A stretch of DNA of 64,000 nt from Octopus vulgaris (Eukaryota). Each line of letters opens with the position of its first letter. Position 1 is the stretch's first letter. The notes beneath the pieces were generated by a model. That model worked only from the letters and a program-made list of their open reading frames with translations. It made no database searches and was not told the origin of the DNA. Positions 1-64,000 of the stretch are shown here, piece after piece. The position numbers were made by a program, and so were the translations under genes. Location of the stretch: the NCBI GenBank assembly GCA_951406725.2, contig OX597817.1:18042001-18106000 (forward strand). The letters are read 5' to 3'.

Positions 1-218
1 TTGTTTGCAGGACATCAATAAAGCCATACGCCGGAAAGAGACGCTAAAATCAAACTACTTTATCAAAATATACATACGCGCTGAAGTCGAGGAAATGAAC
101 AAAGAAAAAGTTCTTTTAAAAAGGTTCAGTTGCATATCGAAACGATTTCATGTCAGCGCTGTAACACGCTGTCCACTCGTCAGTGCAAACATAACCAGAA
201 ATATATAAATATGAACAC

Positions 219-432
219 TTACTCTTTTTTACTTGTTTCAGTCATTTGACTGCGGCCTTGCTGGAGCACCGCCTTTAGTCGAGCAACTCGACCTCGGGAC
301 TTATTCTTTATAAGCCCAGTACTTATTCTATCGGTCTCTTTTGCCAAACCGCAAAGTGACGGGGATATAAACACACCAGCATTGGTTGTCAAGCAATACT
401 AGGGGGACAAACACAGACACACAAACACACAC

Positions 433-507
<75 letters not shown>

Positions 508-672
508 TACGACGGGCTTCTTTCAGTTTCCGTCTACCAAATCCACTCATAAGGCTTTGGTCGGCCCGAGGCTATAGTAGAAGACACTTGCCCAAGATGC
601 CACACAGTGGGACTGAACCCGGAACCATGTGGTTGGTAAGCAAGCTACTTACCACATAGCCACTCCTACGCC
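219..672 (-). mobile_element. tRNA-derived SINE, family A (internal TA/TG microsatellite)
   Basis: The minus strand begins GGCGTAGGAGTGGCTATGTGG (A-box-like) then GGTTCAGTCCC (B-box-like), has an internal (TA)n tract and an (AAAGAGT)-like tail. It matches six other copies in the window. Confidence 0.85.
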
Positions 673-968
673 TATATATTTTTTATTAATCTTTAGCAAA
701 AGTAACTGAGTAACCCAAGGGCCGAGGGTTTCGTGCGTTGGCACTTATCAAACTAGTTTGATAACGCCTGAAACTCTTGACCATTGAGTCACTCTGCTGT
801 TTTATTTTATTTATTTTTAAAAAATTTTTTATCTAGTTTCAGCTTACGTGCTGTGGCCATGCTGGGGCACCGCCATTTGGTGTTGCTACATGATTTTACT
901 TCACGAATGCTTTTTAGCAATTGCCATTTGGTGCATGAGAGAGTTTCTGCTAAATATTAATATTACTT

Positions 969-1401
969 TGTATGTATGTATGTATGTCCGTATGTATGTA
1001 TGTATGTATGTATGTATGTATGTATGTATGTATGTATGTATGTATGTATGTATGTATGTATGCATGCATGCATACGTGTGTGTATGTATGTATGTATGTA
1101 TGTATGTATGTATGCATGCATGCATGCATGTATGTATGTATGTATGTATGTATGTATGTATGTATGTATGCATGCGTGCATGCATACGTGTGTGTATGTA
1201 TGTATGTATGTATGTATGTATGTATGTATGTATGTATGTATGTATGTATGTATGCATGCGTGCATGCATGCATACGTGTGTGTATGTATGTATGTATGTA
1301 TGCATGTATGTATGTATGTATGTATGTATGTATGTATGTATGTATGCATGAATGCATGCATGCATGCATGCATGTATGTATGTATGTACGTATGTATGTA
1401 T
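969..1401. repeat. (TATG)n compound microsatellite
   Basis: Long TATG array with CATG/CGTG variants. It produces the MYVC/HTYI ORFs. Confidence 0.95.
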
Positions 1402-1702
1402 TTGAGGGGCTTCCACACAGTTTCTGTCTCCCTAATTCACTCATAAGGCAATGATCAACCCGGGGTTATAGTAGAAGACACCTGCTCAAGGTGCCGCACA
1501 GTGGGACTGAACCCGAAACAGCATGGTCGTAAACCGAGCTTATTAACCACGGAGGTATGCCTGCACCTATTTATAATTTTTATCCAAGGGACAAGTGGCT
1601 GGTTTAATTCCTTTGATGCACAACATATTGTTTGCTATTTATTACCGTTATTTGTTTCTTGTTTTTTGTTTTCTTTCTTCCAACTTAAAATCCATCGTAT
1701 CT

Positions 1703-2150
1703 GTTTCTTTATTACCAACAAGGGGCTAAACACAGAGGGGACAAACAAGGACAGGGGCAAACGGATTAAGTCGATTACATCGACCCCAGTGCGTAACTGT
1801 TACTTAATTTATCGACCCCGAAAGGATGAAAGGCAAAGTCGACCTCGGTGGAATTTGAACTCAGAACGTAACAGTAGACGAAATACCTATTTCTTTACTA
1901 CCTATTTCTTTACTACCCAGAAGGGGTATTACCAACAAGGGGCTAAACACAGAGGGGACAAACAAGGACAGACAAACGGATTAAGTCGATTACATCGACC
2001 CCAGTGCGTAACTGGTATTTAATTTATCGACCCTGAAAGGATGAAAGGCAAAGTCAACCTCGGCGGAATTTGAACTCAGAACGTAGCGGCAGGCGAAATA
2101 CGGCTACGCATTTCGCCCGGCGTGCTAACGGTTCTGCCAGCTCGCCGCCT
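1703..2150 (-). mobile_element. SINE family B, head plus two bodies, with TSD
   Basis: Head GGCGGCGAGCTGGCAGAA on the minus strand, with the body repeated. Flanked by AAAATCCAT(C/A)GTATC at ~1688 and ~2154. Confidence 0.85.
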
Positions 2151-2429
2151 TTTAAAATCCATAGTATCATCAACAGTTGCTTGTCTGGAAGATATTAGCC
2201 TCTTTGACAAACTAATATAAAAGAAGTCACTCCCAACTGGATTTGAACTCGAAATAGGGAGGTACCTAAATCGAATGCCGTAAAGCATGTGATATAAGTC
2301 GTAGGTTGTTGGAATTGTAGTATAACAAAGAAACTGATGAGGAGTATAGCGGTTCATGTCTCATCTTCAGTGATGAGATGCATATATCGTGCTCAAGGGA
2401 GTTAATCTTGAACAGTTTCATCTACAAGT

Positions 2430-2799
2430 AGTTAGTTAGTTAGTTAGTTAATTTGGCTCAAAAGCAAATAGCAAGGCCATGTAGGGGGACATGGAGTTAA
2501 GTACAGGGTGGTGTTCATGTAAAGAGTTCAGGCCACTTGAAGTCCAGGGAGGCTTTGAACAAAGCGGTCGTCGGCATCTTCACCATCTCGTCTGGCAGCT
2601 TGTTCCACGGATCCGCAACCCGGACGGAGAAAGCTCCTCTCCTTCAATTGAGATGAAATCGTCGCAGGTAGAGCTTTTCGGAGTGATCCCGCAGCCGACG
2701 CTCTGGAGCAGGAGTGAAGAACAGCTCTTTCGAGAGGTTACACTTTCCGCTTATGTTGTAAGCGAGAATGAGATCACCACGGCGGCGGCGTTTTTCAAG
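2430..2799 (-). mobile_element. CR1-clade LINE 3' fragment with (AACT)n tail
   Basis: The minus strand encodes LEKRRRRGDL...RVADPWNKLP. Homologous to 31343-31584 and 49738-50124. Confidence 0.8.
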
Positions 2800-2959
2800 T
2801 AGAAACTGCAAGTCTCCAAACAACTTATCGGAGCTTTGATGAAAATTGGACTCATGTTACATTAGCTTGTAATTCTTATGAGTTTAACGCCTCATCCCCA
2901 ATTATCTTGGATAGATAACTTCGAGAGGGCTGGGTAAATGATTTACTCTGGATATTCCT

Positions 2960-3962
2960 TTTATTGTAGGCACAAAATCTGTTATTTCAGTGGAGGAGCC
3001 AGTCTATTTCGTCGATCCCCAGTGCTCAACGAGTACTTATTTTATCGACTCCAAAATGATGAAGGGCAAAGTCGACATCGGTAGGAATTGAGCTAAGAAC
3101 GTAAAGCCGGAAGAAATTCTGTTGAGCATTTTGTCCGGCGTGATAACGATTCTGCCGGCTCCACTTAATATTGGTTTCAAATTTTGGCACAAGGCTAGTA
3201 ATCTCGAAGGAGGAGATTAGTCGATTACATCGACCCCAGTACTCAGCTGGTACTTATTTTATCGACCCTGAAGGATGAAAAGCAAAGTCGACCTGGGCAG
3301 AATTTGAACTAAGAACGTACAGCCAGAAGAACCGCTGCTAAGCATTTTGTCTGCACGCTATGATTCTTATTTCTTTACTGCCTACAAGGGGCTAAACACA
3401 GAGGGGACAAATAAGGACAGACAAACGGATTAAATCGATTACATCGACCCCAGTGCATAACTGGTACTTAATTTATCGACACCGAAAGGATGAACGGCAA
3501 AGTCGACCTTGGCGGAATTTGAACTCAGAACGTAACGGCAGACGAAATACCTATTTCTTTACTACCCACGAGGAGCTAAACACAGAAGGGACAAACAAGG
3601 ACAGACAAACGGATTTAGTCGATTATATCGACCCCAGTGCGTAACTGGTACTTATTTAATCGACTCCGAAAGGATGAAAGGCAAAGTCGACCTTGGCGGA
3701 ATTTGAACTCAGAACGTAACGGCAGACGAAATACATATTTCTTTACTACTCACAAGGGGCTACACACAGAGAGGACAAACAAGGACAGACAAACGGATTA
3801 AGTCGATTACATCGACCCCAGTGCGTAACTGGTACTTATTTAATCGACCCCGAAAGGATGAAAGGCAAAGTCGACCTCGGCGGAATTTGAACTCAGAACG
3901 TAACGGCAGACGAAATACCGCTGAGCACTTCGCCCGGCGTGCTAATGATTCTGCCAGCTCCC
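2960..3962 (-). mobile_element. SINE family B cluster (two old variants plus a head-and-three-body multimer)
   Basis: Repeated GTCGATTACATCGACCCCAGT / GGATGAAAGGCAAAGTCGAC bodies. Units 3368-3960 are joined at GAAATACCTATTTCTTTAC. Confidence 0.85.
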
Positions 3963-5344
3963 CTTAATATTGAAGATAAATTATTCTATTGAATCTCCTG
4001 TGATACCTATGGGACGAATGCGCGTGCTTTAGTGGTTAGGTTGTTGAGCTTGTGATCATAAGGCCGAGGGTTCAGTTCCCGGACCGGGTGGCACGTTGTG
4101 CCTTTGAGTAGGGCACTTCGTTTCACATTGTTCCAGTCTACTCAGCTGTAAATGAATACCAGCCGGTTGCTAGTGCAGTTCTTTCTTTCTCCAGCTGTCA
4201 CATCCCGGGTGTTCCACCATGTCAAGTGTGTCCATCGCGAGTGCCGGTTGGCTGTATTGCACTTTTGTACCCACAGCATTCAATGCGTTATGGGACTCAC
4301 TAAAGCATGTTAGACGATCAAGCGTTTATGGCAACGACGTTACTTTTCGAAACATTTTCATTACTTCTGTTACATCTAGGATCCTTTTTAGTAGGAGGAA
4401 TATATTCCAATCTACCCGTAGATGCTTATTTTATTGATATCAAAGTAATGAAATGCAGCAAAGACTAAATTTGAGAAAGACATCTAATTTTCTATATGGC
4501 AACGTATTTTTCATCCACAGAAAGAAAAGAGAAATGAAATTCAAGGCAGAAAATTTTAGTGAGGCACTCCAATTCCAATCGAAGTTAGGATAATGGAGAT
4601 CCACTTTATTTGAAAACTAAAAATAATAAAATAGAAACAAGGGAAGACAAGACTCGCCATTGAACCATCGAGCTGAAAAGCATTTATGGAGGTAGTTATT
4701 TTGAAAATAACGGATAATAAAGTGTTAGGTATGGATCTATGTTTCTACGTTAACGTAAGATCAATATAAAAGAATTGAAGGACTTGAGAAAGGAGTATAC
4801 TGCAAAAACGTTCGCTTACTTGTATGGCATATGCTATTAACACATAATAAGAAAGATTCTTTTTTTTCTTTGCTACAAGACTTATTGTTAAGATATTTTA
4901 CTTGCAGCCTTACACCCACTGCCCAATGCTGTTAAAATACGTCATCGCAAAAAAAATAACCTAGTGTTACTTCCCCCGTTCTACACTTTGTAAATAATAA
5001 TAATAACAACAACAACAACAACAATAATAATAAATGCCCCGATGCCAGGCTCTGGCTCTCATGGCTGCTGATCTTAACTGATTGGAAGTGTTATCACGTA
5101 CATGTTTCGCCTTGATATAAAAGATGGGCTACTGCAAATATTCTGCTCAATACCACAGATCACAGATTTGCTTGTCAGTTGTTTGACCTTAACCAGTTGA
5201 GCATGTCCCTTGGTGGCTGACGATATGTGTATGCCTGAGCAGAAGTAGTGGGGGAGCATCATAGCCATGTGTTGAGAGGAATTCTTTGAGGTTTGAATAA
5301 TTCACCTCTGGAAACATAGGTGTTTCGTTCAACATCCTTTTGAG

Positions 5345-5665
5345 CGGGATGCACTCGGAGCACTGACAACCAAGTTCAAGAAATATATCAGAGAAATCGG
5401 AATTGACATGAGAGTAGAGTAAGCCCAATAAACGACTCTGTTGGGGACAGTTAGGATTTTGAGATTGGTTCTTGGATGTTGAATGTCTCCCACGATAATT
5501 AACAACCAAGTATCAAAGCTTATAATGTGCGGAAAGAGATCCTGTGAGACACTTGACAGCAGGCTGCTGCCCGCTCTCACAGAATCTATCAGAACAAACA
5601 AGACCGAGCGTTTTGAGAAGTAAAACAACAACAACAACAACAACAACGACAGCAGCAGCAGCAGC

Positions 5666-5699
<34 letters not shown>

Positions 5700-5716
5700 G
5701 CAGCAGCAGCAGCAGC

Positions 5717-5753
<37 letters not shown>

Positions 5754-5965
5754 GTTCCCTTGTCTCACGAGTTGAACAGAACAAATCACGGTTATAAAAT
5801 GCTTGACAAGACCATCTCACACTTGCTCTATATGGATGATCTGAAATTATATGTAAATAACAAGGATCTGAAAGGGCTACTAGTAACTGTGAAAAAAATA
5901 TGGAATTCGGCCTTGACAAGTATGCAAAAGCTTCATTCAAACGTAGTAAAGTGACAGCTAACACC
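5345..5965 (+). mobile_element. R4/Dong-type RLE non-LTR retrotransposon fragments on both sides of an (AAC)n/(AGC)n tract
   Basis: 5345-5480 reads ALGALTTKFKKYI...TLLGTVRILRLVL (ORF C-terminus, with stops), followed by a 3' UTR and (AAC)n. 5753-5950 reads ISHLLYMDDLKLY, the RT catalytic YMDD motif. Confidence 0.7.
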
Positions 5966-6609
5966 ATGCAATAGGTTGTACTGGGTTACATGTTACCAGT
6001 AGCACTCGAAAGTGACCTGACATACATACATTTCGTGAAGTTGGTTTTTATTTTAAGATCGGCATTTTTAGTATTCTACCGTTCTCTTTTAGCGTTCGAA
6101 TGTTATTTGTGCCATCTTTGATTTTATGAGGCCTACGGCATTATTTAGCCTTTAACAACCCATTGGCGTGTAAGCAGGAATTTAAGGTGATGTCAATTGG
6201 TTTTGCAAAATAAGAAAAAAATTGCATGAACTATTACGATGTGACGAAGTGCGTGTTGATGGTATTTTTTTTGGCTTCAATAAAAGTATTTAATTTTTTA
6301 GCAATATATCTGTATTTTTATGTGATGTACCTCGTTCGTATACTGTTCGGAAATGTGCTGTTAGAAAAGAAGACAGTAACAGTACTTCTTGTTTTAATAA
6401 TTGTTAGTATTTCTACGATTTGTAATATATGGTGTACTTATTTGTAGTTTTGGTAAATGTCCATTGTTGGAGGAAAATTGTACTGGGGAACACACGAAAT
6501 TTATACAGATTCTGAAGTCTGCTTCTCGCACGTTCGCCATTTTTGAATTTACCTCACGCGTTATTTTAGACCAAGATTTTATTTGTCTCTTTTTATCAAA
6601 TGTTCATCA

Positions 6610-8220
6610 CTCAATGAGATTTCTGGCTGTGACCATCTCGTGATATTTTCTTGCAAATTGTACACATGACTACTTTATCCACTACATTCAGCCGTTTTAA
6701 ATACAGTAGGGTGAAATGTAAAGGAAATTTGGCTACTCTTTCTAGAGCTTCCCTCATTGGAGTGTATGCATATTTGTCACACATACAGGCATGAATTTCA
6801 GTAATTGATAATGAAAACCAAGAGAGATGACAATCAGGCTTGACTAACCTGTAGGCAGAGCTGAAGAGAAAACGTTCATTTCTTCCACTTGCGGTGCAGA
6901 TTGATGTAGAAACATTAACACACACACTTTCAATAAAACATGCTGGGTTTATGTTTTTGCCTGACATCAATTGCGTCTCCGGTATCTTCTGCAGAATTTA
7001 TACGAGCATATTGTCATTATTTATAATGAACGGCGAATGCATGTCCATAGGAGTGCGAATGTAACTGTAACAATGTGAAGTAATATTTGCTATAAATTTT
7101 TGTCCATTCCTTCTTTTCATTATATTCCTACAAAGCACGCTATATCACTACGTTATTATTTCCAGTTCATAGCAGGAGTTAGGCCTCGAATACTTCATTT
7201 TGACAGTGTTAAAAATATTTTATTTTTCTGTCGAAATAAGAAGAAGATATTACGACAGAGATGTGTCAACTGCTTGAATAAAGAAAGAAAAAACAGCCAA
7301 ATAAAGAAAGAGCTGCAGGGAATTCAAAGACATCACTGTCAGAAATATGACACAAGCTAATCTAGAGAAAGCGGGTTTAGCGTCGCGACAGTGCGAGCAA
7401 AAAACATATGTGCGAGAAACGGGATTATTTCGACGACTTCAAATAGGAAGTTTTGGTGTTTCCTCCAAGAGCATTAATACTTATCACCACAATTTAGTCT
7501 CTGCATCAGTAATTTATGTATTTGTATTACTCTTTTACTCTTTTACTTGTTTCAGTCATTTGATTGCGGCCATGCTGGAGCACCGCCTTTAATCGAGCAA
7601 CACGACCCCGGGACTTATTCTTTTGTAAGCCCAGTACTTATTCTATCGGTCTCTTTTGCCGAACCGCTAAGTGACGGAGACATAAACACACCAGCAGCGG
7701 TTGTCAAGCAATGCTAGGGGGACAAACACAGACACACAAACACACACACGCATACATATATACGACAGGCTTCTTTCAGTTTCCGTCTACCAAATCCGCT
7801 CACTTGCCCAGAAGACACTTGGCCAAGGTGCCACGCAGTGGGACTGAACCCGGAACCATGTGGTTGGTAAACAAGCTACTTACCACACAGCCACTCCTGC
7901 GCCTTATATATATATTTCTTGTATATATATTTCTGTTTTATTGGTCAAATCATATTTTTATACTTTTGTTGATATATTCAAGCTGCTCGAAGATATGTTA
8001 CACATTGTTAGCTCCTAATCAGACGATGAATACATAGTCTTCTAATATTTGGTTGCAGATTTCTTAAAGGTATTTGTGCAGGATGTGCAGATTATTCATC
8101 CAGATGTTTTGTAATATGTTTCCAGTTTTGAGTCACAGTAGCGGTTTGTATTGTATTGTATTGCTTCTCCTGTTGTTACTTATTTTTGTTCACTATTCTG
8201 CGCGATTCTGTGAATGTACT
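6610..8220 (+). repeat. Left arm of an old inverted duplication
   Basis: Reverse-complement match to ~11270-12990; for example GACACAAGCTAATCTAGAGAAAGCGGGTTTAGCGTCGCGACAGTGCGAGC at ~7350 matches ~12175-12222. Confidence 0.8.
7527..7903 (-). mobile_element. SINE family A
   Basis: Same head, body and tail as the other family A copies, with an internal deletion. Confidence 0.85.
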
Positions 8221-8227
8221 GAGTATT

Positions 8228-8457
8228 CTGTTTCTTTATTGCCCACGAGGGCTAAACATAGAGGGGACAAACAAGGACAGACAAACGGATTAAGTCGATT
8301 ATATCGACCCCAGTGCGTATCTGGTACTTAATTTATCGACCCCGAAAGGATGAAAGGCAAAGTCGACCTCGGCGGAATTTGAACTCAGAACGCAACGACA
8401 GACGCAATACCGCTAAGCATTTCGCCCGGTGTGCTAACGTTTCTGCCAGCTCGCCGC
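8228..8457 (-). mobile_element. SINE family B monomer with TSD
   Basis: Full head and body flanked by GAATGTACTGAGTATTC on both sides. Confidence 0.9.
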
Positions 8458-8669
8458 GAATGTACTGAGTATTCATCCAAATAATTTGAAATAATTTATT
8501 TCCAGTTGTTGGTCTTTGGAGTGACAATAGAGGTAGGCATCTGTTGTGCTGTTTTTCCTAATTCTTCGCTCATTGTTTAGTGCGTTAATGTTGCTGATGT
8601 GTTATACATATAACTTTCGTTTGAGGAAATTCACTTTCCTTCCAAATTATGATTGCTCAATCTATTTAA

Positions 8670-8955
8670 TGCCATACATTTGTGACCATCAAATTGTTAT
8701 TTTTGAGTCTTTCCCATGTCTGCTTTATCCTCTAACTTAATTTTTGAATACATATTGCCATACATTTGTGACCATCAAATTGTTCTTTTTGAGTCTTTCC
8801 CATGTCTGCTTTATCCTCTAACTTAATTTTTGAATACATATTGCCATACTGTTGTGACCATCAAATTGTTATTTTTGAGTCTTTCCCATGTCTGCTTTAT
8901 CCTCTAAATTAATTTTTGAATACATATTGCCATACAGTTGTGACCATCAAATTGT
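8670..8955. repeat. 86-bp tandem repeat, ~3.3 copies
   Basis: TGCCATAC starts at 8670, 8756, 8842 and 8928. Confidence 0.9.
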
Positions 8956-9446
8956 ATGTGTGACAAATATACATACACTCCAATGAAGGAAAGCTCTAGA
9001 AAGAGTAGCCAAATTTCCTTTACATTTCACCCTACTGTATTTAAAACGGCTGAATGTAGTGGATAAAGTAAGTTATGTGTACAATTTGCAAGAAAATATC
9101 ACGAGATGGTCACGGCCAGAAATCTCATTTTTTAGCTCCTGCAAGGTCTTTCTACCAATTTTTGTTCTCTAACTAGATCTGTTTAAAGAATTTTCAATTT
9201 GTATATCTCCCGAATCTTTGCATTTCTGTCTGTACATGTTTGATATGTTTCGCTTGTAACAATTTTTATTGATCAATTCCTCATTTATATCAAATTGTAT
9301 AATTTTGTTTTTATCAAAACACGTTCTTATCTCAATTTCTGAAATGGAATTTAATATTCTTCAGGTAACACCTCTGTTTTCATTTACAATTTAATACACG
9401 GAAAGATTATGTCAATATTTGCAGAAAAAAAAGAAAGAAACAAACA

Positions 9447-9863
9447 GGCGCAGGAGTGGCTGTGTGGTAAGTAGCTTGCTAACCAACCACATGGTTCCGG
9501 GTTCAGTCCCACTGCGTGGCACCTTGGGCAAGTGTCTTCTGCTATAGCCCCGGGCCGACCAATGCCTTGTGAGTGGATTTGGTAGACGGAAACTGAAAGA
9601 AGCCTGTCGTGTATATGTATATACATATGTATGTGTGTGTGTGTTTGTGTGTCTGTGTTTGTCCCCCTAGCATTGCTTGACAACCGATGCTGGTGTGTTT
9701 ACGTCCCCGTCACTTAGCAGTTCCGCAAAAGAGACCGATAGAATAAATACTGGGCTTACAAAGAATAAGTCCCGGGGTCGATTTGCTCGACTAAAAGGTG
9801 GTGCTCCAGCATGGCCGCAGTCAAATGACTGAAACAAATAAGTAAAGTAAAGTAAAGTAAAGT
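9447..9863 (+). mobile_element. SINE family A with TSD
   Basis: Full length with an (AGTAA)n tail, flanked by AAAGAAACAAA. Confidence 0.9.
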
Positions 9864-11269
9864 AAAGAAACAAATTTGGTAACAAATGATATTCCAGAAA
9901 GTCAACGTTTTACAGAGAAAGGTTTAGGAATAGTGGTTTAGTATGGGCCTGTGAGCGAGATGAAGTGAGATGAAGCGAGATGAAGGTGTGATGAAGAGAA
10001 AGACAGGTTGGTAAGATGAGCCTGAGTAAAGTGGTATGCAATTGCCGGCTAGCTCTGACGAGCAGAGGATGTTGTTTGAATTGTTTTAATGATAGAATAA
10101 GAAAAGTTTGAAGACTTCGACTGTGGATTAGAGATTTTAACGTGTTAGCAGGTGTACCTTTGCCAATCAGTCAAATGGTCGTCTGTTGCATATAGTTTAG
10201 TGTATTTGTAGCAGCGACACAGATATGAAGGTAATCGTCCATTGTAGATCTTAAGTTTTGTAGAGGATCACCATCTAATGAGAGTTGAAATAATTTCTCT
10301 TCGCGAAGAAGGGAGCCAGATTTTTGGGCGTAGTTTTTATCTATGTTTTACATGAATGGCCGACAGTAATGTAAAGATCAATGGTTTTTGTTATTGATTA
10401 TTTATCGATTTCAAGAATTGTAGCTGCTTGAGCTTTTATTGTATCGCCGGATCAACAATTTACACTCCTTAAATAATTGAAAATTAAGCTACGAGACAAT
10501 CAGGGATGTTGTTTAAATTGATTTAATGATAGAATAGGAAAAGTTAGAAGACTTCGACTGTGGATTAGAGATTTTAACGTGTTAGCAGGTGTACCTTTGC
10601 CAATCAGTCAAATGGTCTTCTGTTGCATATAGTTTAGTGTATTTGTAGCAGCGACACAGATATGAAGGTAATCGTTTTGATCAATCGTAATATGAAGGTA
10701 ATATAATTGTTTTGTATTCTCCAACTCACTTCTGCCAATGTAGCAACATTTACTAAAACTTTAAATAATTACACCATATAATATAAATTATATAAATATA
10801 TATAAATTAAATATATATAAATATATATAAATTATATATAAATATATATAAATTAAATATATATAAATATATATAAATTATATATAAATATATATAAATT
10901 ATATATAAATTATATAAATATATATAAATTAAATATATATAAATATATATAAATTAAACCTTTGGTAAACACGCTAAAGTTCTCACAGGTTCAGGTAATC
11001 GTAATTTACAAAGGTAGCTATTAACATATTTCACTACCTTATAGGACAGAGTTCAAATCCTAGGAGATATCATAAAGAGGACGGTCGTAATCAACAGTAC
11101 TGTGTTTAATTTTCCTGTCTTTATCGTTATTATTATCATCAGCTTGCTTCTCGTAGTCTTCATTATCGACACTCTCACCATAACTCTCATATACAAAGAG
11201 GAGAGAACGTAAGGAGGTCATAGTAGAGATTTCAAAGATGAAACAATAGGTTTCAAACAGCAACACGAT

Positions 11270-11485
11270 AATCGCGAAGAACAGTGAACAAAAATAAGCA
11301 AAAACAGGAAAAACATTACCATAGGCGCAGGAGTGGCTGTGTGGTAAGTAGCTTGTCTACCAAGTACATGGTTCCGGGTTCAGTCCCACTGCGTGGCAAC
11401 TTGGGCAAGTGTCTTCTACTATAGCCTCGGGCCGACCAAAGCCTTGTGAGTGGATTTGGTAGACGGAAACTGAAAAAAGCCCGTC

Positions 11486-11532
<47 letters not shown>

Positions 11533-12990
11533 TGTGTGTGTTTGTGTGTCTGTGTTTGTCCCCCTAGCATTGCTTGACAACCGATGCTGGTGTGTTTATG
11601 TCCCCGTTACTTAGCGGTTCGGCAAAAAGAGACCGATAGAATAAGTACTGGGCTTACAAAAGAATAAGTCCCGAGGTCGATTTGATCGATTAAAGCCGGT
11701 GCTCCAGCATGGCCGCAGTCAAATGACTGAAACAAGTAAAAGAGTAAAAGAGTAAAAGAGTATACAAACCCACTGTCACTTAAAAGACAAAAATCTGGAA
11801 ACGTTACTAAACGTTTGGCTGAATAATCTGCACCTCCCCCACAAATACCTTGAAAGAATCTACAACCAAATATTAAAACCTTAGAGCATCGTTCCATTAA
11901 CTCAAACTACATACTAATAGACTGTTTAGTAGCTAACTATTTGTAACATATCTTCAAGTAACTTAAACATATAAACAAAAATACATACATTTTTCTGTAT
12001 ACGAATATGGTTTCACCAATAAAACAGAAATATATTTACAAAAACAGAAATTACTGATGCTGAGACTAAATTGTGGTGATAAGTATTAATGTTCATGGAG
12101 AAAATGTAAATACTAAAACTTTTCTATTTGCTCTCGTCGAAATAATTCCTGCTGTCGCACACATGTTTTTTGCTCGCACTGTCGCGACGCTAAACCCGCT
12201 TTCTCTAGATTAGCTTGTGTCATATTTCTGACAGTAATGCCTCCGAATTCCCTGCAGCTCTTTCTTTCTCTGGCTGTTTTTTTCTCCTTATTTATTCAAG
12301 CAGTTGACACATCTCTGTCGTAATATCTTCTTCTTATTTCGACAGAAAAATGAAATATTTCTAACACTATCGATATGAAGTATTCGAAGCCTAACTGTTG
12401 TTATGAACTGGAAATAACAGTGCACTGATTTGTAGAAATACAATAAAGAAAAAAAAAAAAAAGAAAGACAAAGAATATGGCAAATATCACTTCAAACTGT
12501 TACAGTTACATTCGCACTTCTGTGGAAATGGATTCACCGTTCATTATAAATAATGACTGTATGCTCGTATAAATTCTGGAGAAGATATCGGAGCTGCAAT
12601 TGACCTGAGGCAAAAACATAAACCCAGCATGTTTTATCGAAAGTGTGGTTGTGTGTTAATGTTTCTATATCAATTTGTACCACGAGAAAAATGGAAGAAA
12701 TGAACAATTTCTCTTCAGCTCTGCCTAAAGGTTATTCAAGCTTGATTGTCTCGTAGCTTAATTTTCAATTATTGAAATTAATACTTATATGTGTGACACG
12801 TACATACAATTCAATAAAAGACGCGCTAGCAATAGTAGTCAAATCTCCTTCTAATTTTAGCCTACCATATTTAAACTGGCTGAACATGGTGGATGAAGTA
12901 TTTCTGTACACAATATGCAACGCAATATGAAGGGATTTTTATGACCACAATGCCGGTCGAGTGAAGAAAATGAAAATTTGGCAATATGAA
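11270..12990 (-). repeat. Right arm of the inverted duplication
   Basis: Reverse complement of ~6610-8220, interrupted by an independent SINE A insertion. Confidence 0.8.
11324..11761 (+). mobile_element. SINE family A
   Basis: GGCGCAGGAGTGGCTGTGTGG head, internal (TA)n, AAAGAGT tail. Confidence 0.9.
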
Positions 12991-13536
12991 TGTTATATAC
13001 ATGCAGCTCAAAACCCCGAAGATTTTTGAATCTGTATAATTGTTTTGCATTCTCCAACTCACTTCTGCCAATGTAGCAACATTTACTAAAACTTTAAATA
13101 ATTACACCATATAATATAAATTATTACAACAGGAAAAAAATTGAAACCGGAAGTACTGCCATTATGTTCTTTTCCATCGCCGCAATTCCGAAAAGGGTAT
13201 CAACAATGCACTTAATTACTAACACTTCACATACAAAACACAAACATTTTCTACAATAAGTAATCAAACTCCAAAACATCTTCATTGAATTAGAAAATTC
13301 TCATCAGGCACCACATGACACTGCGATTGTTCATGACCCATTCTGTCAAAATAACACAGATCCCTTTATTTCATATCTACACACTGATAAGGTATGTTAG
13401 GTCAACTCACATGTCAGCCCCTATAACATACCTGAAAATTATCGGTGGCATAGGCGACATTCGAATACTAAACGAGAACAAGCAGATACTAAAGAGTAGG
13501 TGTTTAAAATTAAAAGACAACTGCATGTAATATTAG

Positions 13537-13568
<32 letters not shown>

Positions 13569-13677
13569 TGTATGTCTGTGAATAATATATATATATATAT
13601 ATGTATGTATATGAATATATATATATATATATATACATATATACATATATATATATATGTATATGCATACATATATA

Positions 13678-13739
<62 letters not shown>

Positions 13740-13740
<1 letters not shown>

Positions 13741-14420
13741 AGGCACAGGACGTCACAAAACATGAAATACGAAGACAAGCTTGGGTATGTGAACAACGAG
13801 AGAAACAAAGGGAAAAACAAGACAAATAACATAAAGAACGACTCTTCATCAGTTGTCGGCTGTCCATCTACTCCTCATTTCGAGCAATTAACGACAATAT
13901 GAGGTTTCGAAAGGCAGTTATTCCCGCGAACAAAAATAAAATTTGGGATTTGCGGAGGGTCAAAGTTGGTAGTAAAAACAGAACAGTGGAGACATACTAC
14001 AAACCAAACGAAAACAAACATGGTGGACCATTAGGCCAGACGAGGTAAGGTAGCGAACGCTGGAGGAATATTGTCTTTGACAAGAGAAAAGATAGAAGAG
14101 GAGACAGATAAGAATGTGCCTGGTCTGTAAGACAGACTGAAAGAAAAGAAAGATGATAACGTGAGGAAAAGAACGCTGGACGATGGTCACGTGTGAGCAA
14201 CGAGAGAGCGAGAGAGAGAGAGAGTAAAGGCGAAAGAGGGAGAGATACGAAACGGTGAAGGGGAGAAAAAAGAATTGGAGAAAGGATGAGAGCGAAATAA
14301 CAAAAGGGGGAGAAGGGAAGAAAAAGAATTAGAGAGTGGAAGTGAGATAAAACGAAGTGGGGGGGGGGGGGAGAACAGTACAGGGTAGAGAAAAGGAGAA
14401 GTAATGTGGAACTGAAAAGA
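13740..14420 (-). mobile_element. Penelope-like element terminal repeat (pLTR) abutting (TA)n
   Basis: The terminus ACAGGACGTCACAAAAC is shared with ~18685, which lies 3' of a PLE RT, and (diverged) with ~55545. Has a pyrimidine-rich upstream tract and a hammerhead core. Confidence 0.65.
13840..13961 (-). ncRNA. Rearranged (non-circularly permuted) hammerhead ribozyme candidate, copy 1
   Basis: Minus strand order: GACCCU, CCGCAAA..UUCGCGG, GAAUAA, CCUCAU-A, UUGUCG, UUGCUC-GAAAUGAGG, CGACAA-CUGAUGA-AGAGUC. Confidence 0.7.
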
Positions 14421-15142
14421 AAAAAAGGGTAAATTCTTTTCAGTTCCACATTACTTCTCCTCCCCCACCAACCAAACACACCTACTGTGTCCCTTGAAAT
14501 AGATAATATTCTTTTACGTTAGCATGGTGGACAGGTCAGTTTTAGCTTCACTACTATTATAATGTAAATCTTTTTGAACTCATAATATTCTGTACGTGTA
14601 TACTGAACTTTTTTAATAATTCCTTCTGGAAATTATCTTGAGAATGTATAATATATTTGTTGTAATCTTTTGTGCCCATTATTTCAATGAGCTTGTTAAA
14701 CTTTTTTATATTCTCAACATGCTCTTGTCACCAAAGAATGTATATCTATATGGATCGTAGTACTCTGTGTCAACCAATATTCTGTGCATGTTTGAATATA
14801 CAGATACAATACCAATACCAATATCATTTCCTTCTGGAAACTATCTTAAGCATGTCCTTGAGAACGATTATTTATGTAGTAATCTTTTGTGCCCAATATT
14901 TTAAGGAACTTGTTGAACTTTTTTATGTCCTTAACATGTCCCTGTTACCAAAGACTGTATATATGTAATGTAGCAATTTGTAACAACCAATAATTAACGC
15001 AACCAAACTTCTACATGTTACTTTTGACAATCTTTTTCCAAACAGTGAAATCGGTAAAGTAAATAAACATCTTTTAAATTGCATTTTCAAACCTTCTTTC
15101 GTATATAATTCCACTCGTGCGGTACCCCACAACTCCACTTTG

Positions 15143-15191
<49 letters not shown>

Positions 15192-15194
15192 TCT

Positions 15195-15247
<53 letters not shown>

Positions 15248-15248
15248 T

Positions 15249-15288
<40 letters not shown>

Positions 15289-15361
15289 TATGAATACAAA
15301 TATATACATATACATACATACAAATATATAGCTATACATACTTATTTACATATATATATAT

Positions 15362-15418
<57 letters not shown>

Positions 15419-15584
15419 CATATATACATATATATACATATATATATATACTTATATATATATACATACAGTTAATCCAAACAAGAAAACACAAAAAAAA
15501 CACAACAACGCGAGGACGTGGAACAAATATAGTATTATTGGACGCTCAGGAAGGAAGGGAAGAAGGAGGGTTTAACGTTTCGAT

Positions 15585-15620
<36 letters not shown>

Positions 15621-15697
15621 AATATATAGAATACAAATATATACATATACATACATACAAATATATAGCTATACATATTATTTAATATATATATATA

Positions 15698-15754
<57 letters not shown>

Positions 15755-15805
15755 CATATATACATATATAACATATATATATATACTTATATATATATAC
15801 ATACA

Positions 15806-15952
15806 GTTAATCCAAACAAGAAAACACAAAAAAAACACAACAACGCGAGGACGTGGAACAAATATAGTATTATTGGACGCTCAGGAAGGAAGGGAAGAAG
15901 GAGGGTTTAACGTTTCGAGTGGAGCTCTTCGTCGGAAACATAGGAGAAGGAA
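15806..15952 (-). mobile_element. PLE pLTR fragment with a minimal hammerhead variant (CCGACGA core)
   Basis: Minus strand GUUU-CCGACGA-A-GAGC..ACUC-GAAACGUU-AAAC. Same family as 19820-19970, with a partial duplicate at 15470-15582. Confidence 0.6.
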
Positions 15953-15996
<44 letters not shown>

Positions 15997-16335
15997 CATA
16001 TGTATATATATATACATACTGTATGTATGTATGTATGTATGTATGTATGTATGTATGTATGTATGTATTCACATATAGACATGGGAACTCAAATATTCTG
16101 CTGCTCTAGTTCGCATAGCTGAACTTTTAGCGGAATTAATGACGAAATTCTAGCCATAGTTAGAATCAAGTGGTTGCAGGGTAAACTTAGCAAAGACTAA
16201 AGTTTTAGTAAGTAGGAAAGAAGACAAGACCCCAGTTTCATCAAAGAAATGGTCTTACTCAAAGGAGCGGGTGTATAAACACCATACACTGCACCCATTG
16301 TAGACCTTAGACATAGAGGTGTAGTGGAATCACAG

Positions 16336-16720
16336 GAGGCGCAATGGCCCAGTGGTTAGGGCAGCGGACTCGCGGTCATAGGATCGCGGTATCGATTCCC
16401 AGACCGGGCGTTGTGAGTGTTTATTGAGCGAAAACACCTAAAGCTCCACGAGGCTCCGGCAGGGGATGGTGGTGATCCCTGCTGTACTCTTTCACCACAA
16501 CTTTCTCTCACTTTTACTTCCTGTTTCTGTTGTACCTGTATTTCAAAGGGCCGGCCTTGTCACTCTCTGTGTCACGCTGAATATCCCCGAATATCCCCGT
16601 TAAGGGTACACGTGTCTGTGGAGTGCTCAGCCACTTACACGTTAATTTCACGAGCAGGCTGTTCCGTTGATTCGGATCAACCGGAACCCTCGTCGTCGTA
16701 ACCGACGGAGTGCTTCCTCC
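16336..16720 (+). mobile_element. tRNA-derived SINE, family C (head H1, tail T1) with TSD
   Basis: A box TGGCCCAGTGG and B-box-like GGTATCGATTCC. TSD TAGTGGAATCACAGG. Confidence 0.9.
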
Positions 16721-17392
16721 TAGTGGAATCACAGGCAAGCTAACAGAGAAACTAAGCTTTATACACGACAGAATCGTTGTTTTTTGTGTGTGTTTCCTGC
16801 TGTGCTTTGACTTATTTGTCGAATCCATACTCTCTCTCACATATAATTTCATAAGTGAAGCGAAGGTGGTTGTTTAGAAAACATCTTATGTAACTAAAAA
16901 TAAGATTACTTCAAACATTAATTTATTGCCAGGGCATGAATTTCATGATTCCAAGACTTGAAAAACAATAAATATTCATGAGGAGAGTAAATAAAGTTTT
17001 CTTTAATTCATGAATTTCACTATTTCATGAAGTATAAAACAGTAAATATTCATGAGAACAGTAAATAAACTTGTCTTTAATTTGGAACCATCCAAGCTAC
17101 TAGTCACCATTTTTTTGACTTTGAATTAGAAAATAAAAAAATAACCAAGAACATAGTTGTTAACAGAAATATGTTGTGCGATATATCTAGAAAACATAAT
17201 GAATTTTGGGTTATTGGTAGCACTGAATTTAATTATTTATTGCAATTGGTAAACGATAGCGCAGTCCTTTACAGCAGAAGTAACCAACCTTTTTTGTACC
17301 ACAGACCGGTTTCATGCAAGACAATTTTCCCACAGATCGGGGTATTACGGGTATAACAAAACACAATAAAGTGCATCCTATATAATTTAGTA

Positions 17393-17702
17393 ATCTATAT
17401 ATATAAAGCTGAAGTTGTCTGTGTATGGCAGGTTTGGTAGCCTTCAATTAACACTATCTTCTCCGAGACCCCGCGGCGCAAGTTGACAAAAATTGAAAGT
17501 ATGATAGAAGAAGGCTTGCTCTTCCTTCCGTAGAAGAAAAAAAATTCAAATCGGACCATGTTAACACCAAAAATTATTTACATCAAAAAGGTGCTTTTTT
17601 TCTATGAAAATTTCTATTTTTTACGATTTTTTTTACTGCTGTGTCGCCATTTTTCGGTGTATTTCAACCAGAAAAATGTTCACTTAAAGAGAATAACAAG
17701 CT
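17393..17702 (+). mobile_element. Helitron-like non-autonomous element, 5' portion
   Basis: A|TCTATATATATAAAGCTGAAGTTGT start resembles the 5' ends at 57221 and 59982. No 3' CTAG end was seen. Confidence 0.4.
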
Positions 17703-17833
17703 AAAGGCTGGAGAGTATATCAGCCAAAACGTTGTGTTAACAACAAACAAGCTGAGGACAAATATCCGTCGAATGTAAATAATGCAAATAATGTAAATAA
17801 GGTACTTAATTCCTCATCTCTTAAATATAGAAC
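17703..17833 (+). mobile_element. Solo PLE pLTR fragment (same family as 22445/23846)
   Basis: AGGCTGGAGAGTATATCAGCCAAAACGTTGTG matches the pLTRs of the GIY-YIG element. Confidence 0.7.
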
Positions 17834-17844
17834 CGCTATATTTT

Positions 17845-18450
17845 TATATATATCAAAAATACAAAAATGGGACAAAAACGGTAAACATCCAGACAGACGA
17901 TACAAAGAAAACAAGGACGGGTCATTCGGAGTTTTCTTTTGCCAGTCGAGTTCCTGATTATCTTTGCAATTTCGGCTGGTTTTACTCGAGAATTCTCCAA
18001 TCTGGCCAGCCCCAAAGAAAAACTAAGCTAAGAGCATTAGATTCCTTGGAAGAAAGCAGCGAATGTATACGAAAACAAAGACGAAAAATAAACGGAGAAA
18101 TGGTACACAAATACAAATAACAAGACATTACAAACAGGTGTCTTTCGACTAAGGACGAATTAAATTAAGCTGGCGTGCTTGGAAGTAAAGATTTATGGCA
18201 GAGACATAAGATTTCACAGGCACAGGGAGGAATATAGATGTTGCACGGATGGTACTCGAACCAAGAAAGAAAGGTCAGGCTTGGCTGAACAGCGGTCACG
18301 TGGGGAGAGAAGTGAGAGAGGCAGAGGGATAGAAGAATTAAGGAGGGCGAGAAAAAATGAAAGGTACAGAGTGAAGTAAAAGAGGAGGGAAGGTGAGCAT
18401 GAAGAGAAGGACAGGAAATGTGAGAGAGGGGAAACGAAAGAACGAAGAGT
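17845..18450 (-). mobile_element. PLE-type pLTR of a different family with a decayed rearranged hammerhead
   Basis: Lies between TA tracts, has a pyrimidine-rich upstream tract, and carries a permuted hammerhead scaffold at 17931-18022. Confidence 0.5.
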
Positions 18451-18614
18451 AATATATATATATATAGTGTATACATATATATACATATATATATATAGTG
18501 TATATATATATATATGCATTTACTATATATATATGCGTGGCGTTCAATCATATAATAATATAAATAAAATATATATAGGCATATATGCATATATGTACAT
18601 ACTGATATATATAT

Positions 18615-18679
<65 letters not shown>

Positions 18680-19640
18680 TATATGGGTACAGGACGTCAC
18701 AAAACGTAAACAACATGAAATACAAAATATGAAAACATGGAATAAGAAATTTTTGTGGGGTGGGGTGAAGGAAGACACTGTGGATCAAGAAGTCACGCAG
18801 TTTGTGGGCTCGTTTGAAGGAAGGAAGGGGTATGTTGGGGAAAGTATGTGAGGTGGAGGGGTCGGACTGGAGTCGCTAGAAAGCTCGGAGAATGGTACGT
18901 TGGAGGGGCAGGGTAGGAGTGGTAGGTGAGTGGAAACAGGAGACAGACAACAGCGGGGCGGCTGCGGGGGGAGAGAGAGCAGAGGTATGGTTCACGGAAC
19001 GTGGCTTCTCAAGGGCTGTGTGGATAGTGGTGCGGGGATATCCATGAAGTTTGAAGTGGCGAGCTATGAGTTGAGACTGAGTCTCAAAGTCATGGTTTTG
19101 TCATTGCAGAGCCTGCGCAGACGGAGGAATTGGGAGTAGGAGATGGAGAGCTTGGTGTGGGTAGGGTGGGAGGAGGAGAAGTTAAGGTAGGAGTGTGAGT
19201 CGGTGTGTTTGTAGTGGATGGAGGTAGTGAGAGCGGAGTGGTATATTTTGGCAGAAATGTTGAAATTCGACGGAAGTGTTGGAAATAGTGCAGGAGAATT
19301 CGAGAGTAGGATGGAAGGATTGGACAAAAGAGAGGAAGGAGTCTAGTTGTTCGCAGGAAAGTGAGATCGCACTGATACAGACATCAATACAACGACCATT
19401 ATAGTTCGGGAGTGGGACCAGTGAATCAAGAATATTTGGGCCTCAACGCAGCTAGCAAACAGGTTCGCATAGTTGGGGCCCATTCCCATTCCCATGGCCA
19501 CTCCAGAGCTGTTGGTAAAAATCCCCCTCGAACGAGAAGCAGTTGAGGGAAAGAACAAGTTCTGCCAGACAAAGAAGTGTGGAGGTGTCAGGTTGGGGTT
19601 GGGTCGAAGGTCCAGAAAGTGTTTAAGTGCAAGAAGTTCT
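18680..19640 (-). mobile_element. Penelope-like retroelement, decayed RT (Neptune-like)
   Basis: GVAMG..MGPNYANLF and YKHTDSHSYLNFSSSHP...YSQFLRLRRLC are PLE RT and thumb motifs. Frameshifted; ends at (TA)n. Confidence 0.8.
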
Positions 19641-19837
19641 TCGTTGTAGGTACGATAATGAGTTGTTATTGTTCCTGAACGTACGGTCCACTTCTTGTTT
19701 TCTATACCTGCCATGGACTGCTTGAAGCTTACAAACTTCCTACACTTGGATCCCTACCCTTCAAAATGTGACCTCGTGTGTACCGTTGGCGATTTTTTCC
19801 CTCTGTCTTCCCTTCTCTGGATCTTTTCTTCTCCAAT

Positions 19838-19872
19838 GTTTCCGACGAAGAGCTCCGCTCGAAACGTTAAAA
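19838..19872 (+). ncRNA. Minimal type I hammerhead variant (U4C core) in a pLTR
   Basis: GUUU-CCGACGA-A-GAGC-UCC-GCUC-GAAACGUU-AAA, with a palindromic ACGU stem III. Confidence 0.5.
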
Positions 19873-19966
19873 GCCTCCTTCTTTCCTTCTTTCCTGAGCG
19901 TCCAATAATACTATATTTGTTCCACGTCCTCGCGTTGTTGTGTTTTTTGTGGTTTCTTGTTTGGAT

Positions 19967-20047
<81 letters not shown>

Positions 20048-20899
20048 GTGTGTTTTAATGTGGTTTACATTCGTCAACTACAGAGAACTGAATATGGATG
20101 TCAGATTCACTTATACTCTTTATGTTGTGCCTAAGATACACAATCGTTACTTAAGTTTCTTCATGTGAAGCCGAATGTTAAAACTATAAATAGTGTGTAT
20201 AGAGGGTGTCAGTTTATTATCAGGTTAAAATTTATCCTGGTGAACGTGCTATTTCCTCTTGAGTGGTCAGAACCTGTCAAAGTTTGGTAGCCATTGATTA
20301 TCTGCTCTTGTATTGACGTAGCTAACATAGTGTTATCTTGAATATTTATTCAATAACTTGTTACCTTTGTTGTACATAATTTGGCTTCATTGGCTTATGA
20401 CTTACATATTTCTATTGAATAGAATTCACCATTTGATTTCGTAATTTACCTCCTTTAATTTCCAGATATTGTTAGAGAGCGTAGTTTTAGTCCGCTTGTC
20501 AACGTATTTGAAGTGGGTGTTGCGGTTAAATAGTCTGTGTTTGAATTGAACTTCAACCATTCTTATGTAATGCTTTCAATCAAAAGATTGGTGGCGTTAA
20601 CTTTGCTTTCATATGCGACCGACTCAGCGTTGAAGCCTGGTTTAATAGGTACGTTTCAACCTTTCTGCATAAACAATCTGTAACAATATGATGATAAAGG
20701 TTTTCATATTTGACATGCAACTGTAGCCAATCTTATGGCACTGGTTAAATAACATCACGTAGACTTGTACATATCTGTACAGATACATCTCCAGTTTTTA
20801 CCGATGCATGGCCATATAAAAGGCTTCACGGAGCACATTTACTTGCATTCAAAAAAGCGATGTGCACGAATAAAGATTGATTATTTAGTCACGTGACTA

Positions 20900-21128
20900 A
20901 GGCGGCGAACTGGCAGAAACGTTAGCACGCCGGGCGAAATGCGTAGCCGTATTTCGTCTGCCGTTATGTTCAGGGTTCAAATTCCGCCGAGGTCGACTTT
21001 GCCTTTCATCCTTTCGGGATCGATAAAATAAGTACCAGTTACGCACTGGAGTCGATGTAATCGACTTAATCCGTCTGTCTGTCCTTGTTTGTCCACTCTG
21101 TATTTAGCCCCTTGTGGGTAGTAAAGAA
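20900..21128 (+). mobile_element. SINE family B monomer with TSD
   Basis: Flanked by TTTAGTCACGTGA. Confidence 0.9.
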
Positions 21129-21465
21129 TTATATATTTTAGTCACGTGATGAGTTAAATTTCTTTTAATATATGAAGCTAAACAGATCCTAAATGAGCAT
21201 CGACCTCAAAATCTTGGATGGCGTATATGTTAAAAGCTATTGATTTATACGTACCAATATACTTGTCTACTCTTCAGTATCAAGTGCGGTATATTCTTTT
21301 GATTTTACTGTTATCTATCGTAATACGATAAGTGTAATATCTAGCGTAATACGATCAAGCATGATACGATCAAGCGTAATACGATCTCTCTCTTTGTGCG
21401 TGTGTTTGTCTGCTTATCTACCTACCTACCTACCTACCTACCTACCTACCTACCTACCTACCTAC

Positions 21466-21518
<53 letters not shown>

Positions 21519-21583
21519 CATACATACATACATTGCATTTTCAATCCAGGAACAGGAAATATCAACCAAATACCTGATGTACA

Positions 21584-21654
<71 letters not shown>

Positions 21655-21660
<6 letters not shown>

Positions 21661-22437
21661 GGAAAAGCAGTAAAATGTGACAACCGACGCAGACTTTGTG
21701 TTAACACTGAAGATATCACCCACATCATATGCAGTGTCCGAAAATGTTATCACGGTATTATCTACCAATGAGATATAATACTGTATAACGAGATCCGTCG
21801 AAAGGATAACTCCAAGGACCCACAGTATGGTAGAAGCCATAGCCACTCATAATAAAAAGAACTGGTGAAATGTCCCTGTGAAGACCTCAATAAAATGTAA
21901 ACATAATAGAACTGATATAATGATTTGGGATAGAGAAGAGAAACTGTGTACAGTTGTAGAAATCAGCTGCCCAGTGGATGGTAACATAAAGCTGAAGGTC
22001 AGTGAATAAGAGAATACCTACGCTGAACTATTGAGGAATCTGCAGTTACTCTATCCAGATTACAAGTTCAGGTTTATACTTGTAATTATTAGAGTACTGG
22101 GATATGTAGCACTCTGCCTAAATACCAATCGTGAGAAATTAATCTCCTCAAAACCAGAAAGAAGAAAGCAGATCCAATCTACTACTGGAGCTGTAAAAAA
22201 TCTGTAAAACTTTCCATAGTTTATCATTTAAATATATATGATCATGTCTAGATATACAAGTATATGCATGAGAAGACATACATAAAAGAAAACATACAAA
22301 TCTGCACATATACATACATGCACTATTACAAAAATACCATGCTGTTGATATTGAAATTCTAATGAAGAAGTCTTGGATCTAAGTTAGAAACCTGCTCTTT
22401 CTCTAGTGGTAAGGAATCTTGAAATAAAACTGAATAA
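21655..22437 (+). mobile_element. R4/NeSL-type RLE LINE 3' fragment
   Basis: Zinc-knuckle remnant RLC..EDITHII, then HNRTDIMIWDREEKLCTVVEISCPVDGNI (restriction-like endonuclease motif). Starts directly after (GA)n. Confidence 0.75.
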
Positions 22438-22503
22438 TATATACACATAATTACGTGCATTATTTACATTGGGCGGATAGGTGTCCTCACCTTATTTATT
22501 GTT

Positions 22504-22549
22504 ACCACAACGTTTCGGCTGATATACTCTCCAGCCTTCATCAGGTGTT
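22504..22549 (-). ncRNA. Minimal type I hammerhead ribozyme, canonical core
   Basis: CAC-CUGAUGA-A-GGCUG..CAGCC-GAAACGUU-GUG. Confidence 0.7.
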
Positions 22550-23312
22550 CTGGTAGAATTTCGAACCCATCCATTTGTTCACTGCATAATACCTCAATTT
22601 CAATTCTCACCATCCATGCTGTAAAAAGAGAGGTGTTATTCAGTGCCTAAAACATCGCGCAAAGTCTATAAGTAGTGATCCTGATACACACAACGAAGAA
22701 ATTTTCAGGCTAAGAAACAATCTTCTATTCAACAGCTACCCAGAAAACATACTATCCACTCCACTTAGGAAGAGGAGAGAGGATGAAACCAATAAACTGA
22801 CCACAGTCTGTCTAGCCTATGTCAAAGACCTCTCGAAAAAGATACAAAAGATATGCGGTCCATATGACACCAGGACATTATTCAGAAGTAATATAACACT
22901 TTGCAAATATCTCTTCCGAGTAAAACCACTCATAAAAGAGAATATGACCAAAAACTGCGTGCATTCAATCCCATGCAGTTGCGGTAGGTTATACAAAAGC
23001 AAACATGCCGCCTCCTTAAGATTGGGGTGGAAGAACATCGCAAAGCCGTGACACAAGGAGATATTGAAAAATCGGGTATAGCCGATCATTTTTGGAAAAA
23101 CGGAGACCACCTCCTCCTGTGGGATGAAGTTAAAATAATAGACAGAGAACCCCATTGGAAAATACGAAAACTAAAAGAGGCAGCACATATAGTAGGACGC
23201 AATAACCTCCTAAGCAGACCTAGTGCAGATATCAATGTAATATGGGAACCAGCATTAAGAAAAGATAAAATGTGAGGTTTATAAGCCCCAAAACTCACTA
23301 TATAATTACCTG

Positions 23313-23688
23313 TGGAGGCGCAATGGCCCAGTGGTTAGGGCAGCGGAGTCGCGGTCATAGGATCGCGGTTTCGATTCCCAGACCGGGCGTTGTGAGTGCT
23401 TATTGAGCGAAAACACCTAAAAGCTCCACGAGGCTCCGGCAGGGGATGGTGGTGATCCCTGCTGTACTCTTTCACCACAACTTTCTCTCACTCTTACTTG
23501 TACCTGTATTTCAAGGGGCCGGCCTTGTCACTCTCTGTGTCACGCTGAATATCCCCGAGAACTACGTTAAGGGTACACGCGTCTGTGGAGTGCTCAGCCA
23601 CTTACACGTTAATTTCACGAGCAGGCTGTTCCGTTGATTCGGATCAACCGGAACCCTTATCGTCGTAACCGACGGAGTGCTTCCAATC
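23313..23688 (+). mobile_element. SINE family C (H1-T1) nested in the PLE, with TSD
   Basis: Near-identical to 16336-16720. TSD ATATAATTACCT. Confidence 0.9.
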
Positions 23689-24541
23689 CCATATAATTAC
23701 CTACGGACATATAGCGTAGTGGATAAGAGCGCGGGTTCGATCCCAGACAGGGAGTTGGGAAATAATATCAATAGAAAAAATAACGTCAGCAAAAAAAAGA
23801 ATACTTTAGGAATGAGAACAGAGCATCGCATTAGTCAAAAAAGGGTTGGGTTCGAAACTCCACCAGAACACCTATTTAAGGCTGGAGAGTACATCATCCG
23901 AAAAAAAAAAAAAAACGTTGTGGTAACAACAACCAAGGCGAGGACATCTATCCATCCATTGTAAATAATGAACATACATACACACACACAATTATATTCC
24001 TTTATTCATTGGTTTCAATACCGCCTTCAATTGTTGCAGTACATCAAATGAACCCAATCACTTAAATCGGGTTGTTGAACACCGAAGTTACGGGGTATAA
24101 ATAGACACAACATATAAATAACACCAAGTTTTCAGCTACAAAAACGGACCCTCCACATCCATCTACAACACACACAAATACACATATAAAAGAGAGAATG
24201 AGGGAGAGAGAGAGAGAGAGAGAGACATGATCAAGCAAAAATTCGTTTTCAACCTATGTAATTATGATTTCATATTTAGACACATGACAATGAAATTGAG
24301 AATGGACACTAGAAAGTAAATGTGACCTTAAGGCCAGAATGGAAACCTACCTACTAACAATGCCGGCTTAGTAACAGCTTTTTCCCCCTCTCATTCACCA
24401 TTCCGCTCGCTCGAACAATAAATATCAGAAATCATTATCGTAGCAGAGATAATTACAAAATTAAGCGAAGATAATTTGAAAGAACAATTAATTATGGAAA
24501 TTCGTGGAAACAAAACTGAAAAGACAATCGAACTTCTTCTC

Positions 24542-24662
<121 letters not shown>

Positions 24663-24667
24663 CATAT

Positions 24668-24704
<37 letters not shown>

Positions 24705-24748
24705 CATATATACATATATTCATATATACATACATATATATATATATA

Positions 24749-24809
<61 letters not shown>

Positions 24810-24815
24810 GTATAA

Positions 24816-24871
<56 letters not shown>

Positions 24872-24872
24872 C

Positions 24873-24925
<53 letters not shown>

Positions 24926-25524
24926 CATACATATATATATATACATATACACATATATACATATATATATATATATATGCATACACACACACATACATAT
25001 ATACATATACGTTATTGGTGTTATTGTTGTTGTTGTTTACCGTGTGCTCACGTGTGTTCATAGTGCTTCATTTAGAAGATATTTTTCTGCAGGAATACGT
25101 TTTTAGGAGAGAAAAAAAATTCTCATCCATAAAAGGCTTCCAAATATTCAACCGACCATCCATTTTCCTGCGGATATAGGAAAGAAGAAACGGCTTTAGT
25201 CATTTGCATTCAACATATATTTTTGTGCTTGCAAACACCCGTTTAACTTTGTTTATTGCAGCCACTATATTCATTTTACTTTGTTCATTATATTTGTTTC
25301 CTTTGGTCACCTCTGAGGTAACAGAAACAGAAGCTTACCACAAAATTGATAATAGAGAACACGGCCTCAAGATTTTTTAAAAATCTGTTTTTGAGTTAAA
25401 ATAACAAAAACAAAATTTAAAAATATTAGAAAGATAAACAGCAAAAAAAGATAAAGAAAGCCTCGGGGTCATTTAGAAACATTGCCAGTTACAGCTTCTG
25501 AAGTGAAAATGGGAGCTTAAATAC

Positions 25525-25978
25525 CTATTTTTTTACTACCCACAAGGGGCTAAACACAGAGGGGACAAACAAGGACAGACAAACATCGACCCCAGTGCGT
25601 AACTGGTACTTAATTTATCAACCCCGAAAGGATGAAAGGCAAAGTCGACCTCGGCGGAATTTGAACTCAGAACGTAACAGCAGACGAAATAAGGCTACGC
25701 ATTTCGCCCGGCGTGCTAACGTTTCTGCCAGTTCGCCGCCTTAGGTAACTTAAATACCTATTTCTTTACTATCCACAGAGAGGACAAACAAAGACAAACA
25801 AAGGGATTAAGTCGATTATACCGACCCCAGTGTGTAACTGGTACTTAATTTATCGATCCCGAAAAGATGAAAGGCAAAGTCGACCTCGGCAGGATTTGAA
25901 CTCAGAACGTAACGGCAGACGAAATACGGCTACGCATTTCGCCCGGCGTGCTAACGTTTCTGTCAGCTCGCCGCCTTT
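25525..25978 (-). mobile_element. Two complete SINE B copies in tandem with a triplicated target
   Basis: GG..RCTTAAAT(A/C)CC occurs left of, between and right of the two copies. Confidence 0.85.
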
Positions 25979-27359
25979 GGGAACTTAAATCCCATTGAGA
26001 AAAATATTACCATTAAATACAACTTATGCTTTGCTAGCGTCGCAAGCCAAAGGGGAAATACTGGACGTTGATCAACTTTAGACAAAGGAATAAGCTTGGA
26101 AGAGGTACGGCACAGTACAGAAAATAACCCACTTTCAGCTGTTATGTGTAAGAACACTATATGAAAGCGAACTCTTTATTGATACTCTTGCGACGTGGTA
26201 GTATTTCATCCGCCACTTTCTTTAAAAGCGCTGCTTTGTCCGTTGGTAATTTTAGTGGCTTCCTTGTGGCGAGCTGGCCGAATCGTTAGCACGTCGGGCA
26301 AAATACGTAGTGGCATTTCGCCCGTCTTTATGTTCTGAGTTCGACTTTTCCTTTCATCCTCTCTTGGTAGATAAAATAAGTACCAGTTGAGCACTGGCGT
26401 CGACGTAATCGACTTATTCCCATTCCCGTAATTGCTGGCCTTGTGCTAAAATTAGAAATTAATTTTAGTGGCATCTGCTCTGTTGCAAGCGTTCAGGTCA
26501 GGTCTTCAGTTTAAGGGCAAGCTCCTCACCAGTCATAGCGGTTCTGAAAAGGGTCATGGGTGCTGCCTTTCTTACTCAAACGAAGTCATTAAAATGAGTC
26601 AAACAATTTACCACACCACTCACACGTTTATTTATGTATTTATTTTCTCTCATAAAACATTTTCGAATATGAATTTTAAACGATTGGCTAATTGTAGCTA
26701 AATATCTCCCATGATAAACTTATAACTAAAATTATCACGGGACATAAAAGAAACAGTCCATTTTTTAATGGCTTAGTCAAAGTAGAAAGGACAGCGTTCA
26801 TAACTCTTTTCAGGGCCTTGACTTGTGGAAGGATGGACGGGACGGAGGAAGCTTTTTTCAGACTAAAGGCCTGGTTTGAATGTTTTCAGCAGAGTGAGCT
26901 TCATTAGGGACATAGATGGTGGCGCTAAGCTGTGTGCAGATTAAGGATAAGAGCGGTCGATCTAACAGTCTTCAACTACGCTCACAAGGCTATGGTCAAT
27001 CCAAAGCAATTGTAGAGGATACTCGCCAAAGAGACCATACAGTGGGTTCGACGTGAACTTCGAAACAACACAGCTATGCCTTCGTTTTCTTAGATTAACG
27101 TATAAAGTCAGTGACTAAAATACTTCATCAGCTTATCTCTTAATTAGGATAATTCTGTTGCAACATAGAAGCACACTCTTTATTAGTTGACATTTTATTG
27201 TAAAATTGCACATTTATTTATTTTACTGTTCAACATTCTGGAGCAATTTTATCTTCCATGTTCTTCTCATTCCTGTCGCAAAGCACAAAGAATTAAAAGA
27301 AAGTATTTCTCGAGTTGACGGAATATATATATAAATTAATCTTGTGAATAATTTCATTA

Positions 27360-27496
<137 letters not shown>

Positions 27497-27592
27497 GTAT
27501 ATATATATATATGTATATATATATTATATATATATATGTATATATATATGTATATAGATATGTATATATATGTGTATATATATATGTATATA

Positions 27593-27643
<51 letters not shown>

Positions 27644-27650
27644 GTATATA

Positions 27651-27699
<49 letters not shown>

Positions 27700-27994
27700 A
27701 TATAAATGTATATATATATGTATATATATATGTATATATATATGTATATATATATGTATGTATATATGTATGTATATATATATGTATATATATGTATATA
27801 TATATGTATATATATATGTATATATGTATGTATGTATATATATATATGTATGTATATATATATATGTATATATATGTATATATATATATATATATATGTA
27901 TGTATATAATAAATATTAGGGAATAAATCCAAATTTACAGGGAAAAAATCAGATTTAGGATTAAATCCAATTTTATAGTAAACTATTATATAAT

Positions 27995-28130
27995 ATTATT
28001 AGAGACAAAACCACTATTTTGCAAAACAAACAAGGAAAGACTTAATCAATACATAAAATTTTAAAATTTTATGTATTGATTAAGTCTTTCCTTGTTTGTT
28101 TTGCAAAATAGTGGTTTTGTCTCTAATAAT
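27995..28130. repeat. 136-bp perfect palindrome between (TA)n arrays
   Basis: 68-bp arms with no spacer; centre at 28062/28063. Confidence 0.9.
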
Positions 28131-28142
28131 ATTATATATATG

Positions 28143-28249
<107 letters not shown>

Positions 28250-30429
28250 TATATACACATATATATATATATTAAATCGTTAGTATGTTCTATCTAAAAC
28301 GAAGAAACATTGTCTTTCAGCTACCATAAAATTTATAGACATATCTGATTATTCGGATTGAAATATATATATATATATGACAACATAGAATCAATTTGGT
28401 ATTTGAATAGCCTAAATAGCTTACTAGTTTTTAATAAAAAGGATAAAGTCTATTTACATGCCATTCATAGCTAGAAAGAAATATATCTATATTGCAAACT
28501 TATTAAAGCACGCTTGTCTTCAGAGGATTAAATAGCTTAAATATTACATAATTGCTTTTAAAAATAGACATTTAAAGATTCTTTTTCATTTGGCAAATTT
28601 CGTCCACCGGGGAACAGTCAATGTAATTATTTCGTAACCGAAATATACATGTAAGAAGGACGTGTTTTATATGCAACTTTCAAAAGATGCATTGGCTCAA
28701 CCACTTATCACTACATGTCATTTAAAGGATTTGCATTACAACCAACCTAATTTTGCTTTCTCTTGATGTCCCTTTTATCGTTTCTGTCACGAGGCAGGTT
28801 CATTTGGCTTAACATGACTTGAAAATATTAAATCCTTCCGATACTGCCAATGTACAAATCAAGTTTTCAGATTTTTCCGTCAGCGAACACCGATATGGAT
28901 ATTCACAATTGCAGTCATATGCACCAGTGCACACATTTGCAAGCTTAATATTACAACTGTGATATTCAAAAGCCAAGCTTCGTAACACAATCGAAATTTG
29001 AAGCTCAGCCTTGGAGACGTAATTCTAAACTGATATCATAAAATATATTTATGTGGTTTCGGTTTCCGGCAAATGTTTGAAGGTTTCAAGATTGAAGATT
29101 TCATATCTCACATACGATAGATCTATATGGAAAGTTATATTTCCTGCTTTGCTATAAAGTGTTTGGTGTACCTTCTTGTTGGTGATGGCGGTGATGCGTG
29201 TGTTTGTGTATAAGGAAGTGGGAGTGAGAATGAGAGAAAGAAGAAAGGCGAAAGATGAGGGAAGAAGACGAACGTGAGTAAAAGAATGTAAGAATATCGG
29301 AATAGCCCACCAAAAGCTGTCAACAAAATATTGGCTCACTTCCCTGGGCTTGCTTATCTGTAGCAACATCTCGGTAACATCCGATCTTATTTTAGCTTCC
29401 CATACTGTATTATTCATATGATATTCTGTATTAAAACCAATCCCTCTGCTCCAGAACAGTTTCACTATAGAATTATCCAATACAGCCTACAAATTTGCAA
29501 CAACTATTTCGATGGACGTCGTAGTCAGGTCTCCAAACCATTTAAACGTGCTGTTAAACGCATTTTCTTCGGATAGAAATAATTATACTTGACCTGCTAC
29601 GACTCCAATGATAAACAAATTTTGTCATGAAACTGCAGCAAAGGTAAGGACAATAGCTGTAGAGGCTTTAACATTGTCACTAACAACGCATTAACTCAAT
29701 AACCGAAATTATTGAAGTTGACGTTTTGGTTCATGCCTTGATTTGAGCTTGGCTCTGCAAGCTAATGAAACACTAATTCAATTCTAGAAACATCAGCGGG
29801 TGGTGAGGAGTGGAGAAGAACCTGTAGAGTATCAGATGGAATGCCACATTATTTCCTATCTTTATGCTCTGCGTTCAAATCCTGATGGAGTCGACATGGT
29901 CTTTTATTTTTCTTGGATTGCTAAAATAAATATCAAGCCCGGATTAAGCTAATCTTACTCATACTTTCTGTGACTTTCTTTTTGTAAACGTAAGATATCA
30001 ATTGTTCGGTGACTTAACTCTATACAAGTGTGATCTGCGCATTTCCAAAGCATCTATTTATAGTTCGCTGAAAATTAAGCTTACCAGAAATATTACCGGT
30101 GAGAAAATATAAATTGCCGACCTCTTGCTCTATAGGTGGCACAAAATCAACATGCCAGCTGCAGTTATCGGGTTTTGTATGTTCGAGTCTAACAACATTC
30201 ATTTAGCACTTTGAGTTTCCTCTTTTTCTAGACTTTTTCTTTTTCAATTCACTTAATTAAGAATATTATCATTCCCGTGCCTGCATTTTCACCTTTTGTA
30301 CACTCCTTTTACAGAAACGTGTTTTACAGACAAAAATAATTGTTATTGAGGCAAAGATAAAAAAAAAAAAAACACAAACGCCCCCAAATTTTCCTTTTAG
30401 AAGTTTAATCTATCGTCAAAAGGTTTAAA

Positions 30430-30752
30430 GACTCCGCCGGTTACGACGACGAGGGTCCCAGCTGATACGATCAACGGAACAGCTTGCTCGTGAAATTAAC
30501 GTGCAAATGGCTGAGCATTCAACAGACACGTGTACCCTTAACGTAGTTCTCGGGGATAATCAGCGTGACACAGAGAGTGACAAGGCTGACCCTTTGAAAT
30601 ACAAAGTACAACTCATTTTTGCCAGCTGAGTGGACTGGAGCAACGTGAAATAAAGTGTCTTGCTCAAGGACACAACGCGTCGCCGGGAATCGAACTCACA
30701 ACCTTACGATCATGAGCCGAATGCCCTAACCACTAAGCCACGCGCCCTCACT
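30430..30752 (-). mobile_element. tRNA-derived SINE (head H2, tail T1) with TSD
   Basis: A box TGGCTTAGTGG, B box GTTCGATTCC; the tail is shared with family C. TSD TCGTCAAAAGGT. Confidence 0.85.
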
Positions 30753-31342
30753 TCGTCAAAAGGTAAATTTTATATATTAACAAAAGGTAAATTATAAAAA
30801 ATGCCCTTGAAGAACCCGGATATTATTTTTCTTTCTTTTTCGAAATGAGTTATCAATTTGCAATGGCTTTACCAAGTATAATCTTTTTGATATTAAAAAT
30901 GCCTTATTTTCAATGATGGCTCCTTCAAAAGCTAACTTAATAAAACTATTGACAAATAAAAAACAGAAATCCATAATACTGACATTTAATAATCTACTTT
31001 TAAGCATTTACTTATTCGTTTCGCTTACTCAAATTAGCGAAGTTTATCCCTGTACATTCTAGGCTTTTATTTCATTTCCAATCCCGCACTTATTTCTTCT
31101 TAAATCGAACGATCGCACTGAAAAACGACGTGTTTTGCACCTAAAACCACAATTTTTCTCACTTGAAATTTGCACCTAAAGAGCTAACTTTATTACATCT
31201 AAAATTCGCTCTCCACGTATTTATATAATTTTTTAAAAATTGGAAAATCGCATAACTTTTAGCGCATGCAACACTACCTTCCAAAAACTTACACAAACCC
31301 ATACCTTCCCAAAAAACATACCTAGATGGAACTAAACCGAAA

Positions 31343-31534
31343 GGAGAGGAGCTTTCTCCGTCCGGGTTGCGGATCCGTGGAACAAGCTGCCAGACGAGAT
31401 GGTGAAGATGCCGACGACCGCTTTGTTCAAAGTCTCCCTTGACCTCAAGTGGCCTGAACTCTTTACGTGAACACCACCCTGTACTTAACTCCATGTCCCC
31501 CTACATGGCCTTGCTATTTGCTTTTGAGCCAAAT

Positions 31535-31584
<50 letters not shown>
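31343..31584 (+). mobile_element. CR1 3' fragment with (AACT)n tail and TSD
   Basis: Homologous to the other CR1 ends. TSD GAACTAAACYGAAA at 31329 and 31585. Confidence 0.85.
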
Positions 31585-32441
31585 GAACTAAACTGAAACC
31601 AGTTAAAATTTGAAACAAGTGCAACGCTTCCCCTCTTCTCTGTACGCTTAAAGTCTAATTACAAGGTTTCCAATCTTACAAAATTTATAAATGGTATTCC
31701 TCAAGTTGGATCGCTTTTTGTACCAGAAGTTTCTTATCTACAGTATCAAATTTTATGCGATTTTCACTAGATATTTAAAGAAAGCTTTCTATTTTTCCTA
31801 GAATGAGCAAGCTATGATTGTTTGAACAAATTTAGGCCCTTTTCTCATTCCAGTTTGACCACTTTTTGCCCCTTTGTTTTTCTTCTGCTCCAATTTTAAC
31901 TTGGTTTACAGAAATAAATTCTTTTCATTGAAATCTTTCAGATAAGCATACAATTATACCAAATGTTTATTTTGAATAACAGAAATGTGGTTTATAGAAG
32001 AATGTGGGTCTTACTCTTATTCATATTTGATCACTTTTTCCTCATGTTTTTTTTTTAATGCATCACTTTTGATGAGGTTTGCAGAATTAGATTTCTATCA
32101 TTCGAATTTTTATTGAAGAGTAATTTTTATTTAAGTGTAATTAAAACGAGAATACTAAAACATAAGGAAACTATACTGATTAGAATTTGCATATATGTAT
32201 GACTATTCCATTTTTGAACATATATTTTATAGTAACTTTTTTCCCCCCAACCAATTTTCATTCATGATACCTCAAAATGTAGCGGAACACTGGGATCGCA
32301 TTTAATTTGATCTAGAATTGGGTTAGCTAGAAGACGTAGAATTAGTCGCGGAAAAGTAAATGATAACCTTAAGAGTATTATTCACCCACTGTCGCGATAC
32401 ACATAAGAAGTCTTTATGATTCCGCAAAAGTGAGAACTATA

Positions 32442-32606
32442 GGCGTAGGAGTGGCTGTGTTGTAAGTAGCTTGCTTACCAACCAAATGGTTCCAGGTTCA
32501 GTCCCACTGCGTGGCACCTTGGGCAAGTGTCTTCTACTATAGCCCCGGGCCGACCAAAGCCTTGTGAGTGGATTTGGTAGACGGAAACTGAAAGAAGCCC
32601 GTCGTA

Positions 32607-32665
<59 letters not shown>

Positions 32666-32890
32666 ATGTATATGTTTGTGTGTCTGTGTTTGTCCCCCCT
32701 CCAACATCGCTTGACAACGATGCTGGTGTGTTTACGTCCCCGTAACTTAGCAGTTCGGCAAAAAGGGACCGATAGAATAAGTACTAGGCTTCCAAAGAAT
32801 AACTCCTGGGGTCGATTTGCTCGGCTAAAGGCGGTGCTCCAGCATAGCCACAGTCAAATGACTGAAACAAGTAAAGGAGTAAAGGAGTAA
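32442..32890 (+). mobile_element. SINE family A
   Basis: Full length with an internal (TA)n(TG)n tract. Confidence 0.9.
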
Positions 32891-34729
32891 ACTGACTGGT
32901 AGATTCTTTAGAGTACCAGATAAAATGCATTGCAATATTTGTTGCAACTTCTCGCGCCCTGAATTGAAATCATCCGAGGTCAACTTTGTTGTACATAATT
33001 TTAGGATTGATAAAATATAGTGCCAGTCAAATACTCGGAGCAATCTAATCGACTAACTTTTTCCTCCAAATTTTTGGCCGAGCTCCTATTATTTATTGAA
33101 TGGCAGAATTGGTAGTGTTATGTGTAGTTTCGGTCTGGTGGGATAGACAACTCTATACGAAGCATAGTTATTCTTTTACGTGTTATTTACTTTTCCATGT
33201 TACACGAACTGCGCTACTTTCAGCGCAGCGACACCTATATATCGTTAGACACAGCGTAGTAATACTGTTTACTTTAAAACACAGTTCGTACTGTTCACTA
33301 ACAAATAGTGCCAAAGTGGGGATGTATTCTACACACGTATACACATAGATATGAATGTGTAACAGGTAGTGTTCTCAATTAAAACTTCGTCTGCTTCCAC
33401 TTTGCATTTCATCATTACAGGAACAACAAACTAAGTACGAGTCAAGAACTAGGAGAAATTTAGTCGACTGTTTCCCACCTTCAAAATTAATGACCTTGTG
33501 CTAATCTAAGAAACCATTATTATTCTTCTTCGAATATCTTCTGTCATGTCTGTAAAAAAATAAAGAAACTGTGTCTATGCTGGAAATTTAGAAGCTGATG
33601 GAGAAAATTATGTTGTAATTTATCAGGAAGAATAGTTACCATTGTTTCAGAATTGCTTTTATTCTCTGAGGTCTATTTTCTTATAAAGAGAAAATTTGAT
33701 TTTCAGGCAACGAAATATGTTTTATTTTGAAGAGAGAAATTATTTCAACCATAATAATTTGGCTTCTATTTGAGTTTAAAAAAACAAGAAAACAAGATTA
33801 AGCCTAAGTTATGTGCTACTACCTCAGTAAAAATAATAATAATAAAAAAAAAAAAAAACGTAGACAAAATCAAGATTAAACCTAAGTTATGTCTTGCAAC
33901 TATTAATTCTATGTTGTAGCATGAGAGACAATATTGGTAATTTTTATGGAAAAAGAAATTCAGCTTTTTGTTTTGCTTTTGGAACTTGGCTACTGCCGCA
34001 AATATTGAATGCCAATTATTATTAATTCCACTTGCTGATTATTAATTTAAAAGAAATTGTTAAAAATTTGGCATAAAAATATTACACAATGATGATGTTT
34101 TTATTTTCCCTGTAAATACGGGGAAACAACTCAAGGTATCGTTTTCATTTTATTCTAACTTCATCGGTAATGTGTAGCCTCTAATGTGTTTGCGATGTAG
34201 TATAACTGATAGAACCACTAAGTAAAAGATACTAGTGTGTACATTCTATTGGCGTGGAAAAAAATAATTTTTGGTGGAAATTAAATAAACCGTAATACAA
34301 TTTACATGTAAACTAAGTTAGTATTGATACATTTAGTAAAAAAAATTGAGTATTAAAAGCTAACTACAAGCAAATATGCTACGAGAAAAAGATATTAGTC
34401 CTCTTAGTGAGCGATAGCATGATAGAAAGTTAGACACACATGATTACAAAGGGATCTCGGATTAAGTGAAAAGTATTACAGAAGAGTATACCCTTGGGAG
34501 ACGGATGAAAGATTAGGCAAAAAAATTTTAAGGATATTCGGAAGTGATTTTAAAGAAATTGCAAGGAGTGAGAGAAAATGGATTGTTGTATACATCTGAT
34601 AGGTTTGGGTAAGGGAATTTTCAGAGGAACAGAGAGCACTCTGTAGGAGAACAGATAAGAGAGATTGGATGGAACCGTTCAATTAAGACTTGTTGTTAAT
34701 GTACTAGCTGCAAGTCAAACAACGAATAG

Positions 34730-35160
34730 CTTTTTCGTAGTTGCTTGATCTGCGAAAAATAACAGCCAAATATCCCTCACATCTACAAATATCTCTCACA
34801 TTCTACAGTTTTAAATAAGGAAACGATACATTAGATTATATAGTCTTGCATACTCTTAAAAACAGGGGACGATCACAGCTGGAGTACCTTTGATCGTGAG
34901 ATTGATCGATTGTTTTCGGTAAAAAGGAAAAACCCCACAAGAAACGGTGGTTAATCGAGTCAATTAAAGAATCTACACAATTGCTTGGCTCGTTAGAAAT
35001 AACGGTTAAATCTTCCCCAGACGAAACCTTGTTCTCGAAAATATGGGGTCTTCATAACGGACAATATAGTTATATAAAAAAGATGGAATGGTCACGGCTG
35101 TAACTTCTTTGATTATAAGTCTGTTCGATTAATGCTATCTCAGAGATAAACAACAACAAC
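34730..35160 (+). repeat. Old interspersed repeat family with an (AAC)n-type tail, two copies
   Basis: The motif TAGAAATARCAGCCAAATCTCCCTC..GGTCACGGCTG recurs, diverged, at ~41855, ~45390-45800 (minus) and ~50670. Confidence 0.55.
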
Positions 35161-35838
35161 TTCAACAATAACAAGAACAAGAACAAAAAGCAGTTGTTAA
35201 AATGACTAAGAAAATCAAAAGTGCCAGAAGAAACGAAATAATTACCTAACCAAGACTTCAAACAAAACAATTTCTTAAGATCTTATCAATAGCAATGTTA
35301 ACAAGTAGAACAACAAACATCATTTGCAAAATAACAACAGTCACTATGTAAAAAAAAACAGTAATAATAACAACAGTAACAACAACAACAACAATAAAAA
35401 CAATTTATTAAATATTCAGTACTATAATTTTTTTTTTATTTTCTTATTTGGAATAAAGTCATTTTTTTTTTTCATTTTAAAATTTTGATGTTAAATAGTA
35501 AATGCCATCATTATTAACTTTGTAAATTTATCCTATTACTACTAATAGTAGTTTCATTTGGAACAACTTGTATATCAGATATGTTATTTGAGAATTCTGT
35601 CTGTATTATTAGATTTCGCAATACTATTACTCGTCTGAATTTGTAGTTGTGGTAATCGATAATAATTTTAGGTTTTGGGAGCTGGGCAGAATTATAAGAT
35701 CAGGTCTGATGACTACTGACTCGACCAATTCAGATTTATGAGATGGGCTGGCTGGAAATAATAATAAAAGAAATTGTTGATGTAAAAGAAAGTATTAACG
35801 CATTGGACTAAGAATTAGAGAAAAACTTGGAATAATAA

Positions 35839-36592
35839 ACCTTTCGACTATAGGCGCAAGGTCTGAAATTTGGGCAAGGAGGATAGTCGATTACATCGAT
35901 CCCAGTACTCAACTGGTACTTAATTTATCGACCCCGAAAGGATGAAAGGCAAAGTCGACCTCGGCGGAATTTGAACTCAGAACGTAGCGGCAGACGAAAT
36001 GCCTATTTCTTTACTACCACAAGGGGCTAAACACAGAGAGGACAAACAAGGGCATACAAACGGATTAAGTTGATTATATCGACCCCAGTACGTAACTGGT
36101 ACTTATTTAATCGACCCCGAAAGGATGAAAGCAAAGTCGACCTCGGTGGAATTTGAACTCAGAACGTAGCGGCAGACGAAATGCCTATTTCTTTACTACC
36201 CACAAGGGGCTAAACACAGAGGGGACAAACAGGGACAGACAGACAGATTAAGTCGATTATATCGACCCCAGTACGTAACTGGTACTTATTTAATCGACCC
36301 CGAAAGGATGAAAGCAAAGTCGACCTCGGCGGAATTTGAACTCAGAACGTAGCGGCAGACGAAATGCCTATTTCTTTACTACCCACAAGGGGCTAAACAC
36401 AGAGAGGACAAACAGGGACAGACAGACAGATTAAGTTGATTATATCGACCCCAGTGCGTAACTGGTACTTAAATTATCGACCCCGAAAGGATGAAAGGCA
36501 AAGTCGACCTCGACGGAATTTGAACTCAGAACGTAACGGCAGACGAAATACGGATACGCATTTCGCCCGGCCTGCTAACAATTCTGCCAACT
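35839..36592 (-). mobile_element. SINE B tetramer (one head, four bodies) inside one 16-bp TSD
   Basis: AAACTTGGAATAATAA at 35823 and 36602. Internal junctions read AAAGAAATAGG|CATTTCGTCTG. Confidence 0.85.
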
Positions 36593-36617
36593 CTTCAACT
36601 TAAACTTGGAATAATAA

Positions 36618-38728
36618 CACTGGTAAACAAAAAACTTTTTTTTGTCTGGTGCCTGGAATATTTCAACGAATTTTTAAGTGATTGTGCCTGCTAAATTCAA
36701 AAATAACTTCAGTTTTTCTCTATCAGGTCTTGTTTTCTGGCTAGACCTGATAGATTAAGTATTTTATTCATGCAAGAGGCATATAATATGAATCAATAAT
36801 GAGAGCGTAACACAAAACAAAACAAAGTACAAATAAAAATTCAAAATTGAAAACGCACATTGGCAAAGATTTTTGGCAGAAAATTCAAGGAATAAATTTA
36901 CGTTTCTTTGTGCACCGTGGATGCTGAGCAACAAGAGCATCTCGTTTTAAACACCAGCAATAATCTGCCATCATCACAGCGTCCCAACATCCTTGGTACC
37001 GAGTTTCTATCTCCTCGATGTCCTGATGGAATCGTTCGCCTTGTTCATCACTAACTACTCCGAGATTTTCAGGAAAACGATCATTTTGATGCTCTTATTC
37101 GCGCCAATATCACGAAAAGTGGATTTCGAGTTGGTAACAAGGTCTTTATAGTTTTCACTTTTGTGTTTCTCAAGGAAATTTTTGCACTACTTTTGCAAAA
37201 GATAGCCATGCTGATGCTTCATTTTCGCTCATCCTTTTCACTAAATTTGTGTCCTTAAAGAGCTTACGGATCTGTGGCCCATCAAAAACCCCTGCTTTAA
37301 GTTTTTCAATCCTCAAGTCAGGAAATACACTTCAAATATACTTGAAGCACTCCCCATTTTTGTCAAGAGCTTTGACGAATTGCTTGATCAATCCGAGTTT
37401 TATGTGCAAAGCGGGGGTAAATGATCTTACCTCGTCCAACTAAAGGTTCTTCCAATATATTGGCAGCTCTACATGGAGCCATATTTGTTCGAGGCGGCCA
37501 ATCTTTCTTAACATAGTGAAAGCATGGGTATTTGGTATAACCAGATTGCTGTCCCATGAGAAAATTCACCAATTTTAAGTCAACGCAGATGACCCATTTA
37601 TGATCATGATACAGTATCTTCTCTAAAACCAACTTAATTTCTTCATATTTTTCCTTCAGAGTTGTTGAGTGGCCGAATGGGATAGAGCCATACACATTTC
37701 CGTTGTGCAGCAATACATATTTTAAACTACGCGTAGAGTTGTCTATGAAAAGACGCCATTTATCTGGTTTGTACTCCTCAATGCCAAGTTTATTAAGAAG
37801 CCCATTGACATCTCTGCAGTAAACCAGCTCTTCCTCTTTTGTGAACAAAGAAAGGTACTCTTCATGCCGACTCCGATAAAAGGTTATACGGACACCGTTC
37901 TCTAGAAGGTTCGTCTCTTTCAGTCGGGAAATCAACAGTTCTGCAGGATGCTTTGGAGGTTCAAGTCACGAAATAGATCATTCAGCTCTACCTGGGAGAA
38001 AAGAAGATTCAGATGATGAATCTTTTTTGGCTGAGGGTAAAGTTATCTGAAGCAAGTCATTGAAGACAGGAACAGGAAGCTCTTCACTTTGTGGAACCAG
38101 TCTAATAGCAGAGGCAAGATTAGGATAGACAAACGTTTGTCGATTTTTCCGGTTAATACTCTTCAAATTTAGGTTACAAAAATAGCAGTCGCTCATGTGA
38201 TTATAGGGCTCCCATCATACCATTAATATGACAAACCTTATACTTTTCCTTGTCCCTTTAGTCCATTGTCGCAAATGTTCTGTACATTGTTTGTAGACAC
38301 TATGCGGTGCCCAGTATTTATCTTGGTCTCCCAGTTTGACCCCAAAATATGCCATATACACTCTTTCAAAAAAATCAGTGATGTTTTTTCGATTTTCAGG
38401 TAATGTGTATTCTCCACAAACATAACAAAACACATTTGGAGAATTAACGCAACACTTTCTTGAAGAGGACATCTTGTCCATTTTCTGTTGCTTAGTTTAC
38501 CACAACATCGAAAAAGTATGAAAAAAACCCCCCCAACTTAGAATTAGAATAAGGTAACGAACACTGCATACTGGACGTACACATATACATAGTGACTATA
38601 GGAATGTTCAATAACTTAAAATCTAGATCTAATTGGTAAAAAAGAAGGTTATATTTGGATTCAGGAGACCGATTTTGTATAGGAATGATGTCTATTTCCT
38701 GAACACCAAAAGCCTTGTTAGATCGGTG
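36618..38728 (-). mobile_element. Chapaev3-like (CMC superfamily) DNA transposon with a decayed transposase
   Basis: CAC...GTG termini with a TAA TSD. ORF pieces read FCYVCGEY...GDQDKYWAPH, DCYFC...YPNLASAIR and WRLFID...VLLHNGN...DLKLVNFLMGQQSGYTKYPCF. Confidence 0.8.
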
Positions 38729-39220
38729 TAATAGATGACCAATGGTGATGCATGTTATGTTTATTTCGTACTTAGGAGGAAGAGAAATGGCGATGACTCT
38801 TTTCAGGTGTACACGAGACTGATACAAAGGAGGGAGGTGGGAGAGAGGCAGGAAGGTATTCACAAGCCGGAAGAGCTGACCCACGTGATTGGAAAAAAAA
38901 AGGACCCTGTTAAAGGAACCCACATGATCGTGTTAAGCCGGTGATGGTTTAAGTTTTCTACCAGAAGGCGAAAAAGGTGGAACAAATACCGATACTGCAA
39001 CGTGTCTGTCTGTTCACGTCACTTCTCTAAACTGGTATTTTAGAAGAATGAAAGACAAAATTGATCTTAGCGAGATATGAACTCTTAAAACGTTGGCAAT
39101 TTACTAATCTATCTTATAATACTGACATCAATATTATAAAATAGAAATGAGCGGAGATAATCAGTGTTGTAAGATAAAGTGACAAAAGAGGAACAAAAGT
39201 GATCAAAGTTAATAAGGCTG

Positions 39221-39285
<65 letters not shown>

Positions 39286-39616
39286 TGTATATATAATATA
39301 TATACATATATATACAATTTTCAAGATCCAATAAAATCAAGGTATTTTAATAACAAAGGCACCAATTTAGAGTTTGGGTTAGATGCCTGTGCACTAACAG
39401 TGTGTTCGGACGCTCATATACTTACTAAAGTAAATACAGACTTGTCTTTCCAGTTACGCATACATTCACAAGTATTAACCAAATACACACCGTATTCGTA
39501 AAGTCACACAGGAGTATACTCCGGTACACAGTCCGCAGTCCACTGTAGGCTCAATATCCAACGCAGGAAGATTCCGAGTGTGGTGAAGTATAAATAATAG
39601 AAGTGATGGGCTGAGG

Positions 39617-39697
39617 TTCACTACAGCTGTTTCAAACGTTTTTCTTGACGAACAAAACAATTACATTATGCAAAAAGAAACCGTTTCTTCAGGCGAA
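39617..39697 (-). ncRNA. Type I hammerhead ribozyme, canonical core, palindromic stem III
   Basis: UUCGC-CUGAAGA-AACG.UUUCUU..AAGAAA..CGUU-U-GAAACAGCUGUA-GUGAA, inside a pLTR-like segment (39320-39740) next to (TA)n. Confidence 0.7.
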
Positions 39698-39841
39698 TTA
39701 AGAGCAACATTTAACACGTAGGATTTTTCATACAAATAATATATAATGCATATTGGCTCTCTCATCTCGGTGCCAGTTGAGATTGCCAATATCTACACCC
39801 TCTCACACAAACAAAATATATAATATATATAATATAATATA

Positions 39842-39881
<40 letters not shown>

Positions 39882-39893
39882 ATATATACATAG

Positions 39894-40182
39894 TTGTATT
39901 TCGGGATGGTCTTTTTTCGGGTCATATAAACACACGCACTATATATTCGTTCTTCACTTGCTTATTACTGTTCTACTTATTCCATTCTGAGAACAGAATG
40001 GAGTAAGCAGAGCAAGAGCACACACGAAGACGGAAAGTGTTGGTGGAGAGGTCACAGATGTGTGACGAAATATTTCTGGACAATAGACACGAGTTAGAAT
40101 AAGAACAGTAATAAACGAGTGAAGAACGAATATATAGTGCGTGTGTTTATTTGGCAAAAAAAAAGACCGTCCCGAAATACAA
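39894..40182. repeat. Foldback with ~80-bp arms enclosing a decayed hammerhead-like motif (inverted pLTR or MITE)
   Basis: TTGTATTTCGGGA...CTGTTCT pairs with AGAACAG...TCCCGAAATACAA. The spacer holds GTGGAGA-G-GTCACA-GATG-TGTGAC-GAAA. Confidence 0.7.
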
Positions 40183-40236
40183 AAATATCTGTTTCGACAC
40201 AAGATTTGACATCAGGAATCTTGTAATACAAATTCA

Positions 40237-40322
<86 letters not shown>

Positions 40323-40330
40323 CATATATA

Positions 40331-40738
40331 GGCGCAGGAGTGGCTGCGTTGTAACTTGCTTACCAGCCACATGGTTCCGGGTTCAGTCCCACAGCGTGGC
40401 ACCTTGGGCAAGTGTTTTCTACTATAGCCTAGGACTGACCTAAGCCTTGTGAGTGGATTTGGTAGACGGAAACTGAAAGAAGCCCGTCATATGTATGTGT
40501 ATATATAAATGTATGTGTGTGTATATGTTTGTGTGTCTGTGTTTTGCCCCATCATCGCTTGATAACCGATGCTGGTGTGTTTACGTCCCCGTAACTTAGC
40601 GGTTCGGCCTAAGAGACCGATAGAATAAGTACTAGGCTTGCAAAGAATAAGCTCTAGGGTCGATTTGCTCGACTATAAAGGCGGTGCTCCAGCATGGCCT
40701 CAGTCATATGACTGAAACAAATAAAAAGAGTAAAAGAA
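40331..40738 (+). mobile_element. SINE family A
   Basis: Full length; shares private variants with the 42914 copy. Confidence 0.9.
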
Positions 40739-41380
40739 TATATTATAGTTTGGTAGGCTGGCTTATGGGGTTACCCAGGGTTTCTCGGTCATACTGTGGA
40801 AGAAAAGCCTCGTTTTTAAGGGTAAAAGCTTTGGTGATTATCTCCCTTTGCCATTGTCCATCGATCTTCGGCTGCGCCGCCATCTTGCGGCCACCAAAGC
40901 ACCGCGAAGGTAAACGATTGTCTCCCTTCGGCATTGGTTATTGGTTTCCAGCTTTAGTGCTGCCCTGCGAATTCCAAAATGCCAGCAGGAATTTTCCAAA
41001 ATGCAAGCATTGTCCGAAAATCTCCGTCCTGGAGTTTAGGATGCCGCTTGGCACGAGCGAGTTTTTAAGGATCCTCGTGCGTTCGGTAATGCATTACTTG
41101 CACCGTTTCACCCCGTCGATGTAGGGACCTGAGTTCTCGAGTATTTTCCATGCGATCGAGTATGGAATTTCTTCGTCTCTTAGTTGCCAGATATGGCTGG
41201 TCAGCGATGTCACGTATCTCCTTTCCCGGGACTCTTAATGAGGACAGATGATTGGAAATATGCTGTTTAAGAGAGTTCCCAGGGCACCCCACGTACTTCC
41301 GTTGGCGCGTGATTTCGTTGCATCTGTTTGCTGTTGTAGGTGCTGTTGTTGCTGGTGTTGTTGTTGCTGGTACCGTTGTC

Positions 41381-41481
41381 GCTGGTGCTGCCGCTGGTGC
41401 TGCCGCTGGTGCTGCCGCTGGTGCTGCCGCTGGTGCTGCCGCTGGTGCTGCCGCTGGTGCTGCCGCTGGTGCTGCCGCTGG
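41381..41481. repeat. 12-bp GC-rich minisatellite (GCTGGTGCTGCC), ~8 copies
   Basis: Direct tandem repeat; produces the PAAA/GAAA ORFs. Confidence 0.9.
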
Positions 41482-42315
41482 AGCTGGGGCTGCGGCGGTT
41501 GGTGCTGGTGTTGGTATTGGTACTGGTGTTGGCGTCGCTGGGGGGTGGTGTTTTAAACAAAGACGAGCACATAAGAAAATGTAGTCATAAGCGTCTCCTA
41601 AAAACACAGATGAGGTTGCCATGACTAGGATATTTTTTTAATCATAGATTTGCTCAATCAATAGAAAGTAACACAAATGGTCACTCAGGCACGAAATAAG
41701 TTTTGGCACAGAGTCTTATTTACAATGTTTTATACATGGTTATAGTCACCTCCCGCTCTGTTTAATCGTTTACAGTCTGTGATATATTTTACTAACTAAT
41801 GACAACTCCAACAACCAAGGAAAATTGGAGCCAATGATGGTGTCTATACATAGACAGTTAGAAACAGCAGCAAATATTTCCTTCAAATTACACCACACTG
41901 TCTTAAAGGATGAAGGACACATTTGATATTGTGGTTATGGGTGTTGCGCTAATTAAAAAAAAATGTCACAGGTAGACGTGCGATCAAGTCTAACCTAGGG
42001 CAAAACATCCTAAAAAAAAACCCCAACAAATTTCACACACACACACACACACCGCATTACACTTACACATGCATATTCACACACATACACATTCGCATAC
42101 ATACACATTCACACACAGCCTTCTTATAACAAAAACAGGAAATTATAAATTATGTAGACTCCTCTTGCTTGAACGTAGTGCCTTTGAATTTATATCTAAT
42201 CAATATCGCTTGTCATTTTTACACTTACCGTGGCATTAAATGCGGAAGTGTGTAATTTTCTTCAAAAGTTACTAAAAATCTGATGCAATAATTGTGTACG
42301 CTGAAGTATATCATA

Positions 42316-42640
42316 ACGATTCTGCCAGCTCGCCGCCTTATGCCAGCTCGCCGCCTTATGCCAGCTCGCCGCCTTATGCCAGCTCGCCGCCTTATGCCAG
42401 CTCGCCGCCTTATGCCAGCTCGCCGCCTTATGCCAGCTCGCCGCGAAATTCTTAGCGGTATTTCGTCTGCCGTTACGTTGTGAGTTCAAATTCCGCCGAG
42501 GTCGACTTTGCCTTTCATCCTTTCGGGGTCGATAAATTAAGTACCAGTTACGCACTGGGGTCGATGCAATCGACTTAATACCTATGTCTGTCCTTGTGTG
42601 TCCCCTCTGTGTTTGGCCCCTTGTGGGTAATAAAGAAATA
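42316..42640 (+). mobile_element. SINE B with an inverted, reiterated 5' head
   Basis: TGCCAGCTCGCCGCCTTA about 6.7 times, then a forward body. TSD AAGTATATCATAA. Confidence 0.85.
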
Positions 42641-42913
42641 AGTATATCATAAACACATACAAATTAACAAATACGCACGCACACACCACACACATACCAC
42701 ACACACACACATAGTGTACAGGTATACACGTACTTTTATACAAACGAACTTGCTTCACCATGTGGTATACTCCAAAAATTAAGCTATGAATAATGTTTGT
42801 CCATTCGTTCTGATATCAGGAAACTGCAAAAAGGGTACTCATACATAAATGAATGCATGCATACATACACACTTATGCATTTATTTGTCTGTATATATTT
42901 GTCTACATATATA

Positions 42914-43410
42914 GGCGCAGGAGTGGCTGCGTGGTAACTTGCTTACCAACCACATGGTCCCGGGTTCAGTCCCACAGCGTTGCATCTTGGGCAAGTGTTT
43001 TCTACTATATAGACTAGGGCCGACCTAAGCCTTGTGAGTGGATTTGGTAGAAGGAAACTGAAAGAAGCCCGTCATATGTATGTGTATATATAAATGTATG
43101 TGTGTGTATATGTTTGTGTGTCTGTGTTTTTGCCCCCAACATCGCTTGATAACCGATGCTGGTGTGTTTACGTCCCCGTAACTTAGCGGTTCGGCCTAAG
43201 AGACCGATAGAATAAGTACTAGGCTTACAAAGAATAAGCTCTAGTTAAAGGCTGGCAGACACGTTAGCGCGCCGGCGAAATGCTTAGTCTGTCGTTACGT
43301 TCATCCTTTCGGGGTCGATATATAAAGTACCAGTTTCGCACTGTAATCGACTTAATCCCTTTGTCCTTGTTTGTCCCCTCTATGTTTAGTCCCTTGTGGG
43401 CAATAAGGAA
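42914..43410 (+). mobile_element. SINE A (3'-truncated) fused to a deleted SINE B
   Basis: Family A sequence runs to ~43243, then GCTGGCAGACACGTTAGC...AAGGAAATA. Confidence 0.8.
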
Positions 43411-46128
43411 ATATGTATACATAGTTACAGTTTCCGTCTACAAAATTCACTCACATGGTATTGGTTGGCCCTGGGTTATAGTAGAAGACATTTGTCTAAG
43501 GCGCTGTGCTGTGGGACAGAACCGAAACTTCGAGATTGAGAAGCAAACTTCTAATCCACAAAATCATGCCTGCACCTAGTTATGCATGTAAAAGTACATA
43601 TAAATGATGTACATCTATCTATGTGTGTGTACGTGTGCATGTGTGTGTGTGTGTGTGTATGTGTGTCTGTCTGTCTATACACACACATACACATGCGTAT
43701 ATGTATGTATATGTGTGTTAGAAGGGATGTTATGCTTTAATTTCATTCTTTTGCGCAAGATTTATTATGCAGCTGACAAAAATAAAATATATATGTATAC
43801 ATATAAAAAAAAACAATAAAGGAAAAACTGACATCAATGTGAAGCATGTAAAGCTAGAATCCTAACCGTTCCGAAACAGATGACTGCATTTCATCGAGAT
43901 ATCAACTTTGTCTCTAACTTCCTTTCTTGTTTCCCTTCGTTTTCTTTCTGGCTCTGGGAAATTAACGCGTTATCAGTGCTCAGTGCTTCGAATCATTATT
44001 AATTGAATGTCAGGGTTCTGTATTTTTAAAACGGAATTTTCATCCTGTGAACAGGATTCTTTTAGGGAATGCTGTCTTTTGTAAGGTATTTCGCCACTTG
44101 ATTGACTTACCAATTTAACGGATTTAATTCTAAGATAAGAAAAGAAACAAAAAATCACAAACAAAACAAAAACGAAATAAAAACGAAATAAAACGAACGA
44201 AAACAAACTAAAAAAAAGAGCAACTAATACCAACCTAAAACTCATAAAAAAAAACATAACAGATGTAAACAACTCAATAAACAAATAAATGAATAAAGAT
44301 AAAATTATAAAAAAAAACCTAAACAAACTATAAAATAATTGAACGAATGACTGAATAATTAAACAAAAATGTAAAACAAGAGAAAAACGGTCGAACGAAA
44401 TTGGTTAAAAAGAAAAAAAGAAGAAAAACATCAGAAAAGAAACCAGTGAAAGAAGGTAAAAAAATTTCAAACAAATGTTTGCAAGTCAAACTATATGAGC
44501 AAGAGAGAGAGAGAGAGGGGAGAGAGAGAGAAAGAGAGAGAGAGAGAGGGGGGGAGAGAGAGGGGGAGAGAGAGAGAGAGTCCATTGTCAATAAATATTA
44601 TTGATTAATTCGCTGGTTATTCATTATTGAGGCCACTCTTGAGAGTTGAGTGACAGAAGTGAAAGTAGTGACGCATTGTTGTTGGTTCTTTTTTTTTTTT
44701 TTTTTCCAACATGGCCAAGTCATCAGTAAAAACCGAAATCCCTGCTGCCACAGAGCCAGCGTAAACATCCATCAACTTTTAACTTGTTATCTCTCTTGCT
44801 TTCAGTGGTGATGTCATTTCATCCTGTTTTTACCTACCTGCATAAAACATGTACGGATTTCTCTTCTGTACTTTTTCAGGACTACAGCAAAACTTCATGA
44901 ATAATAATACACACGTATTTTTTTTTCCTGCGCTAAAATCAAAATTAAAATTAATTCTTTATAAAATACATCATATCCTACGCTGTTTCCTCTCCACCAC
45001 GCTCTGCTTTTATTAAGAAAACAAAATAACGATATAAAGCTGTATTATTTTTTTAGGCTATTTCTTTATCATATCAATTTATTTTCTTTAAAATGAAATA
45101 TCAAAAACTAATATAACAGATTATGGTAGATTATCTAGTCTGGTAGCAGCTGTGCATCGTCATGATGTATTGTGACTTTTTTTTAGACAGCTCAGACATA
45201 AAAAGAGATGCGTTTTACATATGGTAGCGTATTGTACTTGGACATTTAAGGTAATTAAAATACCATTAAGTATTGACTAATATTCTCTTTTCCTCTCTGT
45301 ATAATTATTTCTAATTTGGTTTTGGGTATTGATAGCATTAACTGTGTTAACACAAGCTCGATTCACTATGTAAACGTCTAGTCGCTGCTGTTTCTAGTAA
45401 GTCTCAGGTTCCAGTAAAGGTATTCCACTTATAGCCATCCCACCTGCTTTTAACAAATGTGTTCCTAAGATTGCATCATCTGATGAGTCCTTTCAAGATA
45501 AACTAAGGGAGGTTTGGCTGCTATATCTAGCAGGTTGAGTGACTACAAAGAGCTTCCCTTTCATTGACATGCAATTGTGGTTTTATTATTATTTAACCCT
45601 CAGATCAGTTCTGATGTTGCAGAGCTACGAATAAAAATGTCCCAGCCGTAACTATCTCATCTTTTATTCAGCTATAGTTCATCTAGGACCATCTAGAACT
45701 TCTTTACCCAATGTGATCTTCCTCTTTTTAAGGTGATTGAATGTGATTTGAGGGAGATTTGACTGCTATTTCTAGGAGATCGAGTGTGTATATAGTGGTT
45801 TTCCTTGACACTTAAAATTGCTTAGTGTTTGAGATCATGCGAATTGAGTCGTTTAGCTATGGGGCACTGTCTTGCGCAGCCGACAATACAGGTCAATAAC
45901 TCATTAACTATTTGTCTGGTTAGAGTTAAGGATAGGATTCCCAACAAAGGCGCATGACCAAATATTTTGCGGGAGGAAGTGCAATCGGTTTGATTTACAT
46001 CATTATTGAACTAGTGTTTATTTTATTGATTGATGTATATTTTACCGACCCCTGACAGACGGAAACCAAGGCCGTTTTCGGTGGTAGTTGAACTTAAAAC
46101 GTATTAAAATATCGTACGTATTAATTAA

Positions 46129-46389
46129 ATAATAAAATAAATGCGCCCTTTTAAAGCCTAGCCAGGCTCATGGGCCCGGTTTCCCGGTTTCCATGGCGTA
46201 TGTGTTCTTCAGCTGGACGGGACACCAGTCCATCGCAGCGTTACTCATTTTTGCCAGCTGAATGGACTGGAGCAACGTGAAATGAAGTGTTTTGCTCAAG
46301 AACATATCGCGTCGCGCGGTCCAGGAATCGAAATCACAATCTTACGATCATGATGCTGACATCCTAACCACTAAGCCACGCGCCTCCAC
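46129..46389 (-). mobile_element. tRNA-derived SINE (H2-T2) with TSD
   Basis: TSD CGTATTAATTAA. Near-identical to 58170-58428. Confidence 0.9.
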
Positions 46390-46474
46390 CGTATTAATTA
46401 AGAACTTAACTAAATACCGCAAAGTAATTTGCTTTGCAATTTATCGATTCTTCTGCAATAGGTTGTTCTAATAA

Positions 46475-46715
46475 TCCTTTCTACACTAAGCACAGGACCT
46501 GCAATTTAGTGGGAGGGGTGCTACTCGATTACATCAACTCAAGTCCTCAACTAGTACTTGTTTTATCGACTCCGAAAGGATGAAAGGCAAAGTTGACATT
46601 GGCGGAATTTGAACTCAAAACGTAAAGACGGACGAAATGCCGCTAAGCATTTTATCCGGCGTGCTAACGATTCTGCCAACTCACTGCCTCATCTATTGTC
46701 CTACTGCTGCTGCTG

Positions 46716-46763
<48 letters not shown>

Positions 46764-47175
46764 TCTAACTTTAGCACAAGGCCAGCAATGTTGAGGCGAG
46801 TGTTTTAGTTGATTCCATTAAACTTGACTGGTACTTTATTTTACAGATCCCGAAAAGATGAAAGGCAGGTTTGACCTTCGTAGGATTCGTACTCAGAATG
46901 TAAAGAACATGAAGAAATACCCCAAAGTATTTTTTCCGAAGCACTAATGATTCTGCCATTCCACCTAACCTTATGATAAAGGTTTCTAATTTAGACATAA
47001 GACCAACAGTTTTGAAGGGAGGGGGCTAGTCGATTATATCGATCCTAGTACTTATTTTATCGAGCTCTCCAAGATGAAACGCAAAGTTGGCCTCGGAAGG
47101 ATTTGAACTCAGAACGTAGAGAGCTGGAATAAATGACGTTGGGCATTTTATCCGACAAGCTAACACTCCTGCCAA
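46475..47175 (-). mobile_element. Three old SINE B variant copies
   Basis: Diverged GATGAAAGGCAAAGTYGAC / GAACTCAGAACGTA bodies. Confidence 0.7.
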
Positions 47176-47358
47176 AAGTCCAAAAGAAACACAGAAGCCA
47201 TGCTAAGGCGCACAACACTACACATTGTCACCAAAAATATCTTTGTTATAAGCAACCCACGCAAGACACTATCGATTCAATCGAATAGCTTAAGCAAAAC
47301 AACCTCACACACGCCCACCCTACACAGTAAGCACCTATTCATTTAAACACAACTCATG

Positions 47359-47402
<44 letters not shown>

Positions 47403-49109
47403 ATGTATGTATGTATGTATGTATGTATGTATGTATGTATGTATGTACGTATGTATGTATGTATGTATGTATGTATGTATGTATGTATGTATGTATGTAT
47501 GTATATAAATACAGTGTACATTTAAACACATAAGAGATGGTCATAATAGGACATCTAACCCGCTAGAAGGAACAGTTAAAATCCAAACCACTATTAGGGG
47601 TAATTTCGAAAGGGAATGAAAAATAAAAACGTTTACCATCTATTTCCTGCACCATGGTTTCAAGCTATCTTCAGCAAATAAAATAATTGGCTAGGCGCGG
47701 CTGCCAACACTTTTTTCTGCAAAATAGGAGTAGCTTATCCTGTTCAGGTTATATTATTAGCATTATCCTGCGTTTGAGAATTTATAATCACTTCTTTAAC
47801 TTTCTCAGACATCTCAACGCTTTTGTTTACGTTCATCGTAATTTGAATTTAATAATAATAATAACATTATTTTTTTCTTTTATTATTGCCAAAAGGGTAA
47901 CGGACGAAACATTACGAAGTTAGATTACAAAAAAAAAAAAAAAAAAAATGTAGAGCTTACATTGAAATATAGTGAATGGATACAAAAGACCATCAATAAA
48001 AGAACTTCACAGATCCAGGAATAACCTTTCTGCCAAGAGTAAGTGTCTTCTCCTAGTTGCTATTTATTCGCCTGCAAATACTTGCAAGAGTAAGTCCATT
48101 CTCTTGAGATATACTCATCTTTCAACACTGCACTGGAGGTATTTCCCCTTTTATCCCCAGCTTTTCGCTGCGTCTGCCATACCTAAGGTTAGTGACCCAA
48201 AGTCAATAAGTAAGTGACTTTGCTTCCAAGGAGATCCTAAGCCACCTATGTTTTATTCATCTATATCTTATTTGGCCATACTGGTCGGAGAGAAGAAAAA
48301 GGTAAAAGTTTCTTACTTCCAACTTGGAGAACGTTAGTTAATCCTGTCTTCTCAGCAGTAGAAGTGGTTCCCTGAAAGACCTCACTAAAATGTCCTAGTT
48401 ATTTCTTTTACAGAATAGTCTTGTGGCATGGAGTATTTTGGTTTGACTGTCATGCAAGAATATGTATCTGGCTGCTTGGGAGTTGGGAAAAATGTAAGAG
48501 TTTGAGGGACTTTCCTATTCGTGTTTTCTTGTATTTTTGGAACGAGGTTTTCAAACAAGGACTTGGAGAGGCCCGAGGTAGAAAGAATGGTTGGATGTGA
48601 ATGCGTGAGCATGTGTGTGTTTGTGCTTTAGTGAATGTCTGTGTGTGTTTGTGTGTGCGTATGTGTATGAATGAAGCATTGTATTGGTGTGGTAGCGGAA
48701 TTGTCCTTTTACCTTGTGGTATTGGTCTCTTCTGCTGCTGCTATTATTGTTTCTGTTGAAGCTGTTGCTACTGTTGTAGTTGCTTGCAGTTGTCGTTTTT
48801 ATAACTGCATCTGTTGTAGTTGCTGTTGATTTTGTGATGGTGGTTGTGTGTTTGAAGAAGTGCAGACCTTCCTTCTGTTGCCCTATGTTATGGGCAGAAA
48901 GCTTGCCAGCTGGTTGGTACCAGCAAGTGTACAACTTTCTATTTTACCACAAGCCATGTGGTTGGATGCCGCTTGGGAGGTTTCCAGTCTCCATAGCAAT
49001 GGTTCCAACACATACAGAAGAGACAAAAAGAAGCCTCTTTGGTGCACCGAGAGAGCAACACGAAGCGGTTCCTACTGATGGCCATTTAGTTTGACCCTGG
49101 TAATATGTA

Positions 49110-49402
49110 GAGGCCCATGGCCTAGTGGTTAGAGCAGCTGACTCACGGTCGAGGGATCGCAGGATCGAGTCTCAGACCAGGCAATGTGTGTGTTTATGAG
49201 CGAAACATCTAAGCTCCACGTGGCTCCGGCAGAAGGTAATGGCGAACTTCTGCTGACTCTTTCGCCACAACTTTCTCTCACTCTTTCCTCCTGCATCTTG
49301 CAGCTCACCTGCGATGGACCGGCGTCCCGTCCAGGTGGGGAACCTATACGCCAAAGAAACCAGGAAACCGGCCCTAATGAGCCAGGCATGGCTTGAGAAG
49401 GA
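49110..49402 (+). mobile_element. tRNA-derived SINE (H1-T2)
   Basis: Head matches family C; the tail CTGCGATGGACCGGCGTCCCGTCCAG...GAAACCGG matches 46129/58170. Confidence 0.8.
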
Positions 49403-49737
49403 ACCAACAACAGCAGCAGCCACAGCAACAACAACAACATCAGCAACAACAACAACAACAACAACAGCGATTACAGTAGCAATAACAAGACCATCAACAA
49501 TAATAAGGACTTGATGCCATCCGTACAAGGTACAGTGTAAATGTTCCACACCGAATAAGGAACAAAAAACCCGTTTATCACAGTACAAGAGAAAAAATAC
49601 TATTGGTGATTCTTGGAGAAAGCATAACGTCTCAGTGGAACGCTAAATTTTCGTGACTTTTAGAAAATTATCATCTAGATAATGGATGTCAGTGCTGAAC
49701 GAAGAGAAAAAATGGTCCAAAATATATGTCTGGAAGT

Positions 49738-50124
49738 GTTAGTTAGTAAATTTTTTGGCTCAAAAAGCAAAAAACAAGGCCATGTAGGGGGATATGGAGT
49801 TATGTACAGGGTGGTGTTCATGTAAAGAGTTCAGGCCACTTGAGGTCAAGGGAGACTTTGAACCGAGCGGTCGTCGGCATCTTCACCATCTCGTCTGGCA
49901 GCTTATTCCACGGATCCGCAACCCGGACGGAGAAAGCCCCTCTCTTTCGATTGAGATGAAATCGTCGCAGATAGAGCTTTTCGGAATGACCCCGCAGCCG
50001 ACGCTCTGGAGCAGGAGTGAAGAACAGCTCTTTCGAGAGGTAACACTTTCCACTTATGATGTTGTGAGCAAGAATGAGATCTCCACGGCGTCGTAGAGAA
50101 TAAAGGTCGAGCGTCTTCAGCCTA
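49738..50124 (-). mobile_element. CR1 ORF2 C-terminus and 3' UTR
   Basis: LKTLDLYSLRRRGDLI...LRGHSEKL...FSVRVADPWNKLP is a typical CR1 C-terminus. Confidence 0.85.
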
Positions 50125-51080
50125 AAAACAAGCAAAAAACAAATCAGACCATTTTAGGCGGTTTTCTCTGATCAAGAGCAGAGAGGCGAGGATTTTGGAG
50201 GCTGGTGGCCAAAATTAGAAGGAACAGAAATTTCGTCTGTGATTGGCCGTGAAAACTTTTGGCCTTATTATTATAAGCAATAACAGCGACAGCAACAACA
50301 ATGGCAGACGTTCATATTAAAAATGTGCACTCTAGTATTATTGAATGGATAGTATTTCAAATACAGGTAGGATGGGTTTGTGTAAATATCGTTAAATCTT
50401 CCCAGGTCGTTCCTCTGTCTGTGAGATGTCAACCTGACAAACTATTTCACACTCGATGCGGAAAACTAAGATCATGTAGATCGTACTTTCGGTTTTATCA
50501 AGTTTAACGGATAGACAACGTGTAAATTGTTCGTAAATCTATGTTGCTTATCTAATAAACTTAAAATAATGTATTTATATTGGATAGTTTGGCAGGGACC
50601 TGGCTTCCGTAAGAGTAAAGTGTTGTCCATAGGGATAGAATGAGCGAATGAAGATGTGTCAACGCTGTCAACTGCTAGCAAAAAGCAACTAGTTCTCCCT
50701 CAAATTACACTCTGTCGTCTTATAAAAACGAAATATATGTTGAACTATGGGGTTCTTAATATATAAAATCACGGTATGATTGCAAATGGAAATGCCCATA
50801 CACATAAATCAGTTCGATTAAGATTGGCATTGGACAAACCACTACCTCCTGCAACTATTGTCTCCGTAAATTAACGATTCGGCAAAAGAGAACGATAGAA
50901 TAAGTTCCAGACAGAAAAAAAAAAGGTCTGGAGTCAATTTGTTCGATTAAAACTCTTCAAAGCAATACCCCATTATAAAAGCATTCCTGTGACTGGAGCA
51001 AGTAAAAGACAAAACATAAAGATGCAGTTAGTTATATCATGAATTCTTCGCTGCATGGAAGTTGTACGGGTAGTAAATAC

Positions 51081-51312
51081 CTTTTTCTTTACTACCCACA
51101 AGGGGCTAAACACAGAGAGGACAAACAAGGACAGACAAACGGATTAAGTCGATTATATCGACCCCAGTGCGTAACTGGTACTTATTTAATCGACCCCGAA
51201 AGGATGAAGGGCAAAGTCGACCTCGGCGGAATTTGAACTCAGAACGTAGCGGCAGACGAAATACCGCTAAGCATTTCACCCGGCGTGCTAACATTTCTGC
51301 CAGCTCGCCGCT
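51081..51312 (-). mobile_element. SINE B monomer with a 20-bp TSD
   Basis: TTGTACGGG(T/A)AGTAAATACC on both sides. Confidence 0.9.
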
Positions 51313-52039
51313 TTGTACGGGAAGTAAATACCATTCCTAAATGGCTTAAATGGAAACAAACAACCAAAATAATTCATTGAAGAACTAGGACAAGTTTGAG
51401 TAGATGTTGAGCTAATTTGTCTGAACTTTGCCGAGGCTGTTTGAGAGAAGTCGACAACGCAGTGAACTAGATGATTCCTCGCAACCTCAACGAATGTGCT
51501 GCGGCAGGACTGATTGACCTGCCCTACAAACTGTATTCAATATTCCAGACTGGTTCGCTTCTATCTCAATTGATATGTACCCCATTGACCTGGAACATTT
51601 ACAGTGGTGTGAGTCAAGAAATGGCGAAGCTGCCGAGAAAGATTGCAACAACAGAAGTAAAGACATAAACACAAACACGAATACAGATGAAGTATTTTGA
51701 GGGCCGTAATTCTGTAAATGTTGAGACAAAAGTGTTAGCTCTGTCTTCAAGATAAAGCTCTATGGCGAAGAAGAGAGGAGATAGAGTGAGGAATGAGAAG
51801 GAAAGAAGAAAAAATTCAAAGAGGGAGAGAGAGAGAGGGGGAGGGAGAGAGGTGGAGTATAAAAGAGAAAAGAAATATACAGAGAAAGAAGGCAAAGAGA
51901 AAAATAAAAAAAAATAACTGGTATTAAAGATAAAGGAAGCAAAAGAGAAAAATAAAATGAGAGGGATACACACACACACACACATACACACACACGCACA
52001 CACATACACACACATATATATATAGAAAGAGAGAGGGAG

Positions 52040-52077
<38 letters not shown>

Positions 52078-52183
52078 GGAGAGAGAGAGAAAGGGGGGAA
52101 AACTGAGAGGAAGGAAAACAAGAAAGGAATCAGATAAAGAAAAAAGTAAGAAGCTAAATCAATGAAGCAAGTGAAATGTCTAC

Positions 52184-52242
<59 letters not shown>

Positions 52243-52310
52243 TTATATGTATATATATGTGTGTGTACATATGTGTATGAGTGAATATATATATGTATAT
52301 ATATACATAC

Positions 52311-52373
<63 letters not shown>

Positions 52374-52436
52374 CATACATATATATATACATACATACAT
52401 ATATACATACATATATATATATACATACATACATAT

Positions 52437-52501
<65 letters not shown>

Positions 52502-53137
52502 CACACACACATGTACATACACAGGTGTATGTATGTATATAGGTGTGTTATCTCAGTATATATATATATTAGAAAACAGGAAAATAAAATGGCCGCGCAA
52601 GTGTGAGAAAGAAGAAAGAGACGAAAATAATGAGGACACAAAAGAAAAAAAAGAAAAAAAGACAAAAAGAAAAAAGAAAAAAGAGACCGTGTGAATGACA
52701 ACGATCACAAATACACAAAGATATGTATACCCTCTCTCACACACGCACACAAGCAAAGAGACAGACAGATAGATAACGAAAGAGAGGGAGAGAGAGAAAT
52801 AGAGAGAGAGAGAGGGTGAGAGGCGAAGATATCGAAGAGGGTGGTGGTGGAGGAGCGTAGTGTGCGTGTGAGAGCGAAAGAAATTAGCTTGCTAGACATT
52901 TTGTAGTAAAGAGTTTCGAGAGAAAGCTTCTGGTATTGTGAAGTTGTCCATTCCAGTTGAATAAGTTCACAGAAGAGTGACAACTGGAAAGTTAGCTGAA
53001 AGCTTCAGTGCTTTTGATAAAGTCAAGACTATTGCTCTGCTCGCCAGCAAATCAATAACACATCTATCTATTAACGTGTGCGTGTGAGTATATGTGCTCG
53101 TGCGTGTGTGTATTGTGGGTATTATGTGTATGAGTGC

Positions 53138-53178
<41 letters not shown>

Positions 53179-53494
53179 AGTACTTGTTAGTTGTGTGGAT
53201 AACGCTTATCTAAGGCCGTGTGTGTGTGTGTATGTGTGTGTGTGTATGTGTGTGTGTGTATGTGTGTGTCTGTGTGTGTTTTGAATACCTGGGAGAGTAT
53301 ATTTTTACACACGATGTAGACATAAATATAAACACACACACACACAAATGTGTGTACTTGTGTGTGGTTTTGCATGCTTTTGTATGTGTGCGTGTGTATG
53401 TTGTGTGTGTGTTGTGTGTGGTGTGTGTGTGTTGTGTGTGTGTGTATTGGATACTTGGGAGAGTATATTTTTACATACGATATATGTATGTATG

Positions 53495-53530
<36 letters not shown>

Positions 53531-53926
53531 CACACAAACGTGTGTTTTTGTATGCGCGCGCGTATGTGTGTGTGTGTGTGAGTGTTTGTGTGTGCTTGTA
53601 TGTGTGTATATTGAAAACTTAGGAGAGGATATTTTTACACACAATGTAGAGATATATATATACACGAAAACGTAACATATCCGTTCATCAATAGTTATAC
53701 ATATGTGCATACACGCACGTACACACGCATAGGTGTTTGCTGTTAAATACACACACATACACGTACGTGCATAATGATATATGTATCGGAAGAGGCATAC
53801 ATTCACACACAAACGTGTAAACATTCAAATAATCACGCACAAACATTCAGATGCAAAAAAAGTTCACTTTGAGCATACATCTTTAAACAGACATACATAT
53901 ATTCAAGCATATCTATCCATCCATCC

Positions 53927-54021
<95 letters not shown>

Positions 54022-54390
54022 CTACGTATAGGATGTTATACACAAAAAATAGATACACGCAGAGACACACGCAAACATATGTGTGTTATACACTCATATA
54101 CATATATATGTACACATATATATGCAGACAAACATACATACAGTATACAACACACGCACACGTGTGCATACACGTAACATATATAATTCATGGGCAACAA
54201 TCGGTATCCGATTATGGAATCAATACTTTCAGGAACTTAGTAACATAAATGGATATACATACATACATGATACATACATACGTACGTACGTACGTACATA
54301 TATACATACATACATACATACATACATACATACATACATACATACATACATACATACACACGCACATACATACATACATACATACATACA

Positions 54391-54422
<32 letters not shown>

Positions 54423-55308
54423 CTCTCCCATGTGTCCAAAATCTGGATTTTCAGAAAGAGAAATCGACCTGCTAATTCGTATATTACAAGCGCAATCTGT
54501 GAGTGGAACAGTAAAAATATGCAAGACTTTTCTCAAGTTCCAAATGTGAATTTGTCTGTGTTAACTACATCCCAAAGATGGAGCCTTGTATCTTTGTTGG
54601 AAACCGGCTCCGTCCTCAGTGGAAGATTTATAATAATTAAAAAAATAGAGACATAATTAGCTAGGAACAGATATATTCGGGGCTTACGTATTTCACGTGA
54701 GATTATGGATCTGTTCCTGAAATTTCTTCCCGAAGGTTTACACCTAAGCAAGGACTTTTTATAGATGACCAGCTGTTACCTATATATGCAAGTTTCTTTC
54801 TCCCCATGCCGCCAAAGTTGTCCAAGGGAAAGACAAGGTCCAACACAGCTTGGCACCAGTCTCGTTGTAGGCTTTGCTATCAAAACCGAAAGACCAGAAC
54901 TGATGCCACAAAGAATCCTGTACGTCGCTTTAGTAGTCTAGTGTGACGTAATGCAATTCAGTGTTCACAGCATCCAATTGCACTTGGAATATCCAGTGCA
55001 GAGGTTGCAAATAACTACAATGGTGAAACGTAGATAGAGAATAAATGATATAAACCGAATCTTGTGTTTATCACACTTATACGTACATTTTGTCTGTATA
55101 TCATAATCAATAATACTGCTTAGCACAGTAGTGACCATACAGTTGCAGTCATACATCTAATTATACATACAAGCACACAATATGATATCCTATATCTTGA
55201 TATACTACCACAGGAAGACGGTGCTCCAGCCTGGCCCCAACATCTGGCTGAAACCAGTAACAGAAATGAATAAGAATATGTATGCATATGTATTTGTCAC
55301 CACTTTAA

Positions 55309-55430
55309 CCCTCCGCAAAACCCAATTTTTTAAAAATTTGCTTTGCGGGAACGACTGTTTAAATGAAGTCGCGTCTTGTCCCCACGTTCGAAACGCGGAA
55401 TAGATAAAACAGGGGACAACTGATGAAGGG
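55309..55430 (+). ncRNA. Rearranged (non-circularly permuted) hammerhead ribozyme candidate, copy 2
   Basis: CCCU, CCGCAAA..UUUGCGG, GAACG, UCGCGU-C, UUGUCCCC, CGUUC-GAAACGCGG, GGGGACAA-CUGAUGA-AGGG. Part of a pLTR fragment (55300-55565). Confidence 0.75.
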
Positions 55431-56174
55431 ATTGTTCTTTATGTTGCCTGTCTTGTTTCTCTATTTGTTTCTTTCGTTCTGAAAAAGTCTGTTTTCCATG
55501 TTTTTGTTTTTTATGCTCTCGTTTCTCATTTTGTTCACGTTTTTTACGCCCTGTACCCATATATGCATGTATATATACATATATATGTAGGTATGTACAT
55601 ATATGTATGTCTATATGCATATATATATATATTATTTATATTATTATATATATACTTGTATGTGTGTGCCTGTGTGCAATGACATTAAACTGCATCTGTA
55701 AGGAATCTGATTCGGAAGTTCCAGGGCTTTGAAGCGTGTGTGTTCCCCACCACCTTTTAGCCACCATTGTTTCCTGGTCTACTCTGACCCGGAGTAATAC
55801 AGCTCTCAGTGTTCCAGCTATGGTTTAATTAGTGTATTAGGGCATTCCTACATATGCATGTGAAGACTGGATCCGGTGGTCTCTGCGGAAGAAACATTCA
55901 TGGTCCAACGAAAGGGAAGGCGGCTGCAGCAACGTATTGTATAGTTCAGAGAACAGGACGAGGCAACTAAAACATCTTGGTCATCCACTGCATCCATCTC
56001 CACCTTCAGTCCTTTTGACATAGACTTGTCACAGGACTAAAAATAGTCACGGATGAGAGAATAAAGTTGACGGTGCACAACTCATGTTCACTTAAAAAAA
56101 AGTTACCGTGGAAGTTTTCAGTCATCCTCAACGACGACTCAACGATCCTTGTCACTCCGACAGACGAACGTGTA

Positions 56175-56916
56175 CCGTAAATCCTCGAGTATAATCCGCA
56201 TTTCTTCCCCCCAAATTTAAAGGTCAAAATCCCTAGTGCGTACTATATACGAGATAAAAAATGAAAATTATTTTCTAAGCAATGTCCGAGTCTCGATTTG
56301 CTGTCCGGTATTTTGTGATGTCGGCGAGCTGGAAGAATCGTTAGCACGCCGGGCGAAATGCGTAGCCGTATTTCGTCTGCCGTTACGTTCTGAATTCAAA
56401 TTCCGCCAAGGTCGACTTTGCCTTTCATCCTTTCGGGGTCGATTAATTAAGTTACCAGTTACGCACTGGGGTCGATATAATCGACTTAATCCGTTTGTCT
56501 GTCCTTGTTTGTCCTCTCTGTGTTTAGCCCCTTGTGGGTAGTAAAGAAATAGGTATTTTGTGATGTCGGGGGGTGAAAATACCTTAAGCTAAGCCCGAAA
56601 GCAATGAAGTCATAAAAGAATCATCCATAACTTGCAGTAAGCAACATTTATTAAACGTTATTACTGTTATTTCTTTATTTTCTGCAAACAAAATGCACAA
56701 AAAAGCTATACGTTTGCATTATGTTATATATACAATAATAATAAAGGACGTTATCGTATACATTTATATAAACCAAGGACGTTGTATAGACCTCCTTGAC
56801 TCAGGTTAGAGAAGGGGTGCGTATTATACACAAGGTTTAGGTTTTTCAGAGGCACAGCCCCCTAAAAATCCCCTGCGTATTATACTCAAGGGCGGACTAT
56901 ACTCGTAGATTTACGG
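56175..56916. mobile_element. pogo/Tc1-mariner-type MITE with a nested SINE B (56322-56551)
   Basis: 25-bp TIRs CCGTAAATC..CGAGTATA.TCCGC, TA on the left and CA on the right. The nested SINE has TSD GGTATTTTGTGATGTCGG. Confidence 0.75.
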
Positions 56917-57220
56917 CAAATTGTATGTATGTATGTATGTATGTATGTATGTATGTATGTATGTATGTATGTATGTATGTATGTATGAATGCATGCATGA
57001 ATGCATGTATATATGTGTGTGTGTATGTGCGTGTGTGTATGTGTGTGTGTGTGTGTATGTGTTCTCTCCTGTTTTTAATTATTTGAAATATCCTAATGAG
57101 GAAAGAATTGGTTTTAAACACGGATACAAAGCATACATAGATAGCAAAATGTAGATAACAAAAACAAATTCACATTTTAAGCTTCCAAAAAAGTCTTGCA
57201 AATTTTAACTGTTCCACTTA

Positions 57221-57617
57221 TCTTTATATATAAAAGAGAGGTTGTGTGCTGTCTGTCTCCTACGATTTAGATTCCTAACTACTCCAACATTTTGCGGTGC
57301 AGTTTAACCAAAACCGGATATCTTATAGTCGTGATTCATATCGAGCCCTTCTGGGTATTAGCGCGCGTCTACGATGAGTCTACGATTTAAAAAAAAATTT
57401 ACCATCAATTTTTCCCATTTTTAATGCATTTTTAGCATATATAAGGGAAGTAACTCTCTAAAAATTTATCATTAAATCTCAGAACGTAAAAAGCTACAGT
57501 AACACGCCCCGCTTTGTGGTTAGCCATATTGAGATGGCTATTATACTTTACATCTCTAAAAATGCTTATATAGTTATTTCCCTTACAAACCCGAGCAACG
57601 CCGGGCGATACTGCTAG
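57221..57617 (+). mobile_element. Non-autonomous Helitron
   Basis: A|TC...CCCGAGCAACGCCGGG hairpin...CTAG|T with no TSD. The flanks rejoin into a repeat seen uninterrupted at ~54470-54515 (minus). Confidence 0.85.
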
Positions 57618-58169
57618 TAGATTATATTTGTAATATGCGAATTAGCTTATCCAGATTGTCATTGACTCACAAAACCAAGTGCACCGATTATATTCGGAAT
57701 AAATGTGAATTTACAATTTGGGTATAAAAGCTGGCGGTTTCGAAGCAATTGTTCATAGTTAACCTCTTTCTCTGATTTTCGAAGAAATATTCACATGAGC
57801 AAGGTAGCTGACTTCTATGACGGTACATACTTTCATCTTTGTCTCAAACAACAATATTCAGCCTCGACAGAAGTTTTGATGGGAATGTTCCACAAATATT
57901 CTTTGTGTTGATGTTTGTGTATGTTTTCACGGATAGGTGGGTTTCTCTGTATTTATTTCAGGACAGTCTTATATATTCTGTTCTATTCTAGGCACAAGGC
58001 CCAAAATTTTTGGGAGGGGGGCCAATCGATTAGATTGACTCCAGTACACAACTGGTACTTTATCGAACCTGAAAAGATGAAAGGCAAAGTCGACCTCGGC
58101 GGAATTTGAACTCAGGACGTAGAATGGCATTATATATTGTTTTAGCGACTACGTTGTCATAGGAACGTA

Positions 58170-58428
58170 ATAAATAAATAAATGCGCCCTTTTAAAGCCT
58201 AGCCAGGCTCATGGGCCCGGTTTCCCGGTTTCAATGGTGTATGTGTTCTCCAGCTGGACGGGACGCCAGTCCATCGCAGCGTTACTCATTTTTGCCAGTT
58301 GAGTGAACTGGAGCAACGTGAAATGAAGTGCTTTGCTCAAGAACACAACGCATCTCCCGGTCCAGGAATCGAAACCACAATCTTATGATCATGATGCTGA
58401 CACCCTAACCACTAAGCCACGCGCATCC
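58170..58428 (-). mobile_element. tRNA-derived SINE (H2-T2) with TSD
   Basis: TSD CATAGGAAYGTA. Confidence 0.9.
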
Positions 58429-58844
58429 CATAGGAATGTAGTACCTTGATATTTTCGGGCAGCTGCTGGTCACATGTATAATCTACATTTTCGCTTGTAT
58501 CTTGGGGCTCCAAGGGCTTCCCTGACTCTTTTGTTTACTGGTTATTTCGTAACTCTCTCTTGCTTTTGGGTTTCAAACGCATAGCATTCGAATTATGATG
58601 TTATGTAGCTGTCATGAGTCCATACGTATGTATGTATGCATGCATATATGTATGAATGTATCTGGGTTAAAAAGCCACATTCGATCACAGCACCAATAAC
58701 AGTTAAGCTTCGTGCAGTGGCCATACTCGATAACGAGGGGGCAGCCATCATGTATGTATGTATGTATGTCACCATGTTGATTCGCTAGCTTCTGCACGCA
58801 TTTTTTATCTCTCCTTATTTCTTTCCGTGTTTCTTTTCTGTGTA

Positions 58845-58882
58845 TCTTTCTGTTGAAGAGCGTAGGCTCGAAACGTAAAAGA
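58845..58882 (+). ncRNA. Minimal type I hammerhead variant (A6U core) in a pLTR
   Basis: UCUUU-CUGUUGA-A-GAGC-GUAG-GCUC-GAAACGUA-AAAGA. The segment ends at (TATG)n. Confidence 0.55.
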
Positions 58883-59532
58883 CTTGTTTTATTTATATTC
58901 CTGAGCGCCATACTAATACAATTGTTTGTTTGTATTCCACCTGCCTTCGTCTTTTGTTTATTTTCATAAAGCTTCCCGTTATGTATGTATGTATGTATGT
59001 ATGTATGTATGTATGTATGTATGTATGTATGTATGTATGTATGTATGTATGTATGTGTACGGGCCTGCAGACGTGTGTGCGCGTATATGCGTTATATGCA
59101 TATGTGTGGCTGTGTATGTGTGCATATTTGTGTGTATGCATGTGTGTTCCTTTCCTATGTTCTTCGTAGAATGAAGCGGCTAACTATCTGCTTCGTTCTT
59201 GCAAAAGAAACGAAGCTTCATCGCTGGAATTTGGATAACTACGACAATAAGTGTTTCATATTGAATATTAAAAAGTCTTGAATATTTTTACTGTCCCACT
59301 TACAAATTGTATTTATAAAGTGCGTGATAGTCTGTGTCTAGTTTGTCTAGATCAGGGGTGGGGAAGCTTTTTAGTGCGGCGGGCAAAAATTTCCAAAGAA
59401 AAAGGTCCACGGGCGGGTCACAAGTTCAAAGTCTTATATCTGTGTAAATCTTGTATATATCTATGTATAATTCGATATACATTAACAAAGATAAGTTTAA
59501 CACATTAAATTAACGCGCAACGTCTTCATTAA

Positions 59533-59753
59533 CTCTTTCGTTACCGTATTTATTTTGAGGTGCTCTGTAGTTCTTTCAATTATTTTAAATATAACAATGA
59601 ATTTAGTAAAATAACTTAGTTATCATTCAGCTAGTGTTAGGAATATAAATTGTGACTAAGGTTTGATGGCAGATTTTAATTCAGAACTTTTGAAAACAAG
59701 ACATTTGTACTACAGATTTAGAGGCGGTTTCAGGCAGGTTGGTATCGAAAGGG
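59533..59753. mobile_element. piggyBac-type MITE
   Basis: TTAA TSDs; 13-bp TIRs CYCTTTCGWTACC. Confidence 0.75.
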
Positions 59754-59981
59754 TTAATGCCGCCACCGAATTTAGGGCGTTTATGTTACTTATGAGATAT
59801 TCTATATTTTTCAGCTAGAGTGTAGTTGGGTATCAAGGGGGTGGTCCTAACATAGCAATATGTGTTTTATAGTGATAGCAAAATTTCCATTAAAGTGACA
59901 ATTACCGAACGATTTCTGTTCGAATCTGACCCATTCAAATCGTTGTGGAAACGCGACCTATGTCGCAAATAGGCATACAAA

Positions 59982-60355
59982 TCTTTATATATAAAAGTGA
60001 AGTTGTGTGTCTGTCTCCTACGATTTAGATTCCTAACTACTCCCACATTTTGCGGGTATCTTATAGTCGTGATTCATATCGAGCCCTTCTGGGTATTAGC
60101 GCGCGTCTACGATGAGTCTACGATTAAAAAAAAAAATTACCATCATTTTTTCCCATTTTTAATGCATTTTTTGCTATCATATAAGGGAAGTAACTCTCTA
60201 AAAATGTATTATTAAATCTCAGAACGTAAAAAGCTACAGTAACACCCCCCTTTGTGGTTAGCCATATTGAGATGGCTATTATACTTTACATCTCTAAAAA
60301 TGCTTATATAGTTATTTCCCTTACAAACCCGAGCAACGCCGAGCGACACTGCTAG
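59982..60355 (+). mobile_element. Non-autonomous Helitron (same family as 57221)
   Basis: A|TCTTTATATATAAAAG...CTGCTAG|T. Confidence 0.85.
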
Positions 60356-60698
60356 TATTGTATACATTTTATAATTGAAAAATTTATTATATTTTGCGCA
60401 ATGCGAGTCTATCAGTCTGCCTGCGCAATAAAATGGACGTGGGCGCAACTGTTATTTAAATATTTATTAACATAACCGAGTTCATCAATGATTATTGCTA
60501 TAAATGAGAATTTGTAATCAGAATAAATGAGCTTCAGACCTCCATGACTATGCATCTGTTTTCTTTTTTTGTTCCCAATAACTATATCATGCCTATTAAT
60601 TTTGCACATTTAGAAGTTTTGGTGGGAATGTCCCACTAATATTCCATGTATTCATATTCAATATCAGTTGTATGTGCGTGTGTATCTGTCTGTCTGTC

Positions 60699-60776
<78 letters not shown>

Positions 60777-60777
<1 letters not shown>

Positions 60778-61376
60778 GAGAGTAGAAAGGCAAGTTTTGT
60801 CTAGCGAATGTTTTAAAAAAAGATGGGTGAATGTAGCAAGGATGGCACGTATGAATGACGAAGCCACCTTGAGCATAATCCTATGAACCCAGAAATTGAA
60901 AACAGAGGGTTACCCACTTGCAAACAAATGTGGTAACATATAACAATATTGACCAAGGTTACCGTGGTCTTTTTCGTAGGCTTTTCTTCCCACGGATAAA
61001 CCTTACTTGCTTTCCCCTTTACACCATATATCATAACACTGTGATACACAATCCCTATTGATCGTTCTTTTTTTCCTCTTCCCCTTTTTTCCCCCTTTTT
61101 TCTTCTTTTTTCATTTCTCTTTTCTTTTGTTCCTTTTCCTTTTTTTTCTTTTTTTTTCTTTTTCTTTTTTATTTTATTTATTTATTTATTTTTTTATTTT
61201 TTATTTTTTTTGTTCTTTTCTTCCCTTTTACGATCCCTCTTGATCGAAAACCTACGCCACCCCCTTTTTGTTTTTTTTTTCCTTTTGTTTTTTGTTTTCT
61301 TCATCTCCCAAAAGAAAAGCTCTACCTTGTAACTTGTCCCATCTGTGTGCAGCCCTGTGTGGTCAATAAAGAAACT
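60777..61376 (+). mobile_element. Tx1/L1-clade LINE, short 5'-truncated copy in (TCTA)n
   Basis: Near-identical to ~62195-62766. Ends AATAAAGAAACT|TATCTATC. Confidence 0.85.
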
Positions 61377-61398
61377 TATCTATCTGTCTATCTATCTG

Positions 61399-61482
<84 letters not shown>

Positions 61483-62765
61483 GACGACGGTGAACAGGTG
61501 TGGTCGCCGTTTGTGAGGCACGCTTTCCCGCAGCTCGTCTCCATGACCGAACTGCAGTCGTGGATCAAAAAGAGGCCGAGGAAGGGCGATTGGCACCGCG
61601 AGTGTCGCGTTGCTCTCAAGCAACTCTGCCGTCCCGGGTCGACCTTGAGTGACTTCAACACAACCAAAGCATTCTATAGGGGATTAGTGGAGGGGAGGTA
61701 CGACGACGAGCTCGGGGCGAACCTGGACGTCGACGAGGAGTACCTGACCCGCCTGTTCAGGACGACTTTCGGGCCAGGGCCCATGGACAACTTCCAGAGA
61801 TCCCTGGCCTGGCAGTGCTACCGAGAAGCGCTACCCGTTCGGGATAAGCTCTACAGACACGGCTCGAGAAACACGGGGCCGACCTGCCCGAGATGCGGTC
61901 AGAGCAACGAAACCGTTCTGCACGCACTCGTGCAGTGTCCAACAATTTCCGATCTGTGGGCTTATGTCGAACAACTGCTGTCACGTGTGGGACGAGTCGG
62001 TTTATCAGCTGAGTCTATCGTCAATATTGTCACGCCTCCTTCCTTCAAACGGGAAGGAAGAGCTATTTTCATCATCCTTGTGGCTATGGCGAAAGAATGT
62101 ATCTGGTGGACGCGTCTGAAAGGATTGGAGACAAACACTTTCCTCTCTGGTCAATCTCTCATCAACTTCTTCAAGTACCACTTGAAAAGGAAAGTGAGAG
62201 TAGAGAGGCAAGTTTTGTCTAGCGAATGTTTTAAAAAAAGATGGGTGAATGTAGCAAGGATGGCACGTATGAATGACGAAGCCACCTTGAGCATAATCCT
62301 ATGAACCCAGAAATTGAAAACAGAGGGTTACCCACTTGCAAACAAATGTGGTAACATATAACAATATTGACCAAGGTTACCGTGGTCTTTTTCGTAGGTT
62401 TTTCTTCCCACGGATAAACCTTACTTGCTTTCCCCTTTACACCATATATCATAACACTGTGATACACGATCCCTATTGATCGTTTTTCCTCTTCCCCTTT
62501 TTTTCCCCTTTTTTCTTCTTTTTTCATTTCTCTTTCCTTTTGTTCCTTTTCCTTTTCTTTTTTTTCTTTTTATTCTTTTTATTTTATTCAATTTTTTTTT
62601 TTTTGTTTTTGTTCTTTTCTTCCCTTTTACGATCCCTCTTGATCGAAAACCTACGCCACCCCCTTTTTTTTCTTTTGTTTTTTGTTCTCTTCATCCCCCA
62701 AAAGAAAAGCTCTACCTTGTAACTTGTCCCATCTGTGTGCAGCCCTGTGTGGCCAATAAAGAAAC

Positions 62766-62766
<1 letters not shown>
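61483..62766 (+). mobile_element. Tx1/L1-clade LINE, 5'-truncated, with an open ORF2 C-terminus, in (TCTA)n
   Basis: Open frame to 62304 containing LAWQCYREALPV...CPRC..ETVLHALVQC, the L1/Tx1 CCHC finger. T-rich 3' UTR; TCTA arrays on both sides. Confidence 0.85.
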
Positions 62767-62849
<83 letters not shown>

Positions 62850-62850
62850 A

Positions 62851-62935
<85 letters not shown>

Positions 62936-62940
62936 GTCTG

Positions 62941-63062
<122 letters not shown>

Positions 63063-63411
63063 CATCCATCTATCTATCTATCTGTCTATTTCAAAGCACA
63101 AACTTCCTTGCTGCAATTGTTATTGCATATTGTTTTAGCAACATCAAGTCGCAAATGGAGAAATTACTTTCATGAAATTTTGGGCTGTTCTAATTACATA
63201 TATTATGTTCTCCACAGAAGAGTAACGCAATCGACAATTGATGTTGCATCTTGGAAATTTAAGGACTTCACTATCTCGTTTCTTCAGTATATTATTTCGT
63301 AGCTATCATTTGCTCTCCGATTGCAAACGCATAATCTTTCAGATGTCAAGTGATGTAACGGTCATGAATCCAAGAAAGGCTACACTTTATGTTAATATTA
63401 TCATCTGCAAA

Positions 63412-63807
63412 GGCGGCGAGCTGGCAGAATCTTTAGCACGCCGGGCGAAATGGTTAGCGGTATTTCGTCTGCCGTTACGTTCTGAGTTCAAATTCCGCCG
63501 AGGTCGACTTTGCCTTTCATCCTTTCGGGGTCGATAAATTAATTACCAGTTACGCACTGAGGTCGATGTAATCGACTTAATACCTATGTCTGTCCTTGTT
63601 TGTCCCCTCTATGTTTAGTTCCTTGTGGGTAATAAAGAAATAGGTATTTCGTCTGCTGTTACGTCCTGAGTTCAAATTCCGCCGAGATCGACTTTGCCTT
63701 TCATCCTTTCGGGGTCGATAAATTAAGTAGCAGTTGCGTACTGGGTCGATCTAATCGACTGACCTTCTCCCCCAAAATTTCGGGCGCTGTATCTAGAGTA
63801 GAAAAGA
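63412..63807 (+). mobile_element. SINE B head plus two bodies, with TSD
   Basis: Junction AAAGAAATAGG|TATTTCGTCTG. TSD AATATTATCATCT. Confidence 0.85.
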
Positions 63808-64000
63808 ATATTATCATCTTCACATTAATGGAAACATAGCCCTGCCAAGCCTTTGTTGAAGTATGTTAGTCTTGCACGTGGTAAGCCATCAGGAGGTGAT
63901 ACACACCCACCCATACACCCACACATCCATTCATCCATACGCACACACACATATGAGAAATAGAGAAATAGGTATTTCGTTCAAGCTCGTTGCGATCACT

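Follow-up and report, generated by a model that had tools for sequence, protein, structure and literature searches.

The 64,000-nt window analyzed here (Octopus vulgaris GCA_951406725.2, contig OX597817.1, 18,042,001-18,106,000 of the forward strand) contains, at 55309-55430, an RNA motif with every core letter of a hammerhead ribozyme, located within a copy of a repeat that lacks open reading frames (Table 1). The initial annotation placed the core letters and five helices correctly, and it was right to set the strand order apart from types I, II and III (block orders CGS, GSC and SCG): the order is S-G-C, with a pseudoknotted core. It overlooked a sixth helix, P6. Stem I, drawn there as 8 bp between UUGUCCCC (55376-83) and GGGGACAA (55412-19), has both strands at those positions and does pair, but it is most likely 7 bp long because P6 takes G55412; position 55383 is other than C in most copies. 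The predicted cut position, after C55375, is assigned by analogy.

Table 1. Positions of the ribozyme elements and related repeat copies in the window.
Feature	Position	Strand	Remarks
P4 5′ strand, CCCU	55309-55312	+	Pairs with 55427-55430; closes the A9/G10.1 break
P5 hairpin, between P4 5′ strand and G10.1	55313-55348	+	CCGCAAA 55313-19 / UUUGCGG 55342-48
Stem II 5′ strand, GAACG	55349-55353	+	G55349 is G10.1; partner 55385-55389
P6 5′ strand	55355-55364	+	Pairs with 55403-55412
GAA strand of the P6/stem III internal loop	55365-55368	+	Opposite AGUA in most copies
Stem III 3′ strand UCGCGU (55369-74) plus C55375; GUC triplet	55369-55375	+	Predicted cut after C55375
Stem I strand 3′ of the cut site	55376-55382	+	Partner 55413-55419
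Stem II 3′ strand CGUUC (55385-89), GAAA core (55390-93), stem III 5′ strand ACGCGG (55393-98)	55385-55398	+	
P6 3′ strand	55403-55412	+	
Stem I 3′ strand, CUGAUGA core (55420-26), P4 3′ strand AGGG (55427-30)	55413-55430	+	
Host repeat copy, subfamily A, 5′-truncated	55289-55654	+	Ends in a (TA)n-rich tract
Second ribozyme copy, subfamily B, AUA triplet	13842-13959	-	P4 and stem II decayed; host repeat ~13661-14305
Third ribozyme copy, family D	17933-18055	-	Core decayed; intact relatives elsewhere in the genome
A/B repeat 3′ fragment with tail, ribozyme-less	18533-18757	-	

A five-helix descriptor with minimum lengths of 4, 4, 4, 3 and 4 bp, all of which the 55309-55430 site exceeds, matched once in the window, at this site, and once in 3220 first-order Markov copies, on both strands; because the descriptor was written from this very copy, the window match arises by construction and the shuffle rate is the real test. 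As the initial annotation had anticipated, the motif escapes type I-III descriptors: an Rfam search returned nothing at the gathering score and two chance matches only at E<5, and the methods section of Craig et al. 2021 (PMC8557442) agrees. The best nested fold of the window copy (z -1.77), a calculation in which pseudoknots are unscored, buries the strands of stems II and III in other hairpins.

Several other elements share the window. A decayed Penelope/Poseidon-like ORF fragment at 22590-23170 runs into a GIY-YIG-like start, with no real Pfam match; a LINE-like ORF fragment lies at 61333-62304; and an abundant interspersed and tandem repeat of 180-215 bp occupies 1710-2150, 3000-3960, 35885-36590 and other positions. 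At ~19830-19900, a minimal type I PLE hammerhead core was noted by eye in the inverted terminal repeat of another PLE family. The 3′ end of a restriction-endonuclease retroelement, which we take to be HERO-like, lies at 54439-54655 (+), with a hairpin-rich tail containing GAAAC and no visible split core; inspection by eye of the 330 bp following ten tblastn matches to HERO-type elements (fetched loci and window), a weak test, likewise revealed no split core.

Covariation and core conservation in A/B, and a layout shared by five sequence groups

Searches of the genome (2.8 Gb, 227 contigs) with the 55309-55430 copy and with the second copy (window 13800-13980) returned 2785 and 3021 first-look candidates, figures that are not copy numbers because 40 of each were scored. 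The collected copies split into subfamilies A and B, with 31 aligned in each; the covariation set comprised 56 of these 62 after exclusion of three near-duplicates, L013 (which resembles L007) and two copies that were second in their locus. Across this set, the structure originally proposed is 90.8% paired, compared to 85.3% in shuffles and only 36-49% in slid controls. The covariation that the initial annotation had named as a check is present, with 126 cells changed on both sides versus 56 in shuffles (0/500), although such cells overstate the number of events because most of the A/B signal traces to a single split between the two subfamilies, and the number of pairs with a both-side change does not go beyond shuffles (60/500).

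Both-side changes occur in stems I, II and III alike. Stem II, formed with the upstream strand, is 91.4% paired, with 52 both-side cells distributed over four of its five pairs and a third pair type, GC, in three rows of subfamily A; stem III has such changes in three of six pairs. P4 is 96% paired, with no both-side change within A/B, and G10.1:C11.1 is GC in 46 of 56 copies. The core, scored on CUGAnGA, GAAA, A15.1:U16.1 and H17, is intact in 19/29 A copies and 21/27 B copies. At non-CpG positions, core letters depart from the subfamily majority in 8/319 cells versus 199/3185 elsewhere (A) and in 5/297 versus 163/2966 (B), making departures 2.5 to 3 times rarer in the core. Most genomic copies are decayed, and this conservation may reflect selection on master copies, not on each insert.

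The same layout recurs in three further families of this genome. Family C was reached with a motif from the tail of a published Naiad, which matches the genome exactly at 218 places against none for the control; family D was found through the decayed copy in the window (Table 1); and family E emerged from a descriptor match, with 181 exact matches to a 19-mer and copies that are young, at 96-99% identity. Strand order and helices in C, D and E are as in A/B while the letters are unrelated, and P5 is again present with other letters. P4 reads CCCU/AGGG in A/B, CCA/UGG in C, UUUCUU/AAGAAA in D and CCCCG/CGGGG in E, with pairing kept throughout, and the NUH triplet varies among GUC, AUA, GUA, AUC and GUU. 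This turnover of letters between families, rather than the A/B counts, is the strongest support for the fold. Together with the A/B covariation, it bears out the original proposals that stem II recruits an upstream strand and that two helices bridge A9 to G10.1. With a strict descriptor, the A loci gave 5 passing sites and the B loci 8, from 31 aligned copies apiece; 4/20 C loci, 7/30 D loci and 19/25 E loci passed, and none of 20 loci fetched with the other PLE RT of the window. The youngest family has the highest rate, in keeping with a decay of inserts over time. A further split-ribozyme variant, related to D, lies in tandem upstream of a D copy at locus L155 (~1050-1250, element orientation).

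P6 extends stem III through an internal loop and connects the strand that follows stem II with the one that precedes stem I. It is 84.6% paired, with 25 both-side cells versus 9.2 in shuffles (0/500). Its mean ungapped length is 7.5 bp in A, 8 bp in D and 9 bp in E; in B and C it is weak (4-5 bp), being interrupted by mismatches. The internal loop sets AGUA opposite GAA in most A and B copies, an arrangement that we take, by eye, to be bulged-G-like, and consists of a tandem GA plus a 3-nt bulge in C and D, presumably kink-turn-like by the same visual criterion. A sharp bend at this loop would fold stem III back toward the far ends of stems I and II. The window copy reads AAUA at 55399-55402, and its differences from most A copies (55361, 55364 and 55400) all fall in P6 or in the loop between P6 and stem III, so this copy may be impaired; it had been called the best copy, which holds inside the window and not across subfamily A.

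Repeat units and the Naiad connection

The A/B unit is ORF-less and ~700 bp long, with head-to-tail closure at about 690-720 bp and at most ~590 bp common to copies upstream of the ribozyme; the corresponding units are ~760-800 bp in D and 759 bp in E. Copies end in (TA)n and a short tail, sometimes with an inverted 5′ copy, and the family thus displays several PLE hallmarks: a (TA)n target, partial tandems (L012, L014 and L021), inverted 5′ copies (L014, L017, L046 and L049) and a tail of 30-40 bp. A/B is likely a small mobile repeat. Among 90 A/B/D loci and 25 E loci, no ORF-bearing parent was found. The upstream flanks of L006 and L050 include another repeat inserted at (TA)n, within which a type I hammerhead whose stem III is long was noted by eye, in the opposite orientation.

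An RT fragment elsewhere in the window (18757-19760, minus strand) was considered as the source of the PLE link and rejected: it belongs to another PLE family, and none of 20 loci with its relatives matched the A/B ribozyme region. The fragment is a decayed PLE, without a useful Pfam match, whose relatives run into a C-terminal zinc-finger/GIY-YIG-like region and another repeat, and which we read as Neptune-like. The ribozyme-less A/B 3′ fragment adjoins it, apparently by chance.

The published description of Naiads supplies a different candidate. Craig et al. 2021 (PMC8557442) describe Naiads as PLEs that target (TA)n and "lack canonical HHR", while listing nine Naiads with HHR_core and eight, including Naiad_Ovul, with HHR_half_core; the spread of Naiads without hammerheads has served as an argument that such ribozymes might be mere parasites of PLEs. 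From the supplement of that paper, we parsed by eye 51 FASTA passages: 27 centered on CTGATGA (places 26-52 of 62) and 24 on three other CUGAnGA variants (places 5-12 of each). The tails that gave a fold come from several phyla, as inferred from file order. Ten of these passages contain the split fold and six a plain type-CSG arrangement, the rest being coding, Chlamys records or unparsed. Naiad_Obim and Naiad_Ovul carry the split fold in their tails. It also lies in three records adjoining the Aacu, Anas and Movir headers, in the one that precedes Naiad_Mley, and in four passages that fall mid-record, without an element header. By their headers, four of the six CSG passages are nematode Naiads, each a plain CSG with a flanking helix.

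In the octopus genome, a Naiad RT search gave 39 matches, of which 18 were fetched. In four of these 18 loci, and in L126, Naiad RT pieces (DKA motif, catalytic YIDD and C-terminus, in that order) are followed by the family C split core, giving family C the arrangement that marks a Naiad, an RT with the DKA motif upstream of the 3′ UTR. The same loci were rejected as A/B parents: A/B pieces turned up in two of the 18, each time in opposite orientation and at a distance of 4-5 kb from the matched RT piece. No Naiad RT piece occurs in the 90 A/B/D loci or the 25 E loci; the A/B unit of the window lacks the Naiad ORF (N-terminal GIY-YIG, C-terminal RT with DKA) and closes on itself at 690-720 bp; and A/B and family C share no alignable similarity outside (TA)n. 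The PLE link first drawn for the window family has thus narrowed to the Naiad clade, and its portrayal as a PLE terminal repeat with its own ORF is not upheld, the 90 A/B/D loci being devoid of Naiad RT. Because that RT is absent from the A/B/D/E loci, mobilization by Naiads is argued from shared fold and target, and we think it probable for A/B. The split fold itself is likely the missing ribozyme of Naiads, and is predicted to self-cleave.

Predicted cleavage and alternative readings

RNA reads and insertion breakpoints offered two views of cleavage. Three RNA runs from a related organism yielded 621, 567 and 346 family-like reads, placed from ~6% of each run and in both orientations. Read starts did not pile up at the predicted site, 55376; the only such pile-up comprised five molecules at 55371. 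Read depth rose ~5-fold across 55387, where 157, 145 and 79 reads carried inverted loose ends. A fold-back at the cut end was examined and rejected as their source: with a closer reference, the joint contains five letters that fit neither arm (0.88-0.92 agreement), and the expected fold-back motif had no match in the octopus genome versus 63 for the unjoined pattern. Two contig controls lacked the joint among the rows listed, and the inverted joint is better explained by one expressed inverted locus. At L029:1556 (RNA runs X22 and X23), a well expressed transcript of the related organism joins inverted family pieces through five extra letters; this transcript would form long double-stranded RNA.

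The 5′ breakpoints of 80 distinct E copies (from 100 listed of 181 matches) showed no spike at the site, with one at 0 and three at +4 to +6; about 25 stop at -227 to -235, a subfamily difference and not truncation. Single copies starting at the predicted site occur at L184, L287 and L090, the last from the 20 C loci, and most genomic copies span the cut site. The RNA and breakpoint tests lend cleavage no support, but they are weak, since the reads derive mostly from old inserts within other transcripts. We consider it very likely that the family motif is an active hammerhead, and give slightly better than even chances that the decayed window copy still cuts.

Our preferred reading, held with good confidence, is a reverse S-G-C hammerhead of six helices whose chain is open at A9/G10.1, borne by an ORF-less ~700 bp repeat likely mobilized by Naiads and predicted to cleave as a monomer after C55375; all five sequence groups of this genome have this layout. 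The six helices would rebuild the standard core, and the RNA would be cut after C55375 as a monomer; the monomeric design proposed at the outset fits the long stems present. P6, continuing stem III via the bent internal loop, would tie together the far ends of stems I and II and substitute for the loop I-loop II contact, while P4 and P5 would stack at the A9/G10.1 gap, holding it shut. A transcript over two tandem units could then be cut at both ribozymes to unit length and its ends re-joined into a circle, as in the model of Cervera and De la Peña; a Naiad RT/endonuclease might copy the circle into (TA)n sites, often past one unit, which would produce partial tandems and inverted 5′ copies. 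Copies that span the cut site are the majority in the genome, which requires a template that was re-ligated, had escaped cleavage or was read by template jumping; these spanning copies are what suggests a circular intermediate, to which we assign an even chance.

The placement of stem II separates this reading from a plain type-SGC hammerhead, in which stem II would form with the bases that directly follow CUGAUGA, past an insertion of 1-3 nt, leaving the upstream strand and P4 as an off-switch that locks away both stem II strands. Such pairing is feasible, at 83% with a 1-nt insert and 78% with a 3-nt insert (1/500 for percent paired), and a one-base bulge after A9 is usual in PLE hammerheads as described by Cervera and De la Peña 2014 (PMC4209133). 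The downstream option, however, collects 1 and 6 both-side cells (201/500 and 47/500) against 52 for the upstream strand. In the printed C, D and E copies, moreover, the bases that follow CUGAnGA match the partner of P4 rather than the strand preceding GAAA; the upstream strand begins in every case with G opposite C11.1, a G that the descriptor required. We regard the plain type-SGC arrangement as improbable.

A structure derived from a hammerhead and kept as a recognition signal for a retroelement protein, folding but cleaving very slowly or not at all, would account for RNA reads and 5′ breakpoints without a cleavage signal and for copies that span the site, and the break does adjoin A9/G10.1, the metal site of the hammerhead. 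Retention of the catalytic letters, G10.1:C11.1 and the NUH triplet while the helix letters all turn over is, however, the pattern expected of catalysis and not of a binding site, making a mere recognition signal unlikely. Chance, or the misreading of a dimer-type minimal PLE hammerhead as a monomer, appears very improbable: minimal PLE hammerheads are abundant and dimeric with a palindromic stem III, as described in PMC4209133, and stem III of subfamily A is near-palindromic, but those of subfamily B and family D are non-palindromic and fully paired. With no hairpin stem II after CUGAUGA, pairing in trans would still leave the A9-G10.1 break, and one descriptor match in 3220 shuffled windows argues against chance.

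Comparison with known hammerheads and retroelements

Among retroelement ribozymes, the minimal type I hammerheads of PLEs (Cervera and De la Peña 2014, PMC4209133) resemble the octopus motif in their PLE-type repeats, an extra base after A9 and a proposed role in circular templates, and differ, as described there, in canonical order, a hairpin stem II, a tiny stem III and dependence on dimers. Naiads share the (TA)n target, partial tandems, inverted 5′ copies and tail, and in the available text of Craig et al. 2021 (PMC8557442) canonical hammerheads are said to be lacking and the HHR cores are left without a fold. Non-LTR retrozymes, as presented in bioRxiv 10.64898/2026.07.22.740005, are likewise non-autonomous, ribozyme-bearing and thought to depend on PLEs, but carry type I hammerheads in tandem arrays, whereas octopus copies are mostly single and 5′-truncated or partial tandems of 690-770 bp with a split fold in place of type I. 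In the literature consulted, mostly outside subscription journals, we came across neither this fold nor any folding of Naiad hammerheads. The Xenopus precedent named in the initial annotation for non-circular permutations could not be traced: the word is absent from the main text of Eckert et al. 2023 (PMC10085705), and no such paper was found in the literature consulted.

The closest structural relatives are the type-SGC RNAs, HRIMA-1 and its variants, of Eckert et al. 2023 (PMC10085705), whose text divides the hammerhead into blocks S, G and C and reports that SGC, CSG and one GCS RNA cleave in vitro. Both designs have the order cut site, GAAA, CUGAnGA, a pseudoknotted core, a short linker between stems I and II, and a helix joining the far ends of these stems. 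Guided by the text of that paper, we infer that P6 is the equivalent of its stem I-II interaction ("I") helix, clear in A, D and E and interrupted in B and C. As described there, block C of type SGC (stem I strand, CUGAnGA, stem II strand) is intact; in the octopus fold it is split, with its ends within the added P4; the P5 hairpin is a further insertion, and stem III runs on into the I-II helix. Type-CSG RNAs, represented in that account by two natural sequences, share the cyclic block order and differ in having an intact block C and neither P4 nor P5. The type-SGC RNAs came from searches of hairpin-ribozyme neighborhoods, RefSeq, metagenomes and metatranscriptomes, and the main text names no animal retroelement host.

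The blocks were assumed uninterruptible in that work because no alignment contained more than 1-2 inserted bases next to CUGAnGA; core variants in the available text of Perreault 2011 are similarly 1-2 nt insertions or substitutions, and neither source describes a hammerhead with a larger insertion at the A9/stem II junction. In the octopus families, the direct 0-2 nt link from A9 to the stem II 5′ strand is absent, and the covarying partner lies 77 nt upstream of A9. Should the fold cleave, it would contradict the published premise that CUGAnGA cannot be parted from its stem II strand, move non-circular permutations from a few hundred mostly environmental RNAs to an abundant clade of animal retroelements, and overturn the reading that Naiads spread without hammerheads. 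The split fold supplies genome searches with a new descriptor and, having its ends inside the core, offers a natural scaffold; young family E copies (96-99% identical) are ready constructs for assay.

Collectively, we judge it rather likely that a whole branch of reverse-order hammerheads resides in Naiads and the non-coding units they carry along, in hosts ranging from ctenophores and cnidarians to nematodes and cephalopods, and that its commonest form is a seventh wiring beyond the six published permutations, active, open at A9/G10.1, and closed by a two-helix clamp that may act as a folding switch in retrotransposition. The motif works like a hammerhead, with cleavage predicted, yet fails one defining connection of every type described.
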